Shown here: positions 1 through 45,881 of the stretch, piece after piece
Position numbering within the stretch: the first letter of the stretch is position 1
Layout: each line of letters begins with the position of its first letter
Source: a virus
Taxonomy: Duplodnaviria; Caudoviricetes
Length of the DNA: 45,881 nt
Virus record (IMG/VR): IMGVR_UViG_3300033416_000011
Span: 1-45,881 of that record
Strand: one strand, 5' to 3'
The notes under the pieces: model-generated
The model's input: the letters and a program-made list of their open reading frames with translations, nothing else
Told to the model about the DNA's origin: nothing
The model's database searches: none
Position numbers and translations under genes: made by a program

Positions 1-127
1 AATCGACTACGCTTTTGTAGCACTCCTTTGCGAGCCGAGAGCGACTCGGGTAGCAGCGAATGGAGCATGTCCGCTAAACTCCACGCCTTTGACTGCGTGT
101 AGTCCTCTTTCTGCTCGGGGGCCTCGT
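1..127. repeat. Terminal direct repeat, copy 1 (circular assembly overlap)
   Basis: Bases 1-127 are identical to 45755-45881. 127 nt is a common maximum assembler k-mer, and an ORF reads through the junction. Confidence 0.95.
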
Positions 128-248
128 TTTCTGCCGCTTCCGAGGCGGATTCCTCTTCACCCTCGGTAGGCTCGAAGAACCCTAGGCCTGGCTGACCTCG
201 AGGTCGGCGGCTAAGCCGCATCACTTCGACCATGACACCCTCTTTCAT
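1..248 (-). CDS. Small hypothetical protein spanning the circular junction (248 to 1, continuing 45754 to 45724; 92 aa)
   Basis: Read by hand: MKEGVMVEVMRLSRRPRGQPGLGFFEPTEGEEESASEAAENEAPEQ...RLERETQE*. The ATG overlaps the upstream TGA (ATGA at 245-248), and its TGA overlaps the GNAT start. Confidence 0.7.
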   Translation of the reverse strand, partial: MKEGVMVEVMRLSRRPRGQPGLGFFEPTEGEEESASEAAENEAPEQKEDYTQSKAWSLADMLHSLLPESLSARKGVLQKRSR

Positions 249-1849
249 AGCCATCCTCCTAACTCGTAAGCAACATCCATTTGTAAAATTACTGTACGGG
301 TATACCCACTACCCTTAGCAGCCACTGCTACTGTGGCACCCTGCCCTTGCGCTCCGAACACCTGGGTCTGAGCTACGTATTGTGGGCCCCACTTTGATTG
401 GTCCCACCTTGATTGGTCCCAGGTGCCGACTAGGCTTGTAGCTACTGGAGTAGTGAGAGCCGCTACTGCTTCGCCCATATCCAAGTCATACTTGGCTTCA
501 GCCACCGCGGAAGTCGGGCCACTCTGCGTGAGCAAGTGAAGCTTGATCTCTTGTACACACTTTTGGGAGGGTGTTTCGTAGCTGCTAAAAGCAGATAAGA
601 AGCTCCATTCGATAGGCTGGTACGCGTTGGGATTGGCCAATAGTACGTTATCTAGCGTACCGTCATTCACGCAGACTCTACCGTCCGCGGTGCCGAAATA
701 CAGGGTGCCGTTCCACGCAGTAGCACAGGCCCCGATCGGCAGTTTCCGGTATCGGTGCCACCCTTTAGTAGTCAGACTCATCACTAGCTGTGTAGAGTCG
801 GTGACACCTCCAGCATTAGGCACGAGCACCATCAGCACAGCATCCTTGGGGTGCAGGCACATGGCCCAGCCTCGCATATTCACCGTGCTGGCTTGCAGCT
901 GGCTGAATAGGCGCGCTATCAGATTGGTCTGATACTGTCGGTCTACGTTAGTTAACATTAATTTGCTTAGCGGGGAGATTCCCAGCGAGCTCATCACTAG
1001 TAGGTCACCTCCGTAGTCAGCGCATAGCCTACGTCCTACGGGCACTGCCCCTACGTAACACGTACCGACGTTACCGAAAGTCGATGCGTTGCTGGGGTCT
1101 GTGCCTGCGTACACGGCTACGTCACCACCCCCGCTTATAGCAACTAGCTGATCGTCTAGAGCGGAGCCAGGGTCCAACGCCCAACTCCATAGCCCCCGCA
1201 AATCGCCGCCATTTCGAAAACGCACCCCGAAATCGAATATCGTAGCCGCACCGCCTACAGCATTTACCCCTAGATAGTAGGCCTCGCCAGAGTCTCTTTT
1301 TACGAGCCACACCCGGTTTTTCCAAACGTGCACGTACACCAATTCCGCGGGATCGACTCCAGTCACAGGGGCACCTGGCGGGCCCCCAAACGTCCAACTA
1401 TTATCTGACTCTCTGTATACCCAGTACCCGTTCTGCTCGTCAGTATAGCACAGCCAGTGACCAGCACTATTTGCTACTACCGTGCTGGTGCCCCAACCGC
1501 TAGTATCACTCGTAGTCGGGAAAGCGAGCACTCGCGTAGGGGATGCCGTTTGACCGGTTACATCCCAGATGCCCGAATACGTGCAGGCGAAAAGCCTGTT
1601 CATGGAAGGCTTACTTCCAGTGAACGGAAGCAGCGACCGAACTGGACCGTCTAGGTCAGTACACCACTCGTACCAACCGCTTCGAGTTTGCAGGCCATGC
1701 TCACCATGAATGAGGTTGTAGCTGAATACGCTATTCACCATTGGCGTATTGGTGCCTACGTCAGTAGTGTTATCACCTCCAATTGGAGCTAGGATAGTGC
1801 GTAGCAGCCGCCTCTCTCGCTGGTATCGGCCAGGGCTAGGCGCGCGCAT
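245..1849 (-). CDS. Tail tubular / DNA stabilisation (nozzle-like) protein
   Basis: ~534 aa, beta-propeller-like W/Y/G-rich sequence, directly after the adaptor gene. C-terminal WDQSRWDQSKW motif. Probable start is ATG 1849 (TGATG overlap). Confidence 0.7.
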   Translation of the reverse strand: MRAPSPGRYQRERRLLRTILAPIGGDNTTDVGTNTPMVNSVFSYNLIHGEHGLQTRSGWYEWCTDLDGPVRSLLPFTGSKPSMNRLFACTYSGIWDVTGQTASPTRVLAFPTTSDTSGWGTSTVVANSAGHWLCYTDEQNGYWVYRESDNSWTFGGPPGAPVTGVDPAELVYVHVWKNRVWLVKRDSGEAYYLGVNAVGGAATIFDFGVRFRNGGDLRGLWSWALDPGSALDDQLVAISGGGDVAVYAGTDPSNASTFGNVGTCYVGAVPVGRRLCADYGGDLLVMSSLGISPLSKLMLTNVDRQYQTNLIARLFSQLQASTVNMRGWAMCLHPKDAVLMVLVPNAGGVTDSTQLVMSLTTKGWHRYRKLPIGACATAWNGTLYFGTADGRVCVNDGTLDNVLLANPNAYQPIEWSFLSAFSSYETPSQKCVQEIKLHLLTQSGPTSAVAEAKYDLDMGEAVAALTTPVATSLVGTWDQSRWDQSKWGPQYVAQTQVFGAQGQGATVAVAAKGSGYTRTVILQMDVAYELGGWL

Positions 1850-3090
1850 CAAGACCACCCCGTGAAAGGCACATTGTTCCAATCTACCCAATCTACGAAC
1901 CGAATAGCGTTCTGGGGGCCAACTCCGTTGAGGGATAGGGTGGGCGCCCCCTTGTTGTTTCCGATAGCGTTCTGCAAGGCTTCTTGGTACCGCGCCTGCG
2001 CCATCAACGTATCTCTACCTTTCACCTCTAGATAGATTACGTTCAGTGCGTATTTGATAAGTAGTGGATCGAACAAGACTAAGTCTGTAGCCAGTGTTGG
2101 GGCACTTAGGTCGGGCGAGCTCGCTATAGCGCTCTTGACCCAGTACTTGCTAGCGTATTCAAAGGCCAACACCGTGCCGTTCGGGGGTACGATCGGGAAC
2201 GTTAACGCGCTACCCTTCAACGCATAAGTGATGTAGATTGATACGTTGTCTAACTGTGCAACCATCTGCTGGCGACTTTGCGGTGTAACAGGGCCTATCA
2301 GGGGATACCTTCCGGACCTGTTCCAACCTGTGTTATCGAGCATGCCCCGATAATCCGTAGGCATCGCGTAAGCCTGCAAGCTGCCACTAGTAGTAAGGGT
2401 TGCCTCTCGTATCAGGTGTCTCCATGCAAAAGCATCGAGCACCTGCTGGCCAGCCTCTCCCAGCCTGGCCACAAGCTGTACGAAATTGGGGTCCACGCCA
2501 TCGAAAGGGTCTGCCCTGGCAGCCAGGCCGCAGCGCACAGCTACCCAGTTTACGATATCACCAGCAGTTGCATAGATACTGTAGTCCAGTGCCAGCGCAC
2601 TTGGAGTAATAGCCCCCAGTGCTGTTACAGGACTAATCACATCGTACAACTCGACAAGGCCTAGCTTTACTACGTACTCGATGGCAGTGTACGCACTTCC
2701 GGTCCAATCCCAGCTGAAGAAGTACAGACCGTCACCTGCCTCGGTTATAGTTGGGGGTGGCAGGGCTGCATGCGTATCAGCGCGTGCAAATGTGGTGAAT
2801 GCAGGTGACCCACCAGCGTTCACCGTGCCGAAAAACATACCGTACACGTTCAGTGGATTGGGGGCGAGTACGTCCCAGACCTCGACCCCGTTACACGTGG
2901 CCACGTACTCAACGCCCGTAACCGTGCTAGTGCCCCAGTCCCAACTGAAACTGTACAGCCCCCCACCAATTTCAGTGATAGCAGGGGCTGTTATGGCTGC
3001 GTGCGTATCCGCGCGTGCAAAACGTGCAAAGACAGGTGTCTTGCCTGCATTGTCACTGCCGAAGAATAGCTCGTATACGGTAGCAGCCAT
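1849..3090 (-). CDS. Head-tail adaptor (tail tubular A-like) with two N-terminal tandem repeat domains
   Basis: C-terminal ~240 aa (W.HLIRE, YAMPTDY, FEYASKYWV, D.VLFD) fits podophage adaptor proteins. Synteny supports the call. Confidence 0.7.
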   Translation of the reverse strand: MAATVYELFFGSDNAGKTPVFARFARADTHAAITAPAITEIGGGLYSFSWDWGTSTVTGVEYVATCNGVEVWDVLAPNPLNVYGMFFGTVNAGGSPAFTTFARADTHAALPPPTITEAGDGLYFFSWDWTGSAYTAIEYVVKLGLVELYDVISPVTALGAITPSALALDYSIYATAGDIVNWVAVRCGLAARADPFDGVDPNFVQLVARLGEAGQQVLDAFAWRHLIREATLTTSGSLQAYAMPTDYRGMLDNTGWNRSGRYPLIGPVTPQSRQQMVAQLDNVSIYITYALKGSALTFPIVPPNGTVLAFEYASKYWVKSAIASSPDLSAPTLATDLVLFDPLLIKYALNVIYLEVKGRDTLMAQARYQEALQNAIGNNKGAPTLSLNGVGPQNAIRFVDWVDWNNVPFTGWS

Positions 3091-3101
3091 TTACCTATCC
3101 G

Positions 3102-3935
3102 TTAACTACGTTTGCCCTTCGACTCACGTCGCAATTCGTCCAGTTGCGCACCCTGTGCAGCTAGTGCGCTTCGCATAGCATCCAAGCTCTCTCTCAGCTT
3201 AGCGTTCTCCTGCTGTACCTCGTGCACCGCCTTAGTCTGCGTGTGCCCTTTAAGCGCAGCTACATAGTTACGCGCAGTGTTGCGCAGCTGCGTGTACGGA
3301 CCGATTGCGGACAGGTTTACATCTGTCACTTCGGCCAATTGCTCCACAGTGAGTACGCCCGCCTGTGTGAGGTTTTTTACCTGCGCCTTCGTTAGCGCTG
3401 GCCACTGGCCCAACGGCGTGCCATCTTGCACCAAAGTACCGTGCTTGTACGCTGCGTATTGCGGTGCGTACACTACCTTGTCCGATTCCCGTACGGGTCT
3501 TTCGACCACGTTCAAAGTGTCGCCAGGTATCCGAATTCGTATAAACTCACAGTCTACGTGTTTTGCTCCTATTGGCGCCACGAGGTAGCAATCAGGCAGT
3601 TCGGGGTGGTCCTTCAAAATCTGGGCTTGGCCCTGTAACACCAAATCGTGCTGCTGTACCAGTCGCTCCCAGTCAGAGTGCTCTAGTGAGCCTTTGGCAG
3701 GCTCGGGGTCTGGGAACGGGTTGCTTTCGCGCAGCATGCGCAGTCGCTCAATTTCGAGCTTCCGAAGCTCCATGGTGCGAGGGTTCTTCTTTTCGATCAC
3801 GCCACCTTCGAACAACAGCATGTCCGTTATAGCTTCGGTGTAAAACTCAGCGTACACCCCAGAATTGCGATTCACAGGGGCCACTGTGTCTGTGTTCACC
3901 ATCTTGTTCACGAGTGCTTCTACTGGCAGGCTCAT
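3102..3935 (-). CDS. Conserved phage head-region protein with C-terminal coiled coil
   Basis: Motifs IRIRIPGD...GTPL.QWP.LT...TVEQLA, typical of the gene following the capsid/cement pair. Probable start ATG 3935 with GAGGA RBS. Confidence 0.6.
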   Translation of the reverse strand: MSLPVEALVNKMVNTDTVAPVNRNSGVYAEFYTEAITDMLLFEGGVIEKKNPRTMELRKLEIERLRMLRESNPFPDPEPAKGSLEHSDWERLVQQHDLVLQGQAQILKDHPELPDCYLVAPIGAKHVDCEFIRIRIPGDTLNVVERPVRESDKVVYAPQYAAYKHGTLVQDGTPLGQWPALTKAQVKNLTQAGVLTVEQLAEVTDVNLSAIGPYTQLRNTARNYVAALKGHTQTKAVHEVQQENAKLRESLDAMRSALAAQGAQLDELRRESKGKRS

Positions 3936-3954
3936 ATCTTTCCTCTGGGAAGTG

Positions 3955-3985
3955 GGGCCCACCCGTTCCCAGACAGGTGGGTCCC
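3955..3985 (-). terminator. GC-rich stem-loop after the capsid/cement genes (attenuator or processing hairpin)
   Basis: Minus strand GGGACCCACCTGT-CTGGGA-ACGGGTGGGCCC. No clear U-tract. Confidence 0.4.
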
Positions 3986-4013
3986 AGTATTGATACGCTC
4001 AACCACGTATCAA

Positions 4014-4520
4014 CTACGCATTGTCGAAATCGGCCGTAGCTGGGTGACAGGCCATGTTGACCACTGCGGTGCTGGTGTCATCTGCGGTGACAGAGCGCAT
4101 ACCGATTATCTGGTCACCTGCCACTGCCGCATCATCTACGATGGCACCAGCAGCAGCGATATACAGAGGTGCGTTGGCAGCGATCGTACCGCAAGCCGCC
4201 ACGCCCTTACCTAGAATCTGGTACCATCCGTACTCGTTGGCAACAGTGGCAGCCAAAGCCACCGCCAAAGCGCCTTTGTCACGAGCGGCTACGAGTGAAG
4301 TGGAGTAGTCATCCTTGACGAGCACCACGCTTCCACGCACAGTGGAAGCTACGCCCTTCAGGTAGACGAATTCGCCCTCCCCGTAATCGGTCGTGCCTCG
4401 ATCTACGGCTTTGCACCGAGTCCCGAGAGGGTGCAGCTGCGTTGTGGAGTGATCCGCCAACGCGTTGTTGATTCCAACAGGGCTTGTCACAGCCCAGGTA
4501 CCTGCAGTTTTAGCAGCCAT
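4014..4520 (-). CDS. Capsid decoration/cement-like protein
   Basis: 168 aa, Ala/Gly-rich, immediately after the major capsid gene. Motifs GEGEFVYLKGVAST and YGWYQI.G. Confidence 0.65.
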   Translation of the reverse strand: MAAKTAGTWAVTSPVGINNALADHSTTQLHPLGTRCKAVDRGTTDYGEGEFVYLKGVASTVRGSVVLVKDDYSTSLVAARDKGALAVALAATVANEYGWYQILGKGVAACGTIAANAPLYIAAAGAIVDDAAVAGDQIIGMRSVTADDTSTAVVNMACHPATADFDNA

Positions 4521-4545
4521 TGGTAGCTCCTTTCCTGGCCTAGGC

Positions 4546-5520
4546 CTAGGTGTGAATCATTCGCCCGCAGTAACGTGGCCCACCGCTAGTGGCGTTGCCC
4601 GCCCAAACCATGATCTGGACTACGGCGTCCTGGTTCACCGCCCAGCGCTTGGCAGGATCGAGAGACACGAATTGACGGTCCTTGTGCGGACGCAGCTTGA
4701 AATGCTTGGTGTTGAGGAAGAACATCGTACCGTTGGTGTCAGAGAGGAATCCGCCGATACCGCCATCGAGCACCACATCCGCGCCCAGGAACGCTACAGA
4801 TTTGAAGCCCAGGTCTGCCTTGTCTGTGCTTGTGAAACGCTGTATCGCCTGCAGTGAATTGACGAAAGCAGCGTAGTACGAAGTCGAGGCCAGAATGAGA
4901 TCGGGGGACTCGGTACCACACTGCAACTTAGAGTACAGGCTGGTCATTCGAGCCTGTATCGTCGTAGCACTAGGGGCCCCCGAGTCAGACTGCAGAGCAG
5001 ACCGCCAGAACGTGTTAGACACTCGATCGATGCCACCATATGTGCCCGTTGCGGGATTGATAGGCACCGCCAGGTCCAGGCCGGTAAGCTGTCGACCGCC
5101 GTAGCCCGTGCCGTCCGAGTAGATGCCCTCGGCGACAAAGTTTCTCATCGTGTCCTCAGCAACCTGAATGCGGCTTGCCATGAGGTCAATTATGGCCTCT
5201 TTGCCGCTATTTCGCAGCTGATCGAGGCCTGGAAGCACTACCGCCGTGGCCAACTGTTTCCACGGAAAGTGCGCCGCGGAAATGACATCTACAGCGCCAA
5301 CGGACAAGGTATCCATTCCAGAATACCAAGCCGTGTTGCTGTTTTCGGCGAAAGACAGCGGCTCAAGAATTTCGGCACCGCCGTCAGCTATCTCTTTTAC
5401 ACCGCCACGCTGATCGATGTACACCAAAAGCGCGTTGTTTTTGATCACGTTGCTCGTGACCTGCTTCGCACGATAATCAATCGTGGTCGCTAGAATATCG
5501 GACAAATACGGAAAAGCCAT
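4546..5520 (-). CDS. Major capsid protein
   Basis: 324 aa. Motifs NSGKEAIIDLM, IYSDGTG, YGGIDR...FW, GF..V.F.GADVVLDGG, FLNT, NQDA match a widespread podophage capsid family. Follows the scaffold gene. Confidence 0.9.
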   Translation of the reverse strand: MAFPYLSDILATTIDYRAKQVTSNVIKNNALLVYIDQRGGVKEIADGGAEILEPLSFAENSNTAWYSGMDTLSVGAVDVISAAHFPWKQLATAVVLPGLDQLRNSGKEAIIDLMASRIQVAEDTMRNFVAEGIYSDGTGYGGRQLTGLDLAVPINPATGTYGGIDRVSNTFWRSALQSDSGAPSATTIQARMTSLYSKLQCGTESPDLILASTSYYAAFVNSLQAIQRFTSTDKADLGFKSVAFLGADVVLDGGIGGFLSDTNGTMFFLNTKHFKLRPHKDRQFVSLDPAKRWAVNQDAVVQIMVWAGNATSGGPRYCGRMIHT

Positions 5521-5523
5521 ATG

Positions 5524-5750
5524 CCCTCACTGTGAAAGGGTTAGTGTACTATTAGTGCGTGTCTATCGCGTCGATACGTGTTCACGTATTCGCGTGTACA
5601 GTGAGTCGGCTACCTAGAGCTCTCACGTGGCTTGCCTTGGATTGGCAGCAGTGAACTCTGTACGCAGATATCCGGTAAACGCAACGAGTCGGCCTGGAGG
5701 CTCTCGCTAAGCTCGGCTACTGTGTACTCGGAGTAACCAGCTACACCCTT
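5524..5750 (-). ncRNA. Structured 5' leader of the major capsid gene
   Basis: Three hairpins (5567-5594, 5601-5626, 5685-5706) have different stems but the same A/CGA internal loop. A further hairpin overlaps the RBS. Confidence 0.6.
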
Positions 5751-5760
5751 AGCTACTTGA

Positions 5761-5789
5761 GCCCTAGCACGAGCATATATAGGAGTCAA
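5761..5789 (-). promoter_or_regulatory. Putative sigma-70-type promoter for the capsid operon
   Basis: Minus strand TTGACT-17 nt-TAGGGC with an extended TG, directly downstream of the terminator. The -10 is a weak match. Confidence 0.45.
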
Positions 5790-5798
5790 TACTTCAGC

Positions 5799-5835
5799 AA
5801 CAAAGATGCCCGCTTTTTAGGGCGGGCATCTCTTT
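5799..5835 (-). terminator. Rho-independent terminator after the scaffold gene (possibly bidirectional)
   Basis: Minus strand AGATGCCCGC-CCTAAAAA-GCGGGCATCT followed by TTGTT; 10-bp perfect stem. Confidence 0.75.
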
Positions 5836-5877
5836 AACCGGGGACAGCCATTGAGTTGGCGGTAGTACTAGTCTACT

Positions 5878-5945
5878 ACACTCCAGTCATCGGCCAAAAT
5901 TGGTTGTGTCCGCAATCCGTACCCACGGAACACTCCAGTCATCGG
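5878..5945. repeat. 16-bp direct repeat ACACTCCAGTCATCGG x2 with a 36-bp spacer
   Basis: Exact copies at 5878-5893 and 5930-5945. Confidence 0.9.
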
Positions 5946-6018
5946 TATTCGCATTTGTCACCTCGATCAGAATCACTACCGCCATTATGTGGTACCGCCT
6001 AGTTCAAAATTACTACCA

Positions 6019-7134
6019 CTATTTTTTGCGCTGTGCCACCTCGTCCCAAACTTGTCGAAGTATGCCCTCCCTATCCTCGAATTTGTGTTCTTTCACAGGG
6101 GCGCCGCCCTGGGCCCCCGTAGTTCGCAGCGTAGCCCCGGCGGCCTTTCGCGCAGGATTCCGAGTCGCAGCTTGTGCAGCTTTGCGTTGGGCCACCACTT
6201 TTTCGACAGCGGGATTCATTTTGCACGCTAAGTCATAGGCTTGCTCGTACGTGATAGGCTTCTTTCTAGCCTCGTACGTATTGAGCACCGTAATCATGTC
6301 GTCCCAAACGTCCTCAAGGAATTCGGGTGACTTCTCTTCACAAAACTTCTCGAATTTGTCCTGCATGTTCTGCAGGGCTTCACTGTGCCTGTGCTCCTGC
6401 AGTTCTTTCTGCACAAGGGCTTTTACATCGGGTGCAGCTGCTTGTGGCTTAGCCGCGGCCTGTTGCACGGGCTGACCGTAGGCCCCACTAGCCATTACTG
6501 CGTTCACCGAAGCCGGATCGCTGAACTGCGCCAACAGGCCCGCAATTATTTGAGCCTTGCGCAGTGGGGAGCCCATGTGTAACTCTTGGTACGCGTTCAT
6601 CACCGAGGCTATGCCCGAGAACGGATCTAAACCTTGCGGTCGAAAAATAGCATCGTAGGGCTTTACAAAGTTTGCCACCTCAGCGGCAAACTCCTGTTGC
6701 TGTCCCACGGTGCCACGGAGGGAGGCGTTTTCTTGCAGTGTCTTTCGAGTTTCCCTCTCTACCCGTGTCACTTCCTGCTTCACCTCTGGGGGGAGGCCAG
6801 CCCACTTCTCGCGAGCTCCAGGCGTCCATGATTGGGGGGCTCGATCGACTTTGTCCGTAGCAGTCAGCTTCCCCTGCGTCTCGGCCTTTGCCTTAGCGGG
6901 CTCGCTTTTGCGCCCAGTCTGTGCACTGGCCTCCTGTACCTCTTCAGGTACACTGTCGGAGGGTTCGCCGCTGGCGTCGTCTACTTGTGCTGCGCCCAGC
7001 TCGTCAGTCTGCGTATCATCAGGGATGCCGCTCGGTGCACCACTCGAGTCGTCAGACTGCTTATCGTCTTGCCCAGTGCGAGCGTCCAGTTGTGTACGCA
7101 GCGTATCTTCCAAACTCTTGTCCTCAGTTGCCAT
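6019..7134 (-). CDS. Capsid scaffolding protein
   Basis: Acidic disordered N-terminus, APQSW...W..LP..V..E..R.E motif, YEQAYDLAC..NP motif. Lies between portal and capsid genes. Confidence 0.8.
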   Translation of the reverse strand: MATEDKSLEDTLRTQLDARTGQDDKQSDDSSGAPSGIPDDTQTDELGAAQVDDASGEPSDSVPEEVQEASAQTGRKSEPAKAKAETQGKLTATDKVDRAPQSWTPGAREKWAGLPPEVKQEVTRVERETRKTLQENASLRGTVGQQQEFAAEVANFVKPYDAIFRPQGLDPFSGIASVMNAYQELHMGSPLRKAQIIAGLLAQFSDPASVNAVMASGAYGQPVQQAAAKPQAAAPDVKALVQKELQEHRHSEALQNMQDKFEKFCEEKSPEFLEDVWDDMITVLNTYEARKKPITYEQAYDLACKMNPAVEKVVAQRKAAQAATRNPARKAAGATLRTTGAQGGAPVKEHKFEDREGILRQVWDEVAQRKK

Positions 7135-7149
7135 GTGTAAGTCTCCTAA

Positions 7150-7205
7150 CTATTTGGCTATACGTCGCCGTCCACGTCTATTTGGCTATACGTCGCCGTC
7201 CACGT
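7150..7205. repeat. Perfect 28-bp tandem duplication CTATTTGGCTATACGTCGCCGTCCACGT
   Basis: Copies at 7150-7177 and 7178-7205. Confidence 0.95.
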
Positions 7206-7686
7206 GTTCGATTCGTTTTGTCTTGCGCGCCTTGCGTTCAGCTGCTTCTCGATCGTATCTAGCTTGCCGCAAGTCGCTGACTCGCTGTAGCTCTGCTGCT
7301 ACAGCCCTTTTGCGGTCCAAAGCGTCCGCCGAGCTCGGAGTAGCACGCGCCTGCTCAGCCTTCCTCCACGTCTCCTCGTAGTCGCTAGATACTGTGTACC
7401 CTTTCGCTTTCATGTACTCCTTGTGCTTGGCCCTAGAGCCTATGTCCGTGCCATCTAAGGCACACATATTCTCGTAGAATCGGCCCGCCAAAATAGGGGC
7501 GCTGACTGCATCGGTGCTAGGCGGTATGTACTCTTCGAGTGTAACGAATTTCTGCTCAGCTTCGCTCCAAATCCACTTGCCCCGCTGTGGCGATTTCCTA
7601 GGGCCAAAGATGCGATCGTAACCTTCCTCGTATTCGGCGGTGTTTGCCTGGCTAACCACCGCCTCACCTGCTGCTGTCCCTCTCAT
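7186..7686 (-). CDS. Conserved phage protein of the portal-scaffold interval
   Basis: Motif DGTDIGSRAKHKEYMK. Probable start ATG 7686 with GGAGG RBS. Confidence 0.65.
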   Translation of the reverse strand: MRGTAAGEAVVSQANTAEYEEGYDRIFGPRKSPQRGKWIWSEAEQKFVTLEEYIPPSTDAVSAPILAGRFYENMCALDGTDIGSRAKHKEYMKAKGYTVSSDYEETWRKAEQARATPSSADALDRKRAVAAELQRVSDLRQARYDREAAERKARKTKRIEHVDGDV

Positions 7687-7705
7687 GGCTGCCTCCAATA
7701 GCGTA

Positions 7706-7966
7706 TCATCGAGCCAGTACCCTTGGCACACGGGCCGTAGGTAGCCCAGCATATTTACGTTCTGCGCTAGTTATAAGCGTATTCAGCTCTCGTAGTTCAC
7801 TTCGATCGTGCGATGTAGCAAGGCCAGTGGCGATCTTCAACGTAAGTTTACGGTGCGACGCATATAGATTTGCTATATGCCTACGCGCTACTTTGCGCCC
7901 TAGCCTATCCCTGCGTTCTAGCTCGGACTCATCCAACAACATATCGGCCTCACGTAGGAGCGACAA
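7706..7966 (-). CDS. Hypothetical protein
   Basis: 86 aa ORF filling the gap after the portal gene, on the operon strand. Confidence 0.5.
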   Translation of the reverse strand: MSLLREADMLLDESELERRDRLGRKVARRHIANLYASHRKLTLKIATGLATSHDRSELRELNTLITSAERKYAGLPTARVPRVLAR

Positions 7967-10034
7967 CGATAGGGGGCAGACCCCTAGTTATGGATTTTAC
8001 CGCCTGTTCATCCCTACGGCTAAGTGCATCGTATTTAGCGTCAGTGGCCCGTGTGACCACCTCTTTCTGTGTCTCAGCAGCTATCTCAGCCAGCCTTCCC
8101 TGAGTTTCAGCGGCTGTGACGGCTATGTCACTCCGTGTCTTCGCTGCCTGTTCAACAGCCTTGGCATCGGGAGTAGGAGCCTGAGCTATCGGGGGCGCAG
8201 AAGCTAACCTCTCAACCTGTTGCGTAAACGTATCGAACGCTCCCTCAATCTCAGTCGCAGCAGGCAGCGCAGCTACGTACCACTTAGCCGCGTCTAGCAC
8301 GAACCGTAAAGCTGAAGACAGCGCAGCAGGGCCCTGCTGAGAGGCTAGCGATAGTAGCGGCATCATCGAAGAGAAATACGACCCAATGCCTGTCAGTACC
8401 TCAATTCGCTGAGCCTTCAGCCAGGCTAGACTCTGAGTAGACAGCTGCTCAGGGCGCACCAGTACCCGCATACTCAGCTGCCCGCTTTTCAGCAGCTCTA
8501 CCGCGCGTACGGCTCGCTGATACCCTTCTGGCGTCTGGCATTCCTGCGTAAGCAGTATGTTGCTCTGGCTTAACATAGAGTCAACGCTGAAATTTTTCGC
8601 TATCATCTCCAGACGTATTTGCTGCAAGTCTGCAATGAACCGCGCTATCTCTAGCTGTATACAGCGCAGTCTCACCGAAGCAAATTCGGCCTTAATGGCA
8701 GTCGTAGTCGCAGTCTCTGCCAACACCTGTTGCCCGCGTAAAATATCAGATAGGCCAGTTATCTGGTACACGCTGTTTATCAAGTCGTTCCGCTGTTGCA
8801 CCAACACAACGAGTGCTTGCACTTGCGGCTCAATAGGTAGCAGGTCGACCGAGCCCTTGAGCCCCCCTCGCTCCATGAACGAGGCCCAGTTATCCACGGG
8901 TATAAGCCTGTTCTCGTTAACTTCGCTTAGCAGGTCTTCGAGCTTCCCCTGGCTCCTATCGTATGTGCCGGTCACGCGTATCGATGCTACGATCGCAGTT
9001 ATACGGGAGGTCAATGCATCAATCTGCCTATACTGGTCCTTCGCGTACTGATAGTCAGGGATAGGGGTTAACGACACTGTTGGCGCATTGGCCATCAACG
9101 GCGCAGGGAACGGGAAGAATCCACTTAGCCCCAGCGGGTCCTCCCCAGTTGGATTGTCCAGATGCGAAAGCGTAGCCGTAGCGCTGTCTACGTACCAATG
9201 CACCATACGGTGCTCTTTATCCCAGATTTCCCAGACCTCGGTGCGCTTGTTAGACTCTGGGTCTAAGCCCAGCACGCCCAGTGTGTTATCACCGAAGGCT
9301 TCCACTATCTGCTTCGAGCTCATGCAGGTTTTAAAAGCGAACCAGCGCACTTCGCCCCAAGTTTTCGAAGGGCTCCACAGCTGGTCTCTCCAGTGCGAAT
9401 AGACCACCTCTATACGCTCATTCGTAGCTACTTCAGTTTCGGGAACAGGTGGTGCCACCTCTCGAGCTACCGCCCCCGTACCACCGCACAAAGCGCAGGG
9501 AACAGGACTCGCCTCCGACTCAGGCACAGGGGTGTATTGCTGCGATAGGCTGTCGCAGGTACACGGCTCTTGCGCTGTGATAGCCTCTACCGCAGGTACC
9601 GTGTTGTAGTCTGCCTCATATACCGCGCGAGCTAGCCCAAAGCCAGCCACGAGCCGGTCTAACGTGAGCTGGTTCAACGCTGAGTTGAATGCACCCCGCT
9701 CGTCTTCCAGGCCCCTGTTCAACAGTCTTTTAGCTATTAGCGAAGCAAGCCTAGCGTCATCATCGTCTGGGTCGTCAAACTGCCGCTTCACTTCGCAGGA
9801 GGGGGCCGAACTGAACAGAATCGCATGCTGTAGCTGCACCCCCGAAGCGAATAGGTTTAGTTGCGTTTCGGCATCCTCTAGACCTCTGCTAAGAGTGTAC
9901 ACTTTATCAACACTCTCAGCAGCGCTTTTCCAGCTATCGACACCCCTCCAATTAGTCTTGGAGTCAGGCTCACGTGCGGATTTGAATTCGTTTTTCCAGT
10001 AGCTTGCCCACTGAGCGGGTGATTTAGCTTCCAC
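7950..10034 (-). CDS. Portal protein
   Basis: 694 aa. Motifs VWEIWDK, DPLGL.GFFPFP.PL, PIPDY, YQITGLSDILRG, ETAT...IKA.FAS.RL. Confidence 0.9.
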   Translation of the reverse strand: MEAKSPAQWASYWKNEFKSAREPDSKTNWRGVDSWKSAAESVDKVYTLSRGLEDAETQLNLFASGVQLQHAILFSSAPSCEVKRQFDDPDDDDARLASLIAKRLLNRGLEDERGAFNSALNQLTLDRLVAGFGLARAVYEADYNTVPAVEAITAQEPCTCDSLSQQYTPVPESEASPVPCALCGGTGAVAREVAPPVPETEVATNERIEVVYSHWRDQLWSPSKTWGEVRWFAFKTCMSSKQIVEAFGDNTLGVLGLDPESNKRTEVWEIWDKEHRMVHWYVDSATATLSHLDNPTGEDPLGLSGFFPFPAPLMANAPTVSLTPIPDYQYAKDQYRQIDALTSRITAIVASIRVTGTYDRSQGKLEDLLSEVNENRLIPVDNWASFMERGGLKGSVDLLPIEPQVQALVVLVQQRNDLINSVYQITGLSDILRGQQVLAETATTTAIKAEFASVRLRCIQLEIARFIADLQQIRLEMIAKNFSVDSMLSQSNILLTQECQTPEGYQRAVRAVELLKSGQLSMRVLVRPEQLSTQSLAWLKAQRIEVLTGIGSYFSSMMPLLSLASQQGPAALSSALRFVLDAAKWYVAALPAATEIEGAFDTFTQQVERLASAPPIAQAPTPDAKAVEQAAKTRSDIAVTAAETQGRLAEIAAETQKEVVTRATDAKYDALSRRDEQAVKSITRGLPPIVVAPT

Positions 10035-10665
10035 AGTTTGCTCCTTCAGACGTGGCTACCAGCTTGCGCAGTATAGCGAGTATACTATCTGTGATAGCGG
10101 CCGGAGACACTGTAGCATCCACTATCACGTAGTCTGGCCCGCTGTACTCCCACAGCTTTCGGTAGCCATTAATTAGCAAATTAACCTTGTCTACGTCGCC
10201 TTCGTACAACTCTGCGGTGTCGCGCTCTTTCCGCGCCAGCACGGTCTCAGCGTTAACGTCTAGCAGGATGCTTAGCCTGGGCTTTGGGAGGCCTTCGTGC
10301 AGCCTCCTCACGAATACCCTTGGTACGTGGTCCAACATGCACCCGTACACCTCTGCCGATTGAGTGTACCGGTCACAGAAGGCTAAAGGGTACGCCGCGG
10401 CTCTATACAGGCCTTCGCTTTCGCGCATATTGGCCGCCATCAGCGACTGCAAAGTAACAGCTGACAGTACGTCTGGGCTGCCGAGGGAACTGTCGGAACA
10501 GCTAAGTTTAGCTACTTTACGTAGCAACCCGTCTATAACTTTCCCCGATGCGGTAGATCTATCTGGGAAAGCTATGCCTAGCGCCATTGGTGCAAAGTAC
10601 TTAGTCAGCCTTCGCACCTGGGTGCTTTTGCCGCAGCCGTCGACACCTTCTATCACTACCAGCAT
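10024..10665 (-). CDS. tmk: Thymidylate (dTMP) kinase
   Basis: P-loop IEGVDGCGKSTQ plus FPDR, DRY..S..VY and LPKP...ILLDV motifs. Probable start ATG 10665. Confidence 0.88.
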   Translation of the reverse strand: MLVVIEGVDGCGKSTQVRRLTKYFAPMALGIAFPDRSTASGKVIDGLLRKVAKLSCSDSSLGSPDVLSAVTLQSLMAANMRESEGLYRAAAYPLAFCDRYTQSAEVYGCMLDHVPRVFVRRLHEGLPKPRLSILLDVNAETVLARKERDTAELYEGDVDKVNLLINGYRKLWEYSGPDYVIVDATVSPAAITDSILAILRKLVATSEGANCGS

Positions 10666-11081
10666 ACTGTATCCTTTGTATAGGTAGAGCCATCGCACGC
10701 TATCAGTACGTCCTTAGTGAAACACGCTACCAACACGTGATTCTCGAGTGCACTTAGTACTTCTAGTAAAGACCCGCATCGGCCTGTCGTGTGAGGAGGC
10801 TCCAAGAACAACTGCTCTATGTGCTTTAACGACTCCGAATGCGAGCCACCTTTGACCCCACACTTGACAACGCTACCTGCTAGCGCTGTGCACTTAGCCG
10901 CAAATTCAGGCGAGGCCTCGGCTCGATCAACACTACCCAACATATCGCGTTCTATTGAAGCACGGGTGACACGAGTAGCTGTTGAATAGTACCGTAACGC
11001 TGGGTCGTTAGCAGTGAGTAAGACGTATCTCATGCACCTGAATAGCGCGTTTACTGTAGATACGTAACGGCGCGCTATCAC
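10656..11081 (-). CDS. Hypothetical protein
   Basis: 141 aa ORF translationally coupled (ATGA) to the upstream kinase. Confidence 0.55.
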   Translation of the reverse strand: MIARRYVSTVNALFRCMRYVLLTANDPALRYYSTATRVTRASIERDMLGSVDRAEASPEFAAKCTALAGSVVKCGVKGGSHSESLKHIEQLFLEPPHTTGRCGSLLEVLSALENHVLVACFTKDVLIACDGSTYTKDTVCW

Positions 11082-11515
11082 GGAGTCTCTCTCCTTCCAT
11101 TCGCATCCTCGATGCGTATACCCGGTTCGTCGAAATCCCAGTCTTGGCGCTGTCTGCGTATAACCGGGATAACGTCTTCACGTCCAGTCTCTATGGCTCT
11201 CCGTATGCACTCTTCTTCAGTAGTAGGAAACACTACAAACTCTATCGATGCTTCTCTAAATCTACTCTTCCATTCGTCTCGACGTTTTTTAGTGACGTTT
11301 GTCGCGTCCACGACCACGGTCTCATTGCCCGCCAAAAACAGAGCCCTGACCATCATATAGGCCATAGCCCAGACCAATGGCTCCGACTCTTCTCGGTATG
11401 CTTGGCCGTGCACAGCTAGCCTAATAGAGTCGGGGTTTACAATCGGAAAACCAGTACCTTTCGCCCAGGTAGATTTGCCACTCCGTGGAAGACCAACAGT
11501 CAGTATCAGTTTCAC
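11078..11515 (-). CDS. AAA_33 / polynucleotide-kinase-like P-loop kinase
   Basis: GLPRSGKSTWA Walker A, D.IR, VVVDATN...RR..W and C..R motifs. Confidence 0.85.
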   Translation of the reverse strand: MKLILTVGLPRSGKSTWAKGTGFPIVNPDSIRLAVHGQAYREESEPLVWAMAYMMVRALFLAGNETVVVDATNVTKKRRDEWKSRFREASIEFVVFPTTEEECIRRAIETGREDVIPVIRRQRQDWDFDEPGIRIEDANGRRETP

Positions 11516-11526
11516 GGCTACGCCCC

Positions 11527-12276
11527 CTATTTAGTTTCCTCTTTCTTCGTGCTAGTAACCATCAACGCTTTGAGCATCTCCACAGTGTTAGCTACCGCCT
11601 TCTGCAACACCTCGGACGGTAGCTCGATCGAGTACACGCTTCCAGATCTCGCCATGCCAGCTGTTACACAGTCAGCAATCATCTCCAACACATCAAGTAG
11701 GTTTACGTCTGGCGGAACCACCCTCTTTAAATGATGCCTGGCCGTAGTGTAGTGGCTCTCCAGCCAAGCCTTATCTACGAACCCGCCCGAAAACCCTGCG
11801 TAAAACTCGTCCGCATGCTCGATTTTATCGCTATCATGCATAAACGCGGCAAGGCGTAGCTTTGCGACAAACACCTCAACAGCTTTCCGAACATCGTTAA
11901 TGTGCGCTAGCGAACTGCGCAACACTTGGGCGGACTTTACCTGCGCAAAATCGCAAGTACGACTATCCGCTGTCGGGGTCGATTCCAAATTTACCCGCAA
12001 ATCAGCGCTAGCCAGGTAGCTGGCACACGCATCTTTCAAGTCACAAAGCTGTCTGCGCAGCCACTCTACACTAAGCATTGCAATAGAATTAGTACTTTCT
12101 GCCAGAGCCTCACGCAGGGCAGCCTCATTTCTCGATATACAAGACAGCGCTACCGTATATTCTTCTAAGTTACGTATAGTGTAGCTACCGTATATCTGTG
12201 ACAGCTCAGGAAGCCCAACCGACGCTCGAGACTCTACGCACTCTACCGGTTCTCTAGGCATCTCGTCACAAGGCAT
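11527..12276 (-). CDS. Protein with a C-terminal HD-like (DUF5662-like) phosphohydrolase domain
   Basis: H...V...HDSDK...HY...RHH...LLDVLEMIADCV motif series. Confidence 0.65.
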   Translation of the reverse strand: MPCDEMPREPVECVESRASVGLPELSQIYGSYTIRNLEEYTVALSCISRNEAALREALAESTNSIAMLSVEWLRRQLCDLKDACASYLASADLRVNLESTPTADSRTCDFAQVKSAQVLRSSLAHINDVRKAVEVFVAKLRLAAFMHDSDKIEHADEFYAGFSGGFVDKAWLESHYTTARHHLKRVVPPDVNLLDVLEMIADCVTAGMARSGSVYSIELPSEVLQKAVANTVEMLKALMVTSTKKEETK

Positions 12277-12290
12277 GCTCCCTCCAAAGT

Positions 12291-13727
12291 CTAACGTTTA
12301 TCCACCCTACACTGGGTAGAGGCCCTAATCAAATCGTCCAAAGTAATACCTGTTACCGTGCGTATCGCAGAAGCCGATGGCTTACTGCGCTCAACCATCT
12401 GGGTAGCCTGGCGAACTGTTAGGGCCAGCCCTCTGAATGCGTCTGCAGCGTGCGAACTCCAATCGTGTACGGGGCTATTCGAGTACGTTTTTCGTGCCCC
12501 ATCCCACTCGTAGCTGTACGCCTTCAACGCCGTTACCCCTTCCGCGCAGCGAACACCGAAATACACGTCGCGCTGAAGCAGCCACCGAACTGCCTCCATA
12601 CCGTCTTTCACCGAAGTTTCAGGGTATATTCCCAGAGTGGATAGGCCCCAACGCTGCTCAAGCTGCTCGAGCACCGAAGTGCCCGTTAAGTGCATGGCCC
12701 TAGCGTCATGGGGCAGCCAGTGCCTTACCACATTCACTTTTAGCTCACCCGCCACCTGAGCCATTTTATCAATGTAATGGCTCAGAGGTCGGCCCCTGTT
12801 TTCGTAGTACGCCAGTACCTGTACTGAGCTGTCTTTTCCAAAAGTGTAAATCCAAAATCCTGTAGCATCTCCCCTAGCACCAGACCCACCTAGGTCCCAA
12901 ACGGAGAAAGCCAACTGTAACGAAGGCGCTAGAACTAGGTCAGTACGCCCCTTTGCCTCCAATGCACAAATTAGCTCACCGTAAACGGCCCCTACGTTCG
13001 CTACCTCCCAATCGGTCTCGTATTCCTGCCTAGCGATAGCGGGATCCATGCCCCCCTCTATCTCCTCCTCAATCATCTCTTTGGCGCCGATCATGGTCGA
13101 GGGGTCCTTCACGCTGCGATACATCAACCCGAGATCGTGGACCGTTCGCTTGTCACAAAACCACCCCTTAGCTTCTTGCGCCAGGCTGAATATCTTGTGA
13201 AAGTGATTTCTTCCTCTAGGAGTTGATAGAAAGGCCGCCCAACCATCATTCCCTCGCAGCATCGGTGACACAAACTGCCACACGCTTGGTTTAGCAAGCG
13301 CGTACTCAGTGAAAACCACCCCCACAGGGCCGGCCCCAACAACATCGACATGATCGGAGCCCAGCAGGCGCCACACAGCGCCGTTTTTCAACTCTACAAC
13401 CATCTCTGCGTTCAGCGACCACTCACGTGGGTGGCTCCTAATAGCCGCGGGGAAAACCGCTTCCATAACGCGCTGGCCGTTCGAAGCAAACTCTGTCCAG
13501 ATCGCTTTTCTGCCCTGCCGTTCGGTGGGGAACACGTGCCAGTATGCCGCAGGCCTTCGCAGCATCAGCATACACGTTGCGTGCATGGCCGTTGCATCTT
13601 TGCCGGCACGACGAGGCCAGCACACTACGGCTCTCTTACCCCTACCATCCGTACGACTAGTTAAGTAGCGCATCAAAGGAAGCTGATACGCTCTAGGCGT
13701 AAAATTGGGTATTTCTACCGTACTCAA
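12291..13727 (-). CDS. terL: Terminase large subunit
   Basis: PRAYQ, RRAGKD Walker A, VVFTEYA, STPRG.NHF, nuclease WDLG, LPHDA and HDWSSHAADAFR motifs. Confidence 0.95.
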   Translation of the reverse strand: MSTVEIPNFTPRAYQLPLMRYLTSRTDGRGKRAVVCWPRRAGKDATAMHATCMLMLRRPAAYWHVFPTERQGRKAIWTEFASNGQRVMEAVFPAAIRSHPREWSLNAEMVVELKNGAVWRLLGSDHVDVVGAGPVGVVFTEYALAKPSVWQFVSPMLRGNDGWAAFLSTPRGRNHFHKIFSLAQEAKGWFCDKRTVHDLGLMYRSVKDPSTMIGAKEMIEEEIEGGMDPAIARQEYETDWEVANVGAVYGELICALEAKGRTDLVLAPSLQLAFSVWDLGGSGARGDATGFWIYTFGKDSSVQVLAYYENRGRPLSHYIDKMAQVAGELKVNVVRHWLPHDARAMHLTGTSVLEQLEQRWGLSTLGIYPETSVKDGMEAVRWLLQRDVYFGVRCAEGVTALKAYSYEWDGARKTYSNSPVHDWSSHAADAFRGLALTVRQATQMVERSKPSASAIRTVTGITLDDLIRASTQCRVDKR

Positions 13728-13951
13728 CTACGATTCCTAGAGGCTTCCATGGCCTGCGCTTTTAGCGAGGGGAAACGCTTAGCAGTCTCTGAGTACACTT
13801 TGCGCTTCTCTGCAGGCGTGCCATGCGCCATGACCCTAGCCCTCGCATTTCCAGCATGCGCTATATCTGGAATAGGGTATTTCTTGCTGGAGGGGAACAC
13901 GAATTCTGAAGGGGGTAGCCTCTTTCGTTCTCGATATGTAAGAGTCGCCAT
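13724..13951 (-). CDS. Small basic protein (DUF6582-like)
   Basis: R..LP.S.F.FP...KYPIPD.AHA.NA.ARV motif. Confidence 0.7.
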   Translation of the reverse strand: MATLTYRERKRLPPSEFVFPSSKKYPIPDIAHAGNARARVMAHGTPAEKRKVYSETAKRFPSLKAQAMEASRNRS

Positions 13952-14200
13952 CTATTTCACTCCGGGAAAATTATCGCTGCCCCCAACTAAGTACGCACGC
14001 CCTGACCCGCCGCAAAAATACATATAGCCATCTACCGAAAGTAGTTGCGCGTTCCCTATTGCACATACCCTCTCAGCTTTGTATTGTCTCGCTGCTACGC
14101 GAGCCTCGCGGATATCAAGCACAATTCGCACAGACACCATGGCCAGTACAAGCGTTATGCACAGAATCCAAGGGAGGGTTGGATCAGTTCTCCAGCTCAC
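13952..14200 (-). CDS. Small membrane protein
   Basis: One N-terminal hydrophobic segment; tightly packed in the operon. Confidence 0.55.
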   Translation of the reverse strand: MSWRTDPTLPWILCITLVLAMVSVRIVLDIREARVAARQYKAERVCAIGNAQLLSVDGYMYFCGGSGRAYLVGGSDNFPGVK

Positions 14201-14364
14201 ACGTACCCCAAGTAGCTAAAGGCTACCATCGTAAAAACTGCTGTTGACGAAAACACTATCAACCCTAAGGCCAACGCCAGCATCGTGGCTCGGCACCATG
14301 TAGGTACGCTATGGCTCGTAAGGAATAGCTCTATGAAGTGTGAGTCAGTTATCTGACTTTGCAT
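14197..14364 (-). CDS. Small membrane protein
   Basis: Hydrophobic C-terminal helix. Probable start at MQSQIT. Confidence 0.45.
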   Translation of the reverse strand: MQSQITDSHFIELFLTSHSVPTWCRATMLALALGLIVFSSTAVFTMVAFSYLGYV

Positions 14365-14770
14365 TACCGGCCTCCGACTCAGCCCCAAAATCCTTGATTA
14401 CCACGGTCACAGGCTTGGTGGTTTCAGAGTCCGTTTTTCGAAGGGTGTACTCAGCTCGAAGGCGCAGCATGGCCACCTGAGCGATCGCGTTCCGGCCAGG
14501 ATTGCGGGATATTCGCTGTATCTCGCGTAAATCTTCGGGGGTGAAACGCAAGCCATCCACAATGTTGGCGTCGCTCAACGGCGCTTCCGGCACAGCAGCC
14601 CCCTGGACCATCTCCAGGATTTTCTCAGCCTGAACGGCACCTCGGGGCCTGCGTTTGCGAGGCCTTTTCGAAAAACGAGACGCACCCTTAGTGGTGTCCA
14701 CTTTGGGTCTAATTCCGCCTGCCCCACTCAAATCCTTGGCAGGCGGCAGATACGGCAGTTTCCGGCTCAC
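14345..14770 (-). CDS. Possible terminase small subunit
   Basis: 141 aa, basic N-terminus, C-terminal VTVVIKDF strand, near the start of the late operon. Call rests on position only. Confidence 0.4.
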   Translation of the reverse strand: MSRKLPYLPPAKDLSGAGGIRPKVDTTKGASRFSKRPRKRRPRGAVQAEKILEMVQGAAVPEAPLSDANIVDGLRFTPEDLREIQRISRNPGRNAIAQVAMLRLRAEYTLRKTDSETTKPVTVVIKDFGAESEAGNAKSDN

Positions 14771-14826
14771 TTTCGGATTTTGACTTTCTTCCCGCCCTTA
14801 CCTTTGCCCTTGCCCTTACATGCCAT
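14767..14826 (-). CDS. 19-aa lysine/glycine-rich peptide MACKGKGKGKGGKKVKIRK
   Basis: ATG 14826 after a purine-rich RBS-like run. Stop overlaps the next start (GTGA). Confidence 0.5.
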   Translation of the reverse strand: MACKGKGKGKGGKKVKIRK

Positions 14827-15066
14827 CTCTCTCGCCCTCGCGCGCATATGCCAAGTGTGCTCTGGAAACCGAAACTTACAAGGACAGCACCCACGTGTCA
14901 AATGCCACCCGGACCCCGCACCCCGATAATACACCGTGGGAAGCCGCATAGCGCGCAAAGTGACCACCCAGCAAGAGCCACGCAACAGGGAGCCCCTCTA
15001 CAGCCAGGCCTCACGCCGAAGCGCTTACAAGCCCCCAGTGGCGCCAGGCGCAGTATAGCCTGTGAA

Positions 15067-15105
15067 ATATGTGGCCATATATGACGATATGTTGCCATAT
15101 ATGAC
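15067..15105. repeat. Tandem 19-bp repeat ATATGTKGCCATATATGAC x2
   Basis: Copies at 15067-15085 and 15087-15105, one mismatch. Confidence 0.85.
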
Positions 15106-15199
15106 CATACATTTGTACGCAGAAGTACGCAGACCTACGACAAAACGGCCTAAAAAGAACGGTATTTTGGTAGTTAAAAGTGTGCTCTACTACCACAGA

Positions 15200-15970
15200 G
15201 GAAGCTCGTAAAAGGCCCCTGGGGAAGCGTGAAACTCGAAAATGCCTTTAACGTACCGGTACTTACGTGCTATTTACCATACGTGTTCTGGGCACGTACT
15301 TTGAGTTATCCCGTAGCCGGGAATCAGTAGTACTTACGCAAGTTTAGGTTGCAAGCTATTTCATCTCGAAGCGATCCTTATTTATATATTTATTTATTAT
15401 TTTCAATTACTTATAATAATAAATAATAAATAAAGCAGGATAAACGGGATGGTTTGATATTGCTGTAATAGCAAAATGTGTACATAGGGGTATGAGCCAC
15501 CCTGCTTGTACGCAACGCCAATAGAGCGATTAGGGGCGACATCCTGCGCATCCCGGTAACAGCCAAAAAGTGCAGTAGTTACGATGGTTTAGGTGCAACG
15601 AGATCGCTTTGGGATGAGCGGGATGCTAGGCTAAGTTACCGCATTTGCTGCGGAAACTATCCTGATTGGGTTAACTGTGCGTTGTAGGCGCCTGTTGATG
15701 CCTAATATACCAATATTATTGATGTAATTCAAGTCAGGTGGGGGTGCCCCCCCGCGGTGGCTACGAGATCAGTTCCAGGAAGGTACACTTTTTACGGGTG
15801 AGCACTGCCATAGGGCAACGTAAATACACGTGAAAACCCCAGCCCGAGATTATGAGTACTGGGTGAAGCAGCACTTCACGACTTCGAATGGTGCCGTTCA
15901 TGTCTGGCTCCACACTGTCATTTAGCGAGTAGACCATAATTGACTGGACTAACGCATTGATTTCGTTGGG
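15200..15970. other. Large non-coding region: candidate replication origin and/or packaging region
   Basis: No ORF of 60 aa or more. Near-pure AT tract at ~15378-15434, flanked by imperfect direct repeats at 15329-15354 and 15574-15598. Confidence 0.55.
15950..15962 (-). promoter_or_regulatory. IHF consensus match
   Basis: Minus strand AATCAA-TGCG-TTA fits WATCAR-N4-TTR. Confidence 0.35.
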
Positions 15971-16423
15971 TTACAGGGCTCGTGCGCCTACGACCAACGG
16001 TTCGCCATCGGATCCGCGCGCTGCGATTAGCCATCCGCCTACCGCAACCTTGCGCCCGTGACCGTTAAAAATCCTGTAAGTTCCGTCGCTGGTATCGCCA
16101 AGGCCATCTACGTACGCCATCGATACGCCGTCCTCGTATCTATTATCGCGGAAGTTCCTAGAGCGTCCGCCTTCGGGCACCTCTCCATAGCGCCACCCTG
16201 TTACCCAACGTGGCATATCGGCCCCTCTCATGCCCGCATTAAGGAACGCCAGTGCTGCGTGCGACAGCGCCAACATGTCATCGCAGCTCATACCCGCGTC
16301 CTCAAACCATTGACACGATGCCATTGTGTTCAGGGTTTTAAACCCTGCTGCTCGAGCGGCTTGCCCTAATGCGTACATCTCCTGCCATTTTTCGGGAGTC
16401 GGGGGAGTTGTTGTAGCGCTCAT
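15971..16423 (-). CDS. Conserved phage hypothetical protein
   Basis: 150 aa with RYG..PE.GRS.N.RD...E.GVS and GSDGEPL motifs. Confidence 0.7.
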   Translation of the reverse strand: MSATTTPPTPEKWQEMYALGQAARAAGFKTLNTMASCQWFEDAGMSCDDMLALSHAALAFLNAGMRGADMPRWVTGWRYGEVPEGGRSRNFRDNRYEDGVSMAYVDGLGDTSDGTYRIFNGHGRKVAVGGWLIAARGSDGEPLVVGARAL

Positions 16424-16436
16424 GACAGCTAGATAC

Positions 16437-16453
16437 TGCAGTAGCTGTGCCAG
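16437..16453 (-). promoter_or_regulatory. Sigma-54-type (-24/-12) promoter
   Basis: Minus strand CTGGCACAGCTACTGCA: GG-N10-GC, close to TGGCAC-N5-TTGCW. Intergenic and correctly oriented. Confidence 0.7.
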
Positions 16454-16590
16454 AGTACGCCTAAGCTAACTTAGCTGTTTCGCTGGGAAATGCACGTTCT
16501 GGCGCGGGTAATGCTCGCCCCAGGGTAGACAACGCATACCCCGTCTAGGCCTAGACTGTGTATAAAGGCCTAGACGGGTCTGCGATAGGG

Positions 16591-16797
16591 TTATCGCAGG
16601 TGGGGTTTGCTGTGGCGCGCGTGTACGGCCAGAAAGCCCCTGACCCAATCGCTATCCGTGGTTGTTGGGTTGAGCCCAAAGTCCGATGCCTCGAAGCACC
16701 CTGTGGCCAACTGTTCGGCCATGATGCCTCGAAGTGTTACACTACGCGCTAAGTAGTAAAGCCTACCCTTCTCTTCCTGAGTTAGCCGGATGGCCAT
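16591..16797 (-). CDS. Hypothetical protein
   Basis: MAIRLTQEEK..., ATG just after the upstream stop, with GGAG RBS. Confidence 0.55.
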   Translation of the reverse strand: MAIRLTQEEKGRLYYLARSVTLRGIMAEQLATGCFEASDFGLNPTTTDSDWVRGFLAVHARHSKPHLR

Positions 16798-16798
16798 G

Positions 16799-17152
16799 TT
16801 ATTGCTCCATAGTAGCGAGCCATTCGGCGTCGTTAACCATGGCATACTTTACCGTGATTAGCGGGTTCTTTTCTAGGATTGGGCGTAGATCGTACGCCCT
16901 TACGTGCATGGAATGCACTGTCACTGTACGTGGTTTCGCAGTGCTAAGTGCGAGCACCTCTGCCAGGGGTTCAGTGGTTCCTTGAGCGAGCTGAAAATCT
17001 AGGGAAACTACATCTATGCCCTGTTCCTGGAGTGCCGTGACGGCTTCCTCCACGGTGTAGGCATGCACAGCTTTAACAGCTTTGTTGTGAAGTATCAGAC
17101 CGGCCAGAAAGTGTAATTCAGCGTTGTCGTCTACAATCAGCACTGTTTTCAT
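16799..17152 (-). CDS. Stand-alone receiver (REC) domain protein
   Basis: VLIVDDN, EEA...L, DVVSLDFQL and VTVHS motifs. GAGGA RBS. Confidence 0.8.
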   Translation of the reverse strand: MKTVLIVDDNAELHFLAGLILHNKAVKAVHAYTVEEAVTALQEQGIDVVSLDFQLAQGTTEPLAEVLALSTAKPRTVTVHSMHVRAYDLRPILEKNPLITVKYAMVNDAEWLATMEQ

Positions 17153-17262
17153 AGTTTCCTCGTAGTTACTGTGCTAATAGGTGAGCCAGGTATCCCCCTA
17201 AAGCACAAGCCGCCCAACTCGCAATTATGAGTATGAGGGCATATGCCAGCAGAAGGGTTTTC

Positions 17263-17679
17263 TCACGCATAGTACGCCCCCGCGAACCCTCTCGCAGGAT
17301 CGCCGTACGCGTTGACGAGCCCCTGTGCGGGCGCCCATACGGTCATGAACGCATGGACTGCTTCCAGTGTAGTGGCCCCTCCTAGCACCACTTTTCGTCG
17401 CCCGTCCGGCCCGAACCCCGGGTCTCCCGGGGCATGGTGATCTATCCGCGCGTAGCCGCCAAAATTTGCCCCACCGTACAACGGGCGACATTCGATACAC
17501 ACGACATCGAACCCGTGTACTTCGTCGTTACTCGGCGAATCGAATTTGTACATGTTACCCGGATGTACCCGGGCGCCACCGCAATACGCGTAGACGGATG
17601 ACTGGCCGTGCTTCTTGAGTAACTGCTCTATTGCGACCATCTCGTAGTCCGGCGCCCCTAAAATAAATAATTTCTGCAT
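17263..17679 (-). CDS. DHH-motif phage protein, apparently internally shortened
   Basis: ILGAPD.EM.AIE.LL, RVHPGN.Y, IDHH.PGDPG.G and YGDPARGFAGAY motifs. Confidence 0.7.
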   Translation of the reverse strand: MQKLFILGAPDYEMVAIEQLLKKHGQSSVYAYCGGARVHPGNMYKFDSPSNDEVHGFDVVCIECRPLYGGANFGGYARIDHHAPGDPGFGPDGRRKVVLGGATTLEAVHAFMTVWAPAQGLVNAYGDPARGFAGAYYA

Positions 17680-17753
17680 TTTTCACTCCTCAGCTCGAAC
17701 GCACCGAAAGTGATGCGTTCGATCCGAAGCGGGATCCGGAGATCCCGATAGTG
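17680..17753 (-). promoter_or_regulatory. Twin-hairpin intergenic element, copy 5
   Basis: CGGGATC-TCCG-GATCCCG, then CTTCGGA-TCGAACGCATC...GGTGCGTTCGA-GCTGAGGAGT, then ATG. Confidence 0.75.
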
Positions 17754-18092
17754 CTAGTTGTCGTTTACAGCTTTGCGGAGTACGTCTGCAAGCACTTCCC
17801 CTAGGTCCCCGGCTAACAGCGCGAGATTAGACGTCACTGTGCTACGAACCATGTCGTCTACTCCTTTCGACTCCAGTAGTTCACGTATTGACCGCGTTCG
17901 AAACTCGACCGCGGGCTTGATGGCTTGCGTCCACTCGCACCGAAGCGTTTCAAGCATTCGCCCAACTGCCACCTTCATCGCCGTCTCTTTTTCCGTCGCT
18001 ATGCGCTCGATCGCGTCCTCGACTTCTTTCCGCTCGTCTTTGGCGTCCCGCGAAATCGTGCAAAGTCGCTCTGCCAGTTCAGATATCTTCAT
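17754..18092 (-). CDS. Hypothetical helical protein
   Basis: 112 aa, GGGAG RBS, bounded by twin-hairpin elements. Confidence 0.75.
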   Translation of the reverse strand: MKISELAERLCTISRDAKDERKEVEDAIERIATEKETAMKVAVGRMLETLRCEWTQAIKPAVEFRTRSIRELLESKGVDDMVRSTVTSNLALLAGDLGEVLADVLRKAVNDN

Positions 18093-18163
18093 ATCTACTC
18101 CCGGTTAGCACGTCGATCCATTCGACATGCTAATTCGGCGCCCGAAGACGCTCGGGCTGACTA
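18093..18163 (-). promoter_or_regulatory. Twin-hairpin intergenic element, copy 4
   Basis: GCCCGA-GCGTCT-TCGGGC, then CCGAA-TTAGCATGTCGA-ATGGA-TCGACGTGCTAA-CCGGGAGTA, then ATG. Confidence 0.8.
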
Positions 18164-18886
18164 CTACTGCTTGCGCGCTGGTGTACCCCATGTGGATCCG
18201 CCGCCGGGGTAAAACACTCCGTTGCGCAACGGAAGTGAATCTAGACACTGATACACGCGGGCGTAGTCACGGACATCTGCTAACTCCACTACGAGATCAG
18301 CGCCGGCATCACCATCCGAATCGGTTCCGATCCGCGCAAAATTGAGGCCGAAATTGCGCATGATCCGCCGTACGACTCCGTGTCGCGCTGGCATTGGATC
18401 GAGTACGCGAATCGCCACGCTGCCAATACCCACTATCGGACAGCTAGTGAGTGCATCTGAAAGCGCTCCATGTGCTCCTTTCAACTCTTTCGCGTGCACC
18501 TCCTCGCCCCAATCGATCCATTTTCTGGGGACGGTTAAGCTCACGGCATACTGATCAATTCCAGTCGTGTGAGCCACGATGGTCCCTGCACGGGCGGCCG
18601 AGTGCCAAATACACAAATCGTACATCTGCCCCGCCAGCGCGACGAGGCGTAGCGTCGAAGGCCGAAACACCCCGTCGTCTCCGGGGACGACTCCCGGATA
18701 TCCAAGAATTTCTATACACCGAACGCCGGTTGGGGCTTGCTGATGACGTTCCCCGATCACGAAAACCGTGGACCCTTCCGGCGCATCCACGTAGTTCAAA
18801 AGTGTCTCCCCCACATCTGCAAGAGTCTCACGTACGAATTCCGCCTCTTGCTCCCCCACACCCTGTCCTATAGCCCAGAAACGCAT
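18164..18886 (-). CDS. Hypothetical protein (possible distant paralogue of 17263-17679)
   Basis: 240 aa, GGGAG RBS, bounded by twin-hairpin elements. Confidence 0.75.
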   Translation of the reverse strand: MRFWAIGQGVGEQEAEFVRETLADVGETLLNYVDAPEGSTVFVIGERHQQAPTGVRCIEILGYPGVVPGDDGVFRPSTLRLVALAGQMYDLCIWHSAARAGTIVAHTTGIDQYAVSLTVPRKWIDWGEEVHAKELKGAHGALSDALTSCPIVGIGSVAIRVLDPMPARHGVVRRIMRNFGLNFARIGTDSDGDAGADLVVELADVRDYARVYQCLDSLPLRNGVFYPGGGSTWGTPARKQ

Positions 18887-18962
18887 AATATACTCCCGGT
18901 TAAACCGTCGATCAATTTCGGCGGCTTAATTCGGCGCGCGATCGAAGTGCCGAGGATCGCGC
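18887..18962 (-). promoter_or_regulatory. Twin-hairpin intergenic element, copy 3
   Basis: CGCGCGATC...GATCGCGCG, then CCGAA-TTAAGCCGCCGA-AATTGA-TCGACGGTTTAA-CCGGGAGTA, then ATG. Confidence 0.8.
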
Positions 18963-18991
18963 GTCAACACGGTGTAGCTCAGCGTTTATTT

Positions 18992-19684
18992 TCATATACT
19001 CCCGGTTAAACCGTGTGTCTTCCCCCTCACGAAATACCTGTGTTGCCCAGGCCGGGCTTTGATCGCTTTTACAATGTCACTCCAGCGTGATTCATCCCCT
19101 ACAAACACCTCGAAGTCCTCGTACCTTCCGGACGATTTCACACCGAGCGTCACTCGGTGCTCCACGGCGAATTTGAAAACGAAGCCGCTCTCCACGCCCT
19201 CGATCAGGATGAACGGCGCCATCCTTGCCTCTGCAGGTACTGCTTGTATTTGGCTCGCGATCTTTGCGCTGGCGGCTATGTACGCCTGCGCATACTCCGC
19301 GTGTAAGAACGCGTCCCACCGATTGGGAAAGTAGAAGTATCCCAAGGTGCAATCGCACACCATCGCCGTGTAGTGGGCCACGAACCCCTCCCCGGGGGGG
19401 AATCCGCGCCCGATGTCGCGTAGCTTGTATGCGACGTCACCTAGTAGCGTGTGGAACACGTGCAAGTCACCACACGAGTCCACTGCGACTGTCGGCCCTT
19501 TCACGTGCGATATTCTCACTTCCGGCACTGGAATCACAGCACCGACGACGACTAACTCGTCGTTTTTCCGAAGTTTGAATACGTCTTTCGCCAGCACTAC
19601 GTCTTCGCCGCGGTCCGCGAGACCGGATAGAATGAGATCGGTTTCGGCTGCTGATACTTCATTTATCGTCCACACTCTCTGCAT
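18992..19684 (-). CDS. Hypothetical protein (possible distant paralogue of neighbours)
   Basis: 230 aa, AAGGAG RBS. Confidence 0.75.
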   Translation of the reverse strand: MQRVWTINEVSAAETDLILSGLADRGEDVVLAKDVFKLRKNDELVVVGAVIPVPEVRISHVKGPTVAVDSCGDLHVFHTLLGDVAYKLRDIGRGFPPGEGFVAHYTAMVCDCTLGYFYFPNRWDAFLHAEYAQAYIAASAKIASQIQAVPAEARMAPFILIEGVESGFVFKFAVEHRVTLGVKSSGRYEDFEVFVGDESRWSDIVKAIKARPGQHRYFVRGKTHGLTGSI

Positions 19685-19755
19685 ACGTTACTCCTTGTTA
19701 AGCGCACCAGACGTGATGCACTTAATCGGAGCCGCGATCCGAAGATCGCGCTGTC
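19685..19755 (-). promoter_or_regulatory. Twin-hairpin intergenic element, copy 2
   Basis: CGCGATC-TTCG-GATCGCG (cUUCGg tetraloop), then CTCCGA-TTAAGTGCATCA-CGTC-TGGTGCGCTTAA-CAAGGAGTA, then ATG. Confidence 0.8.
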
Positions 19756-19767
19756 TTACGCTCCGCT

Positions 19768-19938
19768 CTACACTTCTGTACGTTTCCGCGCCGATTCGCA
19801 CAAAATGCAGGTTTGCCACGCTGCTCTACGCATGCCCATCTCGTTCGCTGTTGGCGCTGCACTCCACACGTGTTTGCACCTATAGTCTACGATTACGTAT
19901 TCCCACTGCCATACAGGCTTACTGTTCTTAAGCGCCAT
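19768..19938 (-). CDS. 56-aa hypothetical protein, possible zinc binder (absent from the ORF track)
   Basis: Translated by hand: MALKNSKPVWQWEYVIVDYRCKHVWSAAPTANEMGMRRAAWQTCILCESARKRTEV*. GGGAG RBS; CxH..CxxC. Confidence 0.7.
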   Translation of the reverse strand: MALKNSKPVWQWEYVIVDYRCKHVWSAAPTANEMGMRRAAWQTCILCESARKRTEV

Positions 19939-20010
19939 ATATTACTCCCGGTTCACTCCCGGATCTGCTTCGGGAGTCAATTCGGGAGCCCGATCGGCTC
20001 GGGCAGCGCG
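19939..20010 (-). promoter_or_regulatory. Twin-hairpin intergenic element, copy 1
   Basis: GCCCGA-GCCGA-TCGGGC, then TCCCGAA-TTGACTCCCG...CGGGAGTGAA-CCGGGAGTA, then ATG. Confidence 0.8.
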
Positions 20011-20259
20011 TTACCCAAAGTCCCCAGCCCATTTAAAAATTCGAAGATTCCAATCACTGTCGTGATAGCCATCGTGTATCTGGTATACGGCGTCGTCTAT
20101 CGAGCCCACCGACCCCCATCGAAATTCTGCGCCACCGCCCAGGCCGAGCGCCCGTGCTACTATCTCATACTCCTCGTCCTTCCACGGCCTGAGATAAAGC
20201 CCATATCGCCGCCCATCTTCACCAGTTATCGCTGCAAAGTACTTAGTTTGCCTTGCCAT
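20011..20259 (-). CDS. Hypothetical protein, first gene of the leftward accessory operon
   Basis: Probable start ATG 20259 (MARQTKYF) with AAAGG RBS, downstream of a sigma-54 site. Confidence 0.7.
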   Translation of the reverse strand: MARQTKYFAAITGEDGRRYGLYLRPWKDEEYEIVARALGLGGGAEFRWGSVGSIDDAVYQIHDGYHDSDWNLRIFKWAGDFG

Positions 20260-20287
20260 ATCGTGCCGCCTTTCGATAGCTAGTGAT

Positions 20288-20303
20288 TGCAGTCGGTGTG
20301 CCA
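20288..20303 (-). promoter_or_regulatory. Sigma-54-type (-24/-12) promoter
   Basis: Minus strand TGGCACACCGACTGCA: GG-N10-GC, same architecture as 16437-16453. Confidence 0.72.
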
Positions 20304-20358
20304 TACCCCAAACCTTACAACCATGCGTATTCACTAGTGCCGGGTTGCGTGTATACAC

Positions 20359-20420
20359 GGGTAATGGTTACCCAGGGTAAGCATTAGCTACCCACCAAAG
20401 GCACACTACCGGTAAGCATT
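20359..20420. promoter_or_regulatory. Operator/enhancer-like repeats in the divergent control region
   Basis: Palindrome GGGTAA-TGG-TTACCC at 20359-20373; GGTAAGCATT at 20376-20385 and 20411-20420. Confidence 0.6.
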
Positions 20421-20421
20421 G

Positions 20422-20451
20422 TTGACACGCCAGCGTAAGGAATGCTACAAG
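20422..20451 (+). promoter_or_regulatory. Putative sigma-70-type rightward promoter for the replication arm
   Basis: TTGACA-18 nt-TACAAG with an extended TG. An ATG lies 7 nt after the -10, so the mRNA could be leaderless. Confidence 0.55.
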
Positions 20452-20458
20452 GCGCGAG

Positions 20459-20707
20459 ATGTCACGGGAGAGACGAATATGCTGCGTATGTAAGCGTATC
20501 CTGCGCTTGAGTGGTAGGGCTGGAAGGCCTTATACGCAGCACCCTGCATGCCGAAAAAGGAGACAAGGTGGCAAAACTAGGGCTGGTAATAGAGATACCG
20601 TACGAAGAGCTGTCCGACGAGCTAGTAGCAAAGCTGCAAAAGGTGTTAGCAGGGTCCAAAAAGGGACATACAAAGCCGAAGGCAGGGATCGAAGCGCAGA
20701 CCGTTAG
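20459..20707 (+). CDS. Basic CxxC...HxxC protein, possible regulator
   Basis: First ORF after the promoter, very Arg/Lys-rich. Overlaps the next gene by ~140 nt, so uncertain. Confidence 0.4.
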   Translation: MSRERRICCVCKRILRLSGRAGRPYTQHPACRKRRQGGKTRAGNRDTVRRAVRRASSKAAKGVSRVQKGTYKAEGRDRSADR

Positions 20708-21188
20708 TGAAGAGTGCGAGGACGGACACCCAGACGCAGAGTCATCGGGGATGCTTGAGACAGAAGAGCCCATAGTGGAAGAGTGCCTAGAAGCCGAGAC
20801 CGAAAAGATCGACTTGCAGTCACTCAGAAACAAGGCCGCAAAAGCCATCGAGAGCACCAACACCGCTACGGTGTTGAAGACGATTGCGAAGTACAGTGGA
20901 GGCAAGCAGCGATTGGCTGATATCCCCGTAGCTCAGTACGCTTCTGTAGCCGCGGCCTTGGACGCGTTGCTGGTACCCGCTGATGACGCTGCAATTGACA
21001 CTGACATCCCTTGTGCTAAGCCGGCCTCGCGTACGGAGCTCAACGCGTTGGTGGCAAAGATTGCAAAAAAGAAGGGCGGCAAGGAACTAATTGTGAAAGT
21101 GCTGGCTGAGAACGGAATCACAGGGAAATCGGTACCGGACGAAAAAATCGCTGCGGTACTTCGAGACCTGGCTGCCACAAATGGCTAA
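20568..21188 (+). CDS. Acidic/helical protein of the kind that precedes DUF2800 genes
   Basis: GTG start after AGGAG. Two copies of a helical module ending L..IP..QYA / VPDEKIA. Synteny supports it. Confidence 0.65.
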   Translation: MAKLGLVIEIPYEELSDELVAKLQKVLAGSKKGHTKPKAGIEAQTVSEECEDGHPDAESSGMLETEEPIVEECLEAETEKIDLQSLRNKAAKAIESTNTATVLKTIAKYSGGKQRLADIPVAQYASVAAALDALLVPADDAAIDTDIPCAKPASRTELNALVAKIAKKKGGKELIVKVLAENGITGKSVPDEKIAAVLRDLAATNG

Positions 21189-22254
21189 AACACATAGCAA
21201 AATGCCACCCAGCTCAGCGAAGCGGTGGTTACAATGCCCTGCTTCGCTGCGCCTACGCGAAAACGACAAAGGAAATGTTTTCGCTGACCGAGGCACTAAG
21301 CTGCACACGCAGTTAGAAGCATCTCTAGCCACTCTGCACGAAGAGGATGCTGAGCTAGTGCAGCGCATGACCGATTGGGTTCGTGGGTACCAGGATGTCA
21401 CCAACGGTGTTCTACGAACTGAAGTGCACGTAGAGATCGGTTCTGCATTCGGCTTGCCCGAGGGAGCGCTAGCCGGCACTGCCGATATCGTGATCGAGTC
21501 GCCTCGAGAGCTATGCGTAGCCGACGCCAAGTTTGGCTACGTAGCGGTGCCTGCTAAAGATAACTATCAGCTGATACTGTATGCTATAGGGCTGATGCAA
21601 GTATCTAAATTTAACTTCGAGCGTATACGGCTAGTGATCTTGCAGGACCGAGACGAATTGGTGCACGAGCACGTGTACACCCGTGAAAAGCTGCTAGGCA
21701 TTCGCGACGAGCTACTGCCGAAGGTACAGAGTGCTTACCTCGCTGCTTGCACTAATAAAAGTGTAACGTGTGTAACAGGCGAAGAGTGCCGGTACTGCGC
21801 ATCGTACAAGTGCCCTGCCGCTGTGCAGGCGCTGCGAAGTGTAGCGGTATTAGAGGATACCAGGCCATCCCCAGAGGTGCTCGGTAACCTGCTCAAGGAA
21901 GCACTTATAGCACAGTCGGTGATAAAGTCCCTGTTCGCGCAGGCGCGTGACTTGCTTGACACAGGTACACCGATACCCGGCTGGAAACTAGTAACAGGTC
22001 GAGGCTCAAACAGAGCCTGGCGAGAAGAGACAGAAGCCAAGAACGCCTTGCTAGCCCTGGGTATCGATCCTACGTGTACCAGCGTAGTGGCACCAGCACA
22101 GGCAGAGGCTAAACTGCGCAAGAAGGGGGTAGAGGACGCCAAGGGGCAGATCGCTAAGCTCTGCGCGGAACGTACTTTTAGCAAAAGTGTAGTGCCGGAC
22201 TCGGACGCGCGCGAGTCAGCTCTTGGAGAATTCGAAGAGTACATGGTCAAGTGA
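21181..22254 (+). CDS. DUF2800 / Cas4-like PD-(D/E)XK exonuclease
   Basis: HS..PPSSAKRWLQCPAS, GT.LH, GTAD, D.KFG, N.QL.LYA.G, CRYC....C and PGWKLV.GR motifs. Confidence 0.9.
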   Translation: MAKTHSKMPPSSAKRWLQCPASLRLRENDKGNVFADRGTKLHTQLEASLATLHEEDAELVQRMTDWVRGYQDVTNGVLRTEVHVEIGSAFGLPEGALAGTADIVIESPRELCVADAKFGYVAVPAKDNYQLILYAIGLMQVSKFNFERIRLVILQDRDELVHEHVYTREKLLGIRDELLPKVQSAYLAACTNKSVTCVTGEECRYCASYKCPAAVQALRSVAVLEDTRPSPEVLGNLLKEALIAQSVIKSLFAQARDLLDTGTPIPGWKLVTGRGSNRAWREETEAKNALLALGIDPTCTSVVAPAQAEAKLRKKGVEDAKGQIAKLCAERTFSKSVVPDSDARESALGEFEEYMVK

Positions 22255-22259
22255 GGGTA

Positions 22260-22299
22260 GTATACAGGTATACGGGTATATGGGCATACAGGTGTACCG
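22260..22299 (+). repeat. Five imperfect 8-bp tandem repeats (GTATACRG) upstream of the SSB gene
   Basis: GTATACAG GTATACGG GTATATGG GCATACAG GTGTACCG. Confidence 0.8.
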
Positions 22300-22324
22300 G
22301 TAGTATTAACTAAAGGAGCACGAA

Positions 22325-22960
22325 ATGGCAAAAGAGAAGGTTATACTGAACGTAGGACCGGCAACTGGGATTTACGTGTCCAATCTGTTCGTCCCAATGG
22401 CTGCGCAGCAGGACGAGAACGCGCAGCCTAAATACTCGGTGGTTTTGCTTGCGGAGAAGAACGGGAACGCTTTGCCAAAGGTGTTCGCAGACCTGGCCAA
22501 AGCTGTGGACATGGTGGGAATAAAGCAGTTTGGTAACAAGTGGAAAGACCCGCGTTTCGTAGCGAAATTCAAGCGACCGATCCGTGACGGAGACACGGAA
22601 AAGCCCGACAAAGACTTATTTGCGGGCAAGGCCTTCGTGACACTGCGAACTGCGTACGCGCCAAAGGTGATAACGCGTACGCGAAAGCAGGTGACAGTTG
22701 CAGACGTGGCAGACCGAGGGGAAGGCGGGGAAGACCCCAGTACCCGGATTTTCAGCGGGTGTAAGCTGATATGTAGCGTAGCTGTCGACAGCTTCGACAA
22801 GCAGAGCTCACAGGGAGTAACTCTGTATCTGCGTTCGGTGCTGCTCTGGGACAACACTGGAGATGTGATCGACTTAGGCGGTCCAGACCCCGAAAAGGAC
22901 TTTGAAAAGCATCTTACAGACAGTGATTCCTCGGGTACGGACGACGATTTGCCATTTTGA
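22325..22960 (+). CDS. Single-stranded DNA-binding protein (DUF2815 / gp2.5-like)
   Basis: PKYSVVLL, PIRDGD, I.SGC and GV..YL motifs; acidic tail ending DDDLPF. Confidence 0.88.
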   Translation: MAKEKVILNVGPATGIYVSNLFVPMAAQQDENAQPKYSVVLLAEKNGNALPKVFADLAKAVDMVGIKQFGNKWKDPRFVAKFKRPIRDGDTEKPDKDLFAGKAFVTLRTAYAPKVITRTRKQVTVADVADRGEGGEDPSTRIFSGCKLICSVAVDSFDKQSSQGVTLYLRSVLLWDNTGDVIDLGGPDPEKDFEKHLTDSDSSGTDDDLPF

Positions 22961-23018
22961 TTCCTTGAGCTCTGCCGTTTGAAAAACCCCCTTGGACTAG
23001 GTAGACAGGAGAACGCCA

Positions 23019-23480
23019 GTGATACTGGACGAAATGTACAGGCTTAACGCAGTGAAAGAGCATAAAAACAAAAAGGGGCAGAAGCTAGAAGCGTACTTTG
23101 ACGGCAGTACCATAACCGTGTCTAACGGGGGGACACTGTTAGTAGTTGTGCCTGTGCACAGTGCCGCAGAGGAGCCCAGAGGTATGGTTAGTATGAGGGG
23201 CATCGAGAGCGGGAAGATAGCTCCAGTAGCACCTGTGGCTCAACCTCCTGATTTCTACTCTTTTCGCCCCGACTTGCCGTTACCCAGGGAGAGCGCAAGC
23301 CTAGCGCTAGACCTAAACCTGTTGATACAGGCTGCAAAAGCGCTAGGTACCACGGAGATCGAACTAACCATACCTAGTAAAAATGCGGCTGGTGGGGTGG
23401 CAGCATTAGTGGTAAAGCCCTACGACAGGGGGAACAAGGCAGTAGCGTACCTGGCTCCCTATAGAGTCTCGCCTAAGTAG
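23019..23480 (+). CDS. Possible truncated beta-sliding-clamp-like protein
   Basis: Segments VSNG..L, PPDF...RP, LALD..LL...AKALG and terminal LAPYRV resemble clamp-domain motifs. Lies between SSB and polymerase. Confidence 0.45.
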   Translation: MILDEMYRLNAVKEHKNKKGQKLEAYFDGSTITVSNGGTLLVVVPVHSAAEEPRGMVSMRGIESGKIAPVAPVAQPPDFYSFRPDLPLPRESASLALDLNLLIQAAKALGTTEIELTIPSKNAAGGVAALVVKPYDRGNKAVAYLAPYRVSPK

Positions 23481-23490
23481 CCGGTTCAGG

Positions 23491-23519
23491 GGTAGCTGTA
23501 GCGCTGTGCTACAGCTACC
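23491..23519 (+). promoter_or_regulatory. Perfect 12-bp hairpin upstream of the DNA polymerase gene
   Basis: GGTAGCTGTAGC-GCTGT-GCTACAGCTACC, no U-tract. Confidence 0.55.
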
Positions 23520-23549
23520 ACTAGCTGTTAACTGGTATTGGAGTCCGCA

Positions 23550-25445
23550 GTGAACTCTTATCTGTACCTCGATTTTGAAACACGATCCAAAGACGATATT
23601 CGAAAATGCGGTGCGCATCGATACGCTGAGGGTCCGACTACTGAGATACTGTGTGTAGCGTACGCCATCAATGCAGGACCGCTACAGTTATCAATACCTG
23701 GTAACGAGGGAGAAGTACCTTTCGAAAGACACGTGCACAACAGTAAGTACAAGCTTGTAGCCCATAACGCAGAGTTTGAAAGGTGTATTCTGCGAAGCAA
23801 GCTAGGAATCGAAACAGATGTAAATAGGTGGGTAGATACCATGGCTCTGGCAGCAGCTCGGGGCTTACCACAGGAGCTTGGGCAGCTGGGCCAGTTTTTG
23901 GGCCTAGATACACAGGCAAAAGCCGTGGGTAAGCTTGCAATAGATGCACTGTGCAAACCGCGCCGAGATGGCTCTTTCTTCAAGTATGCGGATAGGCCAG
24001 CCACATTTGATCAACTATACGCTAGGTGTGCACAAGACGTAGAGTTGTTGAGGGGGGTTCACGCGGCTTTGTCGGGCCTATCTCCTAGAGAGCAGGAGAT
24101 ATACGCTATGACTATGCGTATGAATGGACGGGGGTTTAGAGTAGACCTCCCTGGTGTACGTATGGCGAGCGCACTTGTGGAGGATTACGAAGAGCCGTTG
24201 ACTAAGCGTTTTATGGAGTTGACGGGCTGCCTGCCAAAGTCTTACGTAAAAGTAGCTAAAGTACTTGGCATACCGAGCGTGGATAGAGCAACTGTGCGTA
24301 AGCAACTTAAACGTACAGACCTATCTCCGAGAGACCGTGAAGCGCTGGCCTTGCTAGATACACTTAAAGTGTCTAGCACTGCGAAACTGGAAGCTATGCA
24401 AGACCGCGTATGCGCTGATGGTCGAATACACGGTGGGTTCCGGTACTGTGGAGCCTCGCGTACTGGACGTTGGACAGGCTCTGGTGTGCAGCCACAGAAC
24501 CTCCCTCGCTCATTTAACGAAGAGGATATGGCTACGGCTTTTCGAGCTCTTGACCGTGGTGCGCTCGAAATGCTGTTTGATGGAACGCCTCAGCCAGCAC
24601 CCGAGCCGCCTTTAACAGTGCTTTCTGCGCTATCAAAGATGGTGCGCGGGATGATTGTGGGGCCTCTTACGGTGGGTGACCTAGCCCAAATAGAGGCCCG
24701 CATACTGTGCTGGCTTGCAGGCCAGAATGACTTGTTAGACGTGTTTCGCAACAAAGGCGACCCCTATTGTCTGATGGCCTCGAAAATCTACGGCAGGGAG
24801 ATAACTAAAAAAGATAAGATCGAGCGTACAGTCGGAAAAGAGGCCGTGTTGGGCGCGGGGTACGGGCTAGGTGCCAACAAGCTGCTAAAACAGCTCACCG
24901 AAAAGTACGGGCTGGACGTACCTGAAAGCCTGGCGAAGAAAGTTATCACGGTGTACCGGCAGTCAAATAGATACGTGGTTAATTTCTGGCTTAGGTTAGA
25001 GAAAAGCTTCGCCTACGCCATCAGGTCTAGAGCCGAGGTGGCTGTCACCGAAAAGCTAAAGGTAGGGCACACGTTGCTATACAGGAATCCGTGCCTTTGG
25101 GTCGAGTTGCCATCTAAGCGTAAGCTGTACTATCTACAGCCTCGATTGACTGACGGTAGGATAAGCTACCAGGGGCAAGAACAGGGGCGTTGGGGCTGGA
25201 TCAGTACCTACGGGGGCAAAATCGCTGAGAACATTGTGCAGGCTGTGGCCAGGGACGTACTCGCGCACGCTATGCTGATAACGGACAGGGCCGGTTTACC
25301 AATAGTGATGACCGTGCATGACGAGATTGTGGTTGAGGGGAACTGCAAAGACCAGTTGCACAGTGCCATGACCGCAGTGCCCACGTGGGCACAGGGGCTT
25401 CCTATCGAAGCCGAAGTTTTCGAAGCGTATAGGTACCGAAAATGA
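23550..25445 (+). CDS. Family A DNA polymerase with 3'-5' exonuclease (APSE/SPO2-like)
   Basis: LDFETRS, AHNAEFER, RTGRW...QPQNLPR, D.AQIEAR (motif A), R..GK...LG.GYG (motif B), ENIVQA.ARD and VHDE (motif C). Probable GTG start at 23550. Confidence 0.95.
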   Translation: MNSYLYLDFETRSKDDIRKCGAHRYAEGPTTEILCVAYAINAGPLQLSIPGNEGEVPFERHVHNSKYKLVAHNAEFERCILRSKLGIETDVNRWVDTMALAAARGLPQELGQLGQFLGLDTQAKAVGKLAIDALCKPRRDGSFFKYADRPATFDQLYARCAQDVELLRGVHAALSGLSPREQEIYAMTMRMNGRGFRVDLPGVRMASALVEDYEEPLTKRFMELTGCLPKSYVKVAKVLGIPSVDRATVRKQLKRTDLSPRDREALALLDTLKVSSTAKLEAMQDRVCADGRIHGGFRYCGASRTGRWTGSGVQPQNLPRSFNEEDMATAFRALDRGALEMLFDGTPQPAPEPPLTVLSALSKMVRGMIVGPLTVGDLAQIEARILCWLAGQNDLLDVFRNKGDPYCLMASKIYGREITKKDKIERTVGKEAVLGAGYGLGANKLLKQLTEKYGLDVPESLAKKVITVYRQSNRYVVNFWLRLEKSFAYAIRSRAEVAVTEKLKVGHTLLYRNPCLWVELPSKRKLYYLQPRLTDGRISYQGQEQGRWGWISTYGGKIAENIVQAVARDVLAHAMLITDRAGLPIVMTVHDEIVVEGNCKDQLHSAMTAVPTWAQGLPIEAEVFEAYRYRK

Positions 25446-25501
25446 TCTGTTCACGACTTATCCATAGTTGGTTCGGGCCAGCTTGTGTAACCATCTTAGG
25501 A

Positions 25502-25834
25502 ATGGAAAAAACAGAATCTAGATATCAAATAGAAAAGAAAGTGAGGGAAATAATTGCCGAGGTTGTGGAGGAAAACCCGGAAGAAATAGGGTTATCAACA
25601 CCTGTATCTCTTTACGATGATGAAGATGATGGTCCAAGTTATTGGTACAGCTGGTGGTGTTTGAGTTTAGAACAGTGGCTTGAATTGTTTGCGAAATTGC
25701 AAGAAGGTTTTGATTTTGATTTGAATTTAGAGAACAGTAAAGATCAAATATAATTTGATTTTGTTGCAGATATTGTTGAACACGTGGTTTGGAGGGGTGT
25801 GTTATCGAATAAAACAATTCGTCCTGGGGTGTAG
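25502..25834 (+). pseudogene. AT-rich acyl-carrier-protein-like gene with an in-frame TAA at 25751-25753
   Basis: IEKKVREIIAEVV...PEEI...LELFAKLQEGFD follows the ACP helix pattern. After the stop the frame continues FDFVADIVEHV, resembling ACP helix IV. Confidence 0.55.
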
Positions 25835-25904
25835 AACTATCAACAAATTGCGAACCTCTTGTGTCTTAAAGTGGTATGTTTTGAGGAATGGTGGGCGATA
25901 ACTA

Positions 25905-26348
25905 ATGGTATATGTGCATAACGTTCCACGTATCGACCTAATTGGGCCGGACACGTGCCGGATATGGTTCCAGATTGAGGGTTGCGATGGCGTTAGTAGG
26001 TGCGGCGTAGGAAGCTGCGGCATCGACCCCCACGAGGCCAACCCAGACTCTTGGTATAGTTGGGTGCAGGATGCTATAGAGATATTCATCGAGACAGCCA
26101 CCGAACCAGAAGATTGGGATATGTGGGGGCTACGTCAAGGTATCGCGCTATACCAGCCTTTCCTAGTTGAGCTGAGACCACCTGTGTACTCCAGATGCGG
26201 GGAGTACGGAATGGACGTAGATGTCGACTTCGATTTCGACATAATCGCTGCCTTACGGTGGCCTAACACTCGCACTGTAGACACCTTGGATAGGCTATGT
26301 GGCTTGCCGTTTCTGAGCAACGGGATTTGGAGAACGGCTCTACTATAG
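25905..26348 (+). CDS. Hypothetical protein
   Basis: 147 aa acidic ORF on the operon strand. Confidence 0.6.
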   Translation: MVYVHNVPRIDLIGPDTCRIWFQIEGCDGVSRCGVGSCGIDPHEANPDSWYSWVQDAIEIFIETATEPEDWDMWGLRQGIALYQPFLVELRPPVYSRCGEYGMDVDVDFDFDIIAALRWPNTRTVDTLDRLCGLPFLSNGIWRTALL

Positions 26349-26355
26349 GTACGCT

Positions 26356-26676
26356 ATGCCAAAGCCTCTGAGAAAAGAAGCCAGCTTAGAGACGGCACTA
26401 GGAACCTATGTTAATAGCGAGCTAGGACCGCACAGCTACTTAAAAGCCGGGGACCAGGGCTGGCCTGACCGACTAATTCTGCTTCCTGGAGGTAAGCACT
26501 TTTGGGTCGAATTCAAGACACCCAAGGGGCGGTTACGGCCCGCCCAGGTGGCACTGTTCAAAGTGTTGACTACCCGTGGTGATAGGGTGTTCGTGGTCAA
26601 GTCCACTGAGGAATTGGACGCTGTGATAGGAGCGATAAAGATAGCTAAATTGCAACATGACCTAATGACTAAGTGA
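26356..26676 (+). CDS. VRR-NUC domain nuclease
   Basis: E..LE, GWPDRLILLPGG, VEFKTPKGRL.P.Q motifs. Confidence 0.92.
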   Translation: MPKPLRKEASLETALGTYVNSELGPHSYLKAGDQGWPDRLILLPGGKHFWVEFKTPKGRLRPAQVALFKVLTTRGDRVFVVKSTEELDAVIGAIKIAKLQHDLMTK

Positions 26677-26691
26677 AAGGACTACGAACGT

Positions 26692-26877
26692 ATGGACAGT
26701 ATAAGTAAAGAAGAGGTTCACAACTGGAAACTATCTTCTGGAATATGGGCTAGGCTTTCGTTGACAGGCCCGCTAGACCGACAGGCCTACGCCACGCTAG
26801 TTGAATACGTGAAATTGATTGGGACAGATCTAGACCCGAGCCCACCAAAGGACGTTAAACTAACTAGGCAGGGCTAA
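26692..26877 (+). CDS. Small hypothetical protein
   Basis: 61 aa, AAGGA RBS, fills the gap exactly. Confidence 0.55.
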   Translation: MDSISKEEVHNWKLSSGIWARLSLTGPLDRQAYATLVEYVKLIGTDLDPSPPKDVKLTRQG

Positions 26878-26883
26878 ACAGCC

Positions 26884-28215
26884 ATGCGCGCTAGGTCGGA
26901 CCTATACGCGTATCAACGCACAGTGATAGAGCGAATGGTGGGCACTCATCAGCTAGCGGTGTTTCTAGATCCTGGCCTAGGCAAAACTGCTTCTACTCTA
27001 ACAGCGCTACACGACTTGAAGGTTCCGTCTACACTTATAGTAGCCCCTGCTAAAGTCGTAGAAATGGAAGTATGGCAGAGAGAAGCATTGAACTGGGGGC
27101 ATCTATCGAAGTACAAAGTAATAGGCGTGCTAGGCACCCCTTCCCAACGGCTTCACGCGTTAGCCACCCCAGCGCGTGCTTACGTGATAAGTTACGCAAA
27201 TCTGCGGTGGCTAACCGAGCACAGCACGCTAGATTTCGATGCGGTAGTTTTCGATGAGCTGTCACGTTTAAAGCACCCTGGGTCCCTGCAATTTAAAACC
27301 ATGCGGTATCGGCTAGGTCACGTGCCTAGACGATACGGATTGACTGGAAGTCCTATAGGGAACCATTTGCGCGACCTGTGGGGCGAGCTTTACGCGGTAG
27401 CACTCGACAAACCGCTGGGCACTTCCAAAGTACAGTTTGACTATCAGTACTTCTACACGGTTCCACTGGGGAAGACTGGGGCTTGCGTATACAAGCCTAG
27501 GCCCGAAGCCGAAACTGAGATTTTCAAACGCATCCGACCTTGGGTGTACACCCTGGACACCGAGGACGTACCCAAATGGTTTATACGTATTAACCGTATT
27601 AAGGTGCCCTTACCGCCGAGCACCAAAGCACTGGTAGACAAGCTGCGCAAAGAGCTCGAGATAGAGCTAGCTAGCGGAAAGCACATACTAGCCTTGGCGA
27701 GCTCGGCGCTGGCACTGAAAATACAGCAGCTAAACAGCGGGGCACTGTACACAGATAGCGAAGGCAGTTGGGAAGAGGTACACACCGCGAAAACGGACGC
27801 ATTAGAAGCGCTCGTAGAAGAGCTGGACGGCGAACCACTCATAGTGTACTACTGGTTCAAAAACGAAGCCGAGCGGCTACGGAAAAGGTTCCCCAAAGCT
27901 CGGACGCTGCAATCTGCTAAGGATTACGCAGATTGGAACGATCGCCGTATACCAATTTTGCTTGCGCAACCTGCCAGCACAGGCCTTGGGCTGAATCTGC
28001 AACACGGTGGGCACCACCTGGCGTGGTACACACTGCCTTGGAGCTACGAAATTTTCAAGCAAGCAAATGCAAGGCTTACGCGCCCTGGGCAACGTAGCCC
28101 CTACGTTGTCATACATATGCTTACGGGGGAACTGGACGGGAGGGTAGAGGACGCGCTACGTAATAAGGCATCAACGGAGCAGCGGTTAATGGCAGGATAT
28201 AGTTACCTGGAGTGA
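26884..28215 (+). CDS. SNF2-family helicase
   Basis: YQ, D.GLGKT, VVFDELS, GLTGSP, GLNLQ and QANARL.RPGQ motifs. Confidence 0.93.
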   Translation: MRARSDLYAYQRTVIERMVGTHQLAVFLDPGLGKTASTLTALHDLKVPSTLIVAPAKVVEMEVWQREALNWGHLSKYKVIGVLGTPSQRLHALATPARAYVISYANLRWLTEHSTLDFDAVVFDELSRLKHPGSLQFKTMRYRLGHVPRRYGLTGSPIGNHLRDLWGELYAVALDKPLGTSKVQFDYQYFYTVPLGKTGACVYKPRPEAETEIFKRIRPWVYTLDTEDVPKWFIRINRIKVPLPPSTKALVDKLRKELEIELASGKHILALASSALALKIQQLNSGALYTDSEGSWEEVHTAKTDALEALVEELDGEPLIVYYWFKNEAERLRKRFPKARTLQSAKDYADWNDRRIPILLAQPASTGLGLNLQHGGHHLAWYTLPWSYEIFKQANARLTRPGQRSPYVVIHMLTGELDGRVEDALRNKASTEQRLMAGYSYLE

Positions 28216-28216
28216 T

Positions 28217-30346
28217 ATGCTATACTGTGACCCCGCTCAAATTTCAGCCAACGTACCCGCGATACTCTTGTATAACAAGCGTTGGATACTGTGGGGGGAC
28301 GGCAAAGGTCCCGATGCGAAGGGCAAAATCAACAAACAGCCCTGGAAAAGCACCACCGCCGAAGAGTGGGATAGCACGCCTAAGCTGCTCAAAATGCTCG
28401 GTTTTACTCGTGCCAGTGGCGTAGGGTACGTATTTACGGGTAGCACCGATAGAGTAGTAGGTATAGACGCCGACGGTGTAATAGATGATGGCGGAGTACC
28501 CACTGAGCTAGGTAGAGCCCTGTTGAGCGCTTTTCCAAATACGTACTGTGAGTATTCACCCCGTAGGAAGGGGCTACACTTTCTAGCGCTGGGTGACGTC
28601 GAGAAGAACCTGTTGAAGAAAGTGGCCGACCACTGCCAAGTCGAAGTGTACACTGGAAGTGGAGCTGCACACTACCTAACGATAACGGGCTGGTGTCTGC
28701 CAGGGCGCGAGCGCGCTTTGTACGATTTCGGCGGAAGCGTAGAGAGCACGATCGCGGAAGCGATCAACAGTGCCACTGAAACAAGCACCGAGTTTTGGGC
28801 CCCGTTCTACACGGACAAAGAGTGGAAAGCCGTGCCCGAGAAAATTCGCGGATTGCTGGTAGGTACCCGTACTAGGGGCGAACGTAGCGAATTGATAGCA
28901 TCCTGCATTGCTCGCGAGTTACGGCACCGCCGAAGCCCAGATGACTTAATCCGCCTACTCCTAACAGCGCCTGGTACACTCTCCTATCTGCAGAAGCACA
29001 AGGACCCAGAAGCTTTCGCGCGGCAAGAAGTGGAACGGGTGCAGGAATTCGTAGGCAGAAAGCAGGAAGAAAGCGACTCAGCGCTAGAAGCACTTAACGA
29101 AGAGTACGCAGTGGTAGACGACTGCGGGGCAGTGCACGTAGTGGCAAATCGCGAGGACTTCGCATTGAAGCGTACTAGATTGGTGCGATACTCGATGCAG
29201 GGCTTCCGGGACCTGCTCAGACACAAAAGCGTAGTGGTGGGCGAGGAAAAGCCCAAACTCGTGCCGCTCGCGGAAGCCTGGCTTAGTTGGCCACAGCGCA
29301 AACAGTACAAGGGCATAGTGCTAGACCCTGATTGCACCGACCCCGGTTACTACAATCTATGGAGAGGGTGGGCCGTAGAGCCGGCCCCTGGTGACTGGGA
29401 GCTACTGAAAAATCACGTAGCACAGGTGATATGCAACAATGACTCTAGGTTAATGGACTACCTACTCAAGTGGATGGCGTTGCTAGTCCAGCAACCTGGA
29501 GTGCTACCTGGGGTTGCATTAGTGTTACGAGGCGCTGAGGGGGTTGGCAAAAGCTTCTTTGGCCAGATGCTACTACGCCTGGCCGGTAGCCATGGACTAC
29601 AAGTATCAAACGCAAAACATGTCACAGGGCACTTTAATTCGCATCTACAGAATACGGTGGTGTTGTTGATAGACGATGCTTCGATCGCTCTCGATGCTAC
29701 TAGCGAGGGGGTGCTGAAGGCGTTGATCACCGACCCAGTATGTGTAATCGAGGCCAAGGGTAGAGACTCCTATCAACACCAGAACCTACTACACATAGTG
29801 ATAACATCTAACCTAGACCGCGTAGTACCAGCTGGGCTAGAAGCACGTAGGTACTGCGTGTTGCAAGTCTCTAACACGCATCGAAATGACTTCGAGTATT
29901 TTGAACAGCTGCAACAGGCGCTTGACACTCCCGAGTGCTTAAGTGCTATGCTCTACGAATTGATGCACGTGGAGACTTCGCTTTCTGCAGTGCGCACGGT
30001 GCCAAACACCAAGGCGCTGACAGAGCAGAAGCTTCAATCGCTAGACAGCCTACACGGATGGTACGTTAATTTACTGTCCAGTGGGTGCAACAGTGTCTGG
30101 GAAGAATCGGGTTGGCTGGGGTCTGTGCCCACCGCCGAGGTGTATAACTCTTACCTGCAACACATGCAAAAGCACGAACGAGCTCGCGCTCCTGTTAACC
30201 AGATAGTATTCGGTAGGCGAATGAGACCCCTAATAGAGCGTGTAACTACGAGAGAGAAAAAGCACTGTTATGTTTTCGGTACCCTAGCAGAAGCTAGAAC
30301 GCGTTTTTGTGAAGTCACTAAACTACCTGTATCGGTGTTCGATTAA
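28217..30346 (+). CDS. Primase-polymerase fused to an SF3/DUF5906-type helicase (NrS-1-like)
   Basis: N-terminal GIDADG, EYSP...GLH and EVY motifs. C-terminal YNLWRGW, G.EGVGKS, FN.HL, LK.LIT, IE.KG.D, SN and RRY motifs. Confidence 0.9.
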   Translation: MLYCDPAQISANVPAILLYNKRWILWGDGKGPDAKGKINKQPWKSTTAEEWDSTPKLLKMLGFTRASGVGYVFTGSTDRVVGIDADGVIDDGGVPTELGRALLSAFPNTYCEYSPRRKGLHFLALGDVEKNLLKKVADHCQVEVYTGSGAAHYLTITGWCLPGRERALYDFGGSVESTIAEAINSATETSTEFWAPFYTDKEWKAVPEKIRGLLVGTRTRGERSELIASCIARELRHRRSPDDLIRLLLTAPGTLSYLQKHKDPEAFARQEVERVQEFVGRKQEESDSALEALNEEYAVVDDCGAVHVVANREDFALKRTRLVRYSMQGFRDLLRHKSVVVGEEKPKLVPLAEAWLSWPQRKQYKGIVLDPDCTDPGYYNLWRGWAVEPAPGDWELLKNHVAQVICNNDSRLMDYLLKWMALLVQQPGVLPGVALVLRGAEGVGKSFFGQMLLRLAGSHGLQVSNAKHVTGHFNSHLQNTVVLLIDDASIALDATSEGVLKALITDPVCVIEAKGRDSYQHQNLLHIVITSNLDRVVPAGLEARRYCVLQVSNTHRNDFEYFEQLQQALDTPECLSAMLYELMHVETSLSAVRTVPNTKALTEQKLQSLDSLHGWYVNLLSSGCNSVWEESGWLGSVPTAEVYNSYLQHMQKHERARAPVNQIVFGRRMRPLIERVTTREKKHCYVFGTLAEARTRFCEVTKLPVSVFD

Positions 30347-31632
30347 TGCCTACCGAAGCCACGGCCTTTATCGAAGATTTCCTGCGCAGTGATAGCACTC
30401 TGGCGCTGCTGGAAGGCCCTGCAGGCACAGGTAAAACCACCGCAGTAGTGGACTTCCTGAAAACCCGAGGGGTGGCTACGGCTCTCGCAGCGCCTACCCA
30501 CAAAGCACTCAGAGTTCTATGTGCTAAACTAGCGTGTGCAGGCGTACCAGTATCTTACGATTTTTCGGGCACATCGGGAGTGCAAGCTAGCACCACGGCC
30601 AAACTGTTGGGCATAGCTCCGATTATCGGAGATACTCAGGACACCGAAGTACGCTTCGCCTCGGTGGGCAGTAGCGCCCTGTTGCTCGCGATGCATGCTA
30701 GACTACTGGTGATAGACGAAGCTTCTATGCTGGGGTGGCCCGAGCTGGAGAGAGTGTGGGAAAAGTTACAGCATCGGGCCAAGATACTGCTAGTAGGAGA
30801 CCGAGCGCAGTTGCCCCCAGTGAAAAAGAAAGCGATACCCTTTGGAGACATCAAAGCTAGGCTACACTTAAGCACTCCCTGGCGACAGGCTGCCGGAAGC
30901 GGGATCTTGCAGTTAGCCAACTACGTAGCCGAAGAGGGGAAGCTCCCGACTCGCAGGAACGGCGAAGGTGTAACTTACGTAAATGAGCTGTTGGGGGCAT
31001 TCTCGTTGCTAGAATCACCAGCACAAGAGGAGCATCAACGCGCTGTGTATATAGCGTATCGAAATTGTACGGTAGACTATGCTCAGGAACGTATTTGCAG
31101 GGAACTGCTGGGCCACAGCGCTAAGGTAGTACGCGACGGAGAGTACGTACTATCAGAAGCTAATGTTTACGAGGGAAAACGACTGCTTTGTGCTAACCAG
31201 GAAGAATTCCGGGTGGTGCGTGTACGTGAAGACAGAAGCAGCGCCACCCTGCTATCTGTAGACATGCAGCGTGTTAACGGAGAGTCGGTGTCAATAGGCT
31301 ACTTACCCGGGGAGATAGGTGCAGATCACCCGTACGCAGTGGAATTAGGGTCTAGGCTAGAACGTGCGCAAAAGCTGGAACAGCGAAAGCGCGCGGGTGA
31401 ACGAGTGGACGAGGAACGAAGGGCCGCCTGGAGAGAGTACTTCTTTTGGCGTGACCAGACTTGCGTTAGACTTAGGCACCCGTTCGCGCTTACCGCGCAC
31501 AAAGCGCAGGGCTCTACTTACCACACGGTATATGCGGACGTTGGGGACTTAGCGCGAGGGGGAAAGGCAGCTTTGTATGTGGCAGTTAGCAGGCCGAGCC
31601 ATAGGCTGATTTTGCAGAAAGGGAGTGTATGA
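30346..31632 (+). CDS. Dda/RecD-like superfamily 1B helicase
   Basis: GPAGTGKT, APTHKA, IDEASM, GD.AQLPPV, RQ and A.TAHKAQGSTY...LYVAVSR motifs. Confidence 0.92.
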   Translation: MPTEATAFIEDFLRSDSTLALLEGPAGTGKTTAVVDFLKTRGVATALAAPTHKALRVLCAKLACAGVPVSYDFSGTSGVQASTTAKLLGIAPIIGDTQDTEVRFASVGSSALLLAMHARLLVIDEASMLGWPELERVWEKLQHRAKILLVGDRAQLPPVKKKAIPFGDIKARLHLSTPWRQAAGSGILQLANYVAEEGKLPTRRNGEGVTYVNELLGAFSLLESPAQEEHQRAVYIAYRNCTVDYAQERICRELLGHSAKVVRDGEYVLSEANVYEGKRLLCANQEEFRVVRVREDRSSATLLSVDMQRVNGESVSIGYLPGEIGADHPYAVELGSRLERAQKLEQRKRAGERVDEERRAAWREYFFWRDQTCVRLRHPFALTAHKAQGSTYHTVYADVGDLARGGKAALYVAVSRPSHRLILQKGSV

Positions 31633-32195
31633 GCCGTAAATCACAGGCATGGAGGGCACTGAAAAAGTTGGGTGCCTGCCCCGAAGCGGTAGAATGGATG
31701 CGCAGCAATAGAACTCTTAGTGACGACGAGCTGTGGCGCTGCTGTACGTATGCACCTTGGCTATTGTGGGCGGCTTCTTTCGGGCTACGTAGCCCTGATA
31801 GTAGACACCGAGAGTTAGTGGCCGAAACTATCCGTGCTTGTGCGCTACCTACTTTACGCAGTTTGGCCGTGCCTTATGCAGATATTGCGAAAGGCCTCTA
31901 CATGCTGGAGCACATGCAAGACCGGGACGCAGCGCTAGCTGTCCTGGGTATTGTCGACGACAGGACAATGCACTCTAGCGCATTGCGCTGTATTCGCGCC
32001 CCTGTGCTAGCTCGACAGGTCGCGGAGGACAGGTGTAGCTGGAGCACTAATGCACCGAGCACCCCAGTAAGCGTAGCTTTCGCAGCGTGCGGAACTGCAG
32101 CCACTAACAGGCTATGCTGCGACATAATTAAGGCTAATATCACAGCTAAACAGGTATCTGACTGGGCGTCCGGTGAAAGGAGGATACGCCGATAG
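31629..32195 (+). CDS. Phage hypothetical protein
   Basis: L.KLGAC.EAVEW...W..C....WLLW pattern; ATGA coupled. Confidence 0.65.
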   Translation: MSRKSQAWRALKKLGACPEAVEWMRSNRTLSDDELWRCCTYAPWLLWAASFGLRSPDSRHRELVAETIRACALPTLRSLAVPYADIAKGLYMLEHMQDRDAALAVLGIVDDRTMHSSALRCIRAPVLARQVAEDRCSWSTNAPSTPVSVAFAACGTAATNRLCCDIIKANITAKQVSDWASGERRIRR

Positions 32196-32246
32196 AGACT
32201 GTATTAGAAGACGAAAGACGGAAGCATACTTGACTAGGAGGCAACC

Positions 32247-32660
32247 ATGACTCAAATACGTACGATAGCTGAGGTCGCTGAGTTAGCACTGCTGGTATGG
32301 AGGGAAGCACGCGGCGAGACCTACGATGCGAAAGTAGCTGTGGCATACGTAGTCGTGGAGAGAGCTAAAATCGGGGGCTGGTGGGGCAACAGCATACTAG
32401 AAGTTATGGCCAAGCCTTACCAGTTCTCATCGATGACAGACCCGAAAGATCGCCAGTTAGTGAAGTGGCCTCTCTGGACGCCTGACTACGAAATTTGCGT
32501 AGCTATAGCCCGAGACGTGTTGTCAGGCGTAGCTGTAAATCCGATGCACGGCGCGGACCACTATCACGATACCTCGATCGCACCGCCGGAATTTACGCAT
32601 GGCGCCAGGTATTTGGGAAAATTGGGCAGGCTGATGTTTTACCGTGTCACGAAGGGATAA
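32247..32660 (+). CDS. SleB/Hydrolase_2-family cell wall hydrolase (probable endolysin)
   Basis: LA..VW.EARGE, AVA.VV..R, PYQFS, GA.HYH and FY motifs. AGGAGG RBS. Confidence 0.88.
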   Translation: MTQIRTIAEVAELALLVWREARGETYDAKVAVAYVVVERAKIGGWWGNSILEVMAKPYQFSSMTDPKDRQLVKWPLWTPDYEICVAIARDVLSGVAVNPMHGADHYHDTSIAPPEFTHGARYLGKLGRLMFYRVTKG

Positions 32661-32663
32661 CCA

Positions 32664-32903
32664 ATGGTGCTTGTACTCCAGCTTACTCGCGCGGCAGTTA
32701 ACGTGAATGCCGCCTCAGGCAAAAACTGGCATTTTGTGAATGATATATCCTTTGTGGCCTTGTGCGGAGTTAGGCCCAGTGGGGCTACGCCAAAAAGAAG
32801 AGGCTCAGGCTGGTCGAAGTACGAGGGGCGCAGGGCTACGTGCAAGGCCTGTGTCGTAGCCTACCGACGAAAGAACGGATTGATGGTGGCCAGCGAGGAG
32901 TGA
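32664..32903 (+). CDS. Small zinc-finger protein, paralogue 1
   Basis: WH...ALCG...W..YEGRR.TC..C. Confidence 0.7.
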   Translation: MVLVLQLTRAAVNVNAASGKNWHFVNDISFVALCGVRPSGATPKRRGSGWSKYEGRRATCKACVVAYRRKNGLMVASEE

Positions 32904-32909
32904 CACACA

Positions 32910-33116
32910 GTGCTATTACTCAGACTGACTAAAAAGTCGAATACATCGAAAAGCGTAGACGGGCACTGGCACTTCGTGACTAGCGGGTACTTGGTAGCTT
33001 TGTGTGGAGCTGAACCAGATAAACGCAGCTCACAATGGTCTTCGTACGAGGGACGCAGGGTAACCTGCCCTAAGTGCGCATTGAGAGGAACGATCTATGC
33101 AACCTATGCACGATGA
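32910..33116 (+). CDS. Small zinc-finger protein, paralogue 2
   Basis: Same motif series as the upstream gene; GAGGAG RBS. Confidence 0.7.
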   Translation: MLLLRLTKKSNTSKSVDGHWHFVTSGYLVALCGAEPDKRSSQWSSYEGRRVTCPKCALRGTIYATYAR

Positions 33117-33366
33117 ATGGCGCAAGCGTATGTCAGCTATATGCTGGCCTTTGGCCGCATTTCTATCCGCTGCAGCCATGGTGGCGTTTTTCTATACCGC
33201 CGTACACGCAAGCCAGACTCCTGAAGAGCTCCCTGTGCTTTTCCCGCCCCTGCAGTGTAACGCAGCTACACGAGGGGCGGTAGGTGTCATGAGATACTTT
33301 GGCGGCGAGGCCAAGTACTTGTGCATGAAGGTAAACGGAGAGTACAGTTGGCAACGCGTACCATGA
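33097..33366 (+). CDS. Membrane-anchored or exported protein with a two-Cys C-terminal module
   Basis: Hydrophobic segment followed by CNAATRG...LCMK..GEYSW. Confidence 0.65.
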   Translation: MQPMHDEWRKRMSAICWPLAAFLSAAAMVAFFYTAVHASQTPEELPVLFPPLQCNAATRGAVGVMRYFGGEAKYLCMKVNGEYSWQRVP

Positions 33367-33376
33367 GGAGTGTACA

Positions 33377-33634
33377 ATGGATATCAGCAAAATATCGCAA
33401 TGGCGTACAGTGGTCATAGCGGTAGTAGGACTGATAGTACTGGCAGTACTGGCAGTACTATCGCTACGCGCAAGCCCTAGCGAGGCTGAGCATATCTACA
33501 ATACCCTGACAGGAGGGGTCGAAGTACTGGTGCTGATAGGTGCGGGTAAATCCGCGGTGCAGCACTTAGCAACAGGTAAAGGAGCGAAGGGGGCTATAGC
33601 ACAGCTCAAGGATGGCAGCAATGGCAGTGCATAG
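33377..33634 (+). CDS. Holin-like membrane protein
   Basis: 85 aa, one strong and one weaker hydrophobic helix, charged C-terminus, near the endolysin. GAGGAG RBS. Confidence 0.5.
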   Translation: MDISKISQWRTVVIAVVGLIVLAVLAVLSLRASPSEAEHIYNTLTGGVEVLVLIGAGKSAVQHLATGKGAKGAIAQLKDGSNGSA

Positions 33635-34280
33635 CCTAGAATGGTACTGCACGGCCTTAACGAGTAGCTGCACTAGCCAGGGTAGGTACAACGAATGCCT
33701 GTCTCTGGCTAATCCCGGATGCGAGCACCGCGCAATGGAAGTGAAAGCCGACATCCTCGAGTATTGGCAAGGTAGCGAAGGGGATTCTGTTATATGCGAT
33801 CCAGAAAATGTAGAGGTAGCCCAGAGCCTAGTACGCGCGCAAATCTGGACTAGAATAGGAGCCTATCTCACTGTCGAAGACGCGTGCTCGGCACGCGACA
33901 GCAGTGAACTCCTCTGCCATAAAACTGCTGAATGGCTAGCCCAAAACAATTTCTACCTAGCGCGAAAACGCGTAACCGACCAAAAAGCTACTTGTCTAGC
34001 TCTGTATAACTATAAGTGCACCAACGGTCCTAAAATCTACTGCACAGGATGTGGAAACCCAACGTGCCTAGAACATGTATCCGTCTATTGGATACATCTG
34101 AGGGGTTCGGGACCGTCATTTCTATGTGAAATGTGCGTACTTGAGAGACTAGAGAAAGGTACTGCTGTAGAAACGGGGCTATGCCGTATCCCCCTGAAAG
34201 GTTTTTATCCTTTTAACGTGGCTACCCCTAGTAGAAACGGAGAGTTGAGAACGTTCGAGTTGTGGCTAGGCAGCAAGTGA
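33621..34280 (+). CDS. Cys-rich hypothetical protein with zinc-finger-like motifs
   Basis: C..CG...C..H and C..C motifs. Start is 33612 or 33621. Confidence 0.6.
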   Translation: MAVHSLEWYCTALTSSCTSQGRYNECLSLANPGCEHRAMEVKADILEYWQGSEGDSVICDPENVEVAQSLVRAQIWTRIGAYLTVEDACSARDSSELLCHKTAEWLAQNNFYLARKRVTDQKATCLALYNYKCTNGPKIYCTGCGNPTCLEHVSVYWIHLRGSGPSFLCEMCVLERLEKGTAVETGLCRIPLKGFYPFNVATPSRNGELRTFELWLGSK

Positions 34281-34337
34281 TGACGCTATAGACGCGTTGA
34301 ACCGATTAAGCAGAAACCGACAGAACGGAGATACAGA

Positions 34338-34619
34338 GTGAAAACTAGTACAAAGCCGCAGGTAGAGATGCACCTATGCCCTTTCGATAGCTTCCGCCAA
34401 GGGAGTAGCTATTACTATGATCTTCGCCCTATGAGCAACGTGGGTACATGCAGCCAAAGGTGTAAAAAAGTGCTTGTTGACCAGAACGTGACACCTGGGC
34501 GGTACCGCTTGGCTCCTGCTGCGGACAATAGCTATTTCACGCTATCCCGAGTGCATCGAAGCGAAGACAGCGCTGACATAATACATATTGTTAATGTTAT
34601 GCGGCAATTGCCGCTATAG
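34338..34619 (+). CDS. Hypothetical protein
   Basis: 93 aa, GGAG RBS before GTG. Confidence 0.55.
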   Translation: MKTSTKPQVEMHLCPFDSFRQGSSYYYDLRPMSNVGTCSQRCKKVLVDQNVTPGRYRLAPAADNSYFTLSRVHRSEDSADIIHIVNVMRQLPL

Positions 34620-34641
34620 CGCCAGCGCAAAGGTGGCAGTG

Positions 34642-34923
34642 ATGCGTAGCCCGAAAACGACAGAACAGTTCGAAGCACGACAACAGTGGGAAGGTAGCGT
34701 TGAAGAGGTGCGCTCGAACGAAATAGTTGTGACACTGATAGACTTAACCAACCCTAACAATGCAAACGAGCGCGCTGTTATAAGCATGGACAAGGTGCCT
34801 AAGACTGACCGAAATCTTGTAGTACCTGGCGCTGTTTTCTATTGGAACATAGGCTATCAGCGAACAGCCTCTGGGCAAAGAATTCCTAAATCCTCTATCA
34901 GCTTTAGGTGTTCGGAAAGATGA
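34642..34923 (+). CDS. Hypothetical protein resembling a bacterial family
   Basis: QQWEG.V...L.DLT...D..LV.PGAVFYW.IGY motif. Start near 34639-34642. Confidence 0.6.
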   Translation: MRSPKTTEQFEARQQWEGSVEEVRSNEIVVTLIDLTNPNNANERAVISMDKVPKTDRNLVVPGAVFYWNIGYQRTASGQRIPKSSISFRCSER

Positions 34924-35417
34924 AAATGACTATACTCAAAAATCACAAGCTACTAGCAGGCGTACTAGTATTGACGCTAGGCCTGGCTTTCGCAGCAGGC
35001 CGGTATAGCAGGCCTGCGAAAGTAGTAGAACGTGTAACTAGCGCAGGCTGGGTAGATGCACACGCGGTATATTCGCAACGTGTCACCGAGACAGTGGTCA
35101 CGCGAATAATCACTGTGAAAGAGCGCAAAACGCCGAAGGGTGGCAGCTCCAAAACGGTACAGGTGGTCGAAAAAGAAGCTCGGGCCAACGTCGAAAAACA
35201 GCAGGAGCAAACGAACACTACCGCCCAGGTATGGCAGCAAGAGAAAGAGGTCTCCTACGCAGCACCGCGATACGGCGTACAGGCCACATGGTGCGGTGTT
35301 CGCTGCTTAGGTGCAGAGGGACAGCTGCGAGTCTTAGGTCCAATTTGGCTGGGCGCTGGAGTTAACTATAAGAGTGGTAGCATCGAACCAAGAGCATCAA
35401 TACGTATAGAGTTTTAG
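34920..35417 (+). CDS. Membrane-anchored protein, possible spanin/lysis accessory
   Basis: N-terminal TM, extended Thr/Val/Lys/Glu linker, C-terminal amphipathic beta strands ending in Phe. Confidence 0.5.
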   Translation: MKMTILKNHKLLAGVLVLTLGLAFAAGRYSRPAKVVERVTSAGWVDAHAVYSQRVTETVVTRIITVKERKTPKGGSSKTVQVVEKEARANVEKQQEQTNTTAQVWQQEKEVSYAAPRYGVQATWCGVRCLGAEGQLRVLGPIWLGAGVNYKSGSIEPRASIRIEF

Positions 35418-35425
35418 GGGTCTGT

Positions 35426-35728
35426 ATGCGAAAAGCTGAGAAGGTCAAAGAGTATTGGCTTGTGGAAATACGGGACGAAAGGCTACTGTTCCGGTCACAG
35501 AAAGATATGCTCACAGAGGTGATAGCCAGGATAAAAGGCACGATAGGGGCCTGGGATGATGAACCCTCAGCAGTCACTATCAGAAAATACATCAGAGCAA
35601 AAAAGTACAAAGAGGCCCTGGACATCTATAACAACTACGTAGAAGGCTGCGATAGTTTATACTTTGTGTATATGAAAATTGCTTTAAGGTCTCCGCGTAA
35701 AAAGCAGCCTACTCAAAGGTCAAGGTGA
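35426..35728 (+). CDS. Hypothetical protein
   Basis: 100 aa ORF on the operon strand. Confidence 0.6.
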   Translation: MRKAEKVKEYWLVEIRDERLLFRSQKDMLTEVIARIKGTIGAWDDEPSAVTIRKYIRAKKYKEALDIYNNYVEGCDSLYFVYMKIALRSPRKKQPTQRSR

Positions 35729-35732
35729 GATC

Positions 35733-36467
35733 ATGTCAATACTGTACAAATTCACCAACGGTGATATGCAAACGTATCTAGGATTTAAGTACACCCTTGG
35801 GGAGAAACGCACCGCCCCTGGAGGGGGTAGGCTATGCACATCTGCATGGCTGCACGCGTACAGAGACCCTATACTCGGGGTATTGATGCTACCGATACAC
35901 GCAGGATACGATTCACCACGACTGTTCCGCGCCGAGGGGGAGGTGGGGGTAGAAGACGGAACGAAAGTAGGCTGCTCTTCGCTAACGCTCCTCGAGGAAA
36001 TAGTTATACCGATTGTAACTACCGAGCAGCGCGTACGCTTTGCGATTATGTGCGCGCTGAAGGCATGCGAACTAGAAGAGTGCACGCCTGAGGCCTATCC
36101 CGATTTGATGTCGTGGGCCCGCCAGTGGCTAGCTGGAAATGAGTGTACACACGAGGCCGCGGCTATCGCATTTCAGGCAGCAGTGACAGCGCACCGTGCG
36201 GCTGCCGAAGCTGAACAGGCCCTGGTAACTACGGCCTCTGCCAAGGGGGCCGATATAGCGCATGCTGTGCACAGAGAAACCGCAGCCAGGGCGATGCGCT
36301 CAGCTACTAGGGCCGCCGTAGCGCAAGAAAAGGGGGCGTCGTGGGCGGCCTTTTCCGCAGATGCCGCCGCCTCCACAGGCCGAGTTGACTTGGTATACCT
36401 GGCTAAGCTAGCCACAGGACCTAGTATCAGCCCGATGGTACGGCAGGCTAGTAGCCGAGACTGCTGA
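35733..36467 (+). CDS. Phage hypothetical protein with Ala-rich C-terminus
   Basis: YK.T..DMQT..GF.Y.LG...LC...LHAY..P...K.GC motif series, common in phage accessory genes. Confidence 0.7.
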   Translation: MSILYKFTNGDMQTYLGFKYTLGEKRTAPGGGRLCTSAWLHAYRDPILGVLMLPIHAGYDSPRLFRAEGEVGVEDGTKVGCSSLTLLEEIVIPIVTTEQRVRFAIMCALKACELEECTPEAYPDLMSWARQWLAGNECTHEAAAIAFQAAVTAHRAAAEAEQALVTTASAKGADIAHAVHRETAARAMRSATRAAVAQEKGASWAAFSADAAASTGRVDLVYLAKLATGPSISPMVRQASSRDC

Positions 36468-36468
36468 A

Positions 36469-36660
36469 TTACTTCTTCCGCAGCAGGTAGCGGTGTATCT
36501 CTTCTACCTGCTGGCGTATCTCCTTTATATCTTGCGCTCGTTCGTCTACGCGCACCTCTACTGCCTGCACTCTTGAGCCTAGCGTAAACATGGCGCTGCC
36601 CACCGCTACGGCTATGTTCACCGACACACCGAGCAAAACCAGTAGTATCTTTTTAGTCAT
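36469..36660 (-). CDS. Small TM plus coiled-coil protein (holin/XhlA-like), last gene of the late arm
   Basis: N-terminal hydrophobic helix and heptad-like tail. Confidence 0.55.
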   Translation of the reverse strand: MTKKILLVLLGVSVNIAVAVGSAMFTLGSRVQAVEVRVDERAQDIKEIRQQVEEIHRYLLRKK

Positions 36661-36669
36661 AGGTACCGC

Positions 36670-37029
36670 CTACCGATTTCGAGTGTAGGATATATCTATT
36701 GTATTCGGGTGCTCGCCGTCTTGTACGATAGCACGCACGCCGAAAGCGAGCGTACCATCAGTGTTCACCGTACCGTAGGCGAACGACCCAGTGCTAGTGA
36801 CTGTCAGGAAACGCTTAGTGTCCAACGGCCTGAATGCAGCGTCTACAGTGCAAACTACTGTACCAATTGCTATGGTACCGCTAGTGGATACAATCTCTCC
36901 CACCAGACGCACCGTGCCGTCCGCATACAGGTATTGCGTGAAAACTATGGCCCCCGAGGCCGCGGGGGCTGTCCACACTGACACAGCCTCCTTCCGGACT
37001 AGATTGGTGCCTTCCGTCAATCGCATCAT
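36670..37029 (-). CDS. Tail-fibre C-terminal-like domain protein
   Basis: DGTVRLVGEI...AAFRP...VNTDGTL pattern. Probable start 37029 (ATGA overlap). Confidence 0.6.
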   Translation of the reverse strand: MMRLTEGTNLVRKEAVSVWTAPAASGAIVFTQYLYADGTVRLVGEIVSTSGTIAIGTVVCTVDAAFRPLDTKRFLTVTSTGSFAYGTVNTDGTLAFGVRAIVQDGEHPNTIDISYTRNR

Positions 37030-37418
37030 AGCTTGGCTCCCGTAGCAAGCTCGGCGCATACTAATCGTATAGATAGGCCTCCCGAGGAGACGGTACCTGA
37101 GGCCCAAGTGTATCGCAGCCTGCCAACAGGCGCGTAGACTTGGATGCCTCCTAAATATTGCCCTCTACTGCCAGTGATACCACTCAAGTTAAGCATATCC
37201 AAATCAGGAGCTCTGTGCCAACGCTCGGTGTATACGTCCTGCACTTCAGCAGCGAGCGTTATTTTGCTGGCAATAGTTTGCCCTGAATCGGCTTCGACGA
37301 AAACTCCTATACCTGCTACTCCTTCAAGCAGCACGCCATCACCTCCAGTATCTGCGATGGCCGTGGCATATCCTACCGCACTGCGCGCCCCTACTCTTGT
37401 CCATGTAATAGTGGCCAT
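37026..37418 (-). CDS. Beta-rich virion/tail accessory protein
   Basis: 130 aa, GGAGG RBS, downstream of the tailspike. Confidence 0.6.
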   Translation of the reverse strand: MATITWTRVGARSAVGYATAIADTGGDGVLLEGVAGIGVFVEADSGQTIASKITLAAEVQDVYTERWHRAPDLDMLNLSGITGSRGQYLGGIQVYAPVGRLRYTWASGTVSSGGLSIRLVCAELATGAKL

Positions 37419-37427
37419 GGTTCCCTC

Positions 37428-40154
37428 CTAGTACAGTGTTTGCCAGCCGTAAACGTCGCCTACGTTCTTAACGCATATCTTGGCTTGGTCAGCTACGCCA
37501 GCACCGCCGCCCACATAGGCGATCATGCCTCGAATTAGGGGGCCGTTGGTTGCGTCACAGGCGGGCATAGAGGAGGCTCCTACGCTTAATTGAATGTGCC
37601 CCTGATAACTTATTCGCGTAACATCAGTTTCTTGATTCACCGCAGCAGCGACCCACCCTGCAGTTCGGATTAACCTGGACCCAAACTTAAAGTCTGCTGA
37701 GGTCCCCGAATAGGAAGCGTCGCGATACCCCAGCATCCACAACGATTCCCCTGCAACAGCGTAGTACGCTCGGCCGTTGTAGCCCACGCAAAATTTGTTA
37801 GACCCGCCGGTCCCGTTTTGCGTGCAGAAGTTATAGCCCGATATTCGAGTGTTCTTGCCCCGTGCGATCACATCCGCAAAGTCAGCGCCCCCAGTTATCG
37901 GCCCAGTGCCCTGCAGTATTACCGATGTCACTGTGTCGTAGGGCTCGAATATATTGCTAGATACTGTGTTACTACCAGTAAATATAACGGTTTGTACAGA
38001 CGCACCTAGGATATAGTTCACCCAAATACGGTTATAGTCACCCGTGTCGGCGATACCGTAAACCATTTTGCCGTCGTAACTTTGGATATAGTTGTTGCTC
38101 ATGAAAATCTTAGTGGCCCCGGTCGAAATGCCTATACCGGAACCCACTGGACCCGAGGCCTGGTTTGGATTTATTATGGTGTTGTCTGTTATTGACACAC
38201 CGTAACTGTTCCCTACGATACATCCGACAGATATACCGTATCCGTCAGAAGCTACGAGTGTATTGCCTGTTATGTTCAAGTTTCGGACGTAATCCGTGTA
38301 TATAGCACTGCTGCCAACGGACGCGTACGAGAGATTATCCACTATCGCGCCTCCGTCAGCGTTGTTAAGCGTTATTGACACATAGTCATCCTCGAACGAT
38401 ACGTTGCCTTCGATAAGGATGTTTTTGATCGGTAGCGCGGGTATTGCCGCAGCTAGAAATAGCCCGCCCAACCCAACCTTTTTAGTCTTATTGTGAAGTA
38501 TCCGTACATCTATCAACTGCCCCGTGTCGAAAGATGCAATTCCTACACCTTTGCGGCCTACGTTCTCCAGGTAGTTATTCTCTAAGAGTACGTCATGTAC
38601 CTCAGTGTGAAATGTGACCACCGCTATAGCGTGATCCATTGATATGCCAGGGGATAGCATCCCGCAATTCACTAGCCGATTGTTTTTAACAGTGGGCCTG
38701 TTGTTGTCACCGAGCCATACGCAGCACTGCCCAGTGTCATGGATATAGTTGTTGTCTACAACGTTATCATAACCCTCCAGCAGAGCCACCCCACCCCAGC
38801 TACCCGAAGCTGGGTAGTTAACGTCCAGTGTTAAGCCCTTTATGGTCACGTGATGCACGTTGTAGCCTTGTAGCAACGCCCCCGGGTTGGGGTCGCTGAC
38901 GTATATTATGTTAGCCCCTGCGCCTGCCTTTATCACTGCGGCGCCGCCCTGCGCACTATACGTAGAATACGACTTAACGTAAAGGGGGTCCATTATTATA
39001 CAGTCCCCGCCATTCGGGAATTCCAACTCGTTGTTAGCCGCTGCGTTAATGGCAGCCTGTATTGACGCTGTGTCGTCAGTAACACCATCGCACTTAGCGC
39101 CAAACCACAGCGGGGTGAATTTCGGGGTCTTGTTGCTAACTACATTCAATGTACCCCCGCTCAGGTAAAATATTTGTAGCTTCCAGGGGCCGCTTATCGT
39201 TCCACTTATAGTTACGGTGCTACCCGCTCTGAGGTCTAGTGAACCATTCCCTGTGAAATTGATACTGTTGGCCGTAGTGGTGCCTGAGTCCAGGCGTACT
39301 TTGCACGATACGTTAAGCTCTATACCTAGATAGCCGGCTGCATAGGCCGCAGCTGCGAAAGCGTCTGCATCGTTAGTGCTCCCGTCACACTTTGCGCCCC
39401 AGTATTGAGGGTATATTTCACGCTGCTTTTTAGCTACAAAGCTTAGGGTACCCCCGTTCAAATAGAAAATCTGGTCCAACGGGGCGTGAAAAGTGGATAT
39501 CGTTATTGAGGCCCCCGTTCGCACGTCCAAAGACCCTGACCCCTGGAAATCGATAGGTGCTGCCACCGAAGTAGCGCCTGAGTCCAGGCGTATTTTGCAG
39601 GTAACCACTAAACTGGCGCCCACCGCGTACGCAGCGTTCTTGGCCGCAGTGAAGGCAGTCACATCGTCACTTCCAGTGCACACATTTCCGAACCACTGAG
39701 GGTACACGACTGGCACCTTACTTCCGCTGAAAAGCGCGCTCCCCGAGCCCGTGAAAACGCGGGCCAGTGGCCCTGTGAACCCGCCCCCTACGGTAAACGT
39801 TTTGGTAGCCGCTATCTGCAACTGGGCGCCAGGATCTACCCAGAGGTGGCCAGTGAGAGATACGTTTGCTGTCAGTACATAGGTACCGGCCGACACGTAT
39901 ACTGCTGTTTTGGCTGCCACCGCGGTGAAGGCCGCAGTGTCGTCAGTTACACCGTCTCCTTTAGCTCCGTAGTCTCTAACGTCTGCTAGGACGCCTAGTC
40001 GCGAGGCCATGGAGCGAGCAGTAGTAGAGCCTTCGCTCAACACGGGCCATTGGCCTACGTCACTCACCACCTGTTTCCCACTGGCTACCTGCGCCTTGGC
40101 CGAAGTTACACTCGCTAGCGCAATCAGCACAACTAGTAGTACTCTTAGTATCAT
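37428..40154 (-). CDS. Tailspike / beta-helix depolymerase (pectate-lyase-3-like) with N-terminal signal peptide
   Basis: DYGAKGDGVTDDT motif plus three variants, followed by Asn/Ile-rich parallel beta-helix repeats. Confidence 0.88.
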   Translation of the reverse strand: MILRVLLVVLIALASVTSAKAQVASGKQVVSDVGQWPVLSEGSTTARSMASRLGVLADVRDYGAKGDGVTDDTAAFTAVAAKTAVYVSAGTYVLTANVSLTGHLWVDPGAQLQIAATKTFTVGGGFTGPLARVFTGSGSALFSGSKVPVVYPQWFGNVCTGSDDVTAFTAAKNAAYAVGASLVVTCKIRLDSGATSVAAPIDFQGSGSLDVRTGASITISTFHAPLDQIFYLNGGTLSFVAKKQREIYPQYWGAKCDGSTNDADAFAAAAYAAGYLGIELNVSCKVRLDSGTTTANSINFTGNGSLDLRAGSTVTISGTISGPWKLQIFYLSGGTLNVVSNKTPKFTPLWFGAKCDGVTDDTASIQAAINAAANNELEFPNGGDCIIMDPLYVKSYSTYSAQGGAAVIKAGAGANIIYVSDPNPGALLQGYNVHHVTIKGLTLDVNYPASGSWGGVALLEGYDNVVDNNYIHDTGQCCVWLGDNNRPTVKNNRLVNCGMLSPGISMDHAIAVVTFHTEVHDVLLENNYLENVGRKGVGIASFDTGQLIDVRILHNKTKKVGLGGLFLAAAIPALPIKNILIEGNVSFEDDYVSITLNNADGGAIVDNLSYASVGSSAIYTDYVRNLNITGNTLVASDGYGISVGCIVGNSYGVSITDNTIINPNQASGPVGSGIGISTGATKIFMSNNYIQSYDGKMVYGIADTGDYNRIWVNYILGASVQTVIFTGSNTVSSNIFEPYDTVTSVILQGTGPITGGADFADVIARGKNTRISGYNFCTQNGTGGSNKFCVGYNGRAYYAVAGESLWMLGYRDASYSGTSADFKFGSRLIRTAGWVAAAVNQETDVTRISYQGHIQLSVGASSMPACDATNGPLIRGMIAYVGGGAGVADQAKICVKNVGDVYGWQTLY

Positions 40155-40163
40155 AGATTCCTC

Positions 40164-41165
40164 TTACGGAGTGTACGTCACACCGTCTAAACTTACCGTG
40201 GTTTGCCCCGTAGGGGTTATCACCGACAGCACCCCAGTGCCTGATAGCGTCCAGCTGGCGGCCACTGAAGGTATAGCGTTACAGGTGGCGGCTCCCCCCA
40301 GGTCCTTCAACGAGGTGAAAAACCCGCCTGGCATAGTGTATATGGCGTTAGTGGCACCAGCTGTACATCCACTTATGGTGCCTTGTAGATGCACCGTGCC
40401 GTTCACGTCTTTCCAATATCCAAAAGGTCGACCACTCAGGTACGGGTTGACAGTGCAGGTAGAGATAGCGGGTGTCACTAGGGCGGTATTTGCTAGGTCT
40501 GCCTTCACAATTGTGCCATCTACTATCAGTGCAGACGTGATCGTGCTATCAGCTATTTGTGCAGCAGTAACTGTCTTGTCTGCAATCTCGGTAGCGGTGA
40601 CTGCTTTGGGCTCGATATACGCCGCTGTGATTTTGCTGATGGTAGTTGTGCCATCAGTTTTAACGATAAGGGGGGCATCGGCCACAGGTAGAGCCGTGGG
40701 GAACACCAGGGTGTAGCTCACTGATAGCGTAGGGGCTTGTAGCGTGATACCGTAGGCGCTGGCGCCACTCGCAGGGTCGAGCAGCTTGAACCCGTTCGGG
40801 GTCCAGCCCGATCTAGCCGCAGCTCCTGCTATTGATACCCGGAGGTCTCCTGTTCCAGCCCGCCACAGGCCCGATATCGGCTCGATCGAAAAGCTCAAAG
40901 CTGGCAGTGAAGCAGAACCAGCGGGTAACAGCAACGGCGAAAGCATGTATCCCTTGCCAGTGCGGCTTAAACTGTCGGTCATCTCGGTGGTCAGGTCAGC
41001 AAATATAGAGTTAACCGTCACACTGCTGATAAGTGTACCGTACACAAAAGGATAGGTGCCAGTAGCGCTGACTGTGTAGGTACCGCTACTGTTCCTCGCG
41101 GGCAGCGCTTTAAGCGGGTACAGGGATATGACTATTACCGACAGTACAGTAAAAAATCGTATCAT
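40164..41165 (-). CDS. Tail fibre protein with N-terminal signal peptide
   Basis: RNSSGTY...GTLISS..N..F.DL..E.T.SLSR.G anchor-like domain, repeated (V/I)T...I.D.T(V/I) units, C-terminal GTVHLQG domain. Confidence 0.8.
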   Translation of the reverse strand: MIRFFTVLSVIVISLYPLKALPARNSSGTYTVSATGTYPFVYGTLISSVTVNSIFADLTTEMTDSLSRTGKGYMLSPLLLPAGSASLPALSFSIEPISGLWRAGTGDLRVSIAGAAARSGWTPNGFKLLDPASGASAYGITLQAPTLSVSYTLVFPTALPVADAPLIVKTDGTTTISKITAAYIEPKAVTATEIADKTVTAAQIADSTITSALIVDGTIVKADLANTALVTPAISTCTVNPYLSGRPFGYWKDVNGTVHLQGTISGCTAGATNAIYTMPGGFFTSLKDLGGAATCNAIPSVAASWTLSGTGVLSVITPTGQTTVSLDGVTYTP

Positions 41166-42775
41166 TGTGCAGCTCCTGATCGGCGCCTACGCGCTAGTGT
41201 CGCGTTCAACAACGCCTGCATGTTTTCTGTAGAGCTTGGTAGTAGCATACCCGCTAAACTTTGAGTCTGCTCTGGTGTCAGCCCAGCGGCCAGTGGCGCC
41301 AGCAGCTGTTCACCTTTGTACGCCATGCTGGCCACTGTGGGGGCCATCCTGCGCCCGAGCATGCCCTGCCCCACTGCGCCTATTCCTGATAGCAGAACAG
41401 CGGGGCTTCGCGATAGCATGCCCTCTGCAATTTCTCCAGGGAGGGATGCATATTTCCTACGCGCTGCTCTGGCTGCCCCTTCCTCGGCTTCACTCAGTGC
41501 TTCGGCTAAGCGCGCGTAACGCCGCTTTAACGGAAGAAAAGCAGCTACCGCTTCGGGGGCTTTTGCTGACTGTCGGGCGATAGCGTCTTCTATGTCTTTT
41601 CGAACTAACGCCGCCATATCCTGTTTCACCTGCCCCGTAGTGGATAGGTTTTTGCTTAGTACATCATATGTCCGTTTCGCCTCGTCTTGCAGGTTTCGCT
41701 TTATCTGCTCCTCTTGCATGAGACCCAATTTTCGCGTTGCTTTAGGCGACTGCTCAGCCAGCTGTCTGAGCTCCTCTGACATCTCCCGGAGCATTCCTGG
41801 ACGAGGGCTTAGCACCGAGTTTTGAGCGGCTACGTTAGCCAATCGATCGATTTTACGCGCCAGCAGAGCCGCATCACCGCCTGTTACACCTTTAGTCGCT
41901 AGAGCATCTAGTATACCGCCGTAGGCTGCGCCTGCCTCGTCTACAAGGTCCGTTAGCCTATTTTTTATCTTCCCCACAGTGTCGAGAGGCCGTATAGCTT
42001 TCGATTCAAGTGCTTCTCTAACGGCGCCCTCTGTGATCGGCTCTCTCGCACTCAAAGGCGTACCAATCCCGCTAAGCGCCTTTCTGCCCGCAGTGACAGC
42101 GGTTTCGCCTAGCCACGTTGCGACTGGCTTAGCGGCCGCAGTGGCCAGCGGTATGGCACCGCCTATCAAAGCACCCGTAGCTCCCCCGGTTAACGCATCT
42201 ACCAGCTGGCCTCCTACGCCTTGCTCTTCCGAAACTCCCGCTCCGTAAGCAGCCCCCGTAGGCATAGCTGCCTTGGCCCCTGCTACGACTCGTTGTCCTA
42301 ACGTAGCCCCTTGCGCCAAAGGGGTCGCAGCACCTCGAGAGGCTATCGTAGGCGCTAACGTGCCCACTGCTTCACTTAACTGATAGGCTATAGGACTGTC
42401 CGCTTTGGCGCTAGCATATTCGCGCCGATAGAAATCCCGAGCTCTTCGATACAGGTCGAGAAGGGTGGCGTTGGGGGGCACTTCGCCTAGCACGCGTTTG
42501 CGCTCTTCGGCCAAGCCTGGCAGCCCTATCAGTTTGGATACCGCACGCTTGGGTACGCCTAGCCCTGGTATCGCAGAGAGCAGGCCGCTAGGGAGCACTT
42601 CGCTAGCGGCTACTTCGGCGGCTTTGAGCTCGTCCGACCAGCCCAAGGTAGCACCCTGCTCAAGGCCCTTCACCGCTGTGTCGATTAGGCTATCCTTGGT
42701 GCCTTTTCCGACTGCTACTTGAGCCCTAGCCGCTGCTGCCTCGGTATCGCCTACGCGTATTGGTCGAAAGGCCAT
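41162..42775 (-). CDS. Internal virion / DNA ejection protein
   Basis: 537 aa, Ala/Gly-rich helical; QGATLGWSDE motif; position in the ejectosome cluster. Confidence 0.65.
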   Translation of the reverse strand: MAFRPIRVGDTEAAAARAQVAVGKGTKDSLIDTAVKGLEQGATLGWSDELKAAEVAASEVLPSGLLSAIPGLGVPKRAVSKLIGLPGLAEERKRVLGEVPPNATLLDLYRRARDFYRREYASAKADSPIAYQLSEAVGTLAPTIASRGAATPLAQGATLGQRVVAGAKAAMPTGAAYGAGVSEEQGVGGQLVDALTGGATGALIGGAIPLATAAAKPVATWLGETAVTAGRKALSGIGTPLSAREPITEGAVREALESKAIRPLDTVGKIKNRLTDLVDEAGAAYGGILDALATKGVTGGDAALLARKIDRLANVAAQNSVLSPRPGMLREMSEELRQLAEQSPKATRKLGLMQEEQIKRNLQDEAKRTYDVLSKNLSTTGQVKQDMAALVRKDIEDAIARQSAKAPEAVAAFLPLKRRYARLAEALSEAEEGAARAARRKYASLPGEIAEGMLSRSPAVLLSGIGAVGQGMLGRRMAPTVASMAYKGEQLLAPLAAGLTPEQTQSLAGMLLPSSTENMQALLNATLARRRRSGAAQ

Positions 42776-42778
42776 GGT

Positions 42779-44077
42779 TCACTCCAGTTTGCGATCGGTA
42801 GCGCTGTCGAATTCATTCGCGGGTATTCCGCCTATAACTTCCTCACCGCCTATCTTTCGCACCACTAGTATTTCCCCAGGTGCCAACTGGCTGCGATACG
42901 CTGAGTACGGATCTCGCTTGCGTTCGACTTCTTTGCGTATCAGGTTTCGAGTGCCTTCGGCGATCGGACGTAGATACCCCGCTGCACTCGCCCCAGCTTG
43001 CGCGATCGAAGTATCAATGTAGCGGTTGAGCCTGCGAATTTTGTCGCCAGCCACTACGTCGGTGTCGTAGGGCATTGGCACGTATTCCGGCCCTAGCGTT
43101 TTCCACTCGTCCTCGGTGATTGCTGCTCCCGACTCTTTGCGTAGCAAAGCAGCGATGGCGAGTCTAGCAGCTGCGAAATATCGCTGCCCCTCGGGCGTTG
43201 TGAATTCACGTGGAATGAAATACGTCGGCATTCCACGCTCGGTGCCAGAAGACCATGCTTCTAGCCTGCCTCGGGCGCCTTTGGGGCGATCTCGACTGAG
43301 GGTTGGCAGCACATCTATCAGTTTCACCGAGGCATCGTATGCTTTCGACTGCGCGTCATTGAGCTTCATTGGTGGCGGGGTAGGCCACTGCGCTGTCAGT
43401 TGCTCTACCTCGGCGAGCTCTGCTACAGGCCCTTTTGGTACTGCAGGCAGCATTGCGCTAGGCACAGCAGGCATGCCTGACGGTACCCCTGGAACCGTGA
43501 GCGGGCCCGCTGGTGCCGTAGGAACCATAAGTGGACCCGTCGGTGCAGTGGGTACCTGCAAAGGTCCTTGCGGAAATGGCTCGGGGGCTACGCCTGCGCC
43601 ACCAGAGCTTAGGATACGAGATTCTCCAGTTCGTTTGTTGTAGCCTACAATCGCGCCCGTTACAGGGTCGGCAATGGCGGACCAATCTTCCCGTTCGCCC
43701 TTCTGAGTAGCCAAGAAGGCCTGCAAAGCGAGTTGCTTTTCCTTCAACCCCAGCTCTTTTCCTTGCAACCCGAGCTGCCCGAGTTGGTATCTCTGCTGCT
43801 GCTCGAGCTGCTTTTCTCGCTGGGCTAGCTCTCTTGCCTGCTGTGACTGCTGTTGACTTAGCGTTAGCTGGCGCAGCTGTACCTCAGGCAGCCTTTGAAG
43901 TGCCTGCCTAGCCTGTTCAGCCTCGGATTGCCCCAACTGAGCCAGGGCCTGCCCCGTAGGAAGCCGATTCCCCGTAAGTGTCGCCGCAAGGATGCCGGCT
44001 CCACTCAGTGCCTGTGCCCTGCGTAGCTGTTCACGCAAAGCTGCCAGGCTATCCATATCTAACGTGTAGCCGTTCAC
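42779..44077 (-). CDS. Internal virion / DNA ejection protein
   Basis: Gln-rich coiled coil, Pro-rich linker, LRKESGAAIT..E motif. Confidence 0.65.
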   Translation of the reverse strand: MNGYTLDMDSLAALREQLRRAQALSGAGILAATLTGNRLPTGQALAQLGQSEAEQARQALQRLPEVQLRQLTLSQQQSQQARELAQREKQLEQQQRYQLGQLGLQGKELGLKEKQLALQAFLATQKGEREDWSAIADPVTGAIVGYNKRTGESRILSSGGAGVAPEPFPQGPLQVPTAPTGPLMVPTAPAGPLTVPGVPSGMPAVPSAMLPAVPKGPVAELAEVEQLTAQWPTPPPMKLNDAQSKAYDASVKLIDVLPTLSRDRPKGARGRLEAWSSGTERGMPTYFIPREFTTPEGQRYFAAARLAIAALLRKESGAAITEDEWKTLGPEYVPMPYDTDVVAGDKIRRLNRYIDTSIAQAGASAAGYLRPIAEGTRNLIRKEVERKRDPYSAYRSQLAPGEILVVRKIGGEEVIGGIPANEFDSATDRKLE

Positions 44078-44505
44078 GCGGCCCCCGGGTAATAGCCTAC
44101 TCCAGAGTAGGGCGAGGGTTCGTATTGCGCGGGCTCTTGCTGCTGTTGAGGCATCTGTTGCTGTCGGTATTTACGCATGGCCTCGGCCATAATTCGGGCA
44201 ATCCCTTCGCGAGTGGCCTGGTCCGCCTCGATCAATTTCCGTTGGGCTCCTGTGATAGAGCCCTGTTGTATTTGCCCAAGAGTGCGATTTAGCGCCACCC
44301 CCAAATGTTCGAGTGGGGATGCGGCTACAAAGGTGCCTCCTGCATGCAGCCCCTGCGCACCTGGAGTACTTGCCAATGCTTGCGCACGGCGCATTTGCTC
44401 CATTAGCAGTGCCTGCCGTTCAGGATAAGCCCCGACCCCAGCCATTTTGCCTATCAGCTCGGGGCTTGCGAAACTTTCGGCTAAAAACCAGGGATCGTAA
44501 GGCAT
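44074..44505 (-). CDS. Small internal virion protein
   Basis: G..VAASPLEHL motif, Gln-rich; position in the cluster. Confidence 0.55.
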   Translation of the reverse strand: MPYDPWFLAESFASPELIGKMAGVGAYPERQALLMEQMRRAQALASTPGAQGLHAGGTFVAASPLEHLGVALNRTLGQIQQGSITGAQRKLIEADQATREGIARIMAEAMRKYRQQQMPQQQQEPAQYEPSPYSGVGYYPGAA

Positions 44506-44506
44506 A

Positions 44507-45313
44507 TCACACCGCCAGTAGTGGTATAGTGTTAGGCTCTAGCGCCGATACACCGCCAGCTCCAAGAGCAGTTGGGACCAAAGGCGCAGCAGAGGCCGCA
44601 CCGCTTAGCTTGCTCTGCTTGAGCGCCTGATTAGCCCCGTACTGTTGCATCCCAGCCCCGTACTGGGAGCCCGCTGCCTGCAACAGTTCTGGGCCCTGTA
44701 CGCCAGCGGCAGGTGCAAACCCCGGCATTTCCGTGAATGCCCGCAATTGGCCTAGTTCACTCAGCGGAACTTGTCTAGCCGCCAGATTTTGCTGAAACGT
44801 CAGCGCCTGTGCTTGATTTGCCGACTGTATGGCCTCGTTACGTGCCTGAGTATACGCGTTAGCGCGCTCTTGCTCCATACTTTGGGTGGCCCGCTTATAG
44901 GCTTCGGACTCGGGGCCTAGCCCCTGCGCTGCTAACTGCGAGGTCAGGGCCTCGGCACGCTGAGCCCACTGGGGGTCGAGTTTTGCGGCCTGCTCACCGT
45001 ACACAGCCTCGATTGCCTGCTGGCGTACAGCCTCCCCACCCGGGATTTCGGCACCCGCTTGCTCGGATATGCGCTTCTGCAGGGCCTCAGAAGCCGTGCC
45101 CAATTCGCCACCGAGGGTCTGCTGCTGCGCCCACTCACCACCCGGGGTTTTGGACCATTGTATCGAGGCCCCCCACGGGTTGGTTTGCGATGGCCGATTG
45201 GCTCCTAGCTGTTCTTGCGCCAGTTCTCGGCGCAGTCGAGCTTCACGTTCAGCTACGGCCGTGAAATCAGGAGGTGCTGGCGCCGATTTCCCCCCACCTA
45301 TTACTCCGCCCAC
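44507..45313 (-). CDS. Internal virion / pilot (DNA transfer) protein
   Basis: GGKSAPAPPD...NRP.Q.NPWG and L..QGL...SEAY motifs. Confidence 0.7.
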   Translation of the reverse strand: MGGVIGGGKSAPAPPDFTAVAEREARLRRELAQEQLGANRPSQTNPWGASIQWSKTPGGEWAQQQTLGGELGTASEALQKRISEQAGAEIPGGEAVRQQAIEAVYGEQAAKLDPQWAQRAEALTSQLAAQGLGPESEAYKRATQSMEQERANAYTQARNEAIQSANQAQALTFQQNLAARQVPLSELGQLRAFTEMPGFAPAAGVQGPELLQAAGSQYGAGMQQYGANQALKQSKLSGAASAAPLVPTALGAGGVSALEPNTIPLLAV

Positions 45314-45322
45314 GGTGACCTC

Positions 45323-45727
45323 CTAGATCCAACGACACTCTTCTGCGGTCATTTCGTACCATACTACGTCAACGCCATCTGCCCAATAGTTGCGGCCCCT
45401 GAAAACTTCTCGAAACCCTAGGTGTTTCACTAAACGCGTAGACCTATCGTTGCTAGATACAACCGTACACCCTACTATCTTCCTACCCGTTTGCCGAAAA
45501 GCTATACCGAAAGCCATTTTCAGCAGCGCACGTAGAGCCCCTGGCGCTTCCAGGGCAATGTGCACACAAACCAGGTTATCTGTCCAGCCATCGAATCCGA
45601 CCATGCCCACTATGCGCTCGCCATCTACCGCGCAGATGGCCCTAAACTCAGGGCCAACAGCTATTTTGGCCTTGTTGGCTATCCACGAGTACTCGGGCTG
45701 CGAGGCTTGTCGGACAGTGTAACTCAT
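45323..45727 (-). CDS. GNAT-family acetyltransferase-like protein
   Basis: AF.Q, N.RS.RL..HLGF and Y.M..EECRWI motifs. Usual position between tail-tube and ejection genes. Confidence 0.8.
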   Translation of the reverse strand: MSYTVRQASQPEYSWIANKAKIAVGPEFRAICAVDGERIVGMVGFDGWTDNLVCVHIALEAPGALRALLKMAFGIAFRQTGRKIVGCTVVSSNDRSTRLVKHLGFREVFRGRNYWADGVDVVWYEMTAEECRWI

Positions 45728-45754
45728 TCCTGTGTTTCCCGTTCCAGCCGCTGC

Positions 45755-45881
45755 AATCGACTACGCTTTTGTAGCACTCCTTTGCGAGCCGAGAGCGACT
45801 CGGGTAGCAGCGAATGGAGCATGTCCGCTAAACTCCACGCCTTTGACTGCGTGTAGTCCTCTTTCTGCTCGGGGGCCTCGT
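45755..45881. repeat. Terminal direct repeat, copy 2
   Basis: Identical to 1-127. Confidence 0.95.

Follow-up and report, generated by a model that had tools for sequence, protein, structure and literature searches.

The window analysed here, a stretch of 45,881 nucleotides, is a complete virus record with podophage head genes on the minus strand, in the order terminase, portal, a 188-aa ORF, a 371-aa protein and the major capsid gene. The capsid protein showed 50-54% identity with its counterparts in Myxococcus phages Mx8 and Mx9 (50-53% for these two) and in Stenotrophomonas phage BUCT555, and the order of portal, small ORF, 371-aa-type gene and capsid is common to the window, Mx8 and Mx9. 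A 413-aa tail protein, also on the minus strand (1849-3090), carries an N-terminal tandem duplication of about 78 residues before its phrog_6013 domain. The features leading to the capsid gene are listed below in the direction of transcription.

7950-10034, minus strand: portal gene of the head-gene block
6019..7134, minus strand: scaffold-like protein, 371 aa, named from gene order and helical fold
6724..6840, minus strand: conserved helix-turn-long-helix segment of this protein (residues 99-137), candidate RNA-binding part
6760-6762 and 6745-6747, minus strand: codons of residue 125 (Val) and residue 130 (Arg), which track the loop middle base
5798..5836, minus strand: terminator-like hairpin (-21.5 kcal/mol), putatively separating the scaffold-like gene from the capsid leader
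5761..5789, minus strand: putative promoter-like site, with -35 TTGACT, 17 nt and TAGGGC (extended -10 without the -7 T)
5682..5709, minus strand: looped hairpin H1, an extra copy, with A 5702 opposite CGA 5691-5689 (predicted P about 0.97)
5601..5626, minus strand: switch hairpin H2, with A 5621 opposite CGA 5608-5606; homologue of hairpin A of Mx8-type leaders
5598..5605, minus strand: anti-SD strand, i.e. the 3' arm of H2 plus 3 nt; mutually exclusive with H2
5567..5594, minus strand: looped hairpin H3, compatible with both states; homologue of P3 of Mx8-type leaders
5526..5533, minus strand: SD-containing strand, whose 8-bp pairing with the anti-SD forms the OFF helix
5524..5540, minus strand: H4, a weak local hairpin over the SD (-6.0 kcal/mol alone), mainly in the ON state
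4546..5520, minus strand: major capsid protein (NF033394 capsid_maj_Podo / phrog_9953)

The 371-aa protein matched no named family in PHROGs, Pfam or NCBIfam. A match named 'Scaffolding protein' in BFVD was weak (E 0.23), and the Atlas value of 0.88 lay below its threshold. From gene order and helical fold we infer that it is the scaffold.

Through a descriptor search (outer stem of at least 4 Watson-Crick pairs, a single A, inner stem of at least 3 pairs, CGA), we found exactly three matches in the 45,881 bases of both strands, all in the capsid leader; these are the three minus-strand A/CGA hairpins which the preliminary description had claimed there. Among 3000 dinucleotide shuffles of the 240-nt leader, one match appeared in a single shuffle and never more, and in a look-elsewhere control counting any identical 1x3 loop, two copies were reached in 0 of 600 shuffles. 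The folding z-score of the whole leader was uninformative (-0.68). The outer stem of H1 reaches 7 bp, two G-U pairs included, and the middle loop base is G in all three hairpins. The loop had been described as invariant and closed by G-C; the outer G-C pair is indeed invariant, but the inner closing pair is G-C, G-C and A-U. That the RNA structure is real appears to us virtually certain. On the 5' side of H1, positions 5707-5752 (minus strand) hold a possible degenerate fourth loop copy, which shares TAGCCGA with H2 and whose outer stem pairs poorly.

The leader had not been recognised as a named RNA family, and Rfam 15 agreed with this, giving 0 matches at or above the gathering score in the window; GP20-a (RF02991) and GP20-b (RF03003) were among the families searched. 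A scan by E-value gave just five weak matches (E 1.2-7.1), and weak Thr_leader matches coincided with the terminator-like hairpin at 5798-5836. Two sets of related loci (20 and 16) had no Rfam match either.

The leader was also said to lie between a terminator plus promoter and the capsid ATG. The hairpin of -21.5 kcal/mol and the promoter-like match agree with this, but a consensus scan for terminators and promoters reported neither site (0 and 0). The promoter pattern was matched in 7 of 88 capsid gaps, the window included, and a terminator with promoter is a plausible feature of the window phage and a minority of its relatives. In Mx8-type relatives the loop begins 4-56 nt past the scaffold stop (37 leaders), and the window switch sits 500 nt from that stop, behind the terminator-like hairpin. 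The same promoter-like form, TTGAC-N14-TGCTA, recurs on the plus strand at 20422 and 20995, where the rightward replication genes begin; both sites lack the T at -7. Between scaffold stop and terminator there is an exact 16-nt direct repeat (5930-5945 and 5878-5893, minus strand, 52 nt apart), with no further copy at up to 3 mismatches; it overlaps a 32-codon ORF, and DDWSV is read in two frames.

Comparison with other phages placed the loop in a conserved leader module. Among 153 distinct capsid-bearing loci, the closest relatives of the window (L127 and L125) share the A/CGA hairpin before the capsid gene. When all 1x3 loops were counted in 79 non-redundant gaps, the general form was R-A-N on the short strand and N'-Y-N-A-Y' on the long strand; the loop occurs in either orientation, and G-C and A-U interchange at the R-Y' pair. 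The strict form GA/Y[CG]AC was present in 31 of the 79 gaps and absent from 48, with 37 matches against 0-3 in 20 shuffled sets. At 150 loci found through their proteins, sense-strand matches numbered 61 and 33 in the two 100-nt bins before the capsid start, against mostly 2-11 per bin elsewhere and 7 and 3 on the antisense strand. The loop is enriched solely in the 200 nt before the capsid start, on the coding strand; at the scaffold start, 1100 to 1400 nt ahead of the capsid start and covered by 115-120 loci in each bin, it stays at background.

Searches made without regard to the capsid gave a similar location. With one DNA pattern, 45 of 59 matches lay just before a capsid homologue, and with a second, derived from window H2 alone, 18 of 32 IMG/VR matches lay 86-119 nt before one. 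A covariance model of 35 relatives (R1), from which the window was excluded, ranked window 5518-5630 first (E 8e-7) and recovered H1 as its second match in the window (E 0.015). The loop is conserved in relatives, as a leader family of Mx8-like podophages with a variable middle base; its sequence is not invariant across the family, CGA being one of four middle-base states and CCA the commonest. The first three pairs on each side of the hairpin-A loop contained 6 G-U and 0 A-C, which favours coding-strand RNA, weakly, because the stems were selected with G-U allowed. Other searches were less productive: a first DNA pattern with 14 fixed bases was dropped as too loose (about 1900 stretches), a scan with a single capsid protein gave one locus and no loop, and an A/G-directed pattern gave 120 loci, 40 of them without flanks, which together with four genome loci contained the capsid in 13 of 124 cases, 2 of them new.

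The Mx8-type leader consists of looped hairpin A, P2, looped P3, a strand pairing with the P2 loop (pseudoknot) and the SD, in this order, and the SD region is a second pairing partner for the 3' arm of hairpin A. Hairpin-A counts cover 38 of the 48 Mx8-type leaders, 9 without a script-found hairpin A and L303 being excluded. In these 38 leaders the cognate duplex of anti-SD and tail averaged -13.9 kcal/mol versus -8.4 for non-cognate pairs, a value met in 0 of 100,000 permutations, and the distal 8 nt of the duplex alone gave the same 0 of 100,000. The P2-loop pseudoknot passed the same permutation test (cognate -9.4 versus -5.3; 48 leaders). In a MAFFT alignment of 35 rows, read with the structure of one row, a choice that favours this structure, double changes were found in 8 of 8 OFF-helix pairs and 7 of 8 hairpin-A pairs; in slid controls pairing dropped from 81% for the blocking helix and 91% for hairpin A to 31-53%. 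The looped hairpin and the SD-blocking helix share a strand and both covary, and a two-state switch in this family is therefore very probable.

Folding predictions place the switch in the OFF position when unbound. With the pseudoknot domain blocked, hairpin A was disfavoured in 35 of 38 leaders (median 6.1), and with it enforced the ribosome site became easier to open by over 1 kcal/mol in 31 leaders (median 12.1 to 7.6), the gain being 1 kcal/mol or less in the other 7. When RNAfold was run without the pseudoknot the switch signal was weaker, with the SD more open in 25 of 39.

The window contains the hairpin A with its anti-SD arm (H2) and the P3 with the same loop base (H3); H1 is added upstream, and P2 with its pseudoknot is deleted, which makes this leader a reduced variant carrying one more copy. 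The duplex between 5598-5605 and 5526-5533 (-13.0 kcal/mol) is part of its minimum-energy fold, and unbound H2 was disfavoured by 2.5-3.5 kcal/mol in folding prediction. The fourth hairpin proposed over the ribosome-binding site exists at 5524-5540 (H4) but is predicted to be minor (P 0.006-0.18), and it was rejected as the main ribosome-site block in favour of the stronger 8-bp helix. When H1, H2 and H3 were enforced, the opening cost of the ribosome site changed only from 8.5 to 8.2 kcal/mol, and the unpaired probability of the SD only from 0.06-0.13 to 0.17-0.23. In these folding models the ON state hardly opens the ribosome site of the window because H4 and other pairings replace the block.

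Several relatives arrange the loop in other ways. L153, L151, L180, L204 and their kin have a different leader, in which a flipped loop encloses a standard loop; in this large L153-type clade the 3' arm of the inner hairpin has an alternative pairing, and a long helix adjoins the SD. In Mx9 (L002, 2357-2503), hairpin A contains a nested, flipped third copy of the loop. In L003 (BUCT555), L147, L158 and L168 the long strand takes the form of a terminal loop of five bases, CUNAC, downstream of a clear promoter; by eye, the N of this loop varies while the scaffold keeps Arg. Two or three hairpins with an eight-base terminal loop A-N-U-C-A-M-G-C were seen in L144, L162, L217, L250, L261 and L430, of which L217 and L162 have a non-Arg residue at the specificity column. 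Extra loop hairpins also occur in the 3' end of the scaffold gene, at the following positions from the capsid start: L125 (-291), L321 (-180), L357 (-193), L359 (-209), L353 (-218) and L360 (-241). Their middle base equals that of the gap loops in 13 of 15 script matches, although some of these matches are gap loops next to a stop that was mis-called.

The middle base of the loop led to the probable partner. In all 38 leaders it was identical in both loops (C in 26, A in 10, G in 2; permutation mean 20.5), and the first loop base matched in 29 and differed in 9. Each middle-base state turns up in scattered parts of the capsid tree, suggesting that the reader is encoded by the phage and changes with the base. 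We screened the columns of the capsid (104 sequences) and of the scaffold (93 sequences; 318 columns) against the middle base. Scaffold column 125 showed a corrected MI of 0.55, compared with a shuffled-label maximum of 0.23 and 0.20 for the best capsid column. No capsid column covaries with the middle base, and the capsid was set aside as loop binder for this reason.

The final table of 103, in which the A/G labels were partly assigned by eye and the G label of L319, L348 and L349 was taken from P3 and a flipped loop with no script-found hairpin A, contained 82 cases of C with Arg, one of C with non-Arg, one of U with Arg, 12 of A with non-Arg and 7 of G with non-Arg. Residue 125 is Arg in 83 of 84 C/U-type leaders and non-Arg in 19 of 19 A/G-type leaders; the exception is L175, with C loops and Leu at 125. 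The capsid tree shows 12-13 changes, and the independent well-supported pairs agreed in 6 of 6 cases (p 0.03). Among residues first read once the rule was set, 16 of 16 C-type were Arg and 4 of 4 A/G-type were non-Arg, with L349 being close kin of a discovery row. A basic residue 130 accompanied all 7 G-type leaders, 3 of the 12 A-type leaders and none of the 83 C-type ones; the pair test for this residue was not significant (p 0.125). Arg125 is preserved across six synonymous codons. Arg is common as well in relatives that lack the loop: 33 new loci included 17 without a called loop and one mixed, and 14 combined no called loop with Arg. L464 (His), which by eye has a sub-threshold G loop, was the only non-Arg among these loopless or mixed cases. 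Since Arg is the default even for leaders in which no loop is seen, C with Arg is by itself weak evidence.

In the AlphaFold model (77 sequences, pLDDT 91.5), residues 125 and 130 lie near the start of a 52-residue helix which follows a short helix. The candidate segment is all-helical, with no conserved Cys or His. Its profile was matched by 6293 clusters at 50% identity, and a word-index search with scaffold residues 90-230 found the protein of the window alone. Searches of solved structures with the segment gave one sequence match at E 0.09, no Foldseek match, and generic coiled coils with Z of at most 5.0.

The preliminary description proposed a protein-binding RNA module controlling capsid translation, for example through feedback by scaffold or coat. 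The scaffold half of this proposal gained support from the residue-base covariation, and the coat half did not, having no covarying column; as for feedback repression, the leader anatomy points instead to activation through the anti-SD switch. From the covariation in the sequences, the scaffold is quite likely the binder of the loop RNA. Since the middle base tracks a scaffold residue and the looped hairpin doubles as a ribosome-site block, the scaffold likely switches the capsid on; we hold with some confidence that free scaffold-like protein binds the repeated 1x3 loops and so turns capsid translation on. In unbound RNA, the anti-SD would pair with the SD region and capsid translation would be off. 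H1 and H3 would be docking sites available at all times, raising the local scaffold concentration; capture of H2 by the scaffold would withdraw the anti-SD, and ribosomes could load. Segment 99-137 would contact the loop, with Arg125 selecting C or U and a basic residue 130 accompanying G. When scaffold is consumed into procapsids the signal would fall, so that coat protein would be made just while unassembled scaffold is available. This would limit scaffold-free aberrant shells, in keeping with P22 biology.

The scaffold might also bind the loops with another outcome, namely to repress, to stabilise the mRNA, or to tether the capsid mRNA so that nascent coat is caught. This would produce the same concordance within leaders and the same covariation with residue 125, and it suits the weak predicted opening of the ribosome site in the window, the P22 scaffold acting on its own synthesis, the loop in the different leader architectures of other clades, and the extra loop copies within scaffold 3' ends of several relatives. 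We nevertheless regard it as unlikely, considering that the loop hairpin and the SD block share a covarying strand and that 31 of 38 relatives open more easily: one strand serves both, and stabilising the loop hairpin must therefore remove that block. More doubtful still is a reading of the loop by another phage protein (portal, small head product or capsid) or by a host factor, the scaffold residue covarying indirectly by contact or linkage. The covariation screen covered two proteins, scaffold and capsid, and the scaffold gene adjoins the leader and is co-inherited with it; but no other of the 318 scaffold columns, and no capsid column, comes close to residue 125, whose link with the loop holds through about 12 separate changes, and a host factor would leave the phage-specific concerted change of both loops unexplained.

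Activation by the scaffold was further weighed against two explanations in which no protein reads the loop. The leader could be a kinetic switch, or be remodelled by ribosomes finishing the scaffold gene: the looped hairpin is the first to fold during transcription, and its 5' arm includes the stop codon of the scaffold gene in 5 of 37 leaders, with the bulged A 4 nt after the first base of the stop. The fixed loop, its two or three copies, the concordance within leaders and the residue covariation are not explained in this way, and the window switch is 500 nt away from the scaffold stop, behind the terminator-like hairpin, which makes a ligand-free leader very improbable. The covariation could finally reflect RNA-RNA pairing of codon 125 in the scaffold mRNA with the loop, since the second codon base could pair with the middle base in all but one of the 67 C-type cases, in 13 of the 15 cases of A/G-type and in the single U-type case. 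However, the neighbouring codon base was U, as the invariant loop A would need, in 0 of 83; six synonymous Arg codons are used, Thr and His occur with A loops, and a single codon is unable to pair with two or three loops. We give this pairing hardly any credence.

The leader is real, conserved and mechanistically specific. In the literature searched, largely outside subscription papers, neither this leader nor scaffold activation of capsid translation is described. What is known of the control of the coat/scaffold ratio in tailed phages comes mainly from P22, whose scaffold acts on its own production; scaffold activation, if true, would be a second circuit of opposite sign, with a named RNA site and a named residue. 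Site and residue are present in the cultured phage Mx8 of Myxococcus xanthus, a harmless laboratory bacterium, and natural specificity variants exist as C, U, A and G loops with matching scaffolds. Several orphan head-gene leader RNAs gain a possible partner from this finding, which could also yield small orthogonal protein-RNA ON switches. More tentatively, and with slightly less than even confidence, we might speculate that the scaffold of Mx8-like podophages is an RNA-binding, sequence-specific translational activator of the capsid gene, with a one-residue/one-base recognition code reset about 12 times, and that scaffold-RNA sensing is general in P22-like viruses.

The loop was compared with known RNA motifs of similar form. 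The kink-turn has tandem G-A pairs, and the commonest loop form, CCA, has none; among 38 leaders the middle base was C in 26 cases and A in 10. The IC3 GNRA receptor has two C-G pairs before a UAA strand and a GNRA partner; the A-type loop resembles it and is of similar size, but the long strand mostly has G-C before the loop, the loop is mostly CCA, and the hairpin loops are variable with no conserved GNRA partner. The C-loop is an asymmetric loop of similar size with crossed non-canonical pairs making two triples and a U-A closing pair; in the leaders the closing pair is G-C in 36 and A-U in 2 of 38. Unlike these three motifs, the leader loop is orientation-free, its middle base is tied to a protein residue, and its closing pair interchanges between G-C and A-U. 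GP20-a and GP20-b are likewise predicted cis-RNAs before phage head genes, with no Rfam match in the window leader. According to the table rows of Fremin et al. 2023 (PMC10690425), on which this comparison is based, DNAVirus_5613 is a predicted cis-RNA of 86 nt with 259 sequences, found 52 times within 25 nt of capsid_maj_Podo genes, the capsid family of the window; these rows give no switch or partner, and DNAVirus_5613 may contain part of the leader RNA.

Among regulators of head proteins, P22 gp8 represses its own gene, with a target at the start of that gene. Its autoregulation was reportedly described by Wyckoff and Casjens in 1985. In the accessible part of a later study (10.1101/2022.12.13.520362), the N-terminus of the P22 scaffold is implicated in translational autoregulation; the likeness, as far as that part goes, would be a scaffolding protein whose N-terminal part acts on translation, balancing the head proteins. 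The head genes of the Mx8 lineage share ancestry and gene order with P22 according to the portion consulted of PMC10386132, and the available portion of PMC12005531 contains nothing on regulation. P22 gp8 controls its own gene, whereas in the window the downstream capsid gene would be targeted, with a predicted positive sign, a defined loop and a specificity residue, and no loop enrichment was found at the scaffold start, which would correspond to the target in P22. Com of phage Mu activates mom by binding a hairpin beside an inhibitory structure and exposing the start signals (PMC6483171, accessible part), and the proposed action of the scaffold on the capsid leader would resemble this. Com is a zinc-finger protein dedicated to activation and has a single hairpin site, whereas the candidate here is an assembly protein with a helical segment and the putative site is a 1x3 internal loop in two or three copies, the anti-SD being an arm of the hairpin that would be bound. 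Com-like unblocking of the start is predicted for 31 of 38 relatives and is marginal in the window. In the proposed model the capsid leader would combine a Com-mom-like action with a gp8-like regulator; it is a member of neither system.
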